In this document: piece by piece, positions 1 to 45,162 of the stretch
Layout: each line of letters begins with the position of its first letter
Position numbering within the stretch: the first letter of the stretch is position 1
Notes under the pieces: generated by a model
What the model was told of the DNA's origin: nothing
The model's input: the letters and a program-made list of their open reading frames with translations, nothing else
The model's database searches: none
NCBI GenBank assembly: GCA_046050145.1
Contig: JBJOQC010000040.1
Span: 1 to 45,162, forward strand
DNA length: 45,162 nucleotides
Source of the DNA: Candidatus Parcubacteria bacterium
GTDB lineage: Bacteria > Patescibacteriota > Minisyncoccia > Phycocordibacterales > CAYZPE01
Reading direction: 5' to 3'
Made by a program: the position numbers and the translations under genes

Positions 1-125
1 AGGAAGAGACAATTATCGAGACCGTGTGTTACCACAACCTTACTCCCAACTTCTTTGCGAAATTTCACTGGAAGCGAAATACGTTTCTTGTCGTCAATCG
101 CATGAGTGTATTCGCCGATGAGCAT
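1..125 (-). CDS. mraZ: Transcriptional regulator MraZ, N-terminal part (gene continues beyond the left edge)
   Basis: The reverse complement from ATG at 125-123 reads MLIGEYTHAIDDKKRISLPVKFRKEVGSKVVVTHGLDNCLF. This fits the MraZ N-terminal signature (G.Y.H..D.K.R...P..FR). It is too short to appear in the ORF track. Confidence 0.8.
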   Translation of the reverse strand, partial: MLIGEYTHAIDDKKRISLPVKFRKEVGSKVVVTHGLDNCLF

Positions 126-152
126 AAGGCTTTTTCTCTTAAATTATCATTT

Positions 153-188
153 ACCACTCTTTCCCACTTAGATACCATTATATACCAC
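153..188 (-). promoter_or_regulatory. Four phased GTGG(T/G)-like boxes (candidate MraZ operator) around a TATAAT hexamer
   Basis: Plus-strand ACCAC 153-157, CCCAC 163-167, TACCA 173-177 and ACCAC 184-188 read GTGGT/GTGGG/TGGTA/GTGGT in mraZ sense. Their spacing is 10-11 nt. TATAAT (minus) lies at 177-182. Confidence 0.45.
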
Positions 189-211
189 TAGCTCACACAA
201 TGTGTATATAC

Positions 212-220
212 TTATCCACA
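212..220 (+). promoter_or_regulatory. Perfect DnaA-box consensus TTATCCACA
   Basis: Exact 9-mer TTATCCACA, about 90 nt upstream of the mraZ start. Confidence 0.5.
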
Positions 221-410
221 ACAAAACACGGCTAATCTCAAAGGTTTTTTAGAAGCTCGGAAATCGATATATCGAATGAATTTTTAGTGAAAATAATACT
301 AGTCAGGCAAAACTAAAAACTTTTTTACATTTTGCCTTTTTATCTTTGATTTTCTTATGAAAGATCTATACTACATATAGATTTGAACAAACCTTTTCAG
401 GGAGCAGAAT

Positions 411-626
411 ATGAAATCATATCTTTGGATGTTTATTGCACTATCTGCTGTTGTTTCTGTGTTTTATCTCGGAATTCAACTGGAGAAAATTGCTGAAACA
501 GGAAAAAAAAGTGTGGTGGAACTGCAACAAACCAAGAACATTCTCTGTGAACTTATTCTGTATCCAGAAAAAAATCGACACGTTGTACGAAACGTTGAAG
601 ATTGGGTAAGGAGAGCTCAAAGATAA
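411..626 (+). CDS. Hypothetical small membrane-anchored protein
   Basis: 71-aa ORF. A GGGAG-type SD lies 6-7 nt upstream. The N-terminal segment is hydrophobic (LWMFIALSAVVSVFYLGI). A strong terminator follows. Confidence 0.55.
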   Translation: MKSYLWMFIALSAVVSVFYLGIQLEKIAETGKKSVVELQQTKNILCELILYPEKNRHVVRNVEDWVRRAQR

Positions 627-666
627 AAACACCCCGATTGAGCTTTGCTCAATCGGGGGTGTTTTT
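625..666. terminator. Bidirectional intrinsic terminator
   Basis: 14-bp G+C-rich stem (CACCCCGATTGAGC / GCTCAATCGGGGTG) flanked by an A-run and a T-run. It lies between convergent genes. Confidence 0.8.
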
Positions 667-701
667 CTAAATCCTATATATTAAATTCTATATTCTACTT
701 T

Positions 702-2168
702 CTATTTCTGCCTTAGTGTTGGAAAAAGAATCACCTCTCGAATATTGTGGGTATCCGTAAGAAGCATTACTAAACGATCAATACCAACCCCCACTCCACC
801 CGCAGGAGGCATTCCATACTCAAGCGCCTCAACGAATTCGTCATTCATCACCTGTGCCTCCTTGTCCCCTGCTTCTTTATTTTTTTCCTGACTTGTAAAA
901 CGTTGTGCCTGATCTATAGGATCATTCAATTCTGAAAAAGCTTTTACAATCTCAACCCCACCAACAACAAGCTGAAAAGCATCCACAATGCGAGGATTTT
1001 TCTCGTTCTTTTTTGCAAGAGGAAGATAGTCTATTGGATAATCAACCACAAATGTTGGCTGAATCAGTTTTGGACGACAAATCTTTTTGTACACAGAATC
1101 CATAATTGCATGAGCAGGTTCACCCGGAGCAACTCCGACACCCAACTGCTTTGCCTTGAGCTCCCACTCGGCACGATCTGCCTCTTCAGGATTAGGCACG
1201 AGAGCGTGTCGTTTCAAGAGATCAATATATGAAACAACCTGAATCTTTTTTGAAAAATCAATAACCTCACCCTTGAGCTCAAAACTTGTTTTTCCGTGAA
1301 CCTTCTTAATTACTTTCTTCAAAAGTTTTTCAATAAAAACTCTTTGTTTTGTTGCATCACTCCAACTCTCGTAGTACTCAAGCATCGTAAACTCTGGATT
1401 GTGAGTTACATCAATACCTTCATTTCGAAAATTTCTACCAATTTCATATACCTTAGGAAAACCTCCGATCAAAAGTTGTTTAAGATACAACTCTGGTGCA
1501 ATACGTAAATACAAATCAACATCAAGAGCATTGTGATGTGTCACAAATGGAAGCGCTGATGCACCACCTGCCTGATGTTGAAGCTGAGGTGTTTCAACTT
1601 CGAGGAATCCCCCATCTTCAAGAAAATTTCTTATTTCTTTTATGACAACTGAACGAGTTATAAAACGTTTTCGCACATCCTCATTCATCAATGTATCTAA
1701 ATATCGTCTACGAAAACGCTCTTCAACATCCTGCAAACCATGCCACTTTTCAGGTAATGGACGAAGACTCTTTGAGAGCATGGTCCATGTTTTAACCTGA
1801 ATACTTTTCTCACCTCGTTTTGTTATAAATAAAGAACCTGAGACTCCAACAATGTCTCCAATATCAACTGTTTCAACAAATAGATTAAAAATTGATTCTT
1901 CTACCTCTTCCTTTTTAAAAACTGCTTGAAGTTTTGCTGTACCATCAAATAAATCAAAAAAGACAAGCCCCCCTTGAGGTCTCATTGCCATAATTCTTCC
2001 TGTAAGATTGAGAACTTCTCCTTTTTCTGCCAAAACAGAAAAATCATCTACAATCTTTGAGAGTTCGTAGTCTTGCTTTGATGTTATAGGATAAGGATTG
2101 ATACCTGCATCAATAAGCTTTTGAAGCTTTGCGAGCCGAACATCCCTTAATTCTTCGAGTGAAGCCAT
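702..2168 (-). CDS. lysS: Lysine--tRNA ligase, class II
   Basis: 488 aa. It has an N-terminal OB fold and a class II core: FRNEGIDVTHNPEFTMLEYY (motif 2 region) and GGVGVGIDRLVMLLT (motif 3). Confidence 0.93.
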   Translation of the reverse strand: MASLEELRDVRLAKLQKLIDAGINPYPITSKQDYELSKIVDDFSVLAEKGEVLNLTGRIMAMRPQGGLVFFDLFDGTAKLQAVFKKEEVEESIFNLFVETVDIGDIVGVSGSLFITKRGEKSIQVKTWTMLSKSLRPLPEKWHGLQDVEERFRRRYLDTLMNEDVRKRFITRSVVIKEIRNFLEDGGFLEVETPQLQHQAGGASALPFVTHHNALDVDLYLRIAPELYLKQLLIGGFPKVYEIGRNFRNEGIDVTHNPEFTMLEYYESWSDATKQRVFIEKLLKKVIKKVHGKTSFELKGEVIDFSKKIQVVSYIDLLKRHALVPNPEEADRAEWELKAKQLGVGVAPGEPAHAIMDSVYKKICRPKLIQPTFVVDYPIDYLPLAKKNEKNPRIVDAFQLVVGGVEIVKAFSELNDPIDQAQRFTSQEKNKEAGDKEAQVMNDEFVEALEYGMPPAGGVGVGIDRLVMLLTDTHNIREVILFPTLRQK

Positions 2169-2195
2169 GGGTTTAGTTTACGGGAGGTCGTCAAA

Positions 2196-2663
2196 CTATG
2201 CAATCTTCACAATCTTATATTTCATGACCCCTCCAGGAGTTTTGAAAGAAAAAGAATCTCCTTTCTTTTTTCCAAGCGCTGCTTCACCAAAAGGTGAACG
2301 GATAGAAATCTTTCCAGCTGACATATCAGCTTCTTCTGAGCCCACAAGAGTATATTCTTTACTTTCTTTTGAACCTTCTTTTTGAGCAGTAATTACAGAA
2401 CCCACAGCAACCATATCAGTCTTATGAGAAGAAATAATTACAGCAGTTTTAAGAATCGCCTCGAGACGATTAATTCTGTCTTCGATATTTGCCTGCATAT
2501 CACGAGCCTCATGGTATTCAGCATTTTCAGAGAGGTCACCTAGAGATTTTGCATACTCAAGTTGCTCCGCAACTTCTTTGCGTTTGTTATGTTTCAGATC
2601 TTCAAGTTCAGCAATTATCTGATCGTGTTTTTCTTGAGTTAAAAATTCTTTTTCTTCTGGCAT
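2196..2663 (-). CDS. greA: Transcription elongation factor GreA
   Basis: 155 aa. It has a coiled-coil N-domain with the GDLSENAEYHEARD signature and a C-terminal globular domain. Confidence 0.92.
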   Translation of the reverse strand: MPEEKEFLTQEKHDQIIAELEDLKHNKRKEVAEQLEYAKSLGDLSENAEYHEARDMQANIEDRINRLEAILKTAVIISSHKTDMVAVGSVITAQKEGSKESKEYTLVGSEEADMSAGKISIRSPFGEAALGKKKGDSFSFKTPGGVMKYKIVKIA

Positions 2664-2733
2664 AGTTATTGAAGTTAAAATTCAAATATTAGTTGACTAT
2701 TCTACTTGATTGGAGGGATAAGTCAATCCTGAC

Positions 2734-4434
2734 TTATCGTGTGTATTCAGGTGTATAGACACTCATCCATTCAAGAACCTGCCTCATAACCGAGGTTGCA
2801 CCAATAAGATTGGTACGTGGTCCTTTTTCCATAATCAATGCAAATGCATATCGTGGATTTTCATACGGAAAAAATCCTGTAACCCATGAATTAACAAATT
2901 GTTTACGTGACCCAAGCTCTGCTGTCCCTGTCTTTGCTGCAACCGTGACATAAGGCAAATTGAGGCCTGAGGCAGATCCTTCGAGCACACCCTGTCTCAT
3001 ACCCTCTTTAACCACTGTAAACCATTCTGGATGTTCGGAGATAGGGAGAGTTATCACCTCATTTGATTCATCACCTGTCGGAACAAGAGTCGGTGTCACA
3101 AGATGTCCACCATTTGCAATAGCAGAGACTGCACGAACAGCCTGAACAGGAGTCACCTGAAAACCATACTGCCCAATTGAGGTATTGTACGTGTCACCAA
3201 GTCTCCATTCATCGCCATCAAACACTTTAGCTTTCCATTCTGGGTTAGGTATTGTACCTACCGCTTCTGTACCAATATCAATACCTGTCGTAGATCCAAA
3301 ACCAAACATGCGCATATACTTTTCTATATTTGAAATACCTATACCTTTTTGATCTTCAAAACCACCTCCAACTTCATAAAAATACACATTTGAGGAGACG
3401 GCAAGAGCTCGTCTCATATCTACCAACCCATGAGCCTTCCAGTCAGTAAATACCGAGAAAACTCCAGGGACATAAGGGTTAGGAACTGAAATCGATCCTG
3501 TACTCAAAATCTGCTTCGTAGGACTAATAACACCCTCAGACAAAGCACCGAGCGCCACATATGGCTTCACGATAGATCCTGGCGTGTAGACGCCAGACGT
3601 AAGACGATTCAAAAAAGGATTTTGCTTGTTTGCTAAAAATTCTGAAATTGCTTTTTGATCTTTTCCTTGAGACATTACGTTTGGACTGTATTCTGGATAA
3701 CTCGTCATCGCAAGAATAGTTCCATCAGTAATATCAATAATAATTCCAGCCCCTCCTTCAAAACCTGCACTGTGTGCCAAGTTAGAAATTTCTTCGTGCA
3801 TCCTTTTTTCTACCCGAGTGTCAATAGATAATACGATGTCTTGACCTGCCTGAGGAGGTTCAATAACACTTTCAGAGGTAACTTTTCCAAGAGCATCAGT
3901 CTCAATAATCTTCAAACCATTTGTACCAGCAAGAACATGATCAAAGTTTTTTTCAATACCCTCAATCCCTGTAAATTCAGTACTGTAATAAAAACCTGAA
4001 GAATCTTTTGATGGATACTTCACATAACCAAGGATGTGAGCGAATCCAGGGTCTTCTATATATTTACGAAGAGAAAATTCGCTTGTCTCAGGATTTATAT
4101 CATTCCAGACAAGTGCCGTACCTCGCCTGTCGAAAACTACTCCACGTTCTGCAAATACAAGTGTGTGACGAAGTCGATTATTTTCACTTCGTAAAGCAAA
4201 AGCTTCCCCGTCTTTTATTTGAAGTGCCCACAACTTTCCTGTAAAGACAAAAACGACTACTAAAAAAATAATACCCACAACACCTATAGCAAAAAGTGAA
4301 ATAGGCTTTTCAATACGTCCTTCAAACTGGTCTTTATCAAATTGAGGAAGATTACTTGAATCCAAAAAAACTTCGTCAGGATAAATATCCTCTTGGAGTA
4401 GATTACGATTTCTTTTTCTAAAGAATCCAAACAC
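2734..4434 (-). CDS. mrdA: Penicillin-binding protein 2 (elongasome transpeptidase)
   Basis: 566 aa with an N-terminal TM helix. The transpeptidase motifs are present: SIVK (SxxK), SSN (SxN) and KTGTA (KTG). It lies downstream of mreBCD. Confidence 0.88.
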   Translation of the reverse strand: MFGFFRKRNRNLLQEDIYPDEVFLDSSNLPQFDKDQFEGRIEKPISLFAIGVVGIIFLVVVFVFTGKLWALQIKDGEAFALRSENNRLRHTLVFAERGVVFDRRGTALVWNDINPETSEFSLRKYIEDPGFAHILGYVKYPSKDSSGFYYSTEFTGIEGIEKNFDHVLAGTNGLKIIETDALGKVTSESVIEPPQAGQDIVLSIDTRVEKRMHEEISNLAHSAGFEGGAGIIIDITDGTILAMTSYPEYSPNVMSQGKDQKAISEFLANKQNPFLNRLTSGVYTPGSIVKPYVALGALSEGVISPTKQILSTGSISVPNPYVPGVFSVFTDWKAHGLVDMRRALAVSSNVYFYEVGGGFEDQKGIGISNIEKYMRMFGFGSTTGIDIGTEAVGTIPNPEWKAKVFDGDEWRLGDTYNTSIGQYGFQVTPVQAVRAVSAIANGGHLVTPTLVPTGDESNEVITLPISEHPEWFTVVKEGMRQGVLEGSASGLNLPYVTVAAKTGTAELGSRKQFVNSWVTGFFPYENPRYAFALIMEKGPRTNLIGATSVMRQVLEWMSVYTPEYTR

Positions 4435-4481
4435 ACCTCTATTCTACGGAATAGTAGAGAGAGAGTAAACTATATGTATTT

Positions 4482-4745
4482 TTAAAAATTCCTATACAGA
4501 CGCAATCGAGGTCGAATGATTTGCACGAGAGCAAATGTGACAAAAGAAAGAAAAAGAAAAGAAGAAAAGAAAGTCAAAAGTGTGTAAGAACTTCCATAAA
4601 GACCATCATAAAGGGCTGCCCAGACAATTCCTTCATAAAAAGATTCGTACACAAAAAATCCAAAAAGGACAAAGAAGGTAACAAGCCACCATGGACCGTA
4701 TATACACAAAAAAGCTATCGCGCAGTGTAATAAAAATCGTGTCAT
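4482..4745 (-). CDS. Small polytopic membrane protein in the mreD position (MreD-like)
   Basis: 87 aa and almost entirely hydrophobic. It is wedged between mreC and mrdA. The call rests on position only. Confidence 0.4.
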   Translation of the reverse strand: MTRFLLHCAIAFLCIYGPWWLVTFFVLFGFFVYESFYEGIVWAALYDGLYGSSYTLLTFFSSFLFLSFVTFALVQIIRPRLRLYRNF

Positions 4746-4746
4746 T

Positions 4747-5544
4747 TTATTGCTTCTTCAAAGTAACCCAGCGAATGTTCTGTATATTTACTGGCACTTC
4801 AGCAAGAACATTTTGAAATGCATCTGTAGGGCGTGAATCTATCACTCGTGCCCGAGCAGTAACAAAACCTGTAGCTCCGGCTGTTACAAAAATATCTCCC
4901 TCAACAACAGAAGCCTCTCGAGGAACAACTATTTCGAAATCCCCTCCTCCTCTACCAACAAGATCTACCTGTACACCTGTACGTGAAATAAATGCAACGG
5001 TCTGTCTTTCTGGTGTTGAATAAAGCTCTACTTTTGATTGACTATCATACACATCTACCACAGTACCCAAAGCAACAACACCGTCTGCAAAAACCACATC
5101 CCCCACCCTCACACCTTCAGCCAAACCAATATCGATAATAATATTGTCATATGCAATACGTGGAGGGTGAGCAATAACTCCAGCAAGAATAGATCCTTCA
5201 TCAGCACTTCCCCCAAGAGAAGACTTAAGTTCGGTGTATTCGTCATATAAAGCCTGGTAGGCAATTTCTTTTACAGTGGTCTGGGCAAGCAATTCTTTGA
5301 GAGCTTTATTTTCAAGAATGAGAGCTTCTTTTGAAGAGAAGAAACCTGTATTGAGAGAAGCTTCCGCATCTACCGCATTTCCAAAATTCCAAGCTTCCGA
5401 AAAAAGTTTAAACACAGCACTCGAAAAAAAAGTAGGTATAAAAAAAGAAATAAGCAATAAGACACCCACAAGAGCGCCTGCTTTTGAGATTTTTCTAAAA
5501 AAAACCCCACGGCCATGATTCCTACTTTTCAAGACGTAATTCAT
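4747..5544 (-). CDS. mreC: Rod shape-determining protein MreC
   Basis: N-terminal TM helix, a coiled-coil stretch (KALKELLAQ...) and a beta-rich C-domain. It lies immediately after mreB. I prefer the ATG at 5544 to the TTG at 5556. It overlaps the mreB 3' end. Confidence 0.8.
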   Translation of the reverse strand: MNYVLKSRNHGRGVFFRKISKAGALVGVLLLISFFIPTFFSSAVFKLFSEAWNFGNAVDAEASLNTGFFSSKEALILENKALKELLAQTTVKEIAYQALYDEYTELKSSLGGSADEGSILAGVIAHPPRIAYDNIIIDIGLAEGVRVGDVVFADGVVALGTVVDVYDSQSKVELYSTPERQTVAFISRTGVQVDLVGRGGGDFEIVVPREASVVEGDIFVTAGATGFVTARARVIDSRPTDAFQNVLAEVPVNIQNIRWVTLKKQ

Positions 5545-6595
5545 CTTCGTGAGCAATTAACACATCTTTATATTTTTCCATATCTTCAAGTATGATCCCC
5601 GTACCACGAGCCACAGCACCTAACGGATCTTGCGAAATATATACAGGAATTTTTATAAACTCTTCAAGAAGTGGCGCAAGTCCTTTTATGAGAGCACCTC
5701 CACCTGTGAGATAAATTCCTCTATGCATAATATCAGACAAAATCTCTGGAGGAGTTGTTTCAAGCACTTCACGAGCAGATTCAATAAGAGTATCTATTGA
5801 ATGTGAAATAGCTTCACGAATATCAGCATCTGTAATCACCACTTCTCGAGGAAGTCCCGTGATAAGATCTCGTCCTTTTATTGTTGCTTCAAGAGGCTGT
5901 TCCTCAGGCATGACAGACCCAATAGCAATTTTTATATTTTCTGAAGTTTTTTCTCCAATTAAAATTTTGAACTCATTACGAATATAGGAAATAATGTCAT
6001 TGTTCAGTCTATCTCCAGCAATCTTAATATTTTTTGATCGAACTACTCCACCCAAAGAGATAACCGCAATATCAGTGGTTCCTCCGCCAATATCAATAAT
6101 CATAGAACCAACAGGGTCATGTATCGGAAGTCGTATTCCAATAGCGGCAGCCATTGGTTCCTCTACAATATGCACCTCACGCGCCCCCGCATTACGAGTA
6201 GCATCTCGTACCGCACGAATTTCAACGTTAGTAATTCCTGAAGGAACACCCACCACCACACGTGGTCCCAAAAACTTCTTTGATTCTTTTTGAGCTTTAT
6301 TTAAAAGATATGAAATCATTTCTTCTGTTACTTCGAAATCTGAAATCACACCATCCACAATTGGACGAACAGGAACGATATGCTGAGGTGTACGTCCAAG
6401 CATTGCTTTCGCCTGACTCCCCACCGCAACCACCTGACCTGTCTTTTGATTTACAGCAACAACAGAAGGTTCGTTTATCACGATCCCCTTGCCTCGAACA
6501 TATACAAGCGTATTGGCAGTTCCTAAATCAATTCCGATATCATTTGAGAGCCACGCAAAAAGCTTTTGTTTCCATGTAATAATTTTATCTTTCAT
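5522..6595 (-). CDS. mreB: Rod shape-determining actin homolog MreB
   Basis: 357 aa. The actin-fold phosphate motifs are present: DIGIDLGTANTLVY and IIDIGGGTTDIAVISLGG. Confidence 0.93.
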   Translation of the reverse strand: MKDKIITWKQKLFAWLSNDIGIDLGTANTLVYVRGKGIVINEPSVVAVNQKTGQVVAVGSQAKAMLGRTPQHIVPVRPIVDGVISDFEVTEEMISYLLNKAQKESKKFLGPRVVVGVPSGITNVEIRAVRDATRNAGAREVHIVEEPMAAAIGIRLPIHDPVGSMIIDIGGGTTDIAVISLGGVVRSKNIKIAGDRLNNDIISYIRNEFKILIGEKTSENIKIAIGSVMPEEQPLEATIKGRDLITGLPREVVITDADIREAISHSIDTLIESAREVLETTPPEILSDIMHRGIYLTGGGALIKGLAPLLEEFIKIPVYISQDPLGAVARGTGIILEDMEKYKDVLIAHEDELRLEK

Positions 6596-7856
6596 CTCTC
6601 AAAGTATTTTCTATCCAGACAGACAAACCTTCACTAGAAATCATTTCCACCCCTCCTGTCGCCCGATTCTTTATTTCGAGCTTTGATTCAGCAACTAATT
6701 TATCACTCACAACAATTCGGTATGGCATACCCAATAAATCACTGTCTGCAAACTTTTCTCCTGCACGAAGACCTTCTCGATCGTCATAAAGCACTGACAC
6801 TCCTTTTGAAATAAGATTTTGATATAGAGCCTCTGATTCCTTTACCGCCCCCTCTTTATCAGAAATTCGAACAAGGTGAATAGTATAAGGAGCAATACTT
6901 TCTGGCCATACAATTCCTTTGTCGTCTGAAAGAACCTCAACTACTGTTCCCACAAGACGCCCCGGACCTATTCCGTAACTTCCCATAATTACAGGGGCTT
7001 CCTCTCCTTTTTCATTTACGTATTTCAGTCCAAATGCATCAGAAAAACGAGTTCCGAGACTAAAAATATTTCCTACCTCAACTGACACTTTTTCAACCAA
7101 TGAATCTTTGTCCACCCCAAGATCTGCAATCACTTCATCGGTATATACTTCTTTATTAACTGCAATACCCTTTTTCTCATCAACATAAATAGTGTCTTCT
7201 CCTGCAGAAGTAACTGTCTGAAATTCGTGAGAATATTTTGAAAACGAACCACCCGAAGCAAATGTCATATATGTCCCATCTCCCAAACCGACACGTTTGA
7301 AAATGTTGAGATAAGCCTGCTTCATTTTTTCATAGAAAGCATTGTGTTCAGCCTCATCCTTTGAAAAAGAATAAAGGTCTTTCATCAAAAATTCTCGTCC
7401 ACGCATAAGACCGCTCTTTGCACGAGATTCGTTTCTGAATTTTGTTTGAATTTGATATGGATAGGCAGGCAAGTCTCGGTACGAACGAATGTGATCTTTC
7501 ATAAGCTTCGTGAGAGGTTCTTCATGCGTAAAACCAAGTCCAAGCTCTGTATCGTTTTTGAGTTTTGTTTTAAACCAATTATCTACCACCTCATCACTCC
7601 ATCGATTTGTCTTTTCCCATGTATCTTTTTCTTGAAGTGAAGTTAGAAGCATTTCTTGTCCACCAACTTTATTCATCTCATCACGAATAATGTCATTCAC
7701 TTTATTGAGCACTCGTAGTCCTAATGGCAAATATACATATGCCCCCGCCATTTCTTTATGAATATATCCAGCACGAATCAGAAGTTCGGCATTTTTTGCC
7801 ACTTCATCTTTCGGAGCTTCCTTGCGAGTTTTTGTGAAGAGTTGTGACTGTTTCAT
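6585..7856 (-). CDS. proS: Proline--tRNA ligase, short form without an INS editing domain
   Basis: Class II core (FRNESRAKSGLMRGREFLMKDLYSF) plus a C-terminal anticodon-binding domain. The start is set at MKQSQLF (ATG 7856), giving 423 aa. Confidence 0.88.
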   Translation of the reverse strand: MKQSQLFTKTRKEAPKDEVAKNAELLIRAGYIHKEMAGAYVYLPLGLRVLNKVNDIIRDEMNKVGGQEMLLTSLQEKDTWEKTNRWSDEVVDNWFKTKLKNDTELGLGFTHEEPLTKLMKDHIRSYRDLPAYPYQIQTKFRNESRAKSGLMRGREFLMKDLYSFSKDEAEHNAFYEKMKQAYLNIFKRVGLGDGTYMTFASGGSFSKYSHEFQTVTSAGEDTIYVDEKKGIAVNKEVYTDEVIADLGVDKDSLVEKVSVEVGNIFSLGTRFSDAFGLKYVNEKGEEAPVIMGSYGIGPGRLVGTVVEVLSDDKGIVWPESIAPYTIHLVRISDKEGAVKESEALYQNLISKGVSVLYDDREGLRAGEKFADSDLLGMPYRIVVSDKLVAESKLEIKNRATGGVEMISSEGLSVWIENTLRDER

Positions 7857-7900
7857 GAGCTTAATAGTATAGGAAAAAATACGCTCAAGCAATTACAAAC

Positions 7901-7929
7901 TTGAAATACCCAATCTAAATTGCTAACTT
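7901..7929 (+). promoter_or_regulatory. Sigma70-like promoter TTGAAA-N17-TAACTT with TGC extended -10
   Basis: TTGAAA at 7901-7906 and TGCTAACTT at 7921-7929, upstream of ORF 8024. Confidence 0.4.
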
Positions 7930-8023
7930 TAAATAAGTTCGTACAAACCCTTAACATGAAAGAAGGTGATCTATGGTCCCGTTTGAATTTCGCGAAAGAC
8001 CCTTGTAAAGAGAGCTGCTTGGT

Positions 8024-8362
8024 ATGAGCGTTGAAAATGGAGTCTTGCTAATTCCTCAAGCATTCTTCACACCACTCAAACGAAGCAATGCACATCGCAC
8101 AGCTCTACAGATCTTGTCCTATCTCCTTACCTTTCCATCTCTCGCAATAAAGTGCTTCCAAGAGAGTGGTCAAGAAATCACAGCTCAAGAAGTGAGCGAC
8201 GGAATCCAAGCTCTTCGAGCAGAACTTGAACCTCTTGATCCACTCGAATTCGGACAAGAAGGTTGGCAACCGAGACAACTTCCGGCAATGGGTGCAATGC
8301 TCCCAGACAACATGCAAGGAAAAACCGCTGGAGAAATCACTCGCATGCGGAAAAAAGACTGA
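8024..8362 (+). CDS. Hypothetical protein (ORFan, mildly G+C-enriched)
   Basis: 112-aa ORF with no clear SD. Several overlapping ORFs in other frames make the frame choice uncertain. Confidence 0.35.
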   Translation: MSVENGVLLIPQAFFTPLKRSNAHRTALQILSYLLTFPSLAIKCFQESGQEITAQEVSDGIQALRAELEPLDPLEFGQEGWQPRQLPAMGAMLPDNMQGKTAGEITRMRKKD

Positions 8363-8413
8363 CGGTCGCAACATCTCACATACAATTTCCCGCTCACAAG
8401 GCGGGAGTTTTAT

Positions 8414-8442
8414 TTGACAAAAATATAAAAAAATATCACTAT
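8414..8442 (+). promoter_or_regulatory. Candidate promoter TTGACA-N17-CACTAT
   Basis: Perfect -35 at 8414-8419 and a weak -10 at 8437-8442. It would give a leader of about 110 nt before ATG 8561. Confidence 0.35.
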
Positions 8443-8560
8443 TGTTTTGGTAAATTAATCCCTATTCGTATGGATAGGTGTCGCACTTCTTGTAGAGGTT
8501 CGAAACAAGGTTTCATTTCTACCTTAACCAAAGAAATTGTTCTTACACAAGGAGGGTCGT

Positions 8561-8893
8561 ATGACCACCCGAACAGGATCCATTGACACAGGACCGAACC
8601 TGGACAGACTTCGTCTCGCTCATAGCTTCAAGTTTACCCCTGAAGACTTTGGTCTTGAAATCAAATCTTTACCTCACAACGGCAGAATTCGACTCAGGTT
8701 TGAAATTTACGGGATTCGCGGAAGCGAAGCATGGCTTATTGTGGACAGCATGGGCTGGGAAGATGGATCTGGTGATTCATGGAACATAGAAGGTGTTATT
8801 GTGAAAGCTGAAGGAAAGGAAGTGAACTGGCCCTTCAAAGCCTACTACAACACCAAGAGCCGAAAAGGTCACATCGAGTTCGAAACAAAATAA
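8561..8893 (+). CDS. Hypothetical protein (ORFan)
   Basis: AAGGAGGG SD lies 5 nt before ATG 8561 (MTTRTGS...). 110 aa, followed directly by a strong terminator. Confidence 0.6.
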   Translation: MTTRTGSIDTGPNLDRLRLAHSFKFTPEDFGLEIKSLPHNGRIRLRFEIYGIRGSEAWLIVDSMGWEDGSGDSWNIEGVIVKAEGKEVNWPFKAYYNTKSRKGHIEFETK

Positions 8894-8896
8894 ATC

Positions 8897-8935
8897 AAAA
8901 CCCCGAAGCGCAAGCTTCGGGGTTTTCTTTTTCTC
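8897..8935. terminator. Bidirectional intrinsic terminator
   Basis: AAAACCCCGAAGC / GCTTCGGGGTTTT stem with flanking A and T runs, between convergent genes. Confidence 0.8.
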
Positions 8936-8962
8936 TAAAAGCTATCAGCAAGAAGCTGAAAG

Positions 8963-10054
8963 CTAAAAAAGTTTTGCAATATCGTTATACGTCACCACCA
9001 CCATCAAAAGAAGGAGGAGTAAAAATCCAATTCCATTCAATGTATTTGCTACCTTTGGAGAAATTGGTTTTCTTGTTACTGCTTCAATTGCCACGAACAA
9101 AAGTCGTCCCCCATCGAGTGCTGGAAAAGGAATAAGGTTGATAACTGCCAAGTTGATTGAAATAAGCGCTGTAAGAGAGATGAGGTACATAAAACCAAGC
9201 TCTGCTACCCCACCCACCAATCCTGCAATACCAACAGGACCAGACACTTGCGAGAAGTCACCTTGTCCACGAAAAGCATCAAAGAAAAACATTGAGAGAC
9301 CTACTATCGTTTCTAATATGATATTTCCTGTAGTTGTAACTCCTTGAGCAATAGCCTTAAAGAAAGGCAGTTTGAGAGTACCTACAGTGTCAATCGAAAC
9401 ACCAATAGCTGGCTTGCCAGAGACAACACCCTCGAGTGGAATCACCTCAACACTTCGGAGAGTCTCACCACGCTTGAGTTCAAGTACTACCTTTTTATCA
9501 CCATGCTCTGAAATAAATTCACTAAATGCTTCTGGTTCTAAGATAGTGAGACTGTGCGCACCTGAAGTTACAGAAGCTATTGTGTCACCCGACTCTACCC
9601 CAGCAAGTGCCGCAGGAGAATCCGCAACTGTTGCAATTACAACTAAACTTCTGTCATGAACATACTCTTCTGGATAATCTCCTGCAGGTACGGGAAAACC
9701 AAAAACGAAACCGAGTGTTATCAAAAGCCATGCAAATAAAATATTGAAAATAATACCCGCAGACAAGACAAGTGCCTGAATCCGCTTTGGTTTATTCACA
9801 AAACTTCGAGTACTATCAGGACCTGCAAGTGACTCTTCATCTGGATTTTCACCAAAAATCTTAACGTATCCACCAATTGGTATAAGGTTTATTGACCATC
9901 TCGTCTCCCCTCTCATCCATGAAAAAATCCTTGGTGGAAAGCCAATCGCAAATTCATCAACCCTAATGCCATTTTTCTTTGCAGTAATGTAATGTCCAAA
10001 CTCGTGAACAAATACGAGAATCGAGAGAATTATAAGAAAAATTATTATGGACAT
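8963..10054 (-). CDS. rseP: Site-2 (RIP) zinc metalloprotease RseP/M50 family
   Basis: 363 aa. HEFGHY (HExxH) sits in the first TM helix. There is a central PDZ-like segment and NLIPFPALDGG (LDG motif) near the C-terminus. Confidence 0.88.
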   Translation of the reverse strand: MSIIIFLIILSILVFVHEFGHYITAKKNGIRVDEFAIGFPPRIFSWMRGETRWSINLIPIGGYVKIFGENPDEESLAGPDSTRSFVNKPKRIQALVLSAGIIFNILFAWLLITLGFVFGFPVPAGDYPEEYVHDRSLVVIATVADSPAALAGVESGDTIASVTSGAHSLTILEPEAFSEFISEHGDKKVVLELKRGETLRSVEVIPLEGVVSGKPAIGVSIDTVGTLKLPFFKAIAQGVTTTGNIILETIVGLSMFFFDAFRGQGDFSQVSGPVGIAGLVGGVAELGFMYLISLTALISINLAVINLIPFPALDGGRLLFVAIEAVTRKPISPKVANTLNGIGFLLLLLLMVVVTYNDIAKLF

Positions 10055-10211
10055 TTATTTTTATATATTACTACAATAAAACTTGAAAACTTGGATATTT
10101 ATATACAGTTCGAGGCGCGAGCGAGGCTTGCGATAAAACTGTAGTAAACCTACAGTGCCTGAGCAAACGAGCGAAGCAACAAAGAAATGTAATAAATATG
10201 CAAGTTTTAAT

Positions 10212-10763
10212 TTACCCCATTATCTCTTTATCCTTCTTTTCGAAGAGGGTTTCCAAGTTTTTATTTGCCTCATCAACAATCTTTTGAGTCTCAGCCTTGA
10301 AACGAAACTTTTCATCTTCACTCATTCCACCTTCTTTCTCTTTTTTATCAATATCAGAGATTACCTTATCTCGCTCAAGACGAACTGATTTGCGAGCCTC
10401 TTCAAGTTTTGCTTTTGCAACCTTAACCAAGTCAGCTCGTCGCTCTGTTGTAAGCTCAGGAAAAATAACTCGAAGACCCTTATCGTCAACAGTTACTGAA
10501 AGACCCAAATTTGATGTTGTGATCGCCTTTTCAACAGCTTTTGCCTGTGACATATCCCATGGAGTAATACGAACTGAACGAGCATCTTCCACAGTCACAC
10601 TTCCTATCTGATTAATAGACATTAGAGATCCATATGATTCAACTTTTACAATATCCAAAACAGCAGGACTTGCCTTTCCTGTTCGAAGACTGCCAAACTC
10701 TCTCTTGAGCCACTCTTCTACTTCTTTTATTTGTGTTTTAAAGGATGTGAAATTGTATACCAT
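10212..10763 (-). CDS. frr: Ribosome recycling factor
   Basis: 183 aa. Typical RRF sequence (LRTGKASPAVLD..., ITPWD, NLGL...DDKGLRV.FPELTTERR). Confidence 0.92.
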   Translation of the reverse strand: MVYNFTSFKTQIKEVEEWLKREFGSLRTGKASPAVLDIVKVESYGSLMSINQIGSVTVEDARSVRITPWDMSQAKAVEKAITTSNLGLSVTVDDKGLRVIFPELTTERRADLVKVAKAKLEEARKSVRLERDKVISDIDKKEKEGGMSEDEKFRFKAETQKIVDEANKNLETLFEKKDKEIMG

Positions 10764-10842
10764 ATGATTTTTTACTAATATAGCTCATTGTATCAAAAAA
10801 GACCCTTATCTCAAATCTATTTAATATACAGAGCATAATTAC

Positions 10843-10870
10843 TTGACAATATTTTTATATATGCTAATAT
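10843..10870 (+). promoter_or_regulatory. Near-consensus promoter TTGACA-N16-TAATAT with TGC extended -10
   Basis: TTGACA at 10843-10848 and TGCTAATAT at 10862-10870. It points away from both flanking (minus-strand) genes. Confidence 0.6.
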
Positions 10871-10876
10871 TAATAC

Positions 10877-10970
10877 AGATCGAATGTACCTCCTATCTCA
10901 GGTTGGCCTCCCCCGACCCAACCTGAGAACTCGCCACTGGCACACCCCCGACGGTGCCAGTGGTTTTTTT
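10877..10970 (+). ncRNA. Candidate small RNA (about 90 nt) with C-rich loops and its own promoter and terminator
   Basis: The single-stranded 5' part contains ACCUCCU (10888-10894). Hairpin 1 spans 10896-10928 with loop CCUCCCCCGAC. Hairpin 2 spans 10934-10963 with loop ACCCCCGACG and is followed by T7 (10964-10970). There is no SD-preceded ORF. Confidence 0.5.
10934..10970 (+). terminator. Intrinsic terminator (plus strand only)
   Basis: 10-bp stem CCACTGGCAC/GTGCCAGTGG followed by TTTTTTT. On the minus strand no U-run follows the hairpin. Confidence 0.75.
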
Positions 10971-10977
10971 ATACACA

Positions 10978-11640
10978 CTATTTTGGACAAGTAAGTGCTA
11001 CATGCTCAAGTACAAGTTTTAATGAAGATCCTTGAGAAAATAAAAACTTTTTTAACTCTAAAACTTCACCTAAAAAATGAGAACTTTCTTTTACTAAGCC
11101 TTCCCCTTTAAGATAGCCTTCCAATGAATCTAAGAAAATAATCCCTCTATTTTTATCTTTTAGATCAATAATTTCTTTAATATACAAAATACGTTTAGAG
11201 ATATTAGCTTTTACAAAACTTTGAATTTCTTTTTTATCCACACTCTCTTTTGAAAGGTTCACTATCACCAATCGAGATTTTAGTGTCGGTAAAAGAATAT
11301 CTGCTGTTTTTGTAAGTATAAAAAAGTGAGTCCCTTCTGTTGGCTCTTCAAAAATCTTAAGTAAAGCATTCTGAGCTTCTCGATTTATAAAGTTGCATGA
11401 AATAATAAAAATCTTTTTTCCTGAAAAAGATCGTGCCTGTTGGTTTTCTTTGAGCTTGCGACTCTCCTCTATTGAGAATGTATCATGAGACTGATACCAA
11501 AAATCTGGATTACCAATCGTTTCAATACCTAAACTTTCTTTTAAAAAATCTTTCAATTCAAGTGCCGTGCTGGCATTGTCGCCCTCTATGCAGTACGCAT
11601 GGTGCAGATTATTGATATCTATAAGTTTCTTAAGACTCAT
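10978..11640 (-). CDS. holB: DNA polymerase III delta' subunit-like clamp-loader protein
   Basis: 220 aa. HHAYCIEG replaces a P-loop. The NALLKIFEEP and LPTLKSR motifs are typical of delta'/tau-family AAA+ proteins. Confidence 0.75.
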   Translation of the reverse strand: MSLKKLIDINNLHHAYCIEGDNASTALELKDFLKESLGIETIGNPDFWYQSHDTFSIEESRKLKENQQARSFSGKKIFIISCNFINREAQNALLKIFEEPTEGTHFFILTKTADILLPTLKSRLVIVNLSKESVDKKEIQSFVKANISKRILYIKEIIDLKDKNRGIIFLDSLEGYLKGEGLVKESSHFLGEVLELKKFLFSQGSSLKLVLEHVALTCPK

Positions 11641-11673
11641 TGCTTACCATTATCTCTTCTCAAAACTTTTTTG

Positions 11674-11705
11674 GCAAAAAAATACCCCCTCTGTTAGAGG
11701 GGGTA
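11674..11705 (-). terminator. Intrinsic terminator of the G+C-rich gene
   Basis: Minus-strand stem TACCCCCTC/GAGGGGGTA followed by a T-run (the reverse complement of the A-run at 11675-11682). Confidence 0.75.
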
Positions 11706-11750
11706 TGATCCCGGAGGATCACGAGTGCGGCAGAAAGGCCGCTGGCACCT

Positions 11751-12137
11751 TCACTCCACAATGGAGTGTCGCGGCCCTGCTTTCGCCTGGCCGAGGTTCG
11801 CCCACAGCAAGTGGCTGAGGGTGGTGGCGCAGTCGCGCTTCAAGTCGATGGCGGGCGTCGCAGTAGCGATGACGCCGATGCCGGTGTTGTCGAGCAGGCC
11901 GATGTTGTTGTGCTTATCAAGAATGAACACACGAGCCACGGGCGGGCCGAGGTCGATACTGCGACCGTTGCCGCCGAAGTTGCCCAGGGAAAGCGCCGGT
12001 TCGTTGAACGTGGCGCCGTCCTGATCGATGCTGATGCTGTTGTCGGCGAGTTGAGGGAAGCTGGAAGCTTCCACGGGCGGGCCGAGACTCAGCACGGAAA
12101 AGGTAGCGATGAGCATGAGAACGAAAATTCGTCGCAT
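11751..12137 (-). CDS. Secreted hypothetical protein encoded by a strongly G+C-rich gene
   Basis: AAGGAG lies 8 nt before ATG 12137. A signal-peptide-like N-terminus is present (MRRIFVLMLIATFSVLSLGPPVEA). Third-codon positions are G/C-rich in this frame. Its own terminator follows. Confidence 0.7.
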   Translation of the reverse strand: MRRIFVLMLIATFSVLSLGPPVEASSFPQLADNSISIDQDGATFNEPALSLGNFGGNGRSIDLGPPVARVFILDKHNNIGLLDNTGIGVIATATPAIDLKRDCATTLSHLLWANLGQAKAGPRHSIVE

Positions 12138-12224
12138 GAACAAGTCTCCTTGAGTGAGAAAGAACCGAACAAAGTATTTTGTCAGATGTCTCTTTTACAT
12201 TGTTATTACCGCTTAGGTATTACT

Positions 12225-12238
12225 GGATCACCTCCTTT
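12225..12238 (-). promoter_or_regulatory. 14-nt perfect complement of the canonical 16S rRNA 3' tail (AAAGGAGGUGAUCC) inside a long leader
   Basis: The plus strand reads GGATCACCTCCTTT and the minus-strand RNA reads AAAGGAGGTGATCC. No start codon lies at a usable distance. The real SD/ATG is about 90 nt further on. Confidence 0.5.
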
Positions 12239-12356
12239 ACGAGGCGATACATAACAGTGCCTTCACACACTACGAGTGTGCAAAGTAAGACGAACTGAAA
12301 CATCAAAACACTTCTGATGAGAAGTTATCACATTATAATTTTAATGTCAAGTCAAG

Positions 12357-12365
12357 TGTGGATAA
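12357..12365 (-). promoter_or_regulatory. Perfect DnaA-box consensus (TTATCCACA on the minus strand)
   Basis: The plus strand reads TGTGGATAA. The box sits just upstream of TTGACTTGACA and TATAAT hexamers on the minus strand. Confidence 0.5.
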
Positions 12366-12386
12366 GCTACTTTTCTCAACAATATT

Positions 12387-13400
12387 CTACCTCTTTGAAA
12401 TAACTGATTTTTTATATGTATCCAAATGTTCGAGTGCAATACCAGTCCCCTTCACTACACAATAAAAAGGATCCTTTGCGAGCTGAGCTTTCACACCTGT
12501 ACGACGGAGCACGAGCTCAGGAAGATTTCTAAGCTGTGAAGTTCCCCCTGTCATGATTATTCCTCGATCAATAATGTCAGATGCGAGCTCTGGTGGAGTT
12601 TCTTGAAGTACATCCTTAATAGCTTTTATCATTTCACGAAGTTCTTTTGTAATAGCTTTTACAACCTCATTTGTTTTGAGTTCAATTGAGCGAGGAAGTC
12701 CAGTCACAAAATCTCTCCCTTTTACAATCATAGAAAGTTCGTCTTCAATAGGGATCGCTGAACCTATTTTCATTTTTATATCCTCAGATGTTTTATCGCC
12801 AATCGCTAAGTTAAATGTTTTTTTAATATAGTCAGCAATTGCATAATCAATTTTATTCCCCGCAACCTTTACTGATTTTGAAGACACTATTCCTCCAAGC
12901 GAAATCACAGCAACATCAGTGGTTCCTCCCCCAATATCAACCACCATATGTCCTGCCGCTTCTTGAATAGGAATACCCGCACCAATTGCCGCGAGAATTG
13001 GCTCCTTCACCACATATGCATTTCGCGCCCCTGCTTTTATGGCAGCTTCTATCACCGCACGACGCTCAGTAGATGTAATACCAGCGGGTACCGAAACCAA
13101 TACATCAGGCTTCCAAAAACTCCATTTACCAAGAGCTTTTTCCATAAAATACCGGAGCATTGCTTCTGTCACCCGATAGTCTGCAATCACCCCATCTTTC
13201 ATTGGACGATACGCAATAATATGTTCGGGAGTGCGTCCAATCATTTGTTTTGCTTCAACACCAATTGCCAAAATTTTATTGTCCTCCTCAGACACAGCTA
13301 CAACAGAAGGCTCACAGAGAACCACACCTTTTCCAGGAACAAATACAAGTGTATTTGCAGTACCCAAATCAATACCAAGCTTTTTAGAAAACCATGCCAT
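12387..13400 (-). CDS. mreB: Second MreB-family actin homolog
   Basis: 337 aa. LGIDLGTANTLVF and VVDIGGGTTDVAVISLGG are present. It is a stand-alone gene away from mreCD. Confidence 0.9.
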   Translation of the reverse strand: MAWFSKKLGIDLGTANTLVFVPGKGVVLCEPSVVAVSEEDNKILAIGVEAKQMIGRTPEHIIAYRPMKDGVIADYRVTEAMLRYFMEKALGKWSFWKPDVLVSVPAGITSTERRAVIEAAIKAGARNAYVVKEPILAAIGAGIPIQEAAGHMVVDIGGGTTDVAVISLGGIVSSKSVKVAGNKIDYAIADYIKKTFNLAIGDKTSEDIKMKIGSAIPIEDELSMIVKGRDFVTGLPRSIELKTNEVVKAITKELREMIKAIKDVLQETPPELASDIIDRGIIMTGGTSQLRNLPELVLRRTGVKAQLAKDPFYCVVKGTGIALEHLDTYKKSVISKR

Positions 13401-13476
13401 GTGTGCACTTATAGTACGCCTTACAAAAAGGTTTTACAATTTCTAATCTTCTCTTTTAAAGTTTTAAATTTGTACT

Positions 13477-13505
13477 TTGAACTTACATAGCATATATGCT
13501 ATACT
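13477..13505 (+). promoter_or_regulatory. Promoter TTGAAC-N17-TATACT (TGC extended -10) of the HTH-murA gene
   Basis: TTGAAC at 13477-13482 and TGCTATACT at 13497-13505. Confidence 0.55.
13487..13502. promoter_or_regulatory. Perfect 16-bp palindrome ATAGCATATATGCTAT (candidate operator)
   Basis: The sequence is self-complementary over all 16 nt. It occupies the spacer and -10 of the promoter above. Confidence 0.5.
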
Positions 13506-13532
13506 TTTTTAACTACAATTTTAAACATATAT

Positions 13533-15047
13533 ATGGAAACAATAGATAAAAAACTGGCGCAGATTGGAAAGTTTATTAGTGAACTTCGTGAAGAGCGTGG
13601 ACTTACCCAAAGCGAGCTCGCAGAAAAAATAGGCACCACACAGAGCGCTATTGCTCGTATCGAAAAAGGTGAGCAAAACATCTCCACAGAAATGCTTGCA
13701 AAGATAAGTGGAGCTCTTCAACGTGATGTAGTTCAAATTGGAAATAAATCTTTAAACTTTAAAATTGAAGGTGGAAGAAAACTTTCTGGTTCCATTGAAG
13801 TAAAAAGCTCAAAGAATGCCGCTGTTGCACTTCTCTGTGCTTCCCTTTTGAATAAAGGAAAAACTATTCTTAAAAATATGCCTCGTATTGAAGAGGTGGC
13901 TCGTATTATCGAAGTACTCCAAAGTATCAACGTAAAAGTAAAATGGGTTGGAAACGATATTGAAATAGAAGCTCATAGTATTGATCTTAAAAATCTCGAC
14001 ATAGAAGCGGCAATAAAAACTCGAAGTATTATCATGTTTATTGGTCCGCTTATTCATCACGCAAAACAGTTTAGCCTTCCTCAAGCTGGTGGATGCAAAC
14101 TCGGCTCTCGTACAGTACGCCCTCACTTTTTCGCCCTTGAAAAGTTTGGTGTTGATATAGAAACCCTTACTAAGCAGTACAAAATTAAAAGCACAAAACT
14201 TACACCAGCTGAAGTGGTCCTCTATGAATCTGGAGATACCGTAACAGAAAACGCCCTCATGGCAGCGGCCCTTATTCCTGGTAAAACAGTTATTAAGTTT
14301 GCTTCAGCGAATTACCAAGTACAGGACGTATGCTTTTTTCTTCAAAAACTTGGGGTGGTGATAGAAGGAATCGGCACAACTACACTTACTGTAACCGGTG
14401 TTAAAGAAATAAATACAACAGTTACATATTTCTTAAGTGAAGATCCTATTGAAGCAATGTTTCTCATCGCAACAGCTATCCTTACAAAATCAGCAATCAC
14501 CATTACTCGTTGCCCCATCAACTTTCTTGAAATAGAACTTTTGAAACTCGAGAAGATGGGTTTCAAATATAAAATACTCAAAGAGTATAAATCACGTAAT
14601 GGAGAAACAAATCTTGTAGACATAAAAACACAACCCTCAAAGCTTATCGCTCTTGAAGAAAAAATTGAGTGCCGACCATATCCAGGATTAAATATCGATA
14701 ACCTTCCTTTCTTTGCTGTTATCGCAACACAAGCAGAAGGACAAACATTTATTCATGATTGGGTTTATGAAAAACGAGCAATCTACTATAAAGACCTTGA
14801 TAAGCTCGGAGCTGATACCATTCTCGCTGATCCACACCGCTTCTATGTAAACGGTCCGACAAAACTAAAAGCAGCAGAAGCAATTTGCCCACCAGCGCTT
14901 CGTCCTGCGGCAATCCTCCTTATAGGCATGCTTGGAGCAGAAGGAACTTCAAAACTTCGCAATGTCTACAGTATCAACCGTGGATACGAAGATTTAGCAA
15001 ATCGACTCAATGCAATTGGTGCAAAAATAGAGCTTTTACACGAATAA
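13533..15047 (+). CDS. murA: XRE-type helix-turn-helix domain fused to UDP-N-acetylglucosamine 1-carboxyvinyltransferase
   Basis: Residues 1-65 form an HTH (LTQSELAEKIGTTQSAIARIEKGEQNIS). The rest is a MurA/EPSP-synthase fold (KLSGSIEVKSSKNAAVALLCASLL...) with the active-site Cys context GGCKLGSRTVRPH. It is one uninterrupted 504-aa ORF. Confidence 0.85.
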   Translation: METIDKKLAQIGKFISELREERGLTQSELAEKIGTTQSAIARIEKGEQNISTEMLAKISGALQRDVVQIGNKSLNFKIEGGRKLSGSIEVKSSKNAAVALLCASLLNKGKTILKNMPRIEEVARIIEVLQSINVKVKWVGNDIEIEAHSIDLKNLDIEAAIKTRSIIMFIGPLIHHAKQFSLPQAGGCKLGSRTVRPHFFALEKFGVDIETLTKQYKIKSTKLTPAEVVLYESGDTVTENALMAAALIPGKTVIKFASANYQVQDVCFFLQKLGVVIEGIGTTTLTVTGVKEINTTVTYFLSEDPIEAMFLIATAILTKSAITITRCPINFLEIELLKLEKMGFKYKILKEYKSRNGETNLVDIKTQPSKLIALEEKIECRPYPGLNIDNLPFFAVIATQAEGQTFIHDWVYEKRAIYYKDLDKLGADTILADPHRFYVNGPTKLKAAEAICPPALRPAAILLIGMLGAEGTSKLRNVYSINRGYEDLANRLNAIGAKIELLHE

Positions 15048-15132
15048 AAAAAGTCTTACTAAAAAATTAGAACACGCACTATCATGAGGTCAAGTTGAAG
15101 TTTGTTTGATTCTTTGCAAATATACTCTATAT

Positions 15133-15885
15133 ATGAAAACAACAAAACGCATTTTTTGGGTTGCTGTGATATTAATACTTGGTCTTTTCGCCTACTCTTT
15201 CCTGGGAGCAAAGGGATCTATCGTAATCACAAGTCCTCTCGATCAAACCATAGTCTATCTTGATAATGTTTCTTACCGAACAATTAAGAAAGACTCTCCT
15301 CTTTCTATTCGTATTGACGCCGGAGTTCATACTATTATCACTTCTCGAGATGGTTATTTCCCATGGACAAAAGATGTTGAGGTTGTAGAAGGAGAGACTA
15401 TTACCCTCTCACCTTTCATGCTTCCTTCAAATCCTTCAGGAGAAATTATTACTGGAGCTGATCCTGAACATGACAAAATTGTGTCTCTCGTAAAAAAGGC
15501 CCCGCTCCCTGTTCGCGAATCACGAAAAAGAAGTGACTCTGGAAATGTTGAGATCTGGGTTGCAGGAAATACTATCTACGCAAACTGGATTGGAAAGAAG
15601 GAAGAAGTTCCTGTTTATTTCTGTCTTGCAGGACAAGATCCATGTGATACCACTATTGAAATATTTCGAGCAGAATCAGTTGAAAACCTCGACTTCTACG
15701 CAAACCGAGAAGATGTACTCATATTTTCTGCAGGAAATGGCGTAATGGCAATCGAAATGGATGGACGAGGAGATATCAAAAACTCTCAACCTCTCTATCT
15801 TGGTACACGTCCACACTTCTTTAAACAAGACGCCTCAACACTCTACGTTCTTGACGGAGAAACTCTCGCTCAAATTGCAATCTAA
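15133..15885 (+). CDS. Membrane-anchored PEGA-domain protein
   Basis: N-terminal TM helix followed by a PEGA-like beta-sandwich (VYLDNVSYRT...GVHTIITSRDGYFPWTKDVEVVEGETITL). The start is set at ATG 15133. Confidence 0.6.
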   Translation: MKTTKRIFWVAVILILGLFAYSFLGAKGSIVITSPLDQTIVYLDNVSYRTIKKDSPLSIRIDAGVHTIITSRDGYFPWTKDVEVVEGETITLSPFMLPSNPSGEIITGADPEHDKIVSLVKKAPLPVRESRKRSDSGNVEIWVAGNTIYANWIGKKEEVPVYFCLAGQDPCDTTIEIFRAESVENLDFYANREDVLIFSAGNGVMAIEMDGRGDIKNSQPLYLGTRPHFFKQDASTLYVLDGETLAQIAI

Positions 15886-15900
15886 GAAATCTCGGCAGGC

Positions 15901-17805
15901 ATGAACATAATCACTGCCATACCCATAGCAAAAGGTATCACTATTGATTACCTTTCATATTTCACAACAGAAACTGTTTCTACAGGTTCACTTATAAAAG
16001 TACCTGTACGTAACAGAAATATATACGCCCTTGCAGTTTCTTGCCAAGACGCAACCTCTCTCAAGAGCGAGATCAGGCAAGCAGATTTTGCATTACGAAA
16101 AATAGAAAAAATTCCAGGCCGACAATGTCTTTCACCTCATTTTATACAAGCTGTTTTTAAACTAGCGGACTATTACGCCACAACACCTGGATCTGTACTT
16201 CACTCTTCTATCCCTCAAGCAATCCTTGATTCTATAGAAAAAACAAAAGAGATAGAGATAACAACACACAAAAAGAAATCTCCTGAAAAGCTCATACTTC
16301 AAACAGATGATGAGAGCCGTATTAGTGCATACCGAAGTCTCATCAGAGAAGAGTTCGCAAAAAAGTCTTCTGTATTTATGTGTGTACCAACAATTGAAGA
16401 TGCTTTGTATCTTGAAGAAGAGTTGAGTAAGGGTGTTGAAAAATATACTTTTGTTCTTGGAAGCTTCCTTTCAAAAGAGAAAACTATTCGGGCTTGGAAT
16501 ACTGTCATTGAAGAAAAACATCCTGTTTTCATTATTGCAACGGGACAATTTCTTTCTGTACCTCGTAATGATATTGGTTTATTTATTATTGAAAAAGAGA
16601 GTTCTCCTTTTTATAAAACACTAAAACGACCTTTTCTTAATATAAAAAAAGTAGCAGAGGAAGTGGCAGAAGCGTACGGCTCACGAATTCTTTTTGGTGA
16701 CACCATCACAAGTATTGAAACAATGTGGCGACATAACCAAGGAGTAATTAGTGAGATATCACCAGTCAAACTTCGCAGTATAAGAAAAGCAAAACATATC
16801 CTTATCGATAGAAAAATTTCTCTAGAAGAAAAACATGATGAGACACGTAAAGAATCTCTCAAAAAAGGGCTGTCCGAAGAAGCTCTAAATCTTATTACTC
16901 ACTCACGTGAAAACAATGAACGGGTTTTTGTGTTTTGTAATAAAAAAGGACTGTCAAGCTCAGTATATTGTGGAGATTGTGGTCTCCAGGTAACCTGCAG
17001 ACAATGCATGGCTCCAGTAAGTCTCCATGAGCGTAATAATTCAAATAGATTTATTTGTTATAAATGTGGAACTTCACGAGATGCAGGAGAGCGATGTACT
17101 CGATGTGATAGTTGGAATTTAAGTAGTTATGGATTTGGAATAGAAAAAATACGGAGAGAAATTGAAACCCATTTTCCTTCAAATACGATTATACAGATAG
17201 ACAGCGAAACAATTAAAACTCGAAAAAAGGCTCTTGATGCTATACAAAGTTTTTACAATACTCCTGGAAGCATCCTTCTTGGAACAGATATGGCACTCCA
17301 TTATCTTCACCAGCCTTTTGAAAATAGCATTATTACAAGTATTGATTATATGTTCGGTATGCCTGATTTTAAAATACACGAAAGAGCACTTGGAACACTT
17401 CACAGTATTTCATCACTTTCACAAAAATTTTGCCTTATACAAACACGAATTATCAATCAACCACTCTTTTCATATATTCAATCTGGAAACATAAGTGACT
17501 TTTACAGAGAAGAAACTGCCGAAAGAAAAAAATGGGGCTACCCACCCTTTTCTGTCTTTATAAAAATAAGTATATCTGGTGATAAAAAGAGTAATGAACT
17601 ACTCTTAGAACCTATTCAAAAACTTGTAAGTCCTTATGAAAGTGACATTTTCACCTCTCTTTTTTCTGATACAAAAGGAAAATCTGTCACAAACCTTCTT
17701 ATGCGTATTCCCCAAGAAAAATGGCCTGATGCACGCATCGTAGAAATAATAAAAAATATACCCCCTCACATAACAGTTAAGGTTGACCCCGAACATATCC
17801 TCTAG
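15901..17805 (+). CDS. priA: PriA-like primosomal protein N' with degenerate helicase motifs
   Basis: 634 aa and collinear with PriA. The Cys-rich zinc region is kept (CGDCG...CRQC...CYKCG...CTRC). TDDESRISAY replaces Walker A, IEKES replaces DEEH, and SISSLSQK replaces QVAGRAGR. Confidence 0.75.
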   Translation: MNIITAIPIAKGITIDYLSYFTTETVSTGSLIKVPVRNRNIYALAVSCQDATSLKSEIRQADFALRKIEKIPGRQCLSPHFIQAVFKLADYYATTPGSVLHSSIPQAILDSIEKTKEIEITTHKKKSPEKLILQTDDESRISAYRSLIREEFAKKSSVFMCVPTIEDALYLEEELSKGVEKYTFVLGSFLSKEKTIRAWNTVIEEKHPVFIIATGQFLSVPRNDIGLFIIEKESSPFYKTLKRPFLNIKKVAEEVAEAYGSRILFGDTITSIETMWRHNQGVISEISPVKLRSIRKAKHILIDRKISLEEKHDETRKESLKKGLSEEALNLITHSRENNERVFVFCNKKGLSSSVYCGDCGLQVTCRQCMAPVSLHERNNSNRFICYKCGTSRDAGERCTRCDSWNLSSYGFGIEKIRREIETHFPSNTIIQIDSETIKTRKKALDAIQSFYNTPGSILLGTDMALHYLHQPFENSIITSIDYMFGMPDFKIHERALGTLHSISSLSQKFCLIQTRIINQPLFSYIQSGNISDFYREETAERKKWGYPPFSVFIKISISGDKKSNELLLEPIQKLVSPYESDIFTSLFSDTKGKSVTNLLMRIPQEKWPDARIVEIIKNIPPHITVKVDPEHIL

Positions 17806-17819
17806 TTGCAAGACAATCC

Positions 17820-18377
17820 ATGCATAAGTATAGTTTAGATGTGACCGATATAGTCCAAAGAGAACATCCAGCACTTCGAGCAGAGGCAGAAGCAGTTAAG
17901 CTTCAAGACATACAGAGCGAGAAAATTCAAAGTATCATTTCTCGCATGAAAAAGGCCTTAAGTGAGCAAGAAGATGGAGTAGCTATAGCAGCCCCTCAGA
18001 TCGGAGAAAAGCTTCGTATATTCGTCGTTTCAGGCAAGGTGTGGCACATACTCAAAAATGACAAAAAAGAAAACTCTACTGAGAAGAAAATCGAACTTCC
18101 AGATGATGTGTATATAAATCCAACAATAACTAAACTTTCTAAAAAAAGAAGGAAGATGGAAGAGGGGTGTCTTTCTGTACGCTGGTTGTATGGCAAAGTA
18201 TCACGATCAGAGAAAACGACAGTTACAGCTTACAACGAAAAAGGTGAAGAATTTACTCGTGGAGGATCCGGACTTCTTGCTCAAATATTTCAACATGAAA
18301 TCGATCATCTCGACGGCATTCTTTTTATAGACAAAGCAGAAGATCTCGAAGAGGTTCCACCTGAGAAACATGAGTAA
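17820..18377 (+). CDS. def: Peptide deformylase
   Basis: All three motifs are present: GVAIAAPQIG, EGCLSV and QHEIDHLDG. Confidence 0.92.
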   Translation: MHKYSLDVTDIVQREHPALRAEAEAVKLQDIQSEKIQSIISRMKKALSEQEDGVAIAAPQIGEKLRIFVVSGKVWHILKNDKKENSTEKKIELPDDVYINPTITKLSKKRRKMEEGCLSVRWLYGKVSRSEKTTVTAYNEKGEEFTRGGSGLLAQIFQHEIDHLDGILFIDKAEDLEEVPPEKHE

Positions 18378-19209
18378 TATTTCATTCGCATTTTTTGGTA
18401 CAGACCACTTTGCAGTGTGTGTACTCAACCAATTAGAAAAAGATGGCCTTATGCCAAAGGTTATTATTGCTGTACCTGACAAGCCTCAGGGTAAAAAACA
18501 GACTGTTATTGAGGCTCCGACAAAGATATGGGCTAAAGAAAGAAATATTGAAGTACTTCAACCAGAAAAACTCAACACTGAATTCGTAAATGTCTTATCA
18601 CAAAATTCATACGAGGTATTTATTGTCGCTTCATATGGCAAGATAATCCCTCAAACAATTCTTGATATTCCAAAAAGAAAAACACTCAACATCCACCCAT
18701 CTCTCCTTCCTCAATATCGAGGTTCTTCTCCTCTTGAAAATGCAATTCTTCACAGCACAAAAACAGGAGTAAGTGTGATGCGTCTTGATGACAAAATGGA
18801 TCACGGACCAATACTCGCCCAAAAAGAATGTGACTTTGTACTCCCTGTTCAAAGAAATATACTCGAAGAACGTCTTGCAGAAGAAGGAGGAAAACTACTT
18901 GGAGAGATTTTAGAAGCGTGGATTAGTGGAACACTACCTGAGAGAGAACAAAACCATTCGCAAGCAAGCTATACTGAAAAAATTAAAAAAGAAGATGGTC
19001 TTTTGGATCTTTCAAAACCATTTCAATCATACAAAAAAATACTTGCCTACTACGGATGGCCAGGAACTTATTTTTTTTCAGATAAAAATAATAAAAAAAT
19101 TCGAGTACTTGTTACGGAAGCTGATTTTACCAATGAAAAGCTCTTAATCAAAAAAGTAAAACCTGAAGGTAAAAAAGAAATGTCCTATGAAGATTTTCTT
19201 CGAGGGTAG
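18370..19209 (+). CDS. fmt: Methionyl-tRNA formyltransferase
   Basis: 279 aa. It contains HPSLLPQYRGSSPLENAIL, overlaps def by 8 nt, and has a C-terminal Fmt domain. Confidence 0.88.
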   Translation: MSNISFAFFGTDHFAVCVLNQLEKDGLMPKVIIAVPDKPQGKKQTVIEAPTKIWAKERNIEVLQPEKLNTEFVNVLSQNSYEVFIVASYGKIIPQTILDIPKRKTLNIHPSLLPQYRGSSPLENAILHSTKTGVSVMRLDDKMDHGPILAQKECDFVLPVQRNILEERLAEEGGKLLGEILEAWISGTLPEREQNHSQASYTEKIKKEDGLLDLSKPFQSYKKILAYYGWPGTYFFSDKNNKKIRVLVTEADFTNEKLLIKKVKPEGKKEMSYEDFLRG

Positions 19210-19377
19210 TTACAATTTTTCTTCTAGGCGCTCGTTTAAAGTGTTCACAGCAGATGTAAGATCTTCAGCAACAACAATAGCTTGATGCATAAGATACAAA
19301 ACTCCTGTAATCGCTGCTGCTGATACAAGTACTATCGCAGATAAAACTGGATGAACTTGTTTTTTATATTGAGGCAT
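19210..19377 (-). CDS. Hypothetical small membrane protein
   Basis: ATG 19377 lies one nt after the hpf stop. There is one TM helix (VLSAIVLVSAAAITGVLYL). 55 aa. Confidence 0.45.
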   Translation of the reverse strand: MPQYKKQVHPVLSAIVLVSAAAITGVLYLMHQAIVVAEDLTSAVNTLNERLEEKL

Positions 19378-19378
19378 A

Positions 19379-19768
19379 TTATTTATTTTTTCTTCGAAAT
19401 GGATACGTTGCACCCTTAAGAATTGCCTTGACTAAGGCACCACCTCTTCGTACCAGACCTGCACGCTTTTTATTATGAGAAGAAATAGAACGAGCAATTT
19501 CATCCTTCACATCATCAAGCGCTGCGTTGAGAGAATCTTTTTCTGAGACAGCATACACATATTTACCAGCAATATGTAAATTCATTTCAGCCTTAAACAC
19601 ATCACCTGTCTTATGGTGCATTGTTGTTTTACCAACCTCAACATCACACATGGCACTTGAATCATTCGGCTCAACATACTTTTCAAGAAGATCGATCTTC
19701 TTTTGAACATACTCGCGAATTGAATCTGTTAATTCTATATTCGTCGCTTTTATGTTTGTTTTTATCAT
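19379..19768 (-). CDS. hpf: Ribosome hibernation promoting factor / RaiA family
   Basis: MIKTNIKATNIELTDSIREYVQKKIDLLEKY... is typical of the HPF/YfiA N-domain. The start is set at ATG 19768. Confidence 0.8.
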   Translation of the reverse strand: MIKTNIKATNIELTDSIREYVQKKIDLLEKYVEPNDSSAMCDVEVGKTTMHHKTGDVFKAEMNLHIAGKYVYAVSEKDSLNAALDDVKDEIARSISSHNKKRAGLVRRGGALVKAILKGATYPFRRKNK

Positions 19769-19836
19769 ATGTATATTATACCCCAACGAATACAAAGCGT
19801 TCCACCTTTGATTCCACGGGGCAAGTCAAAAAACAA

Positions 19837-20067
19837 CTAATTTTTTTCTATGTCAATCGCAATAATTTTTGAAGGAGAATGGTGACCACTTATAATACGC
19901 ACCTTACCTACTACAACACCAAAATGTCGAGCAATCAAAAGAAGAATTCTTTTATTTGCCATATTTCGCTCAGCTTTTTCTTTTACAGCAATTTTAAAAT
20001 GGTCTTCACTCTCTTTTTCAAAAGTCTCTTTTTTAGATCCCGGCTCAACCCTAATCTTTATATACAT
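19837..20067 (-). CDS. DUF167 (YggU-like) family protein
   Basis: IKIRVEPGSKK....KIAVKEKAERNMANKRILLLIARHFG matches the YggU pattern (PG.....v...A.p..G.AN..l...la). Confidence 0.65.
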   Translation of the reverse strand: MYIKIRVEPGSKKETFEKESEDHFKIAVKEKAERNMANKRILLLIARHFGVVVGKVRIISGHHSPSKIIAIDIEKN

Positions 20068-20122
20068 AGACCAAGTATATATTAGGATTAATGAGTTAAG
20101 TATGTCAAAATACAATAAAAAA

Positions 20123-20151
20123 TTGCTTTGTCAAAAATAGAGCTTTATACT
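20123..20151 (+). promoter_or_regulatory. Candidate promoter TTGCTT-N17-TATACT
   Basis: Hexamers at 20123-20128 and 20146-20151. This implies a leader of about 170 nt before ATG 20329. Confidence 0.4.
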
Positions 20152-20328
20152 AGATGAGTCGCAAAGATATCTAACTACAACAAATAGAACCTTAGACTCA
20201 TTAACCTCCAAGAGTCGACATGCAAAAAATTTTTGCACGCATGGAATATCTCTATCATGTATTTTATTTTTGCTTCGAAGAGTTATCTAACTCGACGAGC
20301 GGACTTCTTTAACACTAATATTAAATAT

Positions 20329-20991
20329 ATGTTTACTACAACATTCTCTTTCAAGAAAATATCGAATCTATTTATTGGAGCGACAGTTCTTGTGGCAGCT
20401 CTAACTTTAATGCTTATACCTGCAATTGCAGATGCAGCACTAAATCGTCAATTAGAAATTGGTATGTCAGGAACTGATGTTTCTGAACTCCAAATCTTTC
20501 TTGCGCGAGACAACACAATTTACCCACAAGGACTTGTAACTGGATATTTTGGATCTCTTACTAAGTCAGCAGTTTCAAATTTCCAAGCTCGTAATGGTAT
20601 AGCAACAGTTGGTCGTGTCGGCCCTGTAACACTTTCAGCGATAAATGCTCAGATGGGTAACAGTGCTTTCGACAGAAACGCCCCAATGATTAACTCAGTT
20701 AATATTGGTACCACAAACACAAGCGCTACAGTAAGTTGGAACACAACTGAAAATGCTGCCGGAATTGTTTATTACAGCCAATTCCCTCTTGTTCTTACAG
20801 AAGCTTCAGCAAACACACCTGTAAATGTATCTGGATCAAGCTTCCTTACAAATAGTGATATACGATCTTCACATTCAGGGACAATAACAAACTTACAATC
20901 AAGCACTAATTACAACTATGTAATCTATTCAAGAGACGCTTCAGGTAATGAAAGTATTACATGGCCAGCTCTCTTCAGAACTCAAAACTAA
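20329..20991 (+). CDS. Secreted/anchored protein with a peptidoglycan-binding domain and an FN3-like domain
   Basis: Signal/TM segment, then a PG_binding_1-like repeat (GMSGTDVSELQIFL...GYFGSLTKSAVSNFQARNGI), then SATVSWNTTENAAGIVYY (FN3-like). Confidence 0.7.
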   Translation: MFTTTFSFKKISNLFIGATVLVAALTLMLIPAIADAALNRQLEIGMSGTDVSELQIFLARDNTIYPQGLVTGYFGSLTKSAVSNFQARNGIATVGRVGPVTLSAINAQMGNSAFDRNAPMINSVNIGTTNTSATVSWNTTENAAGIVYYSQFPLVLTEASANTPVNVSGSSFLTNSDIRSSHSGTITNLQSSTNYNYVIYSRDASGNESITWPALFRTQN

Positions 20992-21001
20992 CTTATAAAT
21001 C

Positions 21002-21151
21002 ATGTTAGGAACTATTGCAGTTATATTAATTATTCTTTGGTTACTAGGTATTGTTACCTCTTACACTATCGGAGGATTTATACATATTCTTCTGGTAATA
21101 GCGATTATCATGATACTTGTCCGATTAATACGAGGCGAAAGAGTACTCTAG
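21002..21151 (+). CDS. lmo0937-family small membrane protein (49 aa, absent from the ORF track)
   Basis: The translation is MLGTIAVILIILWLLGIVTSYTIGGFIHILLVIAIIMILVRLIRGERVL. The LWLLG....GGFIH.LLVIA...L..RLIRG pattern is characteristic of this family. Confidence 0.7.
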   Translation: MLGTIAVILIILWLLGIVTSYTIGGFIHILLVIAIIMILVRLIRGERVL

Positions 21152-21162
21152 TAATCTACAAC

Positions 21163-21191
21163 AAAAAAACACCCGTAAGGGTGTTTTTTTT
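21163..21191. terminator. Bidirectional intrinsic terminator
   Basis: CACCC-GTAA-GGGTG stem flanked by A7 and T8. Confidence 0.65.
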
Positions 21192-21204
21192 GTTTAAATT
21201 TTAC

Positions 21205-21234
21205 TTTATAAGTACTTTGCTCCGGTGGTAGGAC
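21205..21234 (-). repeat. 30-nt exact direct repeat: last 15 nt of tRNA-Asn plus 15 nt of its 3' flank (copy 1, decayed 3'-exon duplicate)
   Basis: TTTATAAGTACTTTGCTCCGGTGGTAGGAC occurs at 21205-21234 and 21375-21404. Weaker similarity (TCGA.CC..TAC, UGUAA) continues for about 25 nt. Confidence 0.85.
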
Positions 21235-21389
21235 CTTCGACCCTTACAGGGTCAGTACCCCAATTGGATATTTTTTTTCGTAAACTCAAAAATATCTCAA
21301 TCGGGCTTCGAGTCCTAACGCAAGAGAAATTGTTCTCTTGCTCCACATGGAGCATACTTAAAAACGCTTCGCATTTTATAAGTACTTTG

Positions 21390-21698
21390 CTCCGGTGGTA
21401 GGACTCGAACCTACAACCCCCTCGTTACATCAACCCTTCTATTTCTAAAAGGAATGGACTATATCATCATCCCGAAGGATGTGAGGCGCTTCCCCTAAAT
21501 CATTTTTGAATGATCGGGTACTCCTCGCGGATAGTCTCTGAACCTTCTCTTACTTAAAAGTGAGAGCTTGGCTGCTGATTGCCCTTTCCAAAAATTGGAT
21601 GAGGGTTTCCAGTCAATTCACCTCATTTTTCAACTCAAATTACTTTGAGAAGCTGCAACAACTTACAGCGAGACGCTCTACCATTGAGCTACACCGGA
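21390..21698 (-). tRNA. tRNA-Asn(GUU) interrupted by a group I intron (exons 21698-21665 and 21427-21390)
   Basis: Spliced sequence, arm by arm: UCCGGUG-UA-GCUC-AAUGGUA-GAGC-G-UCUCG-CUGUUAA-CGAGG-GGGUU-GUAGG-UUCGAGU-CCUAC-CACCGGA-G. It forms a full cloverleaf with U1-A72 and G73 as in bacterial tRNA-Asn. No CCA is encoded. Confidence 0.88.
21428..21664 (-). ncRNA. Group I intron, 237 nt, no ORF
   Basis: In P1 the exon GCUGU pairs with intron GCAGC, giving U.G at the 5' splice site, and the intron ends in G. The core elements are P AAUUUUUGGAAAGGGC (21596-21581), Q AAUCAGCAGCCAAGC (21580-21566), R GGUUCAGAGACUA (21544-21532) and S AUGAUAUAGUCC (21467-21456). GACUA/UAGUC forms P7. Confidence 0.9.
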
Positions 21699-21738
21699 GC
21701 AAAATACTCATATATTTAAACCTCAAAGAACGAGTTTT

Positions 21739-21767
21739 ATGATAGCAAACCAAGGCTTGAATGCCAA
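21739..21767 (-). promoter_or_regulatory. Candidate tRNA promoter TTGGCA-N17-TATCAT with TGC extended -10
   Basis: On the minus strand TTGGCA lies at 21767-21762 and TGCTATCAT at 21747-21739, about 35-40 nt upstream of the tRNA 5' end. Confidence 0.45.
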
Positions 21768-21809
21768 GACATATTTTAGTAATTAGACCAAAAACTAAAG
21801 ACCGTAAAA

Positions 21810-22394
21810 TTACACAGATTCCGAAATAAAATCAGATATTTTTTTTAAAATTTCCCCCCTACCCTCTTTTGTTTTTGCTGAACAGAGAATCATTTCAGCT
21901 GCAGGCATAAGTTCTGATATTTTTTTTATTTGAGTACTTCTCTCACTCTGATTTAATGCATCTGCCTTATTAAGAAGTATGAGTGCATCCTGACCACGCT
22001 CCCGAAGTAACCGGAGAGTCTCTTCATCCATAACACTTGGTCCAACTCTTATATCGAGCACGAGAATCACCTTTCTTTTAAAAACATCCTCGAGTAAATA
22101 CCACTGGAGCATTCCTGCAATTTGATCTCTTTCCTCAGGAGACATTTGAGCGAAGCCGTACCCAGGCAAATCTACACAATAAAAAGCATTGTTAATAAGA
22201 AAAAAGTTAATTTCTTTTGTTTTCCCTGGTTTTTTGCCAGATTTTACCAAGTCTTTTTTATTAAGAATACAGTTAATAAGACTGGACTTACCGACATTTG
22301 AACGTCCCATAAAAGCTATTTGAGGCTTTTCTTCATAGAGAATATCATCTGTTCCTCGAATCCCCTTTTTAAATTCAGCACTTGTAATTTTCAT
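21810..22394 (-). CDS. engB: Ribosome biogenesis GTPase EngB/YsxC
   Basis: GRSNVGKSSLIN (G1), DLPGYG (G3), NKAD (G4). Confidence 0.9.
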   Translation of the reverse strand: MKITSAEFKKGIRGTDDILYEEKPQIAFMGRSNVGKSSLINCILNKKDLVKSGKKPGKTKEINFFLINNAFYCVDLPGYGFAQMSPEERDQIAGMLQWYLLEDVFKRKVILVLDIRVGPSVMDEETLRLLRERGQDALILLNKADALNQSERSTQIKKISELMPAAEMILCSAKTKEGRGEILKKISDFISESV

Positions 22395-22501
22395 TAGTTT
22401 CGATACTACAGGAAATACTTTATATTGTCATATATCTCTTGCTAAAAAGCTCAAGGAGACTATAGTAAGTATAGAATTTTAGTCCTCATAAAGGAGAAAG
22501 T

Positions 22502-23002
22502 ATGATTGAAGAAAAAATCTTAAAAGATGCCACATTGTGCCTACTGGTCAAGAATGGTGAAGTCTGCCTGCCGATCAAAAAACATAAGATTGGGGCAGGA
22601 TGTCGTATGGGCTATGGTGGTGGTATCGAAGAAGGAGAAACGCCAACAACAGGTGCATTACGAGAACTTCGTGAAGAATGTGGCGTAGAAGCTTTGGAGA
22701 GTAATCTTCAAAAGATTGCTCTGTGTCATTTTCGTAATCAGACACTACAAGGAGAAATTTTTGTATGCACTGTTCATGTTTTTCTTGTAAGTAAGTGGGT
22801 AGGCACACCGAGCGAGACAGATGAAATGGGTAAACCTCAGTGGTTTCCAATAGAGAGCCTTCCACTTGAAAAGCTCATGCTTGCTGATCCATACTGGCTC
22901 CCACAAGTACTTAAGGGAGAAAAAATTGAAGTTTGGGCAGGCTATGGACCTCATCAGAAAATACTTATTGGTGAAGTTATTGTTAAGTCTTTGACCTCGT
23001 GA
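22502..23002 (+). CDS. Nudix hydrolase
   Basis: Nudix box GGGIEEGETPTTGALRELREECGV. AAGGAG SD upstream. Confidence 0.85.
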   Translation: MIEEKILKDATLCLLVKNGEVCLPIKKHKIGAGCRMGYGGGIEEGETPTTGALRELREECGVEALESNLQKIALCHFRNQTLQGEIFVCTVHVFLVSKWVGTPSETDEMGKPQWFPIESLPLEKLMLADPYWLPQVLKGEKIEVWAGYGPHQKILIGEVIVKSLTS

Positions 23003-23033
23003 ACCACCCCGCACCGGCAGGGTGGTTTTTTGT
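23003..23033 (+). terminator. Intrinsic terminator
   Basis: ACCACCC...GGGTGGT stem followed by T6. Confidence 0.7.
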
Positions 23034-23045
23034 TATAATAGATAG

Positions 23046-23363
23046 ATGAATCTTTCTCAACAAAAATGCATTCCATGTGAAGGAGGTATGCCACCCCTCA
23101 CACAAGAACAAGCAAAAATTCACCTTGAGCAAATACCTCAATGGAAATTAAAAGAAAACAACATAGAGAGAAATTTTGTATTTAAAAATTTTATGGAAGC
23201 AATGGAATTCATAAATAAAGTTGCGCAGATTGCAGAAAAAGAAGGACACCATCCTGACATCACTATTTCATATAACAAAGTCCACATTTCTCTTACAACT
23301 CACGCAATCAGTGGACTATCTGTAAATGATTTTATTATTGCTTCAAAAATAAACACTCTATAA
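23046..23363 (+). CDS. Pterin-4-alpha-carbinolamine dehydratase
   Basis: 105 aa. It contains W......L.R.F.F.NF..A..F...VA..AE...HHPDI......V...L.TH, the PCD/DCoH signature. Confidence 0.85.
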   Translation: MNLSQQKCIPCEGGMPPLTQEQAKIHLEQIPQWKLKENNIERNFVFKNFMEAMEFINKVAQIAEKEGHHPDITISYNKVHISLTTHAISGLSVNDFIIASKINTL

Positions 23364-23364
23364 T

Positions 23365-23393
23365 TTGACAAATTATTTAAAATAGGTTATCAT
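23365..23393 (+). promoter_or_regulatory. Promoter TTGACA-N17-TATCAT
   Basis: Hexamers at 23365-23370 and 23388-23393, upstream of ORF 23431 (SD AGGAGA). Confidence 0.55.
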
Positions 23394-23430
23394 AAAAAAG
23401 TACTGATCTTTCAAACCTTAGGAGAAAGTC

Positions 23431-23718
23431 ATGTCTAGACATGCAGCTGGCGGAAAAATTACAGCATCGCACACCACAATCATTGATGAGGCTGAGAAAA
23501 TAATTGCCACTGCTCAAACACTGAGTGAAGTGAGTAAAATATCACTTGGTATCATCAAACAAATAGGTTCAGGCAAAAGAAAGATAATTTTTTCTGAAAT
23601 ACCTGCAGGTTTTTTAATTCGAGTACGAGGCAGTGTTACAATGCAAGAATTACGAGTTTTCAGTTCTGATAAAGCAAAAACTCGAGAAGCCCTTTTTCGA
23701 GCGTTCTGGATACGATAA
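23431..23718 (+). CDS. Hypothetical protein
   Basis: 95 aa with its own promoter, a good SD and a terminator. I cannot place it in a family confidently. Confidence 0.6.
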   Translation: MSRHAAGGKITASHTTIIDEAEKIIATAQTLSEVSKISLGIIKQIGSGKRKIIFSEIPAGFLIRVRGSVTMQELRVFSSDKAKTREALFRAFWIR

Positions 23719-23722
23719 TAAG

Positions 23723-23758
23723 CCAGTGCAACATTGTGTAAGTTGTGCTGGTTTTTTT
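23723..23758 (+). terminator. Intrinsic terminator
   Basis: 10-bp stem (two G.U pairs) followed by T7. Confidence 0.65.
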
Positions 23759-23761
23759 ATT

Positions 23762-23791
23762 AAAGAATCCCGCGCACGAAGTGCGCGGGAT
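23762..23791 (-). terminator. Hairpin terminator of the lipoprotein gene
   Basis: ATCCCGCGCAC-GAA-GTGCGCGGGAT, followed on the minus strand by TTCTTTAAT. Confidence 0.5.
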
Positions 23792-23795
23792 TTGT

Positions 23796-24314
23796 TCAGA
23801 ATTTTTTTCTCAATACCACACCCCACTGTGAAGCACCTCCCGCTCGATCAACTTCACTCACATTAAGAGGAGTAACGACTCGCAAACTCAAGTTCCACGG
23901 AAGCTCGTGATGAAGCACTGGAATAGTGTGATGTTTCCAGATCACCATCCCATCCTTGTAGAACGGATACCTGCCCCTCCGTGCACCCAAATGCAGGATC
24001 CTCGAATCTGAGTAGAGAAAATCTTCCACAGCCCAACTTGAGAATCTCTTTCCTGGACTCTCATCAAAAGAAAATTCTTCTTCACAACACCCACCACCCT
24101 GATTCTCCTGAAGAAGATGTTCCAAACTTCGTTCAGGAAAATCAGGTTGCTCCTTCTCCTTTTCAAACTCTTTTTGTTTCTCAACGTCACGTCTGATCTC
24201 CTCAAATTCGAGGAGACGATTCACAAAATGATCTGCTTCACTCCGAGAAAAAGTCTGCGACACACAACCAGATAAGGCCAGAGTGGCCACAACACAAGAC
24301 ATGAACTTCTTCAT
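23796..24314 (-). CDS. Hypothetical lipoprotein (G+C-enriched gene)
   Basis: Lipobox MKKFMSCVVATLALSGC. 172 aa, with an acidic low-complexity middle and a GGGCCEEE segment. Confidence 0.65.
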   Translation of the reverse strand: MKKFMSCVVATLALSGCVSQTFSRSEADHFVNRLLEFEEIRRDVEKQKEFEKEKEQPDFPERSLEHLLQENQGGGCCEEEFSFDESPGKRFSSWAVEDFLYSDSRILHLGARRGRYPFYKDGMVIWKHHTIPVLHHELPWNLSLRVVTPLNVSEVDRAGGASQWGVVLRKKF

Positions 24315-24415
24315 AGCTAGAGTCCTTCTAAACTATGCCCCATAAGTCTGCCCCCAAGGAATCTTGGAGTGAAACAGACCTATTCCAAGAACTATGCTAG
24401 CCTATAACACATAGT

Positions 24416-24444
24416 TTGACAATTAGTTTATAGTTTGCTATACT
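24416..24444 (+). promoter_or_regulatory. Near-consensus promoter TTGACA-N17-TATACT with TGC extended -10 (csp)
   Basis: TTGACA at 24416-24421 and TGCTATACT at 24436-24444. The resulting leader is about 95 nt. Confidence 0.6.
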
Positions 24445-24545
24445 TCTTGCTGTCAAAATGTGTGTCTATCTAAAGAGTAAAAGGAGGTTGAGTTTTACTT
24501 CAATAGACGTCGTTTTGAAGTATTATTCATCTCACATATCTTACC

Positions 24546-24746
24546 GTGAATACAGGAACAATTAAGTCAAAGAAAGAAAAAGGTTTTGGTTTCATCGCTC
24601 GCGAAGGAGAATCAAAGGATCTTTTCTTTCATGCAAATGAAGTTGTTGGTACTACGTTTGATGCTCTTCGCGAAGGCGATGCAGTAGAATTCGAAGTTGC
24701 CGAGAACGAAAAAGGACTTTACGCTACGAAAGTTTCAAAGGCGTAA
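24546..24746 (+). CDS. cspA: Cold-shock domain protein (CspA family), GTG start
   Basis: KGFGFI (RNP1) and LFFHA (RNP2-like). 66 aa, with a long leader typical of csp genes. Confidence 0.88.
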   Translation: MNTGTIKSKKEKGFGFIAREGESKDLFFHANEVVGTTFDALREGDAVEFEVAENEKGLYATKVSKA

Positions 24747-24758
24747 TCTCTCTTTGTA

Positions 24759-24788
24759 GAACACCCCCAGACGGGGGTGTTTTATTTT
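24759..24788 (+). terminator. Intrinsic terminator
   Basis: ACACCCCC-AGAC-GGGGGTGT followed by a T-rich tract. Confidence 0.8.
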
Positions 24789-24808
24789 GTGATATTGTAC
24801 ATATTGGT

Positions 24809-25528
24809 ATGAAAAAAAGACTCGATATTATACTTACCGAAAAAAACCTCGTGAAAAGCAGAAGTCAGGCTGCTGACCTTATTAAGCGTGGAAAAGTAAC
24901 TGTAGACACGAAAGTCGTCACGAAACCAAGCTTGCTTATTTCACCTGAGGCAGTTACTTCTTTGGATACAAGCGAGCAGTTTGTAAGTAGAGGTGGAATA
25001 AAACTTTCACACGCTCTTAAGGAATTTAATGTATCAATAAAAAATAAAACCTGTATCGATATTGGATCTTCAACTGGTGGTTTTACGGAATGTCTCCTCA
25101 AAAATGAAGCTTTCAAAGTATATGCAGTTGATGTAGGTAAAGATCAGTTTGACCCACACCTTAAAGAAGACCCTCGAGTTATTCTCATGGAACAAACTGA
25201 TATAAGAAAAGCAAGTATTCCAGAAAAAGTAGATTGTATTGTGATTGATGTTTCTTTTATATCACTCACACACATACTTCCAGTACTTGCTCCCCTCCTT
25301 AAAGAAAAGACAGATATCGTATGTCTCATCAAACCTCAATTTGAGGTGGGACGTGATCGTATTCCAAAAAACGGAGTAGTGACAAATGAAAATGATAGAA
25401 AGGAAGTTGTTGAACATATTAAAAAGACAGGAGAAAGTCTTGGGTTCGTTCACAAACAAACAATTGAATCTCCTATCCTCGGAGGTGATGGAAATAAGGA
25501 ATTCTTTATTTATTTTGCTACTATATAA
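24809..25528 (+). CDS. tlyA: TlyA-family rRNA 2'-O-methyltransferase
   Basis: N-terminal S4 domain (RLDIILTEKNLVKSRSQAADLIKRGKV) plus an FtsJ-like SAM fold (VSRGGIKL...CIDIGSSTGGFT). Confidence 0.88.
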   Translation: MKKRLDIILTEKNLVKSRSQAADLIKRGKVTVDTKVVTKPSLLISPEAVTSLDTSEQFVSRGGIKLSHALKEFNVSIKNKTCIDIGSSTGGFTECLLKNEAFKVYAVDVGKDQFDPHLKEDPRVILMEQTDIRKASIPEKVDCIVIDVSFISLTHILPVLAPLLKEKTDIVCLIKPQFEVGRDRIPKNGVVTNENDRKEVVEHIKKTGESLGFVHKQTIESPILGGDGNKEFFIYFATI

Positions 25529-25531
25529 AAT

Positions 25532-26002
25532 ATGAAACGTACATACCTTATTTTTATTTTCGTATTTGCAATAGCTGTTCTTTATATAATTAACGGACAA
25601 GGAGGAGCGACCTTCAAACTTTTCTACTACAACGAACTCGAAGATCGTGAACTTAACAATGGAGAAATAGCCTGCGATACAAGAGCAGTAATGCCAGTAA
25701 TTCGTGATGAGAAAAAAGACATGAGTATAGAATATGTCATAAAAACTCTTATCGAGGGTACCCTTACTCCTGAAGAAAAAATTGCAGGGTTCGATACAGA
25801 ATTTCCAAATCAAAATTTTACCCTCCTCAACACAGAACTAAAAAATGATGTACTGAAACTTACTTTTAGTGAAGTTCCTGGTTTTACATCAGGCGGATCA
25901 TGTCGAGTAGGATTACTCCGTGCACAAATAGAAAAAACAGCTCTTCAGTTTGAAAATGTTAAGGAAGTTATCATACTTCCTGAAGAGATCTTACAACCCT
26001 AA
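25532..26002 (+). CDS. Membrane-anchored GerMN-like domain protein
   Basis: N-terminal TM helix. The C-terminal part resembles GerMN (LIEG.LT.EE...G..T..P......L......L.L.FS.....GGSC....L..QI..T..QF..V..V.I). Confidence 0.5.
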   Translation: MKRTYLIFIFVFAIAVLYIINGQGGATFKLFYYNELEDRELNNGEIACDTRAVMPVIRDEKKDMSIEYVIKTLIEGTLTPEEKIAGFDTEFPNQNFTLLNTELKNDVLKLTFSEVPGFTSGGSCRVGLLRAQIEKTALQFENVKEVIILPEEILQP

Positions 26003-26397
26003 GACCTTAGCCACACAAGAGCTTCTTCTGAAGTTTTAAAAGATTCAAGAGGTGTTGCTACACCTGAGTAGGCAGTCAAAGCATCTTTTGCTGCAAATAT
26101 AAAAGGATTTGCACCAATAAGTGCTATTTTTGAAGTATATGGTTCGTCATGCCTTAAAAGAGCAGCTAGTAATCCAAAAGCCTCAGGCTTGTACTCTTTA
26201 AGATTTGAAACATCAACAAGTACTGGAATAGGTTGTCTAAGCTTCTCATACAAACTATGGATAGTACCTTTTGTTGTTTCTACCCAGATAGTAAATTCAT
26301 TCACATCTTCTTCCGTAATAATAGAACCGATCGAAAGATATACCGTGTCATCTTGTATGCGTGTGGTGAATTTCATATTCACAACTATACCAAACAT
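25999..26397 (-). CDS. Hypothetical protein (possibly STAS/SpoIIAA-like)
   Basis: 132-aa ORF overlapping the stop of the convergent gene by 4 nt. The fold assignment is a guess from sequence pattern only. Confidence 0.45.
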   Translation of the reverse strand: MFGIVVNMKFTTRIQDDTVYLSIGSIITEEDVNEFTIWVETTKGTIHSLYEKLRQPIPVLVDVSNLKEYKPEAFGLLAALLRHDEPYTSKIALIGANPFIFAAKDALTAYSGVATPLESFKTSEEALVWLRS

Positions 26398-26456
26398 TTG
26401 AAATAAAGGTGTGTATAATTAAAAGATAAAGGTCGTTTTATATATAAAAATCATAC

Positions 26457-26690
26457 ATGTTTAAACATAAATTCAACCTCACAACACTCGCATGGTTGCT
26501 TGTTGTGATAGGAGCTATAAACTGGGGTATCTTGGGACTTTCTGCACTTTTTGGAAAACTAGATGTGAATGTAGTTGCAATGATTCTTGAAGGCTCAAGT
26601 ACTCTCGAAGCTATTGTCTACGTTCTTGTTGGTATTGCTGGTATTAAAGTTCTTTTTGATGGATGCAATTGCGACAAGTGCCGAGTTTAA
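26457..26690 (+). CDS. DUF378-family small membrane protein
   Basis: LAWLLVVIGAINWGILGL is the hallmark of DUF378. There are two TM helices and a Cys-rich tail (CNCDKC). Confidence 0.7.
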   Translation: MFKHKFNLTTLAWLLVVIGAINWGILGLSALFGKLDVNVVAMILEGSSTLEAIVYVLVGIAGIKVLFDGCNCDKCRV

Positions 26691-26706
26691 TACAGCCCTA
26701 AAATAA

Positions 26707-26739
26707 AACCACCCCTTTTGAGGGGTGGTTTTATTTTTT
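26707..26739. terminator. Bidirectional intrinsic terminator
   Basis: AACCACCCCT-TTTG-AGGGGTGGTT with flanking A and T runs. It abuts the stop of the minus-strand gene. Confidence 0.75.
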
Positions 26740-27405
26740 ATAAACCTTAGACGCAACGAAACCTTTTTGAGGAGACCATGAAGATGCATACCCTTTTATA
26801 TGTTTTGTTTTAGCGTCATAAATTTCATAATAATTTTTACTTATTTTTAAAACAATAATATCTTTTGGGTGAGAAATAATCTTTTCAGATTTTAAACAAG
26901 CCTCTTTAATAGACCACAGTATTGTTGCCTCTATGTTACGATTATCAATTTTTTTATAACGAATTACATCTTCTATCTCTCGAGCTTCAAGAAATGCCTT
27001 AAGAAAACTCTTTCTAAAGTTCCTAACCTTTTCAACATGAACACCCAGAGACCCTTCTAGGTTAGTTTGAGCAATACCACCAATAGCAATATTTCTTACA
27101 TGTGAAAAAGATATATTTGTCTGTTGTTCTTCTCGAATATACTTACCTTTTAAAATTCTATAGATAGGAGTACCCGAATCTCTTTCAGAAATATCAATCA
27201 TATTCCAAGGAATATTTCTATTTCGATTCTTTTTAAAATAAAGCTGGATTGCCTTTTTAGTTGCAATACGTTCTGTAAACCACATATACGCCCTCGCTTT
27301 ATTTGAAAAGGAAGTATAAATTATTTGCTCTCGTGATGTTAAATACAAAGCAACATCACCACGAGTAATTTTTCTTTTTTGAGGAAGAGAAACAATAAAT
27401 GACAT
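26731..27405 (-). CDS. Sfp-type 4'-phosphopantetheinyl transferase-like protein with an altered metal-site motif
   Basis: WSIKEACLK (W.KEA..K) lies about 40 residues after LGVHVEKV, which occupies the place of the G(I/V)D(I/V)E motif. So His replaces the conserved Asp. Confidence 0.5.
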   Translation of the reverse strand: MSFIVSLPQKRKITRGDVALYLTSREQIIYTSFSNKARAYMWFTERIATKKAIQLYFKKNRNRNIPWNMIDISERDSGTPIYRILKGKYIREEQQTNISFSHVRNIAIGGIAQTNLEGSLGVHVEKVRNFRKSFLKAFLEAREIEDVIRYKKIDNRNIEATILWSIKEACLKSEKIISHPKDIIVLKISKNYYEIYDAKTKHIKGYASSWSPQKGFVASKVYKK

Positions 27406-27423
27406 ATTTTATAGAGGTCTTAA

Positions 27424-27454
27424 AAACAAAAAAATCTGTGTTCTACACAGATTT
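27424..27454 (-). terminator. Intrinsic terminator ending the FecR-cyclase-membrane protein operon
   Basis: Minus-strand stem AAATCTGTG/CACAGATTT followed by T7. Confidence 0.7.
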
Positions 27455-27489
27455 CGATGTCAACAATATATATAATTTATTTTATTATG

Positions 27490-27951
27490 TCAAATATATT
27501 TTCCCCCTTCTTCTTTGTATCCAAAAGGTTTCAATTGTACTGCAATCCCTATTGCTAGAGCGATAATCACTAGATTTTTTATAATATACTGACCTTCAAG
27601 AGTTGGAACTAAGAAACTTTGCCATGCAATTTGAGGAAGAAGTATGAGTGGCATACAGGTTGTAATCATGTGTGGCACAAGAAGTAGAATTGCAAAACGT
27701 TCACAACGAGGAATTAAGAAACAAATACCAATAAGCATCTCCCACACACCAAGAAAGATAATGAATTGACCAAAACTAATAAAAGGAAGGGTTTTCTCTA
27801 GAAGGTCTGAGACAATTGGATTTGCCGGACTTACATCAATAAGCTTTAAAATACCGAACCAAAAAAAGACAATGAAAAGTGCAAGACGTGAATAAGGAAT
27901 AAATATCTTTTTTGCTGTCGATATAATTGAATTATCTATTTTTTGAAGCAT
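27490..27951 (-). CDS. Polytopic membrane protein (DoxX/YkgB-like, uncertain)
   Basis: 153 aa with four predicted TM helices. It starts 26 nt downstream of the cyclase gene. Confidence 0.5.
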   Translation of the reverse strand: MLQKIDNSIISTAKKIFIPYSRLALFIVFFWFGILKLIDVSPANPIVSDLLEKTLPFISFGQFIIFLGVWEMLIGICFLIPRCERFAILLLVPHMITTCMPLILLPQIAWQSFLVPTLEGQYIIKNLVIIALAIGIAVQLKPFGYKEEGGKYI

Positions 27952-27977
27952 GTACTAAGTATATAACACACATACAC

Positions 27978-29861
27978 CTACTTATCCTTAAACTCATACA
28001 CACCCTGCCAATTCTCTGGCGGATTTTCTTTGTATTTTTTACAACGTTCAAGATAAAGAGATATAGGCTGATCAGATGGATTATCTTTATAGATAGATTC
28101 AAAAATCTCTTGAGCTTTTCCAAATTCACCTCTCGTATACAAGTCTCGAGCCTTTTTCCAATCTTCTAAGAGAGTATTTGTATCCAAAATATCAAAAATC
28201 CTTCGAGGTTCTTTTTTACCCTTCACAAGTACTAAATCCAAATCACGAAATATAAAATCTTTTGAGACAACCCCTTTTGTTACCGACTCAGACACGAGAC
28301 AAGGGGCACCGTACTGTTTTGTAATCCCTTCAAGGCGTGACGCAAAATTTACCTCATCACCCATCACAGTATAATTGAATCTCTTCGATGACCCCATATT
28401 TCCTACAACCACCCTTCCCTTATTAAGCCCGATTCCAATATGAAGCTCTGGCCAGCCTCTTTTTATCCAGTCCACATTAAGCTCAATTAGTTTCTGCTTC
28501 ATACGAAGAGCTGCTTTGCATGCCCTATCCGCCTGCTTCTCGTCAGTAAGTGGAGCACCCCAAAAAGCCATAACAGCGTCTCCTATATATTTATCCACCA
28601 CACCACCCTCTTCCATCACTATGTCTGTCATAGCAGTTAAGTACTCATTAAGAAGTGCTGTTAACTCTTTTGGAGACAGCGCTTCAGAGATTGTGGTAAA
28701 GCCTCTAATATCTGAAAACAAAATAGTCATTTCTCGCTCTTCTCCACCCAAGGAGACTTTAGAAGGGTCTTTAATCAAGTCGTCAATAACATCAGGAGTA
28801 AGATAGTACTGAAAAACCTTTCGAATAAAACGTTTCTCTTTTGATTCAAATACATACTGAAACAGCACGAGAACAATGAAAGAGAGTATGTACGAAAGTT
28901 CAAGATACAAAACAGGAACAACAATCTTGTACGAAAACAGCACAAGACTTGTTCCTAAAATTAAAAGAATAGAAAACGCGAGACCTCCCACAAAAAACAA
29001 AAGATGCTTAGAGACATACACAAGAGCCATCGCACAAAAAGCTACAATAAAAATTAGAAAGGTACCTACCATAAAAGAAACTTCTTTAAAAAAATTACCT
29101 TCGATAATCGTATGTAATGCATTCGCATGAAATTCAACCCCGGACATTCTTCCAAAAGGAGTGGGTACAAAATCCTGAAGACTTGGTGCTGTTGCACCCA
29201 CAAACACATAAGCATCTACAAATAATCTTTCAGGCACCTTACCCTGAAGCACATCAATAAGGGGTAAGGTAACAAAGGTTTTTTCAGGCCCTCTATAATC
29301 AATACGAACACTTTGTGCAATATCTTCAACAACACGGTCAGCACTCGCAAAAGCAAATACTGGGTACGAACCAACAACTAAAGGTGTTTTGCGCATTACC
29401 CCATCTGAATCAGGGAATACATTCACAGCTCCTACGCTACTATTTTGTTGTGATAACACAGAAATTGGCTGTACTGTAACAAGTCCTTGTTTATTAAGCT
29501 CAACAGGGAAAACAACTGGGACTTTACTTACTTCAAGTTTTTGAGCAAAAAGCACATCATCAGACACTCCATATCGAGAGGTCTCAGAGAAATTAATATC
29601 GAAAGCAACACCTTTCGCTTGCTGCAATTTTTGAAGTAGATCGCCAAAGACTTCACGTCGCCACGGCCATTGTCCAAGTTCCGCAATACTTCGATCATCT
29701 ATAGCAACAATAATAATATTTTGAGTAGGATTTTCTCTGATTAAAAATCGATCAATTATTTTTTCTTCAAATGTATCGAAAAAAGAAAAATAATATACTA
29801 GACCGACACAGACAACACAGCACAACGTAAGAAAGAATGAATGTAAAAATCTCTTATTCAT
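27978..29861 (-). CDS. CHASE2-sensor class III adenylate/guanylate cyclase
   Basis: N-terminal TM helix, a periplasmic CHASE2-like region, three TM helices, then the cyclase core (ILFSDIRGFTTISE, DKYIGDAVMAFWGAP, GIGLNKGRVVVGNMGS..RFNYTVMGDEVNFASRLE). Confidence 0.88.
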   Translation of the reverse strand: MNKRFLHSFFLTLCCVVCVGLVYYFSFFDTFEEKIIDRFLIRENPTQNIIIVAIDDRSIAELGQWPWRREVFGDLLQKLQQAKGVAFDINFSETSRYGVSDDVLFAQKLEVSKVPVVFPVELNKQGLVTVQPISVLSQQNSSVGAVNVFPDSDGVMRKTPLVVGSYPVFAFASADRVVEDIAQSVRIDYRGPEKTFVTLPLIDVLQGKVPERLFVDAYVFVGATAPSLQDFVPTPFGRMSGVEFHANALHTIIEGNFFKEVSFMVGTFLIFIVAFCAMALVYVSKHLLFFVGGLAFSILLILGTSLVLFSYKIVVPVLYLELSYILSFIVLVLFQYVFESKEKRFIRKVFQYYLTPDVIDDLIKDPSKVSLGGEEREMTILFSDIRGFTTISEALSPKELTALLNEYLTAMTDIVMEEGGVVDKYIGDAVMAFWGAPLTDEKQADRACKAALRMKQKLIELNVDWIKRGWPELHIGIGLNKGRVVVGNMGSSKRFNYTVMGDEVNFASRLEGITKQYGAPCLVSESVTKGVVSKDFIFRDLDLVLVKGKKEPRRIFDILDTNTLLEDWKKARDLYTRGEFGKAQEIFESIYKDNPSDQPISLYLERCKKYKENPPENWQGVYEFKDK

Positions 29862-29868
29862 TATGAGT

Positions 29869-30936
29869 TTATGGTTTTCCTGTTATAAAACCATCTTGGT
29901 TAGGATTTTCCTCAAATACTGAAGCGCTCCTATCGAGAACTTTAATTGCTTTTGCAGATGTAGAAACAGTATTTGAAATATCTATCACAGAAATATCATA
30001 TATTCCTGGAGGGATATTTACTTGAGTAATATCAAACTGAATTTTTGAATCACTTACAACACTAAATTTTGGAACTGTTTGCTTACCCACAACAACAGCC
30101 TGAGCCTTGAGAAAACCTCGACCTGTAAGAGTTACCAGAAAGCTATTTTGAGTAAAAGGTACTTCAGTAGGTAATACAGAAATAAGCGATAGTGTTGAAA
30201 CTGGAGCAGAAGTAGGTGCGACAGTAACAGGCGCTACTACTGGTTTTTCAACTTGAGGGACTTGTTTGACTGTAAGTTTTTGAGGTGTAGAAGTAGAAAC
30301 TTGATCTTCAAAAATAAAATCGGGATTATTTTTTAAAAACCAATCTGTTGCTTCGTTTTTAGTAATTTTACTTTTAACAGCTCTTCCACTTGCCACAACA
30401 ACCTTCTCTCCAGCAGCTACAATAATCTCTGTATCGAGAATAATGTCATTTGTTTTTTCGTCTTTTTGCCAGACAACAACTTCTCCTTCAGTAACCATAA
30501 GTAATGTTACGTTATACAAGAAAGAAACACCGAAAGAAGTACCCCGGACAGCAGCTCTCACATTTCCTGTTTCGATTTCATAGAACTCCCCTTTTTCCAA
30601 AAGTTTTTGTGTTCGTGCCCAAAGCTTACCTCCCTCAAGCACAAAAATACTTCCTTCTTTTGAGACCTCTTTTATTAAAAGAGAGCTCGAGGGATCTACA
30701 TATGTAGTATGCCCTCCCTCAATAAGAGCTGTACCTGTCTTGTCTGTTTTAACAACATCTCCAGAAGAAATAGGTTCTACTTTACTAATAACACTTTCTT
30801 TTTCTTCTGATATTACAAATACACCAGACTGAAGAGGGTTTACCTGTTGTAAAACAACCTCTTTTTCTTTAAAAGATGTAGAAATAAAAACTATAGCGAG
30901 ACCTGCAATAATAAAACCCAAGAGTACTTTTTTCAT
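29869..30936 (-). CDS. FecR-domain protein with a C-terminal IPT/TIG-like domain
   Basis: Signal/TM segment, a FecR-like beta region (GDVVKTDKTGTALIE....V..SS.L......G.LWAR...........ETGNVRAAVRGTSFGV), a Pro/Val-rich linker and an Ig-like tail. Confidence 0.7.
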   Translation of the reverse strand: MKKVLLGFIIAGLAIVFISTSFKEKEVVLQQVNPLQSGVFVISEEKESVISKVEPISSGDVVKTDKTGTALIEGGHTTYVDPSSSLLIKEVSKEGSIFVLEGGKLWARTQKLLEKGEFYEIETGNVRAAVRGTSFGVSFLYNVTLLMVTEGEVVVWQKDEKTNDIILDTEIIVAAGEKVVVASGRAVKSKITKNEATDWFLKNNPDFIFEDQVSTSTPQKLTVKQVPQVEKPVVAPVTVAPTSAPVSTLSLISVLPTEVPFTQNSFLVTLTGRGFLKAQAVVVGKQTVPKFSVVSDSKIQFDITQVNIPPGIYDISVIDISNTVSTSAKAIKVLDRSASVFEENPNQDGFITGKP

Positions 30937-30956
30937 ACACCTACTCTACCACAAAC

Positions 30957-31601
30957 TTATTCCAAAGTAAGATGCTCATCTTCGAGAGAAAAATCTCCAA
31001 TACGAGTACGACGAAGAGATTTTATTGTTGCAGGAACATTAAGGCGACGGCCAATTTCTTCTGCAAGTGAACGAATATAAGTACCACTTCCAACATCAAA
31101 TACTACTTTGAGAACAGCCTTATTTCCTTCTGTATGATATTCAATAAGCTCAGCAGATCTTACCTCCATCGGTTTTATAGGAGTTTCAAAAATTTCACCT
31201 TTACGAGCTCGCTTATAAAGAGGAGTACCTTTTACCTTAATAGCAGAATAGGCTGGGACAGGAAGTTCTAAGACCCCACGGAGTGTCTGTACCACATGCT
31301 GAACATCAAGAAGAGCCACTTCAACAGAACTTTCTTGAATAATATTTCCTGTAATATCACCACTATCTGTCGAGGTACCAAGGAGAATTTCTGCACTGTA
31401 TGTCTTTGGTAATTTTAAAAATTGAGTTAGTTTCTTTGTCGCATCTTCTAATGCAATAATCATGAGACCTGTCGCAAGAGGATCGAGAGTTCCTGCATGC
31501 CCCATTTTTTTAATACCAAGCTTAATACGAAGTTTTCGTATCACATCAAATGATGTTATACCTTGGGGTTTATCAACTAAAATAATTCCCTCTTCTTTCA
31601 T
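30957..31601 (-). CDS. truB: tRNA pseudouridine(55) synthase
   Basis: GHAGTLDPLATGLM (catalytic Asp motif) and GTYIRSL. 214 aa. Confidence 0.9.
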   Translation of the reverse strand: MKEEGIILVDKPQGITSFDVIRKLRIKLGIKKMGHAGTLDPLATGLMIIALEDATKKLTQFLKLPKTYSAEILLGTSTDSGDITGNIIQESSVEVALLDVQHVVQTLRGVLELPVPAYSAIKVKGTPLYKRARKGEIFETPIKPMEVRSAELIEYHTEGNKAVLKVVFDVGSGTYIRSLAEEIGRRLNVPATIKSLRRTRIGDFSLEDEHLTLE

Positions 31602-31607
31602 ATAATT

Positions 31608-32018
31608 TTAAAATTCAAGATGTCGAACCAAAAATGAGACAGCTCGAGAGAGAGTGCCTTTTTTATTTTGAGGTTTAGATGTAGAAGATATATTTTGAGG
31701 AGGATTAAAATATCGTTCAGCGTGTATGGTTTGAACCGAAACTTCATGGGGAGTATTCACTTGTTTTGCAATACGTATCTTCTCGTCCTTACGAGCCTTT
31801 TCAACCACAGAATGACGAGTACGATGGGTTATTTTTTGAGTTTTACCTGCCATTACATCATCCACATTCAAGTGTTCAAACTCAAGCTTTTCATCATACA
31901 CCTCACCATCAATACTCAAAGAAATGCTATCGAACATCTCTAAAATAGAATCAACCTCCTTCTGAAGACGAGGAAATTTATGGTTTTTTATGTCTTTTTG
32001 GTCTTGATTTGCTTGCAT
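31608..32018 (-). CDS. Hypothetical protein
   Basis: 136-aa ORF immediately upstream of truB (6-nt gap). I recognise no motif. Confidence 0.5.
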   Translation of the reverse strand: MQANQDQKDIKNHKFPRLQKEVDSILEMFDSISLSIDGEVYDEKLEFEHLNVDDVMAGKTQKITHRTRHSVVEKARKDEKIRIAKQVNTPHEVSVQTIHAERYFNPPQNISSTSKPQNKKGTLSRAVSFLVRHLEF

Positions 32019-32086
32019 TGATCCTTTCTAATTTCGAGCAGAATAATATCATTATTAAAAGATAATGTCAATAAAATTGAGGTATG

Positions 32087-32127
32087 AAAAAAGGCGCTCT
32101 CCATAGAGCGCCTTTTGATTTTTTTGA
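32087..32127. terminator. Bidirectional intrinsic terminator
   Basis: AAAAGGCGCTCT-CCAT-AGAGCGCCTTTT with flanking A and T runs. Confidence 0.8.
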
Positions 32128-32143
32128 GTAGATTACTCCACTC

Positions 32144-32791
32144 TTAACATCCATTATCACCCCTTGGAGAAGTGCCTGCCATAGCAACACACGATGGCGT
32201 GCTTAGCCGGCGCAAAAGCCTGTACTTGTCAAGCGCTGAAAGGATCTTTTGAGTGACATCATCAGCTTCAAATTCTGCATTGATGTCATAGACCGTCCAT
32301 CCAACCGCTCTGAAGGCATCCAAAATTGCAGGGGATTCCCGATGATAGAACTGAAACCGTTCCCAAATCGCACGTGGAGTGTCGTCTGGCCGATTACGTT
32401 TCAATGCACGTTCCATTGCCTTACCATCCGGCAAAACCAAATGAAAAACAACCACATCACCACTCTCATCCCGTTCAGAGAGAAGATCGTTCAGCATCAA
32501 GAACTGGGGGTGATTTCGAGGAAATCCCTCGAGAATTCGAGGTCTTCCATAATCAAGGTGACGGACAGTGTCAAGCACAAGAGGTTCAACAACATCATCG
32601 GACAAAGGCTTGCCACTACGAATTGTTCCACCATGAACCGCATCGAATTGCGGATCTGATCCGCACCTTTCTCGACATAAATCTCCTGAACCAATAAGCC
32701 GGTGACCCAACCGCATGGCAAGTGCCTTGCCTTGAGTCCCCTTACCGCATCCTTGAATGCCCTCCAACAAAATCGTCACTGGTGATTCCAT
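32144..32791 (-). CDS. Adenylate kinase-like nucleoside monophosphate kinase (G+C-rich, divergent)
   Basis: GGGAGGTG SD lies before ATG 32791. The P-loop is GIQGCGKGTQG and ILEGFPRNHPQ matches the (I/L)LDGFPR motif. There is no LID insertion. The C-terminal tail is unrelated to Adk. Confidence 0.65.
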   Translation of the reverse strand: MESPVTILLEGIQGCGKGTQGKALAMRLGHRLIGSGDLCRERCGSDPQFDAVHGGTIRSGKPLSDDVVEPLVLDTVRHLDYGRPRILEGFPRNHPQFLMLNDLLSERDESGDVVVFHLVLPDGKAMERALKRNRPDDTPRAIWERFQFYHRESPAILDAFRAVGWTVYDINAEFEADDVTQKILSALDKYRLLRRLSTPSCVAMAGTSPRGDNGC

Positions 32792-32862
32792 GCAACACCT
32801 CCCTGAAAAAAGGTTAGAGAAAAATTTCAATTAAAAAAACGAAGAACAAAGCCAGAGCATAT

Positions 32863-32890
32863 ATTATCGCATATATGCTATTTTTTCAAG
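32863..32890 (-). promoter_or_regulatory. Promoter (C)TTGAA(A)-N15/16-GATAAT with TGC extended -10
   Basis: On the minus strand GATAAT lies at 32868-32863 preceded by TGC, and TTGAAA at 32889-32884. Confidence 0.45.
32866..32881. promoter_or_regulatory. 15/16 copy of the ATAGCATATATGCTAT palindrome, plus an extra half-site
   Basis: The plus strand reads ATCGCATATATGCTAT at 32866-32881. An extra AGCATATAT half-site lies at 32856-32864. The site occupies the promoter spacer, as at 13487-13502. Confidence 0.45.
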
Positions 32891-32972
32891 CTGTTAGGTT
32901 TTAACTATCGGCTTATAAAAAGCGTGTCCTTGTGGACACACTTTTTTCCTAACACCTGAAAGCTAATAGCTA

Positions 32973-34487
32973 TTAGCTTACTAGGTTCTTTCCTGTCATA
33001 ACCTTTGGTTTTTTTATACCCAACAATGCAAGAATTGTTGGTGCAATATCAGCAAGGGTTCCATTGTCTGAAGTAAATTTATAATCCTTATGAGTCAAGA
33101 TTGCAGGCACTGGATTTGTTGTATGAGCAGTGTGTTTATTACCAGTTTCCAAATCAAAGTTTACTTCTGCATTTCCATGATCTGCCGTTATAAAAGCAAC
33201 ACCTCCCGCTCGTTCAACAATCTCAATAACTCTTCGAAGCTGTGTATCCACCTCTTCAATCGCTTCAATAATAGCTGGCACATTTGCAGTGTGTCCCACC
33301 ATGTCAGCATTGGCGAAGTTTATAAAAATAAAATCAATACCCATATTTACATACTCGATCGCTTTTTCTGCAATAGCTTCTGCGCGCATCTTAGGCGCCA
33401 TGTCATGAGTAGGCACATCTTTGCGACTCGCCAAAAGTTCATGTATTTCTCCTGGGTATGGTTTCTCAACTCCCCCATTTAAAAAGTATGTAGCATGAGG
33501 AAACTTTTCTGTTTCTGCAATATGAGCCTGTGTCATCCCTGCCTCTGAAACTTCTTTCGCAATCGTCGTATCTATTGCAACAGGTGGAAATGCCACAAGA
33601 CATTTAAACTCTGGACTATATTCTGTAAGCGTCACAAAGCAGACATTATTTTTATTCACTTTTTCAAGAATCTTTTGTGTAAGCTGTCGCGCTCTATCTG
33701 CACGGAAGTTGAAGAAAAATACACCATCATTGTCTTCTATAGCACATCCTCGTCCGTCTATCGTATGACAAACCAAAGGCTCTAGATGCTCATCGAGCTT
33801 TCCTTCTTTATATAAAGAGTCAACAAATTTTGAAGGCTCAATGGTGCACACATTTCCTTTACACTCAAAAAGAGCTTGCTCAACTTTTGAAACTCTATCC
33901 CAATTATTATCTCTATCCATTGCATAGAAACGTCCTGAAACTGTCGCGATAAAACCTACCTTAATTTCTTTCAATACATCTTCCAGCTCTTTTAAATATT
34001 TAGAAGCACTTTGTGGAGCTGTGTCTCGCCCGTCAGTAAAAACATGGACAGCGATTCTTTTTACCCCAGCTTTTTCTCCAGCTCGAAGAAATGCAAAAAG
34101 GTGCTCACTATGACTATGTACTCCACCTCCACCTAAAAGCCCTTGAACATGAAGAACGGAATTGTGTTTTTTTACATGATCAAAAAGTGCCTGAAAAGCA
34201 GGATTCTTTTCATACTCTCCAGTTTTAATAGACTTACCAATACGTACAAGTTCGGTATCTGCAGGTTTTCCCGCTCCAATTGTTGTATGTCCCACTTCAC
34301 TGTTACCCATTTGTCCTTCAGGGAGACCTACAGCAAGACCAGATGCTTCAAGAAGTGTGTGAGAATAGGTCTTCCAGAGATAATTAAAAAAAGGAGTTTT
34401 TGCTTGTGCAATTGCATTATGTACAACATCTTCTCGATAACCCCACCCATCAAGAACAATTAACACAACTGGTTTTTTTGATTTCAT
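32973..34487 (-). CDS. gpmI: 2,3-bisphosphoglycerate-independent phosphoglycerate mutase
   Basis: KKPVVLIVLDGWG, GNSEVGHTTIGAG (catalytic Ser) and ITADHGNAE. The start is set at ATG 34487. Confidence 0.92.
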   Translation of the reverse strand: MKSKKPVVLIVLDGWGYREDVVHNAIAQAKTPFFNYLWKTYSHTLLEASGLAVGLPEGQMGNSEVGHTTIGAGKPADTELVRIGKSIKTGEYEKNPAFQALFDHVKKHNSVLHVQGLLGGGGVHSHSEHLFAFLRAGEKAGVKRIAVHVFTDGRDTAPQSASKYLKELEDVLKEIKVGFIATVSGRFYAMDRDNNWDRVSKVEQALFECKGNVCTIEPSKFVDSLYKEGKLDEHLEPLVCHTIDGRGCAIEDNDGVFFFNFRADRARQLTQKILEKVNKNNVCFVTLTEYSPEFKCLVAFPPVAIDTTIAKEVSEAGMTQAHIAETEKFPHATYFLNGGVEKPYPGEIHELLASRKDVPTHDMAPKMRAEAIAEKAIEYVNMGIDFIFINFANADMVGHTANVPAIIEAIEEVDTQLRRVIEIVERAGGVAFITADHGNAEVNFDLETGNKHTAHTTNPVPAILTHKDYKFTSDNGTLADIAPTILALLGIKKPKVMTGKNLVS

Positions 34488-34683
34488 AGAAGAAAATTGT
34501 AACATGTAGCATATAACTTGTAACCTCAAAAATAAACAGGACGACTTAGGTAAATTTTATTTATCCTCTTAAGTTTTGGGTAGCAAAATTTTGAAGGACT
34601 TATAAAAAGACTTTGGGGCAATAAAAAAACCGCTGAAATTCAGCAGCTTCACGGACCCTCTCCGTGTGAGTATTATTCAAATT

Positions 34684-35145
34684 TTACCTAAACAACAGTG
34701 CGTGGCTTCGGAAATCTTTCACCTCATCTCGCCACCTCAAGTCAAACCGATGGCGAGATACACAGAGATGAGGAATGAATCCTCTTACCAAACCATCAGC
34801 ATACTTCTTGATAGCGACCGATTTGTAGGCAACAACCATCTCGTTTGGTCCAAAAACATCGATAAAGTGTTTGATTCCCATCCCTTGGATTGCCTCTAGA
34901 TCCTGCAATCCGAGACAGCGCTCAAGAAGACCTAAGCTCTTAAGGGCGTAGACATAATCTGACCCCCGCAAGGTTGGACTACTAAGCGCACGGTGATGTT
35001 GCCACTTTTCAAAATTCGAGCATTGAAATTCATCTGGACCTGTACGCTGAAGTTCTGGAAATGCGGGTTCCATCTCAATCGGAAAAATAGGAAGAAGCAC
35101 ACGATCAACACGAACAATATCAGATTGTGCAAGAATATTGCCCAT
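34684..35145 (-). CDS. Hypothetical protein (ORFan)
   Basis: A perfect AGGAGG lies 5 nt before ATG 35145. 153 aa, with hairpins downstream. Confidence 0.6.
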   Translation of the reverse strand: MGNILAQSDIVRVDRVLLPIFPIEMEPAFPELQRTGPDEFQCSNFEKWQHHRALSSPTLRGSDYVYALKSLGLLERCLGLQDLEAIQGMGIKHFIDVFGPNEMVVAYKSVAIKKYADGLVRGFIPHLCVSRHRFDLRWRDEVKDFRSHALLFR

Positions 35146-35292
35146 AATAACCTCCTAAAAGAACTTGAAACCTGTTTAATTACAAGTTTTTCCGGAATCT
35201 GGCGGAAACAGTTGCATTTCTATTTTGCTTTTTAAAGTATAACATATTTAAATTAAAAGTCAATAATAAAATACCCTGAAACACTCCCAATC

Positions 35293-35327
35293 AAAAGCCC
35301 AGTTTCGCTTCGCGAAACTGGGTTTTT
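35293..35327. terminator. Bidirectional intrinsic terminator
   Basis: CCCAGTTTCGC-TTC-GCGAAACTGGG flanked by A4 and T5. Confidence 0.8.
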
Positions 35328-35358
35328 GATTTTCCTAACAGCTAAAACCTAAAAGCTT

Positions 35359-36660
<1,302 letters not shown>

Positions 36661-36710
36661 TTAATAACAGAAGGCAATTGTATCATTATAAAGTTTATAT
36701 AATCAAGATT

Positions 36711-37310
36711 TTAGAGAGATGTTTGTTTTACCTCAGTTTTTCCTACTTCGTCAGTGACTATTCTTACTGTCTGGTGTTTTTCAGAAACCTTATGATGTTG
36801 TGTAAAGATTATCTTTTTAGCGCCCTCAGGATCAGCGACATGGTGAATAAAAAATTCCTTACTATCTTCTGAAGCTGTCTGAACATGAATATCACCAAAA
36901 TTAAAGAAGGTGGCAATGATCCCCTTCACCTCAACAGACACGTCCTGTATTTTGTCGAAACGAATATTCGAAACACTTCGATGAAAGATCCTCTTCTGGT
37001 CAATATCGATAATACGCTTATCTGTCACATACCAGACATCGAGATAATAATTGGTCCACTGTATGAAAAAAGAAACCCATAGTCCCAATACCCACAAGAT
37101 ATATACAAAAAGTGAAAGATATAAAAAAGAACCTGTAAGTGAAATGTGAAGTGTCTCTGGTAAAAGACGACTATTCCAGACTAGGTATGCACAGATAGGA
37201 AGCAGGGCACCTCCCACAAAAGCAATTGTTGCAGGCAAAAATACAAACCAGTGTTTGCGCACCTCGAGCAATACTTTTTCTCCCGGATCAAGATTAAGAG
37301 CTTTTACCAT
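36711..37310 (-). CDS. Membrane protein with a bacterial PH (DUF304/YdbT-like) domain
   Basis: Two TM helices followed by YYLDVWYVTDKRIIDIDQKRIFHRSVSNIRFDKIQDV. Confidence 0.65.
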   Translation of the reverse strand: MVKALNLDPGEKVLLEVRKHWFVFLPATIAFVGGALLPICAYLVWNSRLLPETLHISLTGSFLYLSLFVYILWVLGLWVSFFIQWTNYYLDVWYVTDKRIIDIDQKRIFHRSVSNIRFDKIQDVSVEVKGIIATFFNFGDIHVQTASEDSKEFFIHHVADPEGAKKIIFTQHHKVSEKHQTVRIVTDEVGKTEVKQTSL

Positions 37311-37316
37311 AGTATT

Positions 37317-37568
37317 TTATATGAGAATAATACAAAGCACCGCTAAACAAAAAAGACTTAGAGAAACAATGAAATAAGTAATTTCTGCACGAATAATCAG
37401 GCGACTTTTCATACCGTAGGTTCTCCAGTGATATACAAGAATACAACTTAAAACTGCGTATATCAAAAACACAAAACCAAGAACATACCAGAGTGCCTTT
37501 GGACTTTGCACGAAACCAATAAAGCGTTCAGGGCTAAAAAAATCACTTATCAACTGAAGAAATTCCAT
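37317..37568 (-). CDS. Hypothetical small membrane protein
   Basis: The start is set at ATG 37568, because the longer ORF would run through a terminator hairpin. There are two TM helices. Confidence 0.45.
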   Translation of the reverse strand: MEFLQLISDFFSPERFIGFVQSPKALWYVLGFVFLIYAVLSCILVYHWRTYGMKSRLIIRAEITYFIVSLSLFCLAVLCIILI

Positions 37569-37605
37569 GTATCTATTATACCAACAATTAACATCCAGTA
37601 GAAAT

Positions 37606-37646
37606 GAAAAATCCCCACGGTTTCGTATACACAAAACCGTGGGGAT
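37606..37646 (-). terminator. Intrinsic terminator
   Basis: 13-bp stem ATCCCCACGGTTT/AAACCGTGGGGAT followed on the minus strand by T5. Confidence 0.75.
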
Positions 37647-37668
37647 TTTAAAATTCTCATTTTTCATA

Positions 37669-37860
37669 CTACACAGGTTGCCTGAGCATCATCTGACGCA
37701 GATGAGTTTCAAGCAAACGCCGATGTTTCACCGAATGACCATCAATACCCACATTCGAAAGCGCCCGAATCAGATCAGATGTCTTGCAAGCTCCATCTGG
37801 AAACTGCTGAAGAAGATTCTTCGCAGCTATTAGATACGGATCCTCACGTTCAGTAGTCAT
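37669..37860 (-). CDS. Hypothetical small protein (ORFan)
   Basis: AAAGGGG lies before ATG 37860 (MTTEREDPY...). 63 aa, with its own terminator. Confidence 0.45.
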   Translation of the reverse strand: MTTEREDPYLIAAKNLLQQFPDGACKTSDLIRALSNVGIDGHSVKHRRLLETHLRQMMLRQPV

Positions 37861-37939
37861 GCGAAACCCCTTTAAGATATGAAATAACATGTTAAAACGC
37901 CAGAGTCAATAATAGGACATTTTTAGATAAAAGTCAATA

Positions 37940-37948
37940 TTATCCACA
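37940..37948 (+). promoter_or_regulatory. Perfect DnaA-box consensus TTATCCACA
   Basis: Exact 9-mer in the 63-nt gap between the TruB-like gene and the small ORFan. Confidence 0.5.
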
Positions 37949-37953
37949 GATAT

Positions 37954-38691
37954 TTAAGGAAGTTTATACGAGCCTATACTAAGCCTTTTTATAGACAAAG
38001 CTATTCCACAAGAACCTAATTTTTGTGCCAACATGTGCGCGAGAGATCTAACGTATGTACCACTAGAACATTCCACAGTAAATAAAGAAATGCTGTAAAT
38101 TTCTTTATTTTGAAGTGCCAGTGTCCAACCTTTACATATTTCCTCTTGTCTAAAATCACCCGCAACAGCACTCACCCCGCCCACAATATATTCTTTTAAA
38201 TCCTTTTGAGATATTTGTTTACTTCCTTCATATGTAAGATTAAAAATTTCAATTTCTTTTGTTGGAATATCTATTTCATCTAAAGCTCCCTCTCTGGCCC
38301 ATGCAAATAAAGGTTTACCTTGTACAGGTTTTGATGAATAGACCGGATACACCTGTGTTCTTTTTCCTAAAAACAAAGGGAGCGTAGCTTGAATATCTTT
38401 TTCTTGAGGAATATTTTTTGATTGAGAAATAACCAAACCTAGGGAATCGTATGTATCAGTTTCAAAACCCCAGAGAATTTCAAAGCTATATGTTTTCGGA
38501 AGAGAGATGAATTCATCCTTCTTATGTACATCTTCTCCCGTAAGAAAAATGAGAAGTCCTTCTGCCAAAGGATCGAGACGTCCAGCATATGTAACAGAAA
38601 CATCCTTACCTAATCCATGTAAGTCCTTAAAATGTTTTAGACATTCAAGTGGTGTTTCTCCTCTTTTTTTGTATACAGTAGCAATCGCCAT
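37954..38691 (-). CDS. Second TruB-family pseudouridine synthase (no PUA domain)
   Basis: YAGRLDPLAEGLLIFL carries the TruB-type catalytic Asp motif. GTYVRSL is also present. 245 aa. Confidence 0.7.
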   Translation of the reverse strand: MAIATVYKKRGETPLECLKHFKDLHGLGKDVSVTYAGRLDPLAEGLLIFLTGEDVHKKDEFISLPKTYSFEILWGFETDTYDSLGLVISQSKNIPQEKDIQATLPLFLGKRTQVYPVYSSKPVQGKPLFAWAREGALDEIDIPTKEIEIFNLTYEGSKQISQKDLKEYIVGGVSAVAGDFRQEEICKGWTLALQNKEIYSISLFTVECSSGTYVRSLAHMLAQKLGSCGIALSIKRLSIGSYKLP

Positions 38692-38733
38692 TTCCTTGTT
38701 CTTAAAGGGTTATTTCGCTACAATGTCATAATT

Positions 38734-40038
38734 ATGGTGAAAAAACAAACGAACGAAACTTCAGGAATAAGCACAGAAAGCTACAAAGGTGTACGCGACT
38801 TCTATCCTGAAGACATGCGTGTTCAAAAATATATATTTGAAAAGATGAGAGAGGTTACAGAAAGTTTTGGATATGAAGAATACAATGCTTCAATCCTTGA
38901 ACCAGCAGAACTCTACGAAGCAAAAAGTGGAGAAGAAATTGTAAACGAACAAACATATACCTTTACTGATAGAGGTGGAAGAAAAGTAACTCTTCGTCCA
39001 GAAATGACTCCAACTGTTGCTCGTATGATCGCAAGTAGAAGTAAGAGCATGGCACTCCCCGCTCGTTGGTACGCAATACCAAACCTCTTCCGCTACGAAC
39101 AACCTCAAAAAGGGCGTCTGCGAGAACATTTTCAGCTTAATGTGGATATTTTTGGAACTGAGGGAGTTGAAGCTGATATAGAAATCATATCTCTTGCGTC
39201 AACACTCATGAGTAGTTTTGGTGCAAAGAATAGTGACTACGTAATAAAAGTAAACAATAGAAAAGTCGTTGAAGCTTTATATAAACACTACGGAGTAAGC
39301 GAAGAAGATTCTTACAAACTTTCAAAACTGATTGATAAGAAAAACAAAATAAGCCCTGAGACTTTTGATAAGGGTATTGAACTTATCCTCAAAGAAAAAT
39401 CTGCTGAATTTAAAGCAGTCCTTTCTTCAAATAAAGAAATTATTCAGACTGTTGGCGAAACACACGAAGGGGTGATTGAGCTCGCAAAAGTAGTAGAGAG
39501 TCTTAATGCGCTCGGTATTTCAAATGTTATTTTTGACCAGACTCTGATGCGTGGTTTTGACTACTACACAGGAATCATCTTTGAAATATTTGATACGAAC
39601 CCAGATAATATGCGATCTCTGTTTGGTGGAGGCAGATTTGATGACCTTACAACCCTCTTTGGTGGAAAAAAGATTCCTGCTGTTGGTTTTGGTGCAGGTG
39701 ATGTGACCCTTAAAGACTTTCTTGAACTACACAACCTTCTTCCTGTGTTCAATACGAGAGCTCACGTATATATCGCAAGACCTGACAAGACTCCAGTACT
39801 TGAGGCTATGAAAATAGCGTCTCTTTTACGAAAAGAAGGTCTTGAAACAATAGTAGAACTTGAAGATAAAAAAATCGGTGATCAAATCAAACGTGCCGAA
39901 AAAGCTGGAGTATCTCATGTATTGTTTGTAGGAGAAGAAGAAATCAAAACCCAAATATTTTCTCTTAAAAACCTTTCTTCAAAAGAAGAAGTCAAAAAGA
40001 CACTTTCCGAAATCAAGGAGTACATACTTAGTAAATAA
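38734..40038 (+). CDS. hisS: Histidine--tRNA ligase
   Basis: RYEQPQKGRLREHFQLNVDIFG (motif 2), GGGRFDDL and AVGFGAG (motif 3), plus a C-terminal anticodon-binding domain. Confidence 0.93.
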   Translation: MVKKQTNETSGISTESYKGVRDFYPEDMRVQKYIFEKMREVTESFGYEEYNASILEPAELYEAKSGEEIVNEQTYTFTDRGGRKVTLRPEMTPTVARMIASRSKSMALPARWYAIPNLFRYEQPQKGRLREHFQLNVDIFGTEGVEADIEIISLASTLMSSFGAKNSDYVIKVNNRKVVEALYKHYGVSEEDSYKLSKLIDKKNKISPETFDKGIELILKEKSAEFKAVLSSNKEIIQTVGETHEGVIELAKVVESLNALGISNVIFDQTLMRGFDYYTGIIFEIFDTNPDNMRSLFGGGRFDDLTTLFGGKKIPAVGFGAGDVTLKDFLELHNLLPVFNTRAHVYIARPDKTPVLEAMKIASLLRKEGLETIVELEDKKIGDQIKRAEKAGVSHVLFVGEEEIKTQIFSLKNLSSKEEVKKTLSEIKEYILSK

Positions 40039-40052
40039 CTAGATATTTTTCT

Positions 40053-40628
40053 ATGCGAAAAATTGTTTTTGATATTGAAACAAAAAATACATTCCAAGAG
40101 GTTGGATCAACCGAGTCTACAGCATTAGACATATCACTTGTAGGGGTGTATGACTCAAAAACTGATTCATATTCTTCATATCTTGAAAATGAACTAGGAA
40201 AACTCTGGCCCCTCCTTGAGAGTGCAGACATGATTATTGGATACAATTCTCTCCATTTCGATCTACCTCTTCTCAATAAGTATTATCATGGCGACCTCTC
40301 TCGCATAAAGCATATTGACCTACTTAAAGAAATACGAGACTCGGTAGGAAGAAGAATGAAACTTGATCAAGTGGCCGAAGGAACTCTCGGCCTCAAAAAA
40401 TCTGGCCATGGACTGCAAGCAATCACCTGGTGGCGACAAGGCGAAATAGAAAAAATTCGTAAATACTGTCTCGATGACGTAAAGCTTACAAAAGAACTTT
40501 ACGAATACGCCCTCAAAAACAAATCTCTCAAATTTAAAGAAGGGCCTTCTATTCTCGATATCAAACTCGATCCTTCAAACTGGGAAAAAGTTGAAGATAG
40601 TGGACTCACCTTTTCACTTCCTTTTTAA
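40053..40628 (+). CDS. DEDD-type 3'-5' exonuclease (RNase H-like fold)
   Basis: VFDIET (ExoI), GYNSLHFDLPLL (ExoII) and YCLDDVKLT (ExoIII). Confidence 0.7.
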   Translation: MRKIVFDIETKNTFQEVGSTESTALDISLVGVYDSKTDSYSSYLENELGKLWPLLESADMIIGYNSLHFDLPLLNKYYHGDLSRIKHIDLLKEIRDSVGRRMKLDQVAEGTLGLKKSGHGLQAITWWRQGEIEKIRKYCLDDVKLTKELYEYALKNKSLKFKEGPSILDIKLDPSNWEKVEDSGLTFSLPF

Positions 40629-41428
40629 AGGAAAATAACTATACAAATAGCGAGAAGTACACGATACCAGATAAAAACCTTCAAAGTTCTGTATTTTAGA
40701 AATGTTACCAAAAAATGAATAGCGAGAAGTCCTACCGCAAAAGAAGCAATTGACCCTGCAATAACAGAAAGCAAAGATACTGATATAGAACCTGCTTCAT
40801 ATGTAAGAATACTCTTTACAAAAGCTCCAAAAATAACAGGAACAGAAAGTAAGAAACTAAATCGAACAGCACTCTCTCTAGAAAAGCCGATGATCATCCC
40901 CCCAGAAATAGTCGCTCCTGATCGAGAGATACCAGGAATAAGAGCGAGAGACTGAAAAAGCCCCACCTGAAAAGATTTTTTTAAAGAAAGTACCCCATCC
41001 TTGAGAGAATACTTTTCATAAAACCACTCTGCAAACCACATCAGGAGACTTCCTAGAACAAGAGAAAGAGCGACCAAAGTACTTGATCGAAAGACTTTCT
41101 CAAACATACTACCTAAAAAAAGCCCGAGTACTACAGCGGGTAATGTTGCCAAAGCAATCATTCCCACAAATTCACGCTCTGGACGTACAGCTCTTCTCAA
41201 GACAACTCTGTAAGTTGAAATAATAAGAGATTTAATATCAGACCAAAAATATACAACAACAGCAGAAAGTGTTCCTACGTGAAGAAAAATATCGAATACA
41301 AGAGTTTGTGAAATATCAATACCAAATAACTCACGAACAATAATAAGATGTCCTGAGGAAGACACAGGAATAAATTCAGACAATCCCTGAACAATACCTA
41401 AAAGCAAACTCTGAAAAAATTCTTGCAT
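40625..41428 (-). CDS. uppP: Undecaprenyl-diphosphate phosphatase
   Basis: 267 aa and polytopic. EFIPVSSSGHL and PGISRSGATI are the BacA/UppP signatures. Confidence 0.9.
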   Translation of the reverse strand: MQEFFQSLLLGIVQGLSEFIPVSSSGHLIIVRELFGIDISQTLVFDIFLHVGTLSAVVVYFWSDIKSLIISTYRVVLRRAVRPEREFVGMIALATLPAVVLGLFLGSMFEKVFRSSTLVALSLVLGSLLMWFAEWFYEKYSLKDGVLSLKKSFQVGLFQSLALIPGISRSGATISGGMIIGFSRESAVRFSFLLSVPVIFGAFVKSILTYEAGSISVSLLSVIAGSIASFAVGLLAIHFLVTFLKYRTLKVFIWYRVLLAICIVIFL

Positions 41429-41431
41429 ATA

Positions 41432-42193
41432 TTACTCAAAGAAAGATAGCAGAAACATCAAAGCAAACCCTAACACAATTGCAAATAATTGAACTAATGA
41501 ATGCTTAATATTTGATGTTTTGTGAAGCTCAGGCACAAGATCACTTCCTGCTATGTATATAAAACCTCCTGCGGCAAAAGCTAGACATAATGTAGAAAAA
41601 TCTACAAGAGAGTTTTGTAATGCATAAGCAACAAAAATACCTAGAAATGCACAGAGAGCTGAAATAAAATTAAAAAGAAGTGCCTTTACCCTACTTAACC
41701 CTGAGTGGAGCAAAATACCGAAGTCCCCAATCTCTTGTGGAAGTTCATGAAGAAGCACAGCGAGAGTTGTCGCAATACCAAGAGGAACACTTACCATATA
41801 CGAAGAAGTAATAATGATTCCATCGATAAAATTATGGAAACCATCAGCAGTAAGTATCACAGAACGAAGAGCTGTATGGTGAGCTCCTTCATGATCATCA
41901 CAATCTTCTGCATCGACAGAGTGTGTATGTCTCCAATGAACAAATTTTTCTAGTACAAAAAAAGAAATAAAACCTGTAAAAATAAGTACGGAAGCGGAAG
42001 TTGCAGAAATAACCTCAAAAACTTCAGGAATAATATGAATAAAAACATCTCCAAAAAGTACACCCACCGAAAAGCTTACGAGTACAAAAACGATACGAGA
42101 CAAAAAACGAGGAGTAAGGAGTAGTGTAAATACACCCACAAAAGAAGCGAGACTCACAGCAAAAACACTGAGGAGAGCGTATGTAAATACCAT
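41432..42193 (-). CDS. ZIP-family divalent metal transporter
   Basis: The HELPQEIGDF motif is present, with His-rich loops (HWRHTH, DDHEGAHH). 253 aa and polytopic. Confidence 0.85.
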   Translation of the reverse strand: MVFTYALLSVFAVSLASFVGVFTLLLTPRFLSRIVFVLVSFSVGVLFGDVFIHIIPEVFEVISATSASVLIFTGFISFFVLEKFVHWRHTHSVDAEDCDDHEGAHHTALRSVILTADGFHNFIDGIIITSSYMVSVPLGIATTLAVLLHELPQEIGDFGILLHSGLSRVKALLFNFISALCAFLGIFVAYALQNSLVDFSTLCLAFAAGGFIYIAGSDLVPELHKTSNIKHSLVQLFAIVLGFALMFLLSFFE

Positions 42194-42293
42194 AGAGACT
42201 AAATTACCATAAAAAAGACTTATATTCTAGAGATGTACAGTGCCAGGGAGAGCGGGTATAATATCCTTTATCTTTTATTAATTTATAAACACT

Positions 42294-43088
42294 ATGGAAC
42301 CTATAGAACAACCAAGTAACAAACTCACTCTTCCTATTGCAATTATTGTTGCAGGAGCACTTATTGCTTGTGCGATATTCTTAACCAATAAGAATCAAGC
42401 ACCTGTTAGCCAAACTCAGGAAGGAAATGTAACTGCGGGAGATATTACACTACGTCCTGTAGACTCTACAGATCATATCCTTGGAAGCCCTAATGCACCA
42501 ATAATGTTCATAGAGTACTCAGATACTGAATGTCCATTTTGTAAACGCTACCACGAAACAATGCACCAAGTTGTGGACACTTATAGCAAAGATGGAAGTG
42601 TGGCATGGGTATATCGAAACTTCCCTATTGTTCAACTCCACAGCAAAGCACCTAAAGAAGCAGAGGCACTAGAATGTGCAGCAGAACTTGGAGGCAATGA
42701 AGCTTTTTGGAAATATACTGACAGAATATATTCTATAACCCCAACAAACGATGGTCTTGATCCGGGAGAATTGCCAAAGATTGCTGAGTTTGCAGGTCTT
42801 AATGTTGAGGCGTTCAAAATATGTCTTTCAAGTGGAAAACATACTGCTAAAATCCAAAAAGATGTTGATGAAGCTGTCAAAGCTGGAGCACGAGGCACAC
42901 CATATAGTATTATCCTTCTTAAAACAAAAGCGCCTTCTACTATAAAACCGTTTCTTGAAAGTGCTTCTATCCAGCTCGGTCTTCCACCAGGAACTCTTGG
43001 TATTACAAAAGATGAAAAGAAAATTATCGTAAGTGGCAATATGCCATTTGAGCTTCTACAACAACTGATCGACCTCTTGAAGAATTAA
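42294..43088 (+). CDS. Membrane-anchored DsbA-family thiol:disulfide oxidoreductase
   Basis: N-terminal TM helix, a thioredoxin-fold CPFC active site (YSDTECPFCKRYH) and GTPY near the C-terminus. Confidence 0.85.
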   Translation: MEPIEQPSNKLTLPIAIIVAGALIACAIFLTNKNQAPVSQTQEGNVTAGDITLRPVDSTDHILGSPNAPIMFIEYSDTECPFCKRYHETMHQVVDTYSKDGSVAWVYRNFPIVQLHSKAPKEAEALECAAELGGNEAFWKYTDRIYSITPTNDGLDPGELPKIAEFAGLNVEAFKICLSSGKHTAKIQKDVDEAVKAGARGTPYSIILLKTKAPSTIKPFLESASIQLGLPPGTLGITKDEKKIIVSGNMPFELLQQLIDLLKN

Positions 43089-43114
43089 GAAAAAAATTAA
43101 AAGAAAGCAATAAT

Positions 43115-43285
43115 AAAACCCCGCGGCCAAAGGTCACAGGGTTTTTGTTATATATAAATGATGAAGGGTGGATCTTGCGAGGATCCACCCTTTTTGGCCA
43201 GTTCCGGTCGACCAATGTTACCGTTGGGGGTATTCCCCATAAAATCTACACATTCTGCAACCTCCTTTTTGCCTTATATGCGAAC
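43115..43285 (-). ncRNA. Candidate structured small transcript carrying an 11-codon micro-ORF (43253-43218)
   Basis: The promoter lies at 43319-43292. AGGAGG (43266-43261) sits 7 nt before ATG 43253, and the ORF reads MCRFYGEYPQR then stop. Several hairpins follow. A possible terminator (AAAACCC...GGGGTTTT plus a U-rich tract) lies at 43146-43115. Confidence 0.35.
43164..43195 (+). terminator. Intrinsic terminator (plus strand)
   Basis: 11-bp stem AAGGGTGGATC/GATCCACCCTT followed by T5. Confidence 0.7.
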
Positions 43286-43291
43286 TTTTAT

Positions 43292-43319
43292 AGTATAGCA
43301 CATACAAAATATTTGTCAA
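43292..43319 (-). promoter_or_regulatory. Near-consensus promoter TTGACA-N16-TATACT with TGC extended -10
   Basis: On the minus strand TTGACA lies at 43319-43314 and TGCTATACT at 43300-43292. It starts 5 nt after the helicase stop codon. Confidence 0.55.
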
Positions 43320-43323
43320 TACA

Positions 43324-45162
43324 TTACTCTTTAATCATTTCTCTCAACCTACAATACTCACACTCCTTATCATCACAGCGTTTATCCCAAAACGAGAGGT
43401 TCAAAATCTCATCCCCCACTCTCTTTATTGTCTCAATAAGCTCCTCTGTATCTTCAGGAGTTACTATAAATTTTTCTTTACTGTATTTCTCTGTCTGGTT
43501 TGGTTCTATAAAGTCTATTTCTCCAGAAATCATTTCGTACGCCCCATCCTTGAATCTGTCGAGTAAAATTTTATAAAAAACAAGTTGTCTAAAAATATTT
43601 CCCTCTGAATCTTTTGTATCTCCTGTAATTTGATTTCGCGTCTTAGGTTTACCAGTTTTATAATCAACCACATTTACTTCACTTTCACTTATAAATTCAA
43701 TCTTATCGAGTTTACCTGTAAGGATTATGTCAGGGGTTAATGCGACCTGTCTTATCGCAAACTCATTTTGAGTTTGAGTAATCCATCGTGAACTATATTC
43801 ATCAAACCAACCTCCGAGAGCTTTTTCTCCTCTTTCTTTGTACACAGTAAAATCAGATTCCTGAAAAGGTTGACTCTCTAAAGCAATTACAAATGATTTA
43901 ATAAAGTCTTTTTTAGAAAATTTTTCATCAATTCTTAGTTTATTAAAAAGAGTATTGAGCGCTTCGTGAATAGCAGTGCCATACATGAGATGGGCTTCAT
44001 CTGCCTGAGGGAGACGTATTAAGTTTCTATAAAAATACTTCCAGGGACACGACAAATAATTGTTGAGTGCAGATACAGACATACCCTGAGTTGTAAAAAG
44101 GTCTCGCACGTATGCCTTATCTTTAAAACTAATATTTTGAGATACACCTTTCACTTCATACAGTACAGGTCGCACAATCTCAAACTCTGCTTCGAAAGGT
44201 GCTGTATCTATAAGACTTAGGAGCTTTGGATCTATCTCTTGAATGAACTGACTCGGAAGCTGCTCTCGACCATCCTCACCCTGACGAGAGAAACTTATTG
44301 TCACATGTTTTTTAGCTCGAGTAAGTGCAACATACAAAAGCCTTCGCTCATCGTGAAGAGAATCTGAAGAATTACTTTTTCCCACCAGAGAATAGACCTC
44401 TGGGAGCAATTTTAAAGATTCAACTTTTCTTTTATTTCCCCATTTACCATCATGTACATGAATAATAAATACATATTCAAATTCAAGCCCTTTAGATCTA
44501 TGCGCCGTCATGAGTCGCACAAAACCTTCTTTTCCACCCTTATTCTTTTTCTTAGGCACAATATGATGTGTCTCAAGCATGGTCAAATATGCAAGGAAAT
44601 CAGCGAGATTTCCTTTTGGGTTTGTACCTACAAATGATCGTACCTCGTCAAAAAAGCTATCTACAACATCAAGCATTAGACGAGCATCAGATCCTTGTAA
44701 GATCTTCTCTAGAAGTCCTGACTCACGAAAAACATATTCAAAAAAATCTGAAATACTTCCGTCGTGAGCCTGTTTTATAAAGTCAGTCAAAAGAGAGAAA
44801 GATTTTGTAACAGCTTCAACATTTTCTAATTCAACCTCGTTCAACAACTTTGTATTTGAAATAACATCATACAGTGAATATTTCCTTTTTTGACTCGCTG
44901 TCTTTATAAGCTTATACAAATCGAGAGGAACAATATTCCACAAAGAAAGATGCAGGTAGTCTGAGAGCGCTCTATCGTCACCATATGAATTGACTGCCTT
45001 TGCGATAACCAAAAGTCTTTGCACAATCTTGTGAGTAAAAATATTTTCATCTGATTCAATCACAAAAGGAACATCACTCTTTTTAAGATAAGTAGAGATA
45101 TCCAAACAATCCTTGTTATCACGATACAAAATAACAATTTCATGTGGAGACACCCCTTCTTT
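43324..45162 (-). CDS. UvrD-like helicase C-terminal half fused to a Cas4/AddB-like PD-(D/E)XK nuclease domain (N-terminus outside the window)
   Basis: Helicase motifs: TAHRSKGLEFEYVFI (V) and LLYVALTRAKKHV (VI). Nuclease part: LSCPWKYFY (first Fe-S Cys), GKLDKIEF...VVDYKTGKP (D..(D/E)xK) and C-terminal CDDKECEYC. The ORF is open to the window edge. Confidence 0.8.
   Translation of the reverse strand, partial: KEGVSPHEIVILYRDNKDCLDISTYLKKSDVPFVIESDENIFTHKIVQRLLVIAKAVNSYGDDRALSDYLHLSLWNIVPLDLYKLIKTASQKRKYSLYDVISNTKLLNEVELENVEAVTKSFSLLTDFIKQAHDGSISDFFEYVFRESGLLEKILQGSDARLMLDVVDSFFDEVRSFVGTNPKGNLADFLAYLTMLETHHIVPKKKNKGGKEGFVRLMTAHRSKGLEFEYVFIIHVHDGKWGNKRKVESLKLLPEVYSLVGKSNSSDSLHDERRLLYVALTRAKKHVTISFSRQGEDGREQLPSQFIQEIDPKLLSLIDTAPFEAEFEIVRPVLYEVKGVSQNISFKDKAYVRDLFTTQGMSVSALNNYLSCPWKYFYRNLIRLPQADEAHLMYGTAIHEALNTLFNKLRIDEKFSKKDFIKSFVIALESQPFQESDFTVYKERGEKALGGWFDEYSSRWITQTQNEFAIRQVALTPDIILTGKLDKIEFISESEVNVVDYKTGKPKTRNQITGDTKDSEGNIFRQLVFYKILLDRFKDGAYEMISGEIDFIEPNQTEKYSKEKFIVTPEDTEELIETIKRVGDEILNLSFWDKRCDDKECEYCRLREMIKE

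Follow-up and report, generated by a model that had tools for sequence, protein, structure and literature searches.

The locus examined here raises the question of what is encoded by a stretch of DNA that has its own promoter and its own terminator, both on the plus strand, and that is attached to no open reading frame (ORF). This unit occupies positions 10843–10970 of a 45,162-nucleotide window, a term used here for the whole stretch of DNA that was analyzed, which comes from an uncultivated, ultra-small bacterium of the Candidate Phyla Radiation (CPR). It lies between two minus-strand housekeeping genes, frr and holB, the latter of which converges on it. A preliminary description had pointed to a promoter, an ACCUCCU motif, two hairpins with C-rich loops, and a tract of seven T residues at this site. 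Each of these elements is present on the plus strand at the positions claimed for it, and the unit can be divided into the following features.

10843–10848, plus strand: −35 hexamer TTGACA of the sRNA promoter, located by sequence and by consensus scan.
10862–10870, plus strand: extended −10 element TGcTAATAT, with TG at 10862–10863 and TAATAT at 10865–10870; the spacer to the −35 hexamer is 16 nt.
10877–10895, plus strand: predicted transcript start (∼10877, from promoter geometry) and unpaired 5′ leader, which is single-stranded in the MFE fold.
10888–10894, plus strand: ACCUCCU motif within the 5′ leader, read from the sequence.
10896–10928, plus strand: hairpin 1, with an 11-bp stem (arms 10896–10906 and 10918–10928) and the 11-nt loop CCUCCCCCGAC (10907–10917), from fold and covariation.
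10929–10933, plus strand: linker ACUCG (family consensus ACUC(U)G), kept in the window, in L001, in L007, and in all four Phycisphaeraceae copies.
10934–10963, plus strand: hairpin 2, with a 10-bp G+C-rich stem (arms 10934–10943 and 10954–10963) and the 10-nt loop ACCCCCGACG (10944–10953), from fold and covariation; it also serves as the terminator stem.
10964–10970, plus strand: T7 tract directly 3′ of hairpin 2, the 3′ end of the predicted intrinsic terminator.

The promoter matches the consensus at 10 of 12 positions and carries the TG extension. To call it the best promoter in the window, as had been done, is an overstatement, since it ranks only joint eighth to ninth among 54 candidates and is outscored by several gene-associated promoters. 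Among the strong promoters ranked in the window, it is the only one for which no gene to serve was found. The neighboring frr would be served by a separate, divergent promoter-like site (10814–10787). A promoter at 24416 was considered as a second orphan and was rejected because it serves a cspA-like gene. Promoter-like sites are common in the AT-rich DNA of this region, where 15 were found in 4 kb against 8.8 expected.

Transcription from this putative sigma-70-type promoter would run from ∼10877 to 10970, where hairpin 2 and the T7 tract form the unit's own predicted intrinsic terminator. When the window was scanned for perfectly paired stems of 7 bp or more with six or more T residues directly behind them, seven sites emerged, of which this terminator is one. 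It is absent from the standard terminator scan because its 10-nt loop exceeds the 3- to 8-nt limit of that scan. On the minus strand, the hairpins run into CGAGUUCUC or AUAGGAGG, neither of which provides a U-run, and the predicted terminator is therefore specific to the plus strand, as originally proposed.

The MFE fold of a 96-nt plus-strand RNA consists of exactly the two hairpins listed above (−38.4 kcal/mol; z = −6.56), and none of 200 shuffled sequences is as stable. Both loops carry the same 8-mer, CCCCCGAC, which occurs nowhere else on either strand of the 45 kb. Its chance expectation is 0.21, and one of 100 shuffles gives two matches. Loop 1 has CCUCCCCC (seven C residues, five of them contiguous), whereas the number of contiguous cytosines in loop 2 is five in the window copy and six to seven in L001 and the Phycisphaeraceae copies. 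There is one copy of the unit per locus, and no repeat family was detected. We conclude that the unit is a predicted stand-alone non-coding sRNA gene on the plus strand, whose transcript would have two hairpins and a length of ∼94 nt.

The position of the unit suggests one simple possibility, which is that it acts locally. The holB stop codon is located at 10978–10980, and no minus-strand terminator was found 3′ of holB in the window. In a close relative that lacks the unit (L072–74, frr 81% identical), the gap between holB and frr is just 35 nt, and the two genes are probably co-transcribed there. Convergent transcription from the strong promoter, or the antisense RNA that results, could uncouple holB from frr in this CPR genome, either through transcriptional interference or because the RNA pairs with holB transcripts that read through, and the RNA had indeed been proposed to be antisense to a holB–frr co-transcript. 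However, the sRNA stops short of the holB coding sequence, and local action leaves the sequence conservation of the loops unexplained. Antisense pairing also cannot explain the family as a whole, because the Phycisphaeraceae copies described below lie on the pilM strand with no annotated gene opposite. We consider a local role to be improbable, and at most a side effect of gene position.

The unit is found at the same frr/holB position in four further lineages of a narrow Patescibacteria (Paceibacterota-like) clade, represented by L001, L007, L075 (unit B), and L079/80/81. A perfect TTGACA hexamer and a plus-strand terminator are kept in each of them, and the earlier proposal that a non-coding RNA has its own promoter and terminator on the plus strand is supported. 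The −10 elements of these relatives are TGCTAGGAT (L001), TGCTAATAT (L007), TAGGTT (L075B), and TATACT (L079). In all five CPR lineages, the −10 element fits TAnnnT and the spacer is 16–17 nt, and three of the five carry TGn. No same-strand gene follows the unit in any CPR member, and the window likewise has no plus-strand gene downstream. A descriptor search for promoter, C-rich motifs, and terminator upstream of frr was applied to 71 CPR genome-contig loci, of which only L001 and L007 qualified.

The leader CCUCCU is invariant in eight of nine distinct family members; L079 has AGCCCUUCG at this place. A U-run follows the last hairpin in every member, exclusively on the plus-equivalent strand. 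It stands right after hairpin 2 as U7–U8 in all four Phycisphaeraceae copies and in L079–81, and as U5 in L075B. In L001 and L007, this place is taken instead by an extra hairpin with a CCUCC loop, which is followed by a separate terminator, and these two members have four hairpins compared with two in the window, L075B, and the Phycisphaeraceae core. We considered whether the window copy arose by deletion from the longer form seen in L001 and L007. This reading was rejected because L075B and all Phycisphaeraceae copies also end at hairpin 2 and a U-run. Among the members found, two hairpins are the usual state, to which L001 and L007 add an extension. More diverged members keep unpaired CCUCC or C4–5 without the exact loop, as in L075B (CACCCGCCCCGGGC, GCCUCCCC) and L079 (UUACCCC).

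Conservation and covariation of the hairpins had been proposed as a check on the RNA, and this check was made. In a CM alignment of eight members, 94% of the cells are paired, and both partners vary in 12 of the 19 pairs. These values are reached by none of 500 shuffles, and slid controls pair at only 17%–48%. A hand alignment of nine members yields 171 WC pairs, two GU pairs, and one mismatch among 174, with seven different arm sequences per hairpin. In hairpin 1, where seven different 5′ arms occur across the nine members, 85 of 86 hand-aligned pairs are WC or GU, and the loop is identical in six of the nine. Helix 2 is 100% paired, and both sides change in seven of nine modelled pairs. The stems therefore covary, while loops, promoter, and terminator are kept in the relatives.

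These data also bear on the possibility that there is no RNA gene at all, and that a chance promoter lies beside a DNA palindrome or terminator, or that the unit is a tiny protein gene. The abundance of promoter-like sites noted above is compatible with the first version. As for the second, the statement that the transcript has no SD-preceded ORF holds true, although a 36-codon ATG ORF (10884–10994) does span the unit. This ORF lacks an SD, and its start, frame, and length are not kept in L001, L007, L075, L169, or L176; the equivalent reading frame has seven codons in L001, no ATG in L007, and six codons in L176. Moreover, nine distinct sequences, drawn from two phyla, all retain the combination of promoter, spacing, hairpins, and U-run, their stems show compensatory changes, and the single copy per locus does not suggest a repeat element. 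We find the absence of an RNA gene scarcely credible.

The CM built from the family (R1) scores members at 64–104 bits, with L079/80 being weak (E 0.09–1.6). When the window and 86 loci were searched with R1, a space made up of short pieces of each genome and totaling 598 kb, no copies were found beyond the syntenic members. Comparison with Rfam had also been recommended. Neither the whole window nor eight member loci gave an Rfam 15 match at gathering score, and permissive scans (E ≤ 10) of the window unit and of the Phycisphaeraceae copy L176 returned nothing above chance. Literature searches on the loop motif and on sRNAs of Patescibacteria and Planctomycetes turned up no account of this RNA, and we found no paper with its loop motif or on regulatory sRNAs in CPR bacteria or Phycisphaerae. 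As far as its sequences can tell, the RNA family is new in that it falls outside the descriptions in Rfam 15, though it is of a known design.

Several bacterial sRNAs share this design. RoxS/RsaE RNAs bind G-rich SD regions through several unpaired C-rich stretches, and C-rich or anti-SD-like motifs are also known from sX13 and the Betaproteobacteria toxic sRNA. The 6C RNA has a much wider conservation than is usual for an sRNA. [quoted passage not shown] Cuckoo RNAs consist of two to four adjacent hairpins that carry the same anti-SD-like C-rich motif in each loop on variable, compensating stems, and sX13 is listed as carrying a cuckoo-like motif (PMC4615179).

Like 6C (B11/scr3558; RF01066, Actinobacteria), the RNA examined here would be a short, stand-alone sRNA whose conserved parts are two hairpin loops with runs of C residues. 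The 6C family is defined by at least six conserved cytosines in each loop, and with the C counts given above the new family resembles it in architecture without having an identical motif. The loops of the new family carry CCUCC and GAC flanks, an extra CCUCCU is present at the 5′ end, and hairpin 2 doubles as the terminator. The new family occurs in Patescibacteria and Planctomycetota rather than Actinobacteria, and the RF01066 model gives no match to the window copy or to L176 even at E ≤ 10. The cuckoo RNAs (CcsR1–4/RSs0680a and alpha-r14/SmelC397, Alphaproteobacteria) have in common with the new family adjacent hairpins (two in the window, four in L001/L007), covarying stems, and conserved loops. 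Their loop motif is CCUCCUCCC, which occurs in no member of the new family, where the loops are CCUCCCCCGAC and (G)C5–7GACG. In addition, the new family belongs to other phyla, has no DUF1127 gene upstream, and has no Rfam match.

The RsaE/RoxS type (RF01820, Bacillales) had been cited as an example of the kind of RNA seen here. The comparison is reasonable as an analogy, since both have C-rich unpaired regions in loops and single strands as well as their own promoter and terminator. Membership in this or any other Rfam family is not supported. Compared with RsaE/RoxS, motif, length, and taxa differ and the host here uses SD sequences little; neither the window copy nor L176 matches the RF01820 model at gathering score or when hits up to E ≤ 10 are admitted. 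Below threshold, recognizable relatedness in type is confined to two Rfam families, sX13 (RF02232, Xanthomonadaceae) and the Betaproteobacteria toxic sRNA (RF02278). With a 231-nt L176 query, they align over the module at 16.3 and 16.2 bits, compared with a gathering score of 50 (E ∼0.5; 0.46 for sX13), and they are among 17 chance-level matches to this Phycisphaeraceae copy. The sX13 model is not listed for the window copy. This resemblance is a chance-level likeness of hairpins with C-rich loops and not homology.

The family also extends beyond the CPR clade. An 85-nt core that is 74%–83% identical to the window copy is located upstream of pilM in four contigs of Phycisphaeraceae (Planctomycetota), on the same strand as pilM, ∼130–280 nt before its start codon. 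The position of these four copies raises the possibility that the RNA is a cis-acting leader or attenuator of the Phycisphaeraceae type IV pilus operon, in which hairpin 2 and the U-run form a regulated terminator and the CPR copies are displaced remnants. However, a leader-like or riboswitch-like placement, upstream of a gene and on its strand, is found in the Phycisphaeraceae copies only, and the CPR copies keep promoter, structure, and loops, which argues against their being remnants in decay. Expression platforms seldom show the sequence conservation that is seen in this terminator loop, and no riboswitch or leader family in Rfam matches. Between the Phycisphaeraceae terminator and pilM there is a further conserved block, CTAAACC...CGGACGATGA, which may be pilM's own promoter. 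A leader function is, in our view, improbable.

The simplest explanation for a core that is common to an unrelated CPR clade and the Phycisphaeraceae is inter-phylum transfer. That the sRNA gene was transferred horizontally and then retained as a riboregulator is a proposal for which we see about as much reason for belief as for doubt. A far more speculative extension would have the gene move between a Phycisphaeraceae bacterium and CPR cells of the same mat. Since CPR bacteria are thought to be episymbionts, a regulatory RNA of Phycisphaeraceae that is carried by CPR cells could take part in host–symbiont cross-talk, perhaps mimicking the host riboregulator or exploiting its target sites. The pilM linkage in Phycisphaeraceae is the reason why such cross-talk might be placed around type IV pili. 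We regard this full scenario as very improbable, and simple transfer and retention as much likelier.

Searches for additional copies by other routes were negative. MoeB-anchored synteny was not kept and revealed no new copies at further Phycisphaeraceae pilM regions, and plasmid BLAST gave short chance matches only. A metagenome pattern scan matched 82 stretches, of which 77 are chance occurrences without hairpins, mostly in high-GC coding DNA. The sole match of a viral-contig pattern scan, L181, lies inside a phage structural ORF and was rejected by the CM. Across the four Phycisphaeraceae contigs, the 85-nt module hardly varies even in its stems and linker, while PilM identities are 62%–88%. 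Such conservation would be expected of an RNA that is bound by a protein or constrained by its tertiary structure more than of a riboregulator constrained only in its seeds.

How such an RNA might function is suggested by what is conserved. The conserved core begins with an unpaired (A/G)CCUCCU, after which come hairpin 1, which displays CCUCCCCCGAC, then ACUCG, then hairpin 2, which displays (G)C5–7GACG, and finally a U-run. In the CPR copies, the unpaired C-rich motifs are the invariant parts while the stems drift, and for this reason we favor a base-pairing role in trans. This role is further supported by the fact that 6C, RoxS/RsaE, sX13, and cuckoo/CcsR sRNAs work in this manner. The 5′ CCUCCU and the two C-rich loops, three exposed pyrimidine-rich motifs in all, would serve as redundant seeds that form G–C-rich duplexes with single-stranded, G-rich stretches of mRNAs, typically at ribosome-binding regions. 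The target sites envisaged are GGGGG, GGAGG, or GUCGGGGG-like sequences near start codons, where pairing would reduce translation or mRNA stability, probably without a chaperone. By analogy with these precedents, we hold with moderate confidence that the unit encodes a ∼94-nt trans-acting base-pairing sRNA of an uncatalogued family that has moved horizontally between phyla.

The target searches do not single out an mRNA partner. A duplex-energy scan of 48 translation-initiation regions in the window produced no convincing target, and its best energies fall on terminator stems (24761–24790 and ∼23010–23030). Exact G-rich complements of the loops in the window are limited to the antisense of the sRNA gene, terminator stems, and one site in mreB. 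This last site, GGGGGAGG at 12932 in the DIGGGT codons of mreB, could form 10 bp with loop 1. It was rejected as a target because it is absent in L001 and L007 and because the chance expectation is ∼0.25 per window. The pilM initiation regions have only GGGAG in common with the loops, which is unconvincing as a target.

The host genome also makes little use of SD sequences. A 4-mer SD core is located upstream of only nine of 47 window genes, compared with a background of 12%, and AGGAG or GGAGG precedes three of the 47. The suggestion that the RNA sequesters SD sequences, which had been drawn from its exposed C-rich motifs, receives no support here. Because SD motifs are rare in this genome, global SD sequestration by the sRNA is unlikely, and any targets would have to be few or lie outside SD sites.

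A protein would be a different type of partner. The RNA could bind it either as a sponge or as a component of an RNP, by offering its repeated CCCCCGAC loops to an RNA-binding protein that is itself dimeric or repeated, such as one of the KH or S1 type that prefers C-rich single strands, and could in this way titrate the protein or scaffold it. The low use of SD sequences in this CPR genome, the lack of an mRNA target in the sequence searched, and the near invariance of the entire Phycisphaeraceae module are consistent with this explanation, as is the fact that the two loops share an identical 8-mer with GAC rather than mere runs of C. However, no candidate protein gene is common to the frr/holB context in CPR and the pilM context in Phycisphaeraceae. 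Diverged CPR members lose the exact CCCCCGAC and keep generic CCUCC and C-runs, which fits relaxed pairing seeds better, and the precedents with repeated C-rich loops (6C, cuckoo, and sX13) are base-pairing RNAs. We therefore judge protein binding unlikely and retain base pairing in trans as the preferred reading.

CPR and Phycisphaerae lineages are known almost only from metagenomes, and both now have a structurally supported candidate sRNA family. In bacteria, an sRNA seldom reaches beyond a single genus or family. By that standard, an identity of 74%–83% between Patescibacteria and Planctomycetota over the 85-nt module is exceptional, and it would reflect either horizontal transfer of a riboregulator or a partner under strong constraint. 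Several hairpins that show the same C-rich loop are a design seen in 6C, cuckoo, sX13, and RoxS/RsaE RNAs; the new family carries this design into genomes that scarcely use SD sequences, and it thereby provides a test of the SD-occlusion idea. For the Phycisphaeraceae, the constant linkage of the module with pilM offers a testable lead to its function.

A plus-strand promoter-to-terminator unit lies between the minus-strand genes frr and holB; its elements and neighboring genes are listed here.

Features of the frr-holB region and the mreB genes (window positions)
5522-6595 and 12387-13400, minus strand: two MreB paralogues within 7 kb
10212-10763, minus strand: frr, flanking the sRNA unit
10814-10787, minus strand: promoter-like site of frr, TTGAGA-16-TACAAT with TG
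10843-10848, plus strand: -35 element TTGACA, from sequence reading
10862-10870, plus strand: extended -10 element TGcTAATAT, 16-nt spacer from the -35
~10877, plus strand: inferred transcript start; the leader is single-stranded
10888-10894, plus strand: ACCUCCU in the single-stranded part of the 5' leader
10896-10906 and 10918-10928, plus strand: arms of hairpin 1, loop CCUCCCCCGAC
Between hairpins 1 and 2, plus strand: linker ACUCG
10934-10943 and 10954-10963, plus strand: arms of hairpin 2, loop ACCCCCGACG
10964-10970, plus strand: T7, end of the unit
10978-11640, minus strand: holB, DNA polymerase III delta'-like (PF13177), flanking the sRNA unit

This layout of promoter, ACCUCCU, hairpins, C-rich loops, and terminator, as proposed in the preliminary description, is borne out by the sequence. 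The promoter has 10 of 12 consensus matches and the TG element in a consensus scan. Because frr has its own promoter-like site, the two promoters stand back to back and are divergent. The sRNA promoter was called the best in the window, which overstates its rank: it is tied at about eighth to ninth among 54 promoter-like sites. RNAfold returns the same two hairpins (-38.4 kcal/mol, z = -6.56), and none of 200 shuffles is equally stable. The loop motif CCCCCGAC occurs at two sites in the 45-kb window, both in these hairpins (0.21 expected). Hairpin 2 is followed by T7 and the hairpins lack trailing U-runs on the minus strand, so the terminator functions in the plus direction only, as first described. 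The unit was also said to hold no SD-preceded ORF. A 36-codon ORF (10884-10994) does span it, but this ORF is not conserved, with 7 codons in the CPR relative L001, no ATG in the CPR relative L007, and 6 codons in the Phycisphaeraceae contig L176.

The site at 24416 (TTGACA-17-TGcTATACT), among the best promoters of the window, was considered as an equally orphan, higher-scoring promoter and rejected, since it serves a cspA-like cold-shock gene on the plus strand (GTG 24547 to 24745; 5' UTR of ~100 nt; terminator 24761-24790). This gene fell below the ORF filters of at least 90 aa.

The remaining genes of the window (G+C 38%) are housekeeping genes. Near the unit are genes for a LysS/AsnS-type synthetase, GreA, PBP2, MreC, the two MreB paralogues, and RseP, and genes for MurA, PriA, Def, Fmt, HPF, enolase, and others are also nearby. 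The nearest relatives of frr are in Patescibacteria/Paceibacterota MAGs. ARAGORN found no tRNA in the raw window. A 237-nt group I intron (21428-21664; Rfam RF00028, 95.7 bits) sits in the anticodon loop of a tRNA-Asn(GUU) gene (21390-21698, minus strand), separating positions 35 and 36; once it is removed in silico, a clean 73-nt tRNA-Asn(gtt) remains.

GTDB species representatives supplied 71 frr-anchored loci, and among these a homologous unit in the same place and orientation is confined to the nearest two, L001 and L007 (frr 82% and 77% identical to that of the window). Protein-anchored look-ups provided L075 (79%) with a two-hairpin version, termed unit B, L079-81 (73%) with a diverged version, and L072-74 (81%), where the holB-frr gap is just 35 nt and the unit is missing. 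All five CPR variants have a perfect TTGACA, a spacer of 16-17 nt, and a -10 element of the form TAnnnT. The RNA of L001 and L007 is longer, continuing past hairpin 2 into a third hairpin with CCUCC in its loop and then a separate terminator. Unit B of L075 keeps GCCUCCUAAC, with hairpin loop CACCCGCCCCGGGC and terminator hairpin loop GCCUCCCC..., and L079 keeps the hairpin loop UUACCCC, its terminator stem starting with CCCCCACG. Judged from these sequences, what is conserved across the CPR variants is the architecture together with the unpaired C-rich/CCUCC motifs, and the stem sequences drift. Within the 565-nt holB-frr spacer of L075 there is a further promoter-to-terminator unit (L075 2322-2438, minus strand; TTGACA..., ~80 nt, with CCCUCCC just 5' of the terminator), which a long perfect hairpin separates from unit B and which may be a tandem C-rich sRNA gene.

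Metagenome contigs were scanned with the exact pattern CCTCCT-N12-16-CTCCCCCGAC-N9-13-ACTC, derived from the three closest copies. Complementary arms were present in only five of the 82 matching stretches; three of these were the L001 and L007 lineages again, and two were new (L169, G+C 66%, and L094, G+C 57%). L094 encodes MoeB, its closest named relatives are Phycisphaeraceae, and a pilM-pilN-pilO-...-pilB cluster follows its module on the same strand. PilM-anchored look-ups added L176 and L178 (PilM 79% and 62% identical to that of L094), with the module at the same position. A covariance model, R1, built on six copies scores every family member at 64-104 bits, and no further copies were found in the 598 kb of sequence searched with it. 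The window copy is 74%-83% identical to the Phycisphaeraceae modules, but only 60% to the copy of L001 and 48% to that of L007, where an offset in the helix 1 alignment depresses the value; the window and L001 copies are each nearer the Phycisphaeraceae consensus than one another.

All four Phycisphaeraceae loci share a block, CTAAACC-N10-CTATCCGGACGATGAACCAC, between the sRNA terminator and pilM, ~35-140 nt upstream of the start codon (L176 2336-2385; L169 6494-6540; L094 10575-10535, minus strand; L178 2355-2400). This block may be a pilM promoter or operator. That the module is simply the pilM leader would fit the Phycisphaeraceae copies only, and both the conserved terminator loop and this separate block argue against it. 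In L094, a long palindrome of alternating GTTCAAAG and GTTCAAGG repeats, missing from the other Phycisphaeraceae loci, directly follows the terminator (~10590-10690, minus strand).

The stems covary across homologous intergenic regions. In a covariance-model alignment of eight distinct members, 94% of cells are standard pairs and both sides have changed in 12 of 19 pairs; 500 column shuffles never matched these figures, and pairing falls to 17%-48% when the 3' partners are displaced by 1-3 columns. Since an alignment fitted to the model leans toward the structure, a nine-member alignment was made by hand, with a one-column offset of L007 and L075 corrected. Its 174 pairs comprise 171 Watson-Crick pairs, two G-U pairs, and one mismatch, and the arms of each hairpin come in seven sequence variants. 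Five pairs, each fully compensated, separate the window copy from the Phycisphaeraceae copies. The two G-U pairs (L001, L178) versus one A-C mismatch (L007) mildly favor the plus strand, but it is the conserved promoter and U-run that decide the orientation.

We consider it very probable that the unit is a stand-alone gene for a non-coding structured small RNA. The preliminary description identified both the gene and its type of RNA correctly. Membership in a known family did not hold up: neither the window nor eight member loci match Rfam 15 at the gathering score, and permissive scans gave chance-level matches only. The 17 sub-threshold matches of a Phycisphaeraceae copy include sX13 (16.3 bits) and Betaproteobacteria toxic sRNA (16.2 bits; threshold 50 each), both known for C-rich/anti-SD-like motifs. 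No description of this RNA turned up in literature word searches, either for the loop motif or for small RNAs of Patescibacteria or Planctomycetes.

Every conserved element that lies exposed is rich in pyrimidines (5' CCUCCU, loop CCUCCCCCGAC, and loop C5-7GACG), and L001 and L007 add a third exposed CCUCC loop. Cuckoo RNAs are defined by the same C-rich motif in several hairpin loops, with stems drifting by compensation (PMC4615179), a design that the window family shares. Genetic work on 6C sRNA showed chaperone-independent binding of its C-rich loops to G-rich mRNA segments near the RBS (PMC6486639), and the window family likewise exposes C-rich motifs in hairpin loops. By analogy with these RNAs, the sRNA would act in trans as a riboregulator whose C-rich motifs pair with single-stranded G-rich mRNA segments. 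Taken whole, with this mechanism included, the proposal is evenly balanced between right and wrong. Its main rival is that the RNA binds a protein or forms part of an RNP, which is kept in play by the near-invariance of the whole 85-nt module in Phycisphaeraceae (86%-98% identical, although PilM falls to 62% and the 60-80-nt 5' domain shows no conservation there).

As for the targets of trans pairing, SD motifs are nearly absent and the genome of the window organism hardly uses them: a 4-mer SD core at -20 to -4 precedes nine of 47 window genes (background 12%), and AGGAG or GGAGG lies upstream of three of the 47. Where an AGGAG(G) site is clear, the downstream gene is a small hypothetical one (23431, 34684) or a NUDIX gene (22502). 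None of the window's 48 initiation regions offers a convincing target site, and the strongest predicted duplexes involve terminator stems. Exact loop complements in the window occur only opposite the sRNA gene itself, except for GGGGGAGG in the DIGGGT codons of the second MreB gene (12932), the only G-rich complement of loop 1 outside the sRNA gene, which neither L001 nor L007 shares. The scarcity of SD motifs and the lack of a convincing initiation-region site or a conserved exact complement elsewhere count against simple SD sequestration.

The module is found in one narrow CPR clade at a single locus (69 other frr loci of Patescibacteria lack it), and Phycisphaeraceae carry it at a different locus. 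Local antisense or interference effects on holB-frr co-transcription are possible in the CPR clade but cannot account for the family. Convergence is not credible at a cross-phylum identity of 74%-83%, stems included. No third lineage appeared in the metagenome collection by the exact-pattern scan, which needs 20 exact bases and is blind to diverged copies. Horizontal transfer of the RNA gene is the most economical reading, and the direction was probably from Phycisphaeraceae to CPR, because presence in Phycisphaeraceae is deeper and more uniform. Several carriers, on contigs named Ga0163144-Ga0163150, belong to a single sample series, and the source of L094 is a microbial-mat metagenome, so both carrier groups may share a habitat; an interaction between them is speculation. 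The RNA represents a new family of an already known kind of sRNA, one whose spread across two phyla is unusual.

Follow-up and report, generated by a model that had tools for sequence, protein, structure and literature searches.

Is a short, GC-rich gene that stands between two core genes of an AT-rich CPR genome really a gene, and if so, was it recently captured from another organism? The locus lies in the window, by which we mean the whole stretch of 45,162 nucleotides analyzed here (38.2% G+C overall), whose holB and neighboring genes place the contig in the Paceibacteria/Parcubacteria (CPR), as a Candidatus Taylorbacteria-like member. The initial annotation described a minus-strand gene for a secreted protein with an AT-rich leader and a terminator of its own, attributed it to very recent import from a high-G+C donor, possibly a host or partner organism, and named an assembly chimera as the alternative. 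This interpretation is partly supported by our analysis. The features of the locus, listed from mreB toward holB, are as follows.

12387..13400, minus strand: mreB (337 aa, Pfam MreB_Mbl), the upstream core gene and border of the slot; its stop codon ends at 12387
12138..12386, minus strand: AT-rich leader of 249 nt (36.5% G+C), from the mreB stop to the cargo ATG
12225..12239, minus strand: Shine-Dalgarno-type element TAAAGGAGGTGATCC, 15 nt, with no start codon after it
12151-12145, minus strand: putative Shine-Dalgarno element AAGGAGA, 8 nt before the ATG at 12137
11751..12137, minus strand: high-GC CDS, 128 aa plus a TGA stop codon (11753-11751), encoding an orphan product
12137-12066, minus strand: putative Sec-type signal peptide, codons 1-24, leaving a mature part of ~104 aa
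11936..11951 and 12071-12086, minus strand: exact 16-nt direct repeat CTCGGCCCGCCCGTGG (coding strand), both copies encoding LGPPV
11707..11750, minus strand: GC-rich 3' UTR of the cargo, 44 nt, with two small hairpins
11675..11706, minus strand: intrinsic terminator ATACCCCCTCT-AAC-AGAGGGGGTAT plus T7, with an 11-bp stem (11706-11696 / 11692-11682)
11649..11677, minus strand: holB promoter-like site TTGCCA-17 nt-GATAAT, sigma-70-like, with 10/12 consensus matches
10978..11640, minus strand: holB-like gene (DNA polymerase III delta prime, 220 aa, Pfam DNA_pol3_delta2), the downstream border of the slot

Composition and coding content of the island

A two-state maximum-likelihood segmentation of positions 11200-12700 delimited a GC-rich segment at 11685-12097 (413 bp), with 63.4% G+C versus 36.2% outside it and a log-likelihood gain of 45 nats over the interval. 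When the 45-kb window was scanned in 300-bp stretches, the island was the only place lying at least 0.15 above the window mean, and its peak of 0.637 stands ~5.8 SD out in the 300-bp distribution. The described jump in composition, a GC-rich gene in an AT-rich backbone with a leader that is AT-rich like the host, is therefore borne out: the CDS at 11751-12137 has 61.2% G+C, the leader has the low value listed above, and the hand counts given in the initial annotation (40/60 and 40/60 G+C for 11761-11880 and 20/60 for 10981-11040) were reproduced exactly. The G+C observation on 11685-12097 is real and confirmed.

The segment carries the marks of a coding sequence in one particular frame. The minus-strand ORF (12137-11751, 128 aa) has G+C fractions of.60/.46/.78 at the first, second, and third codon positions, the three-base periodicity of this frame is strong (chi2 = 30.6, p = 2e-7), and the third positions of the CDS are made up of C71 G30 T19 A8, in agreement with the reported bias toward G and C. 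Across the 47 other ORFs of the window, GC3 is.277±.060 with a maximum of.48, which leaves the island gene ~8 SD out. Its synonymous codons (GGC in 10/12 cases, AAC in 8/8, ATC in 8/11, and TTC in 5/6) are the mirror image of the host preference for GGT/GGA, AAT, ATT, and TTT, so that synonymous choice in the island runs inverse to that in the rest of the window; GC3 is high in the putative signal peptide too, where 15 of the 24 codons have G or C at the third position. Two plus-strand ORFs, of 99 and 162 codons, overlap the island as well, with a periodicity that is that of antisense shadows, and because long open frames are expected in GC-rich DNA, ORF length alone is not evidence of coding. 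The 128-aa gene is called on the JGI contigs that carry this locus, and the Logan annotation has a 162-aa antisense ORF in place of the true gene. Together, these data show that the island is protein-coding in the minus frame named in the initial annotation and that its composition and codon usage fit a genome of roughly 60-65% G+C.

The start proposed for the gene, a Shine-Dalgarno element followed by the ATG at 12137, is present as AAGGAGA at the expected position. Within the 249-nt leader preceding it, no terminator-like site was found, so that read-through from mreB is possible; the leader also has TTGACT/TTGACA and TATAAT hexamers, but their spacing is non-canonical. The leader RNA folds with z = -3.2 (0/200 shuffles fold equally well), and in the predicted fold GAGGTGAT (12234-12227), which is part of TAAAGGAGGTGATCC, pairs with ATCGCCTC (12248-12241). 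TAAAGGAGGTGATCC is strongly complementary to the 3' tail typical of bacterial 16S rRNA. The idea that the plus-strand GGATCACCTCCTTT (12225-12238) marks a 16S fragment was rejected, as the Rfam SSU/LSU models gave no match and the flanks are AT-rich. Within the CDS, the two copies of the 16-nt repeat (family D5) are 45 codons apart. Downstream of the stop codon, the hairpins of the 3' UTR are GCGGC-CTTTCT-GCCGC (11742-11727) and TGATCC-TCCG-GGATCA (11721-11706), and A11706 is at once the last base of the second hairpin and the first of the terminator stem. The promoter-like site of holB directly adjoins the terminator and is backbone, not cargo; 8 nt separate its -10 element from the ATG of holB (11640).

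A variable slot with a probably resident terminator

The order murA (HTH-fused)-mreB-slot-holB-frr-rseP is conserved across the class. The nearest relatives of the window have identities of 92-95% in MreB, 73-96% in RRF, and 50-61% in HolB, and the core genes of these genomes show ~76% DNA identity and ~95% protein identity. The content of the slot differs among them: mreB abuts holB in L115/116, the gap between the two genes is 1 bp in L023/24, 22 bp in L028-30, and 146 bp in L025-27, L021, the closest relative by RRF (96%), has a different ORF of ordinary G+C before holB, L117 carries a DHDPS-family gene as slot cargo, and L118 has a different neighbor. A homologue of the island is absent at or near the mreB-holB junction of the ~10 nearest lineages, and tblastn with the island protein gave no match in 80 further Paceibacteria mreB loci, even in this small search space. 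The island gene is thus absent from all ~100 related loci, and syntenic homologues of equally high G+C in all relatives, which had been named as a sign of selection rather than recent transfer, do not occur among them; the one high-GC ORF found at this site, in L114, is unrelated to the island gene.

Among the 61 loci in which both genes are present, the mreB-holB gap is <=60 bp in 28, 61-200 bp in 11, and >200 bp in 22, and the long gaps hold unrelated small ORFs, among which are small membrane peptides, an NYN-domain protein, and an IS200-type TnpA; no ORF in the gaps of those further loci exceeds a GC3 of.7. The mreB-holB junction is thus a variable cargo slot, of which the island gene is one lineage-specific occupant. 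No integrase or transposase was found within ±10 kb of the island, and a default ARAGORN scan returned no tRNA in the window; one tRNA gene, intron-interrupted and located at 21389-21698, ~9 kb from the island, was detected later. There is no convincing target duplication either, the sole flanking direct repeat being a match of 13/17 nt in AT-rich DNA.

The terminator had been described as private to the island gene, a view that the relatives speak against. DNA homology between the window and L021 starts at 11692, inside the terminator, and the T-run together with the holB promoter region is identical to L021 at 31/32 nt (97%). Furthermore, a hairpin and T-run of similar form are found at the same place by the holB promoter in L021, L022, and L114, behind different cargo. 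These similarities suggest that the terminator is probably the slot's resident one and not part of the import. With a resident terminator, the imported DNA would be bounded by this terminator and the stop codon of mreB, at most at 11707-12386, and the GC-rich part of this possible import extends only from 11707 to ~12137. On the other side of the slot, homology of the window with L022 and L025 DNA stops at 12388, i.e. at the end of mreB.

Two relatives harbor GC-rich ORFs at the same site. In L114, a Logan contig of 1.3 kb (SRR22388221) with 54% HolB identity to the window, a high-GC ORF (~67% G+C, GC1/2/3 =.57/.55/.86) lies directly upstream of holB and in the same orientation; this ORF, at least 107 codons long, runs off the contig and is followed by TGA-AGG, a GGATCC-palindrome hairpin, the terminator, and then holB. 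This ORF had no match in Pfam, PDB, plasmids, or viral contigs. Homology of the window and L114 cargo was considered and rejected, the similarity being significant neither in protein (p = 0.37) nor in DNA (p = 0.15 versus codon shuffles), and the sole string common to both is CCTCGGCCCGCC (codons CTC GGC CCG CC, LGPP). In L022, whose MreB is 95% identical, a gap of 402 bp holds an AT-rich leader, a Shine-Dalgarno element with ATG, a 42-codon ORF with a GC3 of.70, and a terminator; the local DNA similarity between the GC-rich parts of the window and L022 (p ~0.04) was not counted as significant. An all-against-all comparison of five cargoes by blastn and tblastx returned only GC-rich codon strings of 11-16 nt. 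The leaders of the window and L022 are weakly colinear, with 4/1000 shuffles reaching the score of their global alignment; both contain AAAGGAGGT(G/A)AT, and the L022 leader has CGAAAGGAGGTAAT, which is similar to TAAAGGAGGTGATCC. As initially suggested, the leader may be a native one, but the global similarity is weak and nhmmer found no link between the two leaders.

The unrelated 67%-GC ORF of L114 and the short GC-rich ORF of L022 indicate that high-GC cargo recurs at the slot. DNA and protein identity of the core genes are so far apart in these genomes that, without selection, a GC3 of.8 could not have outlasted their divergence, and we therefore read the ORFs of the window, L114, and L022 as independent recent captures and not as orthologues.

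The orphan product and the origin of the gene

The product starts with MRR, IFVLMLIATFSVLSL, GPPVEA, and then SS, which amounts to a basic n-region, a hydrophobic stretch of ~15 residues, and V-E-A at -3/-1, and the hydropathy of residues 1-20 is 1.7-2.0. In a single-sequence AF2 model (pLDDT 44), a helix at residues 2-16 is the only confident part. The proposed N-terminal Sec signal peptide is plausible from this n/h/c layout. Apart from the LGPPV repeat, the two halves of the protein show marginal similarity to each other (51/2000 shuffles). The mature part has just five aromatic residues (4 Phe and 1 Trp) and may for this reason not fold by itself.

The protein family, which had not been recognized at the outset, remained without relatives in every collection searched. 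In a word-seeded search of 5.8 billion proteins the product matched itself only, and an exhaustive phmmer search of 1.84 billion cluster representatives (~15 billion proteins) found no credible homologue. Four phmmer matches were rejected: they are giant repetitive proteins, each aligned to a different short part of the query, with scores inflated by 3-21 near-identical repeats. The longest of them, to the beta-strand-repeat protein P0003, has 28% identity over 103 aa (pairwise E = 5e-6); its library-wide E of 3e-7 is owed to six repeats that are nearly identical, no relevant Pfam domain is present in P0003, and the alignment runs through the end of the putative signal peptide. At best, this match hints at a beta-solenoid-like sequence style. 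No homologue of the product was found in Pfam, PHROGs, NCBIfam, or PDB sequences, or by tblastn and blastn against plasmids and phages, and back-translated scans of viral contigs and of a metagenome set that does not include the source contigs gave no match. The other five reading frames, concatenated as one query, had no homologue either.

The explanation that we favor, with moderate confidence, is that a single foreign gene was recently captured by a Paceibacteria (CPR) genome in the naturally variable mreB-holB slot. Recent import from a high-G+C donor, as initially proposed, is supported by the foreign, unameliorated composition (GC3 of.78 versus.28) and by the absence of the gene from relatives; the donor itself was not found. 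No donor homologue turned up in the collections searched although high-GC bacteria are well sampled, which we count against the import reading, and phylogenetic proof of transfer is absent for the same reason. With no donor and no homologue of any kind in these collections, a host or partner organism as the source remains a guess. We take the source to be an unsampled high-GC one, which could be a bacterium or the mobile elements or phages of a bacterium, among which orphan genes are common.

The foreign DNA would have been inserted into a tolerated site downstream of the mreB stop codon and ahead of the terminator that precedes the holB promoter. Environmental DNA was probably taken up and then integrated by illegitimate or homology-facilitated recombination, as suggested by the absence of a mobility gene and of repeats. 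Expression would use host signals: transcripts of mreB may read through into the gene, and/or transcription may start at the promoter-like block of the 249-nt leader, while translation would begin at the cargo's own Shine-Dalgarno element and ATG. The predicted product would then be exported through Sec, and cleavage behind VEA(24) would release a protein of ~104 aa that may, if it has any role, act on the cell surface or where the cell touches a partner.

The main rival explanation, which we regard as unlikely, agrees that the DNA is foreign and recent but takes the ORF for a non-functional passenger fragment heading to decay, which would be open and have a hydrophobic start by chance; a larger high-GC gene from which it was broken off could, for instance, be one for a beta-helix repeat adhesin. 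The total orphan status and the low-confidence AF2 model are what one might see in such a fragment; long ORFs easily arise in 63% G+C DNA, the weak matches are to repeat units of giant repetitive proteins (e.g. P0003, 28% over ~100 aa), and the 42-codon GC-rich ORF at the same site in L022 resembles a remnant. However, the Shine-Dalgarno element with its ATG, the n/h/c signal peptide at the N terminus, and a frame that is intact over the whole segment exceed what a random fragment usually offers, GC3 is high already in the signal-peptide codons, and the matches to repeat proteins are not significant once near-identical repeats are discounted.

A more ambitious variant of the capture of a single foreign gene, in our view improbable, is that in this Paceibacteria clade the site between mreB and the terminator/holB promoter is a dedicated capture-and-expression slot with a conserved structured leader and a resident terminator, which would time and again take up genes of a high-GC partner or host and express them as secreted proteins. 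The window ORF, the 67%-GC ORF of L114, and the GC-rich remnant of L022 may then be three such captures, independent of one another, and the cargo would, if this were true, be a molecular pointer to the hosts of these episymbionts.

Slightly less probable again is that the three ORFs are fast-evolving orthologues of one old acquisition or native gene, whose G+C was kept high by selection, e.g. for a stable or structured mRNA, or by some locally biased process; the L114 ORF could in that case mark an old, selection-maintained feature, against recent import. In line with orthology, each of three related genomes has a GC-rich ORF at this site and in this orientation, the window and L114 have a like 3' layout (TGA-AGG, a GATCC-containing hairpin, and the terminator) and the CTC GGC CCG CC string in common, the leaders of the window and L022 bear a weak likeness, and the neighboring holB is itself fast-evolving (50-61% identity versus 92-96% for MreB and RRF). 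On the other hand, neither L114 nor L022 has a coding part significantly similar to that of the window, synonymous sites are near-saturated, so that an unselected GC3 of.8 should have decayed, the CDS has no excess of RNA structure (z = -1.4, no better than shuffles), and the slot is empty in several equally close relatives.

It is very improbable that the GC-rich segment is a structured noncoding RNA or another non-protein element with an incidental ORF. GC-rich islands of AT-rich genomes are often RNA genes, and the whole transcript folds with z = -5.5, but this test mixes two base compositions and the CDS taken by itself shows no such excess; moreover, Rfam gave only terminator-driven matches at 13-26 bits versus thresholds of ~50-115 bits, and the strong three-base periodicity, with GC3 > GC1 > GC2, is as in a real high-GC gene.

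Least probable of all, to the point of being effectively excluded, is the assembly chimera or contaminant join that an abrupt composition switch in a metagenome-derived contig might suggest, as identical junctions are found in assemblies from at least two samples and two assemblers. A 40-kb JGI contig (L001, sample 3300044540) is 100% identical to the window over 20.4 kb, a 6.5-kb JGI contig (L002, sample 3300043408) differs by two SNPs (15516/15546), both outside the island, and a Logan contig (L032, SRR35355747; two runs, different assembler) is 100% identical over 10528-13140, spanning both junctions. Because the mreB and holB flanks are syntenic neighbors, a chimera would need two exact joins only 450 bp from each other, and the segment moreover has a Shine-Dalgarno element and stands before the resident terminator. 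The island DNA is real and no assembly artifact. A literature search with the sample accessions returned no match.

Comparison with known systems

It is documented that Patescibacteria receive genes from other phyla by horizontal transfer, and recent transfers between phyla are reportedly seldom captured (PMC12455944). Events of the MetaCHIP type have an identified donor gene at 4-35% divergence and fall mostly within the phylum (PMC12455944). The present case resembles them in its Paceibacteria recipient, its single-gene scale, and a donor that was possibly a neighbor or host, whereas the inference here draws on composition and synteny only, without a donor gene. Recent cross-phylum imports into CPR would rarely be caught because methods that require a donor miss them (PMC12455944). 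In this respect, the locus is of value as a clean, assembly-verified, unameliorated foreign gene in a streamlined CPR genome.

A small foreign ORF that looks promoterless, an imperfect palindrome after it, and a slot with differing cargo also recall an integron cassette, but the island has no integrase within ±10 kb, consists of one cassette only, and ends in a palindrome that is a plain terminator hairpin. The core consensus of integron attC sites is RYYYAAC/GTTRRRY, from which the core of this hairpin, CTCTAAC/GTTAGAG, departs at its first and last positions, and with intI absent as well, an integron cassette was rejected.

The predicted product is comparable with the Sec-dependent small secreted proteins of episymbiotic CPR bacteria, with which it shares an n/h/c signal peptide, a small residue at -1, and a small mature domain. 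Unlike those proteins, it has no family match, conserved domain, or confident fold.

The closest counterpart is a single-gene islet of atypical G+C in a hotspot between core genes, with which the island has in common a sharp discontinuity, foreign codons, a patchy presence, and an intergenic site whose accessory genes differ between lineages; it differs in that integrase, tRNA, and repeats are absent here and in that the recipient is a streamlined CPR genome. From this point of view, a lone orphan gene is by itself a modest finding, and an islet in a hotspot is an ordinary kind of event. The mreB-holB junction is nevertheless a concrete hotspot with cargo turnover among close relatives, at which at least two unrelated high-GC ORFs have landed and whose donors, if identified, might point to physical partners of these uncultured bacteria. 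Compared with other islets in hotspots, the modest twist is thus that high-GC cargo recurs at one slot in a CPR clade.

GC-rich and other cargo at the mreB-holB slot of relatives

The variable stretch between mreB and holB, which holds the 128-aa GC-rich island gene in the window, also carries GC-rich DNA in two related loci.

L022:3599-4000 (+), in a close relative, where 402 bp separate mreB from holB
L114:1-385 (+), an ORF of ~67% G+C immediately 5' of holB on a Logan contig

The gap in L022 comprises an AT-rich leader with weak similarity to that of the window, a Shine-Dalgarno sequence and ATG, a 42-codon ORF with a GC3 of.70, and a terminator, with local G+C reaching 72%; this ORF may be what is left of a further high-GC cargo. 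The L114 ORF, which is different from and unrelated to the island ORF, has a GC3 of.86 over at least 107 codons and is followed by a hairpin, GGGGATCC-AA-GGATCCCC, and then by a terminator; the HolB encoded next to it is 54% identical to that of the window. Because the L114 contig is just 1283 bp long, the 5' part of the ORF and the left junction fall outside it.

An IS200/IS605-type TnpA (143 aa) occupies the slot of two more distant Paceibacteria (L015:5170-6000 and L109:3903-4729), and NYN-domain proteins occupy it in L008 and L087. Between holB and frr of another Parcubacteria genome lies a 180-aa ORF (L011:6847-7389, minus strand), whose DNA has ~59% G+C vs a locus mean of 44%. This ORF is another, less pronounced case of deviant base composition close to this operon.

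Leader elements and conflicting gene calls

Elements of the AT-rich leader between mreB and the island gene, with further copies of one of them, are as follows.

12225-12248 (-), TAAAGGAGGTGATCC, a 15-nt Shine-Dalgarno-type sequence without a start codon downstream, together with ATCGCCTC upstream of it
12357-12365 (-), TTATCCACA, perfect 9-mer match to the DnaA-box consensus, immediately 3' of the mreB stop
212, 11234 and 37940 (+), the other perfect copies of TTATCCACA

TAAAGGAGGTGATCC would be complementary to the 3' tail typical of bacterial 16S rRNA, and it is predicted to pair with ATCGCCTC upstream in the leader, the fold of the whole leader having a z of -3.2. The four copies of TTATCCACA in 45 kb compare with an estimated expectation of ~0.5, and in L022 the identical 9-mer also lies immediately 3' of mreB.

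Gene callers are in conflict over the island locus (11766-12254, plus strand). JGI calls the 128-aa minus-strand gene together with a 67-aa antisense ORF, whereas the Logan caller annotates a 162-aa antisense shadow ORF in its place, so that some of the publicly available protein data lack the true product.

Neighboring core genes and an intron-containing tRNA gene

10978-11640 (-), holB (delta prime)
13533-15047 (+), murA, 504 aa
21389-21698 (-), tRNA-Asn(GTT)

HolB is just 50-61% identical to its counterparts in relatives whose MreB, RRF, and RseP are 92-95%, 73-96%, and 76-86% identical to those of the window; holB, which adjoins the variable slot, is evolving unusually fast. A promoter-like -10 element lies 8 nt from its ATG, so holB may be transcribed with little or no 5' leader.

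In the tRNA-Asn(GTT) gene, the sole tRNA detected in the 45-kb window, a group I intron of 237 nt (Rfam RF00028, 95.7 bits, 21435-21674) interrupts the anticodon loop, and ARAGORN recovered this tRNA solely with the intron option. MurA carries an N-terminal XRE-type HTH domain on the EPSP_synthase fold, a fusion kept in relatives at 85-89% identity, whereas in more distant Paceibacteria the match is limited to the catalytic part.

Follow-up and report, generated by a model that had tools for sequence, protein, structure and literature searches.

An XRE-Type HTH Domain Fused to MurA and a Conserved Predicted Operator in the Promoter of the Fusion Gene in Parcubacteria

Results

The HTH-murA Gene and Its Surroundings

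The window analyzed here is a 45,162-nt stretch of a Candidatus Parcubacteria contig (JBJOQC010000040.1). It contains a gene, HTH-murA, that joins an N-terminal HTH domain to a MurA (enolpyruvyl transferase) domain and has mreB, a PEGA-domain protein and PriA as neighbors (Table 1). A 132-nt intergenic region is shared with mreB, which also lies upstream on the opposite strand in 56 of 80 related loci. The sequence-only reading of this stretch had proposed one uninterrupted 504-aa ORF with a canonical Cro/C1-type HTH at its start, and both points were confirmed. Profile searches showed that the two domains are real, with Pfam matches to HTH_3 (PF01381, aa 15-65, E 1.3e-16) and to EPSP_synthase (PF00275, aa 79-491, E 2.9e-47). 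A frameshift or misassembly could be excluded because the same unbroken architecture recurs widely: at least 120 protein clusters show it, as do 79 of 80 species-representative genomes and also finished chromosomes of actinomycetes.

Table 1. Coordinates of the features described at and around HTH-murA (positions in the window).
Feature	Position	Strand	Basis or remark
mreB, divergent to HTH-murA	12387..13400	-	Pfam MreB_Mbl, E 9e-136
-35 hexamer TTGAAC	13477..13482	+	Promoter scan, 17-nt spacer to TATACT
18-bp dyad-symmetric predicted operator CATAGCATATATGCTATA, consensus TATAGCATATATGCTATA	13486..13503	.	PWM, conservation
Perfect 16-bp palindrome core ATAGCATATATGCTAT	13487-13502	.	Self-complementary
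Extended -10 TGcTATACT	13497..13505	+	Promoter scan; overlaps right operator arm
HTH-MurA gene	13533..15047	+	504 aa plus stop, single unbroken ORF
XRE/Cro-C1 HTH domain, aa 8-65	13554..13727	+	Pfam HTH_3, model helices
Recognition helix TTQSAIARIE, aa 35-44	13635-13664	+	Within HTH domain
Short linker VQIGNKSLNF, aa 66-75	13728..13757	+	pLDDT <50 at aa 67-71
MurA (enolpyruvyl transferase) domain, aa 76-504	13758..15044	+	Pfam, NCBIfam, alignment, Foldseek
Cys188 codon	14094-14096	+	MurA domain
Adenylate-kinase-family gene	32144..32791	-	Downstream of second operator-like site
Second operator-like site TATCGCATATATGCTATT	32865..32882	.	PWM 23.9 bits

The AlphaFold2 monomer model of the protein (pLDDT 87, pTM 0.80) contains four helices in the HTH (aa 6-21, 26-33, 37-44 and 52-61) and a linker of low confidence. 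When this model was compared with known structures by Foldseek, TM scores of 0.92 to the MurA structures 5ujs and 1uae, and of 0.87-0.92 to about 45 MurA structures, were obtained, and the two-domain inside-out alpha/beta-barrel fold of EPSP synthase was found. Among the NCBIfam models, the protein scored above the cutoff of the MurA subfamily NF006873 (335.6 bits, cutoff 297) and below those of the MurA equivalog TIGR01072 (325, cutoff 392.7) and of NF009470 (232, cutoff 552). In the HTH, residues Q37, S38, A41, R42, E44, G46, Q48 and N49 are invariant over 120 homologues. The mean pairwise identity is 64.5% for the HTH, 81% for the recognition helix (aa 33-50) and 72.7% for the MurA domain, values that we count as a likely sign of selection on the HTH.

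Spread of the Fusion

The phylogenetic spread of the fusion, which the earlier reading had left to be checked, extends from Parcubacteria relatives to actinomycetes. Both domains are present in all the top 120 database homologues, in 79 of the best 80 related loci the fusion is found, and in a species-genome collection at least 577 relatives were counted among the 600 pattern-matched stretches listed. Cultured Streptomyces, Nonomuraea and other actinomycetes also carry HTH-MurA, with 56% identity. The unit formed by HTH-MurA and its putative operator occurs in cultured Streptomyces as well as in hundreds of uncultured species, and the fusion is widespread and apparently ancient. A plasmid or mobile-element origin was considered and set aside, as the only matches of a tblastn search against plasmids were ordinary MurAs and actinomycete records of chromosome size. 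A full-text literature search, in a collection that covers few subscription journals, found no description of a MurA-HTH fusion or of the palindrome.

Catalytic Residues of the MurA Domain and Natural Variants

The claim that the MurA domain is apparently active drew support from its residues. The active-site loop GGCKLGSRTVRPH occupies residues 186-198, with Cys188 aligned to E. coli Cys115, and the protein has the equivalents of K22, N23, R91, C115, R120, H125, D305, R331, R371 and R397, none of which varies within the clade; R371 was assigned in the HMMER alignment, and MAFFT displaces this segment by one residue. Against full conservation, the invariant motif PPALRP has another residue in place of Asp369 (Ala according to the HMMER alignment, Leu370 being kept), the S162-V163-G164 segment of MurA reads G-D-T, the identity to E. 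coli MurA is 28%, and the TIGR01072 score is below its cutoff; catalysis is therefore likely rather than certain. The Asp369-Leu370 pair has been implicated in the interaction with fosfomycin and PEP, and what is described for substitutions of Asp369 is an effect on the interaction with fosfomycin rather than a loss of function (PMC4062475). Judged from its residues, the MurA domain is likely to be divergent yet catalytically competent, and HTH-MurA is probably the working MurA of this small-genome Parcubacteria organism.

Variants of the unit were found in which one of its parts has been lost. One orthologue without the HTH (locus L047) is nested in the fusion clade and occupies the same mreB-murA-priA position; it has also lost the left half-site of the operator and keeps the -10, TATGCTATAGT. 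The opposite loss is seen in relatives with a dead enzyme, which lack R91, C115, R120, R371 and R397 and retain both the HTH and the operator. These genes lie inside mur clusters in five of five loci, where the operator directly precedes the regulator gene and falls within, or borders on, a short divergent intergenic gap. The MurA encoded beside them belongs to a different lineage (21-27% identical), and a recent duplication was rejected on this ground as the source of the dead-enzyme regulators. At another locus (L169), an exact operator is followed by TATAAT, 7 nt and then murC, located after murD, and murC may thus be a trans target.

These variants bear on a different view of the window protein, namely that its MurA-like domain is no longer an enzyme and serves only as a ligand-sensing or dimerizing partner of the HTH, with the real MurA encoded elsewhere. 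This would agree with the dead-enzyme forms, which stand beside a separate MurA of another lineage, as well as with the score below the TIGR01072 cutoff and the missing Asp369. However, the residues lost in the dead forms are invariant in the clade of the window protein, and no second MurA-like ORF was found within the 45-kb window. Moreover, the L047 orthologue keeps the mreB-murA-priA position with no HTH, and therefore the MurA domain seems to be required in its own right. Substitutions of Asp369, too, are not described as abolishing function. On all these grounds we consider a purely regulatory role improbable.

A Conserved Dyad in the HTH-murA Promoter

A promoter scan placed a promoter, TTGAAC-N17-TATACT with a TG extended -10, at 13477-13505. 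Both this promoter and the perfect palindrome within it had been pointed out before, and both were recovered. The perfection of the 16-mer, however, is not significant and was discarded as evidence, as 0.95 perfect palindromes of at least 16 bp are expected per window by chance, three were seen, and 60% of the shuffled sequences contained one or more. The palindrome is more than chance because it is conserved at related loci, not because it is perfect. The unit under conservation appears to be 18 bp long, refining the 16-bp palindrome first noted, and the window site scored 27.8 bits with the PWM, against a shuffle maximum of 18.7. With up to four mismatches, the 18-mer was found no more than 200 nt upstream of the murA start in every one of 81 CPR sequences, the 80 related loci among them; 13 of these sites are perfect and 23 have one mismatch. 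Elsewhere in 690 kb there were only nine matches, eight of them with four mismatches. At the 80 related loci, a weak TTG signal is present at the same offset as the -35. This deeply conserved dyad, overlapping the -10 of its own gene, agrees with the placement of the palindrome as an operator.

The conservation could also reflect the promoter alone, either the extended -10 or overlapping divergent mreB and murA promoters, with the symmetry being incidental. The right arm does coincide with TGnTATAnT, mreB is divergent in most loci, and a perfect 16-mer can readily arise by chance. Nonetheless, the left arm, which lies in the promoter spacer, is conserved equally to the right arm, and sigma-70 spacers are unconstrained. 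The operator flanks are unconserved except for a T at +2 (1.7 bits), which completes TATAnT, and the mirror-image -10 is incomplete, its flank carrying 0.2-0.4 bits. The dyad is also present in actinomycetes with 70-75% GC, where the -10 is TAnnnT, and at toxin-antitoxin operons of unrelated context, and only two sites occur among the promoters of the 45-kb window. A divergent mreB promoter was rejected, as the intergenic region gave no minus-strand promoter match and the mirror -10 is unconserved. We therefore hold a promoter-only origin of the dyad to be very unlikely.

An RNA hairpin in the 5' leader, acting as an attenuator or a stability element, would equally account for self-complementarity, and symmetric changes would keep its pairing. 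Yet the palindrome sits over the -10, and in many loci no more than 8-12 nt separate its end from the start codon, which puts it upstream of a likely leaderless start; this position argues against a transcribed hairpin. In addition, the region 13300-13700 gave no Rfam match at E values up to 1, and the non-pairing variants G5/A14 and G5/G14 occur. An RNA element is the least credible of the explanations considered, and the dyad is better read as a predicted operator.

Apart from the operator of HTH-murA, a single site in the window exceeded the shuffle maximum with the PWM, making two sites in 45 kb. Its minus-strand sequence is TTGAAA-N-AATAGCATATATGCGATAAT, and it lies upstream of the adenylate-kinase-family gene, which is a candidate regulon member.

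Co-variation of the HTH and the Operator

HTH residue 36, which is Thr or Ser, was found to change together with operator positions 5/14, which are G/C or T/A. Operators with G5/C14 go with 'TTQS' in 38 of 39 cases and those with T5/A14 go with 'TSQS' in 18 of 18, the residues being assigned from the HMM alignment (Fisher 6e-14, uncorrected for phylogeny and partly confounded by kinship). When a tree was computed from the MurA domain alone, TSQS fell on several separate branches. Actinomycete HTH-MurA proteins carry TSQS, and the rule drawn from the CPR loci therefore foretold T5/A14 operators in these organisms. This is what was found: an operator xATCTCAnATnTGAGATA lies at -29 or -30 in six of six loci, from Streptomyces, Nonomuraea and others, in DNA of 70-75% GC. 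The sequence CATCTCATATGTGAGATA is the predicted operator paired with the Streptomyces iranensis / Nonomuraea protein. A phage-type integrase adjoins the gene in two of five actinomycete genera, an observation that is suggestive only.

The conservation of the operator, its co-variation with residue 36 and the correct prediction in actinomycetes speak for the earlier proposal that the enzyme is its own transcription factor, and autoregulation by HTH-MurA is, in computational terms, well supported.

The Same Palindrome at Toxin-Antitoxin Operons

Of 120 metagenome loci with the exact palindrome, at least 76 have an HTH gene in first or second place going outward from it, and these HTHs are matched by an HMM for which HTH-MurA N-termini were the sole source. 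Most of them are antitoxins of Gp49/HigB-like toxins, none of the HTHs at exact-palindrome loci has Ser36 in a T-S-Q-S context, and the palindrome lies beside unrelated genes only where these include one for an HTH that shares the recognition helix. HTH_3 antitoxins of this kind (Gp49, PF05973, HigB/RelE-like) share with HTH-MurA the recognition helix GT[TK]QS[AV][IV][AS]R[IL]E.G..N, and the promoters of their operons contain the identical 18-bp palindrome. In contrast to them, HTH-MurA has no neighboring toxin and no antitoxin N-terminal extension, and its C-terminus runs into a 430-aa enzyme. The antitoxin C-termini LEIELVR and VKIELQ occupy the position of the HTH-MurA linker, suggesting that the linker is homologous to the C-terminal strand of these antitoxins. 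NCBIfam antitoxin models match the N-terminal domain below their cutoffs. A type II toxin-antitoxin system was rejected as a description of HTH-murA because no toxin gene adjoins it in the window, only the HTH and the operator being common to both. Most likely, the HTH of HTH-MurA descended from a toxin-antitoxin antitoxin.

The wide distribution of the palindrome raises the question of whether another, free-standing XRE protein, e.g., an antitoxin with the same recognition helix, binds a real operator at murA while the fused HTH acts otherwise. Metagenomes do commonly contain free-standing antitoxins that have the identical palindrome and a nearly identical recognition helix. However, the variant of the operator goes with residue 36 of the cis-encoded HTH, both in CPR and in actinomycetes, the operator is at the gene in every lineage with the fusion, and where the fused HTH was lost, the left half-site has decayed as well. 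In the window, moreover, no free-standing HTH gene of this type lies beside murA. Recognition by a foreign XRE protein is thus quite unlikely, and the fused HTH is the better candidate for the operator.

Discussion

Considering these data, we propose that HTH-MurA is a bifunctional protein of the trigger-enzyme type, both MurA and autorepressor, and we assign this reading a probability of about 0.7. It builds on the fusion, most catalytic residues, the operator-promoter architecture, the co-variation and the mur-cluster link, all computed directly. Two HTH copies, as a predicted dimer, would bind the 18-bp dyad TATAGCATATATGCTATA, which takes up the spacer of the protein's own promoter and reaches over its extended -10 (TGnTATAnT). 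Since the operator covers both elements, binding should repress transcription, with bound HTH-MurA blocking RNA polymerase; physical binding, dimerization and repression rather than activation are what we infer from the sequences. The open or closed form of MurA, or its ligand state (UDP-GlcNAc, UDP-MurNAc, PEP or a covalent inhibitor), would alter the affinity for DNA, and expression of murA, and of other mur genes in some lineages, would follow precursor status. The sole hint at such a tie between ligand state and DNA binding is indirect: in the dead-enzyme relatives the MurA fold stays joined to the HTH, and these proteins are found at mur-cluster promoters.

A more far-reaching version may be put forward tentatively, since we think it less likely than not: the MurA fold would be an allosteric sensor for the fused HTH, in which UDP-GlcNAc/UDP-MurNAc, PEP or covalent modification of Cys188 by an antibiotic against MurA, such as fosfomycin, switches operator binding. 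The first committed enzyme would then directly set murA transcription, and the module, common to CPR bacteria and Actinomycetota, would be ancient or horizontally spread. With the same reserve, murB, murC, murF and ddl might also be controlled in some lineages, and the module might have decayed repeatedly into pseudo-enzyme regulators of mur clusters.

Trigger enzymes with a fused DNA-binding domain are represented by BirA, a biotin ligase with a winged HTH, NadR, an XRE-type HTH joined to NMN adenylyltransferase/ribosylnicotinamide kinase, and PutA, an RHH joined to proline dehydrogenase. Like HTH-MurA, these place an N-terminal DNA-binding domain and a pathway enzyme on one polypeptide, with an operator in the promoter of their own or of pathway genes. 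The concept that the ligand state of the enzyme sets DNA binding comes from them and may extend to HTH-MurA. HTH-MurA differs in that MurA, which catalyzes the first committed step of peptidoglycan synthesis, is its enzyme, that its HTH is probably antitoxin-derived, and that its dead-enzyme descendants appear to be dedicated mur-cluster regulators. With canonical MurA (E. coli/E. cloacae, PDB 1UAE) it shares the fold, the Cys115 loop and the main residues; it is set apart by the 75-residue N-terminal HTH and linker and by the sequence divergence described above (28% identity, Asp369 replaced, G-D-T for S162-V163-G164, TIGR01072 score below cutoff).

Control of MurA is known at other levels: proteolysis through ClpCP/ReoM-ReoY-PrkA in Firmicutes, activation by CwlM in mycobacteria, and feedback by UDP-MurNAc, which forms a 'dormant complex' (e.g., PDB 3SWD). 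As proposed for HTH-MurA, these controls adjust the first committed step to cell-wall demand, and UDP-MurNAc binding is a precedent for product sensing by the fold. Their action is post-translational and relies on partner proteins or small molecules, whereas HTH-MurA carries its own DNA-binding domain, presumably aimed at the promoter. How the cytoplasmic steps of peptidoglycan synthesis are controlled at the level of transcription is, to our knowledge, poorly understood, and the HTH-MurA unit points to an undescribed control of cell-wall precursor genes. CPR/Patescibacteria have tiny genomes and few regulators, and an enzyme that senses the state of its pathway on its own promoter would, if the proposal is true, be a compact precursor homeostat suited to them. 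Taken in order, the antitoxin HTH, the enzyme fusion and the dead-enzyme regulator suggest how a metabolic enzyme can be recruited and in the end reduced to a sensor domain.

Because cultured Streptomyces and Nonomuraea, which are genetically tractable, carry the same protein and operator, the hypothesis can be tested directly in them, with no need to culture CPR, and the rule linking Thr/Ser36 to G/T5 offers a ready specificity experiment. MurA is the target of fosfomycin. The actinomycete copy is apparently an extra one and could conceivably, though we would not count on it, sense MurA inhibitors as a resistance device; if true, a MurA able to signal that it is inhibited could be relevant to resistance as well as to tools for inducible expression.

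An HTH Domain Fused in Frame to MurA

The sequence-only reading had proposed that one uninterrupted frame of 504 amino acids joins an XRE-type HTH to a full-length MurA, and our analysis confirmed this arrangement, with both domains found by profile searches. Within NCBIfam, the C-terminal part was assigned to the MurA subfamily NF006873 (335.6 bits; cutoff 297), and the score for the equivalog TIGR01072 was 325, under the cutoff of 392.7. The closest solved structures were MurA, such as Listeria 3R38 (E 1e-53), with 3SWD and 3SU9 among the matches. The AlphaFold2 model (pLDDT 87, pTM 0.80) contained a four-helix HTH and a MurA fold, with a low-confidence linker at aa 62-72, and the modelled MurA fold superposed on 5UJS and 1UAE with a TM of 0.92. 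By descent, this domain is a divergent MurA. The protein is listed as RJA61_527 (Candidatus Parcubacteria MAG contig), and such proteins are found in databases as either 'UDP-N-acetylglucosamine 1-carboxyvinyltransferase' or 'helix-turn-helix domain-containing protein'.

Positions of the features discussed, in window coordinates or protein residues
Feature	Position	Strand	Remarks
HTH-MurA gene	13533-15047	+	single unbroken ORF, 504 codons
HTH_3 domain	aa 15-65		Pfam, E 1.3e-16
EPSP_synthase domain	aa 79-491		Pfam, E 2.9e-47
Active-site loop	residues 186-198		GGCKLGSRTVRPH
Promoter	13477-13505	+	TTGAAC-N17-TATACT, TG extended -10; promoter scan
16-bp perfect palindrome	13487-13502		inside HTH-murA promoter
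mreB	12387-13400	-	divergent from HTH-murA; common 132-nt intergenic region
Second operator-like site	32865-32882	-	PWM 23.9 bits; TTGAAA -35, GATAAT -10
20-bp perfect palindrome	32960-32979		AAGCTAATAGCTATTAGCTT; overlaps stop end of iPGM gene
18-bp perfect palindrome	19685-19702		AAGAAGATCGATCTTCTT
Gap between DNA polymerase III delta'-like gene and mreB	11650-12380		~730 nt
Split tRNA gene	21388-21700	-	interrupted by group I intron
Group I intron	21435-21674		Rfam RF00028, 95.7 bits

When one genome per GTDB species was scanned, at least 600 stretches matched, and 577 of the 600 matches listed encoded relatives. In the best 80 loci, protein identity was 63-89% and the HTH was fused in frame in 79. 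The fusion is widespread in CPR bacteria and also present in cultured actinomycetes, and its occurrence in hundreds of independent genomes rules out a frameshift or misassembly as its source.

Catalytic Residues

The protein was aligned with E. coli MurA (sequence identical to 1UAE), to which it is 28% identical overall. K22, N23, R91, C115, R120, H125, D305, R331, R371, and R397 were all kept and invariant within the clade, in agreement with the earlier proposal that the active-site Cys context is retained. Asp369 was replaced inside the invariant motif PPALRP (Ala in the HMMER alignment), and the S162-V163-G164 segment reads G-D-T. Since Asp369 and Leu370 are described as mediating the interaction with fosfomycin (PMC4062475), the substitution points to a changed response to inhibitors, not to loss of enzyme function. 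No second MurA-like ORF was found within the 45-kb window.

A natural variant was found at L047, one of the 80 loci, where a 441-aa MurA without HTH is nested in the fusion clade, with its position between mreB and priA unchanged. Its 31-nt intergenic region retains the extended -10 TATGCTATAGT, and its left half-site has degenerated to AATACGGTA, suggesting that the enzyme domain is self-sufficient and that the left arm is needed only with the HTH. Both the invariance of the catalytic residues and this HTH-less orthologue contradict the view that the fusion is a pure regulator carrying a dead enzyme; the window protein is probably catalytically competent.

A Conserved Putative Operator over the Promoter

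The promoter scan placed the palindrome where the sequence-only reading had put it. Three perfect palindromes of at least 16 bp were seen in the window versus 0.95 expected, and at least one occurred in 60% of Markov shuffles; hence, this palindrome alone is not beyond chance, and the decisive evidence is comparative. The longer 20-bp and 18-bp palindromes lie elsewhere in the window.

All 80 loci and the window had an 18-bp dyad with no more than 4 mismatches in the 200 nt before the start codon; 13 copies matched the consensus TATAGCATATATGCTATA perfectly and 23 had one mismatch. The other ~674 kb of these locus sequences gave 9 matches, 8 of them with 4 mismatches. The flanks were near-uninformative, except for a T two bases past the site (1.7 bits), which completes TATAnT, so that the right arm would also serve as an extended -10 (TGnTATAnT). 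A weak -35 TTG was found 3-4 nt left of the operator in related loci. The left arm, located in the spacer, was as conserved as the right, which contradicts a symmetry due to the promoter only, as does the occurrence of the dyad in high-GC actinomycetes and at toxin-antitoxin loci. An RNA hairpin is likewise contradicted: the palindrome sits over the -10, has no Rfam match, and occurs in non-pairing variants. The operator-to-ATG distance was 29 nt in the window and only 8-12 nt in many loci, which implies leaderless mRNAs in the latter. Divergent mreB was observed in 56 of the 80 loci, and priA followed murA in 43.

With a PWM derived from these 80 sites, the murA operator scored 27.8 bits, and only two window positions exceeded every shuffle (maximum 18.7 bits). 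On the minus strand, the other one repeats the arrangement of -35, operator, and -10; it precedes an adenylate-kinase-family gene by ~75 nt, follows the iPGM gene, and is a possible second target of HTH-MurA.

The Fused HTH as the Probable Reader of the Operator

Four independent lines, i.e., conservation, co-variation, a prediction in actinomycetes, and loci with the same helix, agree in pointing to the fused HTH as the protein that would bind this operator. Residues Q37, S38, A41, R42, E44, G46, Q48, and N49 were invariant in 120 homologues, and mean pairwise identity was 81% for aa 33-50 versus 72.7% for the MurA domain. Of the 39 loci with a G5/C14 operator, 38 encode T35-T36-Q-S, and all 18 loci with a T5/A14 operator encode T-S-Q-S (Fisher 6e-14, uncorrected for phylogeny); TSQS appeared at several separate places in a tree of the MurA domain alone. 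Binding by another XRE protein is contradicted by this co-variation with the cis-encoded HTH and by the half-site decay at L047.

When 1.8 billion cluster representatives were searched exhaustively, a Nonomuraea fusion with 56% identity was retrieved, and a follow-up search found it in Streptomyces, Streptacidiphilus, Actinacidiphila, Marinactinospora, Thermoactinospora, and Peterkaempfera, at 86-96% identity to the Nonomuraea query. These proteins have TSQS, so the rule predicts a T5/A14 operator; in agreement, all six fetched loci (70-75% GC) carry xATCTCAnATnTGAGATA at position -29 or -30 relative to the start codon, where it overlaps a TAnnnT -10 ~7-8 nt before the start. One Nonomuraea chromosome record had two MurA-like places, and HTH-murA is apparently an extra copy in actinomycetes. 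In Nonomuraea (L201 7595-8986) and Thermoactinospora (L206 5513-6882), HTH-murA is closely followed by genes for a phage-type integrase and a small HTH_31 protein; this neighborhood and the 86-96% identity across families both hint at horizontal spread.

An exact-match scan of metagenome contigs for the consensus gave at least 120 loci, and HTH-murA accounted for only about nine of the 120 listed. With an HMM built solely from HTH-MurA residues 8-70, the first or second gene away from the palindrome matched in at least 76 of these 120. Most were 93-101-aa HTH_3 antitoxin-like proteins (e.g., ...GTTQSAVARIEQGKQNLT...LEIELVR), whose gene followed a Gp49/PF05973 (HigB/RelE-like) toxin in at least 25 of the loci listed; none of the G5/C14-associated HTHs among them had T-S-Q-S. 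The same DNA beside the same helix suggests that the N-domain is, by descent, an antitoxin-type XRE HTH that carried its operator along. HTH-murA itself was rejected as a toxin-antitoxin system because no toxin gene accompanies it. The palindrome is the promoter-proximal motif of a large Gp49 (PF05973) toxin/HTH_3 antitoxin operon family and of stand-alone 93-101-aa HTH proteins; a full-text literature search of incomplete coverage found it in no paper. In other metagenome loci, an exact operator preceded, by 9-86 nt, the gene for an HtpX/M48-like protease (L091), a NUDIX hydrolase (L149/L173), a histidine-phosphatase-family protein (L096), or a DEAD-box helicase (L174); these matches may be fortuitous or may mark regulon genes of unknown hosts.

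Association with Peptidoglycan-Precursor Genes

A group of more distant relatives, the dead-enzyme forms (500-511 aa, 36-44% identical to the window protein), retain the HTH (TSQSAVARIEKGEQNLT) and have lost R91, C115, R120, R371, and R397. Their genes lay inside mur clusters in 5/5 loci, divergent from murA-murB or murD-ligase-ligase-murA operons and followed by ddl and/or murF-like ligases. Directly upstream of the regulator gene, the operator reads TATATCATA(C/T)A(C/T)GATATA, exactly or nearly so, in four loci and TATAACTTATATGTTATA in L208; it lies within the 25-71-nt divergent intergenic gap or, in L208 and L211, abuts it. The neighboring murA is of a different lineage (432-450 aa); this HTH-less MurA (L207-L211) is itself unusual, as it keeps the equivalents of K22, N23, R91, C115, R120, D305, and R397, with Gly, Ile, Gln at 369-371 and Gly at 331. 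Moreover, at 1955-1990 of the metagenome contig L169, an exact operator is followed by TATAAT, 7 nt, and murC, with murD and a 148-aa ORF upstream. Since this 2.3-kb contig contains no HTH gene, the murC operator appears to be a trans target. Collectively, L047, the dead-enzyme forms, and L169 associate the module of HTH and MurA fold with the transcription of peptidoglycan-precursor genes.

Proposed Mechanism

The fusion, the enzyme-like active site, the promoter-overlapping dyad in every lineage examined, the co-variation, and the mur-cluster association were established computationally. In the proposed mechanism, two HTH domains would bind the two half-sites, and the dimer contact may come from the MurA domain and/or the conserved post-HTH segment DIVxVS, which corresponds in position to the C-terminal strand of antitoxins. 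Bound HTH-MurA would occlude RNA polymerase, giving negative autoregulation, to which we assign a probability of about 0.8. UDP-GlcNAc closes MurA, which also binds UDP-MurNAc tightly; that the ligand or conformational state of this domain modulates DNA binding is a tentative suggestion, which we rate below even odds.

BirA, NadR, and PutA are bifunctional enzyme-repressors, and HTH-MurA would be functionally analogous to them. The finding is real, and the earlier proposal of an enzyme that would also be its own transcription factor was largely borne out; the sequences are best explained by a trigger enzyme built on MurA, common in CPR bacteria and found in actinomycetes in culture. Its operator is defined, its specificity rule can be tested, and its natural variants are informative. 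The fusion, operator, and regulatory role were not found by a full-text literature search of incomplete coverage, so an earlier description is possible.

Other Features of the Window

The gap at 11650-12380 contained only overlapping ORFs on both strands, with no gathering-level Rfam match and no tRNA. The tRNA gene split by a group I intron was missed by ARAGORN when unspliced; splicing by hand at the sole junction obeying the group I rule (5' exon ending in U, intron ending in G) gave a form that ARAGORN called as tRNA-Asn(GUU).

Follow-up and report, generated by a model that had tools for sequence, protein, structure and literature searches.

The 45,162-nt stretch of DNA analysed here, a contig from a Candidatus Parcubacteria assembly that we refer to as the window, raises the question of whether a tRNA-Asn gene interrupted inside its anticodon by a group I intron is a working gene. 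It also raises the question of whether such a gene is new. The locus was proposed in an earlier sequence-only reading of the window. The reading favored by the present analysis is that the gene is functional, and we put its probability at roughly 85%.

Identification of the split tRNA gene

ARAGORN run in its default mode over the 45-kb window reported zero tRNAs. With introns allowed it reported a single tRNA, tRNA-Asn(gtt) i(35,237). The exon and intron coordinates of the sequence-only reading, and its 237-nt gap between the tRNA halves, agree exactly with the sequence and with ARAGORN (Table 1). Its placement of the insertion between anticodon nucleotides 35 and 36 agrees with the i(35,237) call, which gives CUGU^...G^UAA, where the carets mark the splice sites. 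The halves were joined in silico and gave a canonical cloverleaf whose anticodon loop is CUGUUAA, ARAGORN having been applied to both the spliced and the unspliced sequence. The identity elements of tRNA-Asn are seen directly. The acceptor stem, UCCGGUG paired with CACCGGA, yields U1-A72 and the discriminator is G73, as the sequence-only reading had described for the joined halves. Bacterial tRNA-Asn is recognized by U1-A72 and G73, and tRNA-Thr by G1-C72 and A73. When combinations of shifted splice sites were tried, Asn was obtained from only 1/49, the one in which the exon ends in U and the intron ends in G. The intron does end in G, as first proposed, so that an omega G is present at the 3′ splice site (21428).

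The Rfam search suggested by the sequence-only reading was carried out. RF00028 (Intron_gpI) matched 21435-21674 on the minus strand with 95.7 bits, the gathering score being 50 (E=1.5e-23). The match spans the full model, positions 1-253, and RF00028 was the sole Rfam family matched in the 45-kb window. The RF00028 match, the intron call by ARAGORN and the clean cloverleaf of the spliced exons together confirm that a group I intron splits this gene at the positions in Table 1. Covariation within the intron and the retention of the split gene by a relative, both described below, uphold the same identification. No homing-endonuclease ORF was found in the window intron, as had been claimed; its longest ORF is 35 aa and antisense. 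The window thus very probably contains a functional tRNA-Asn(GUU) gene of Candidatus Parcubacteria, in which an intron that has no ORF and is predicted to be self-splicing separates U35 from U36.

Table 1. Features of the split tRNA-Asn(GUU) gene, its intron and the adjoining region of the window.
Feature	Coordinates	Strand	Description	Basis
engB/yihA GTPase gene	21810..22394	(-)	directly upstream of tRNA, same strand; synteny marker	Pfam
Promoter-like site	21739..21767	(-)	TTGGCA-17-(TG)TATCAT; ~40 nt upstream of tRNA	
tRNA-Asn(GUU) 5′ exon	21665..21698	(-)	positions 1-35, ending C32 U33 G34 U35	ARAGORN with introns allowed; sequence
Group I intron	21428..21664	(-)	237 nt, no ORF; AAGUUG...UUGAUG, terminal G 21428	RF00028; ARAGORN i(35,237)
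P1	21652..21669	(-)	exon G31-U35 + intron A1 A2 / UUGCAGC (internal guide sequence); loop GUUG	
P2 hairpin	21634..21649	(-)	CUCAAA-GUAA-UUUGAG; GNAA loop conserved in family	
P3 5′ strand	21619..21625	(-)	UGAGGUG	
P4-P5-P5a domain	21573..21615	(-)	P4 UG-CUGG/UCAGCA; J4/5 AAA; P5 CCCU/AGGG; P5a UCCAA/UUGGA	covariation; MFE fold
P6/P6a	21542..21572	(-)	GCC/GGU; CUCU/AGAG	
P7 5′ strand	21532..21536	(-)	GACUA; end of R element; guanosine-binding helix	invariant 37/37
P7.1 hairpin	21522..21531	(-)	UCC-GCGA-GGA; family majority UCCC-GNRA-GGGA, 1 bp longer	
P7.2 hairpin	21493..21518	(-)	CCCGAUCAUU...AAUGAUUUAGGG	
P3 3′ strand	21482..21488	(-)	CGCCUCA	
P8 hairpin	21468..21481	(-)	CAUCC-UUCG-GGAUG	
P7 3′ strand	21457..21461	(-)	UAGUC; inside S element; pseudoknot with P3	invariant 37/37
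P9 hairpin	21435..21452	(-)	CCUUUUA-GAAA-UAGAAGG; GNAA loop conserved	
tRNA-Asn(GUU) 3′ exon	21390..21427	(-)	U36 A37 A38 ... A72 G73; CCA not encoded	

Distribution among genomes

One genome per GTDB species was scanned with a pattern composed of the S element, the terminal G, UAA and a T-loop at tRNA spacing. At least 109 further tRNA-Asn(GUU) genes are split at the same site (109 of the 120 matches listed). In the window and these listed matches, U1-A72 is present in 109/110 loci and G73 in 110/110, and across the family the guide GCAG(C) sets the wobble G opposite U35. Because the retrieval pattern demanded GATATAGTC and G^TAA, the family-wide invariance of the S element and terminal G is partly built in. 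Of the other 11 matches among the 120 listed, five are cut less than 250 nt from a contig end and four lie within ~470 nt of one and are perhaps cut too. L054 and L068 were rejected as split tRNA-Asn genes, as they are apparently chance matches beside an ordinary tRNA.

Among the matches listed the hosts are mostly Patescibacteria (Parcubacteria/Paceibacterota, Saccharibacteria, Microgenomates and Peregrinibacteria). Some come from MAGs whose deposited record labels are Omnitrophota, Elusimicrobia, Planctomycetes or 'Gammaproteobacteria', and some lie in phage-like tRNA arrays. Closed CPR genomes also occur among the matches, CP174360.1 and OY970382.1 being examples. The sequence following AGACUA sorts the 110 loci into class A (75), class B (20) and other variants (15). 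Class A, the majority and the type found in the window, carries P7.1 and P7.2. Class B is compact, with the 3′ strand of P3 directly after P7. Two loci, L021 and L048, drew no RF00028 report at the gathering threshold; L048, a class B intron, matched the model significantly, though below that score, with 42.4 bits (E=1.2e-9).

Covariation supports the intron fold

To examine the fold, 37 class A introns were aligned with MAFFT in a structure-blind manner (alignment A2). Over the whole fold 84.8% of the alignment cells are paired; sliding the 3′ partners by 1-3 columns lowers this to 33-47%. Covariation was scored at 0.373, and at no more than 0.115 in the slid alignments. Both sides have changed in 47/72 pairs, and the observed values were reached by 0/500 shuffles. 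The helices P3-P8, with the P3/P7 pseudoknot, are supported by covariation, P7 itself being invariant.

Many compensatory changes were observed in each of P2, P3, P4, P5, P6a, P8 and P9 (alignment A2). In P2, 6/6 pairs have changed on both sides and 95.5% of cells are paired; the corresponding values for P3 are 4/7 pairs and 98.4%. P4 is 100% paired with 4/6 pairs covarying, and P5 is 77.6% paired. P6 is 100% paired, and P6a is 89% paired with all 4/4 pairs covarying. P8 (97.3% paired) and P9 (85.9% paired) have 4/5 and 6/7 covarying pairs, respectively.

Two extra hairpins lie between the 5′ strand of P7 and the 3′ strand of P3 and are designated P7.1 and P7.2 by their position. In the register of the family majority they are together 92.1% paired, against 36-62% when slid, with a score of 0.633. 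P7.1 is 97.3% paired with both-side changes in 3/4 pairs. P7.2 is 87.8% paired, 5/5 of its pairs covary, and its closing pair is GC in 19 introns and CG in 17. In the window's own register pairing is low, 69% for P7.1 and 38% for P7.2, because the window P7.1 is 1 bp shorter and its row was shifted by MAFFT. Regex anchors recovered both hairpins in 72/75 class A introns, and P7.2 folds in 72/72. The P7.2 sequences of class A introns are unrelated to each other, and the hairpin is nonetheless kept.

Most of the core was assigned correctly in the sequence-only reading. Its Q (21580-21566), R (21544-21532) and S (21467-21456) elements hold, as does the pairing of GACUA with UAGUC as P7. What it called the P element (21596-21581) is actually the 3′ strand of P5a/P5, and the true 5′ strand of P4, GAAUUGACUGGAAACCC, lies at approximately 21618-21603. 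The minimum free energy of the whole intron is modestly lower than that of shuffled sequences (z = -1.76) and offers the fold no support; a modest value is expected for a pseudoknotted ribozyme.

P1 and the proposed splicing pathway

P1 had been drawn as exon GCUGU paired with intron GCAGC, with a U.G wobble at the 5′ splice site. The sequence bears this out, and the U.G is invariant in 37/37 introns of alignment A2. The neighboring pair is not fixed in sequence. Intron nucleotide 1 covaries with its P1 partner (CG 12, GC 12, AU 8, GU 2; n=37). An invariant U.G beside a covarying pair indicates that the splice site is fixed at U35.

We infer transcription, catalysis in vivo, tertiary contacts and P10 along the following lines. 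The tRNA gene would be transcribed from its own sigma-70-like promoter. In P1, the guide UUGCAGC would pair with exon G31-U35 and with intron bases 1 and 2, placing the U35.G wobble at the 5′ splice site. The core would fold through P3-P8 and the P3/P7 pseudoknot, with peripheral P2, P7.1, P7.2 and P9 and their conserved GNRA loops. A free guanosine bound in P7 would then attack after U35. The terminal G (21428) would enter the same pocket, and the 3′-OH of U35 would attack before U36. Ligation of the exons would produce the anticodon loop CUGUUAA and free the intron. A P10 may form between UAAC of the 3′ exon and GUUG of the P1 loop; it is weak in the canonical register, and the proposed 4-bp P10 is offset by two P1-extension bases.

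Dependence on protein cofactors in vivo is common among group I introns (Hausner et al. 2014, PMC3984707), so that removal of this intron might take place in the cell only with a host protein, either a chaperone or a maturase-like factor, instead of autonomously. We consider such dependence improbable. The intron is compact, its core is complete, it encodes no protein, and the L2 and L9 GNRA tetraloops are conserved with invariant G/A positions. Its P7.1/P7.2 would be stabilizing and are of a kind found in Azoarcus and phage introns, and those introns self-splice in vitro. Autonomous splicing therefore remains the preferred reading.

A relative retains the split gene

The neighbors of the split gene are ordinary housekeeping genes identified with Pfam: priA, def, fmt, hpf, engB/yihA, a NUDIX protein and an FtsJ-like methyltransferase. 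engB lies immediately upstream of the tRNA. Its relatives, all of which are from Patescibacteria/CPR, were used as a guide to synteny. Relatives with 80% and 79% EngB identity are on contigs that stop inside the 5′ exon of the tRNA, and in those at 69% or less another gene follows engB. The sole informative relative is 71% identical in EngB (L008-L010). It keeps the order engB then tRNA-Asn, and it carries a 231-nt intron at the same site that matches RF00028 with 91 bits.

Compared with the window, the exons are identical in L008 and differ by one base in L009. The intron differs by compensatory substitutions. P2 changes from CUCAAA/UUUGAG to CUUGAA/UUCAAG in L008, and P3 from UGAGG/CCUCA to CGAGG/CCUCG, which swaps a U-A pair for C-G. 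Compensatory changes also occur in P6 and P7.2, and the P6a and P7.2 hairpins are remodeled. Compensatory change in the intron together with nearly unchanged exons is expected where selection acts on the ribozyme as well as on the tRNA, and argues against a dead gene. The promoter-like site upstream of the window tRNA agrees with the consensus at 10/12 positions and has an extended -10 TG. Relatives L004, L006 and L011 likewise have this motif ahead of the tRNA.

These results bear on whether the intron has decayed and no longer splices, in which case the split gene would be a pseudogene and tRNA-Asn would come from an uninterrupted copy elsewhere. The window offers a view of only 45 kb of the genome, and related organisms do possess intron-less tRNA-Asn genes whose T-arm and acceptor are those of the window gene. 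Nevertheless every core element of the window intron is intact, the RF00028 match is well over threshold, and the promoter-like site is conserved along with the compensated helices and the exons. A survey for intron-less alleles, as advised in the sequence-only reading, covered 97 metagenome contigs that carry tRNA-Asn without an intron and share the window's T-arm and acceptor. It gave no match to the window tRNA and showed no presence/absence polymorphism within the species. All 97 genes have at least 5 mismatches to the window's mature tRNA and none lies in the engB synteny, indicating that they come from other organisms. CPR genomes are usually single-copy for tRNA genes, which also counts against a second copy. 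A relic is thus highly improbable, and a functional split gene is preferred.

A splice register two bases upstream, CU^...^UGUAA, which would produce tRNA-Thr(UGU), is barely credible: ARAGORN does report 'Thr tgt i33/34' for 66 of the 120 matches listed, and Williams' seed set does include 'Thr.2Ug' with P1 cuguc/GGCAG, but in that register the window intron would end in A, not G, the family guide puts its wobble G opposite U35, not U33, and U1-A72 and G73 are retained at the frequencies given above, so the register was rejected. The Thr labels reflect an ambiguity of boundaries, as ...CU^GU...UG^UGUAA can also be read as ...CUGU^...G^UAA.

Comparison with known introns

The sequence-only reading implied that a group I intron in a bacterial tRNA-Asn would be new. 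This type has, however, already been described. Williams (2020, bioRxiv 10.1101/2020.01.27.920355) extended the four classical types of intron-split tRNA to 21, of which 17 were newly found; the new types include 'Asn.4Ug', with the seed Pam37.Asn.4Ug, and unnamed-phylum metagenomic assemblies were found to have 0.49 intron-split tRNA genes per genome. The presence of Asn.4Ug in that seed alignment makes the window a further member of a described kind, and the scan above adds at least 109 more examples. In a full-text literature search, a group I intron of tRNA-Asn was found in the Williams preprint only. Hausner et al. (2014, PMC3984707) name no tRNA-Asn intron, and Lui et al. (2021, PMC8172020) note no more than that group I introns occur in some CPR tRNAs. 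Two papers by Mohanta deal with 22-49-nt pseudo-'introns' or with chloroplast tRNA-Asn that is explicitly intron-free.

Asn.4Ug denotes tRNA-Asn(GUU) with a site after the fourth base of the anticodon loop (CUGU/UAA), U at -1 and G at omega, and the window has CUGU^...G^UAA. It also resembles the Williams consensus structure in having two helices between P7 and the 3′ strand of P3. Pam37 differs, with one long hairpin at that place and an extra helix after P2, whereas the window has the commoner two-hairpin form, P7.1 and P7.2, and a minimal 4-nt P1 loop. The window MAG is probably newer than the January 2017 data set used by Williams.

The classical types are tRNA-Leu(UAA) of cyanobacteria and plastids, tRNA-fMet, tRNA-Ile(CAU) of Azoarcus and tRNA-Arg(CCU) of Agrobacterium, and all their introns are assigned to IC3 by GISSD, as cited by Williams (2020, 10.1101/2020.01.27.920355). 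The P3-P4-P6-P7 core sequence of the classical introns is very similar to that of the present family, and they share the L2 and L9 GNRA loops. For example, the Azoarcus-type seed Aol6.Ile2.5Ug has AAAUUCGGCGAAA...CAACGCCGAGCCAAG...GGUGUAGAGACUA, compared with GAAUUCGGGGAAACC...CAAUCCCGAGCCAA...GGUGUAGAGACUA in L008. They differ in residing in other tRNAs and at site 34/35 or 36/37, as opposed to 35/36 in the window. An IC3 intron has a compact core, the P3 3′ strand coming right after P7 without P7.1/P7.2. In the Leu.3Ug, Arg.5Ug, fMet.2Ug and Ile2.5Ug seeds GACUA runs straight into the 3′ strand of P3, whereas the window has covarying hairpins in between (21531-21522 and 21518-21493). The window intron is expected to operate as other tRNA group I introns do, but these two hairpins set it apart from the compact IC3 layout.

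Phage introns provide a closer likeness in layout. Among GenBank phages, introns in the DNA polymerase genes of Flavobacterium phage FpV21 and Vibrio phage 424E50-1 and in RNAP2 of Shigella phage Moonfish were compared, and share 70-80% nt identity over P2/P3-P7 (~90-130 nt). They are collinear with the window intron, having hairpins between P7 and the P3 3′ strand followed by AAGCGCC (the P3 3′ strand), P8 and GAUGAUAUAGUCC. HNH endonuclease genes accompany these phage introns. Unlike the window intron they interrupt mRNAs instead of tRNAs and have other P1 targets. We take the phage introns compared here to be subgroup IA2. The window intron has the IA-like, phage-type layout, in which P7.1 and P7.2 separate P7 from the 3′ strand of P3. 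Layout and sequence likeness, judged in place of a subgroup model, are suggestive of a phage-type (IA-like) intron.

Group I introns in CPR rRNA genes were reportedly found by Brown and colleagues in 2015. The CPR are characterized by self-splicing introns and homing endonucleases in their structural RNA genes. The CPR introns of Tsurumaki et al. (2024, PMC11270868) come from the same host phylum as the window but reside in 16S and 23S rRNA genes, not in tRNA genes, and tRNA is unmentioned in that paper.

Endonucleases and possible mobility

Some relatives of the window intron do encode a protein. Among the matches listed, 30/109 related introns are 511-630 nt long, and most of these contain a sense-strand HNH-like ORF of ~100-110 aa. 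The ORF starts ahead of the guide sequence, 20-60 nt from the beginning of the intron. It carries the motif CxxC...HH...N...CxxCH and scores 19-20 bits with Pfam HNH, just below the cutoff of 21.4. Members of this HNH-like endonuclease family occur both within introns and free-standing beside the target gene. The CUGU target is common to all four tRNAs with a GUN anticodon (Asn, Asp, Tyr and His).

A broader scenario is possible but doubtful. In this lineage, and over much of the Patescibacteria, tRNA-Asn may be encoded by the split gene alone. The shared CUGU target may in addition let one phage-type intron lineage with P7.1/P7.2 hop among GUN tRNAs and among cells, with phage tRNA arrays and the HNH family as its vehicles. 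If the split gene were the sole tRNA-Asn, the decoding of every Asn codon would depend on a ribozyme.

Significance

The split gene is real and well supported, but its kind is common in public genomes, which makes it a solid yet ordinary example. It is a well-supported addition to a poorly publicized class, and its mechanism is not new. Introns of more than one architecture sit at the 35/36 site of tRNA-Asn, in over 100 species-level genomes. The finding matters mainly in practice. The gene goes unreported by default tRNA finders, namely ARAGORN without its intron option and, according to its authors, tRNAscan-SE (PMC8450103), and intron-aware calling may mislabel it as tRNA-Thr(UGU). Because default finders are blind to such a gene, CPR annotations and completeness checks will list tRNA-Asn as 'missing'.

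Assignment of the split genes to tRNA-Asn

ARAGORN labelled 66 of the 120 loci listed from the species genome scan as tRNA-Thr(UGU). The source of these labels is the ambiguous exon-intron boundary, CU|GU...UG|UGUAA. A tRNA-Thr identity was rejected, since the loci so labelled possess U1-A72 and G73 and the guide sequence sets the wobble at U35. They are therefore tRNA-Asn genes split between positions 35 and 36. In the seed alignment of Williams 2020 (bioRxiv 10.1101/2020.01.27.920355) the P1 of 'Pgr210.Thr.2Ug' is cuguc/GGCAG, and this published 'Thr.2Ug' seed may reflect the identical misassignment of a split tRNA-Asn.

All tRNAs with a GUN anticodon, namely Asn, Asp, Tyr and His, share CUGU as the target of P1. 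The seeds Tyr.4Ug and Asp.4Ug are split at the same loop position as the Asn introns and also have the CUGU/GCAG pairing (Williams 2020). The shared target suggests that a single intron lineage could move between the Asn, Asp, Tyr and His tRNAs.

Intron architectures at the 35/36 site

At least two intron architectures occupy this one site in tRNA-Asn. Among the matches listed plus the window, 75/110 introns have P7.1 and P7.2 between P7 and P3', while 20/110 are compact: P3' comes straight after P7, and P4 is different (GGGAUAACGGUGAA...). The compact intron of L048 scored 42.4 bits with the Rfam group I intron model RF00028, compared with a gathering score of 50. Neither L048 nor L021 was reported by RF00028 at the gathering threshold, and both are therefore missed by standard Rfam annotation. 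The L021 contig, labelled 'uncultured Gammaproteobacteria', bears a split tRNA-Asn too; it also has a LOOT RNA (RF03000, 78 bits) unrelated to the intron.

Features of the introns and related contigs
Feature	Location	Strand	Remarks
Region with partial tRNA-Asn 5' copy (GCUCCGGUGUAGCUUAGUGGUGGAG)	L004:3083-3351; L005:676-940		Relative with 80% EngB identity
Compact introns	L021, L027, L033, L045, L048, L050, L087, L088, L094, L109, L114, L118		Examples; there are others
Introns of other architecture	L014, L015, L026, L075, L023, L025, L043, L096		Examples
LOOT RNA	L021:1-120
Intron 3'-end matches	L134:6588-6651; L146:903-966		Two viral contigs
Free-standing HNH gene	L006:3072-3383	-	103 aa; likewise in L007

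Endonuclease genes and partial exon copies

Thirty long introns among the matches listed (for example L022, L042, L044, L046, L047 and L063) contain a sense-strand ORF of ~100–110 aa with an HNH-like motif, CxxC..HH..N..CxxCH. The ORF starts at intron nucleotide ~20–60 and lies within the P1 loop, with the 5' splice site on one side and the guide sequence on the other. Introns of the P7.1/P7.2, compact and other architectures alike host it. Pfam HNH scored these ORFs at 19–20 bits, slightly under the cutoff.

In L006, a contig from a relative with 79% EngB identity that terminates within tRNA-Asn, a free-standing HNH gene in antisense orientation separates engB from tRNA-Asn. Its product is 69% identical to the intron-encoded HNH protein of L042 (E=6e-54). 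An endonuclease adjoining its presumed target, outside the intron, recalls free-standing or 'collaborative' homing.

In L004 and L005 the partial copy of the tRNA lies ~150 nt upstream of the true 5' exon, and the sequence after it is unrelated. The contig of L004 stops precisely at the 5' splice site (...CGCTGT), which may mark an assembly-graph branch, with several continuations after CUGU in the sample.

Split tRNA-Asn genes in viral contigs

Intron-split tRNA-Asn was found in viral contigs L135 (IMGVR_UViG_3300028299_000003) and L140 (IMGVR_UViG_3300033153_009805), and likewise in L136, L138 and L147. RF00028 scored 96 and 90 bits on viral split genes, which sit within arrays of 12–16 tRNA genes. 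L135 further codes for tail-fibre/baseplate-like proteins and HNH endonucleases. These genes run against the statement that phage group I introns are confined to protein-coding genes (Hausner et al. 2014, PMC3984707). In viral contigs L134 and L146 the 3' exon begins UAAAUCGA, and no tRNA-Asn with a 5' exon ending in CUGU was found; some other tRNA may host a group I intron there.

Consequence for annotation

The split tRNA-Asn is the sole tRNA gene and the sole Rfam match in window 1–45162. Under default annotation the whole 45-kb window would look tRNA-free.
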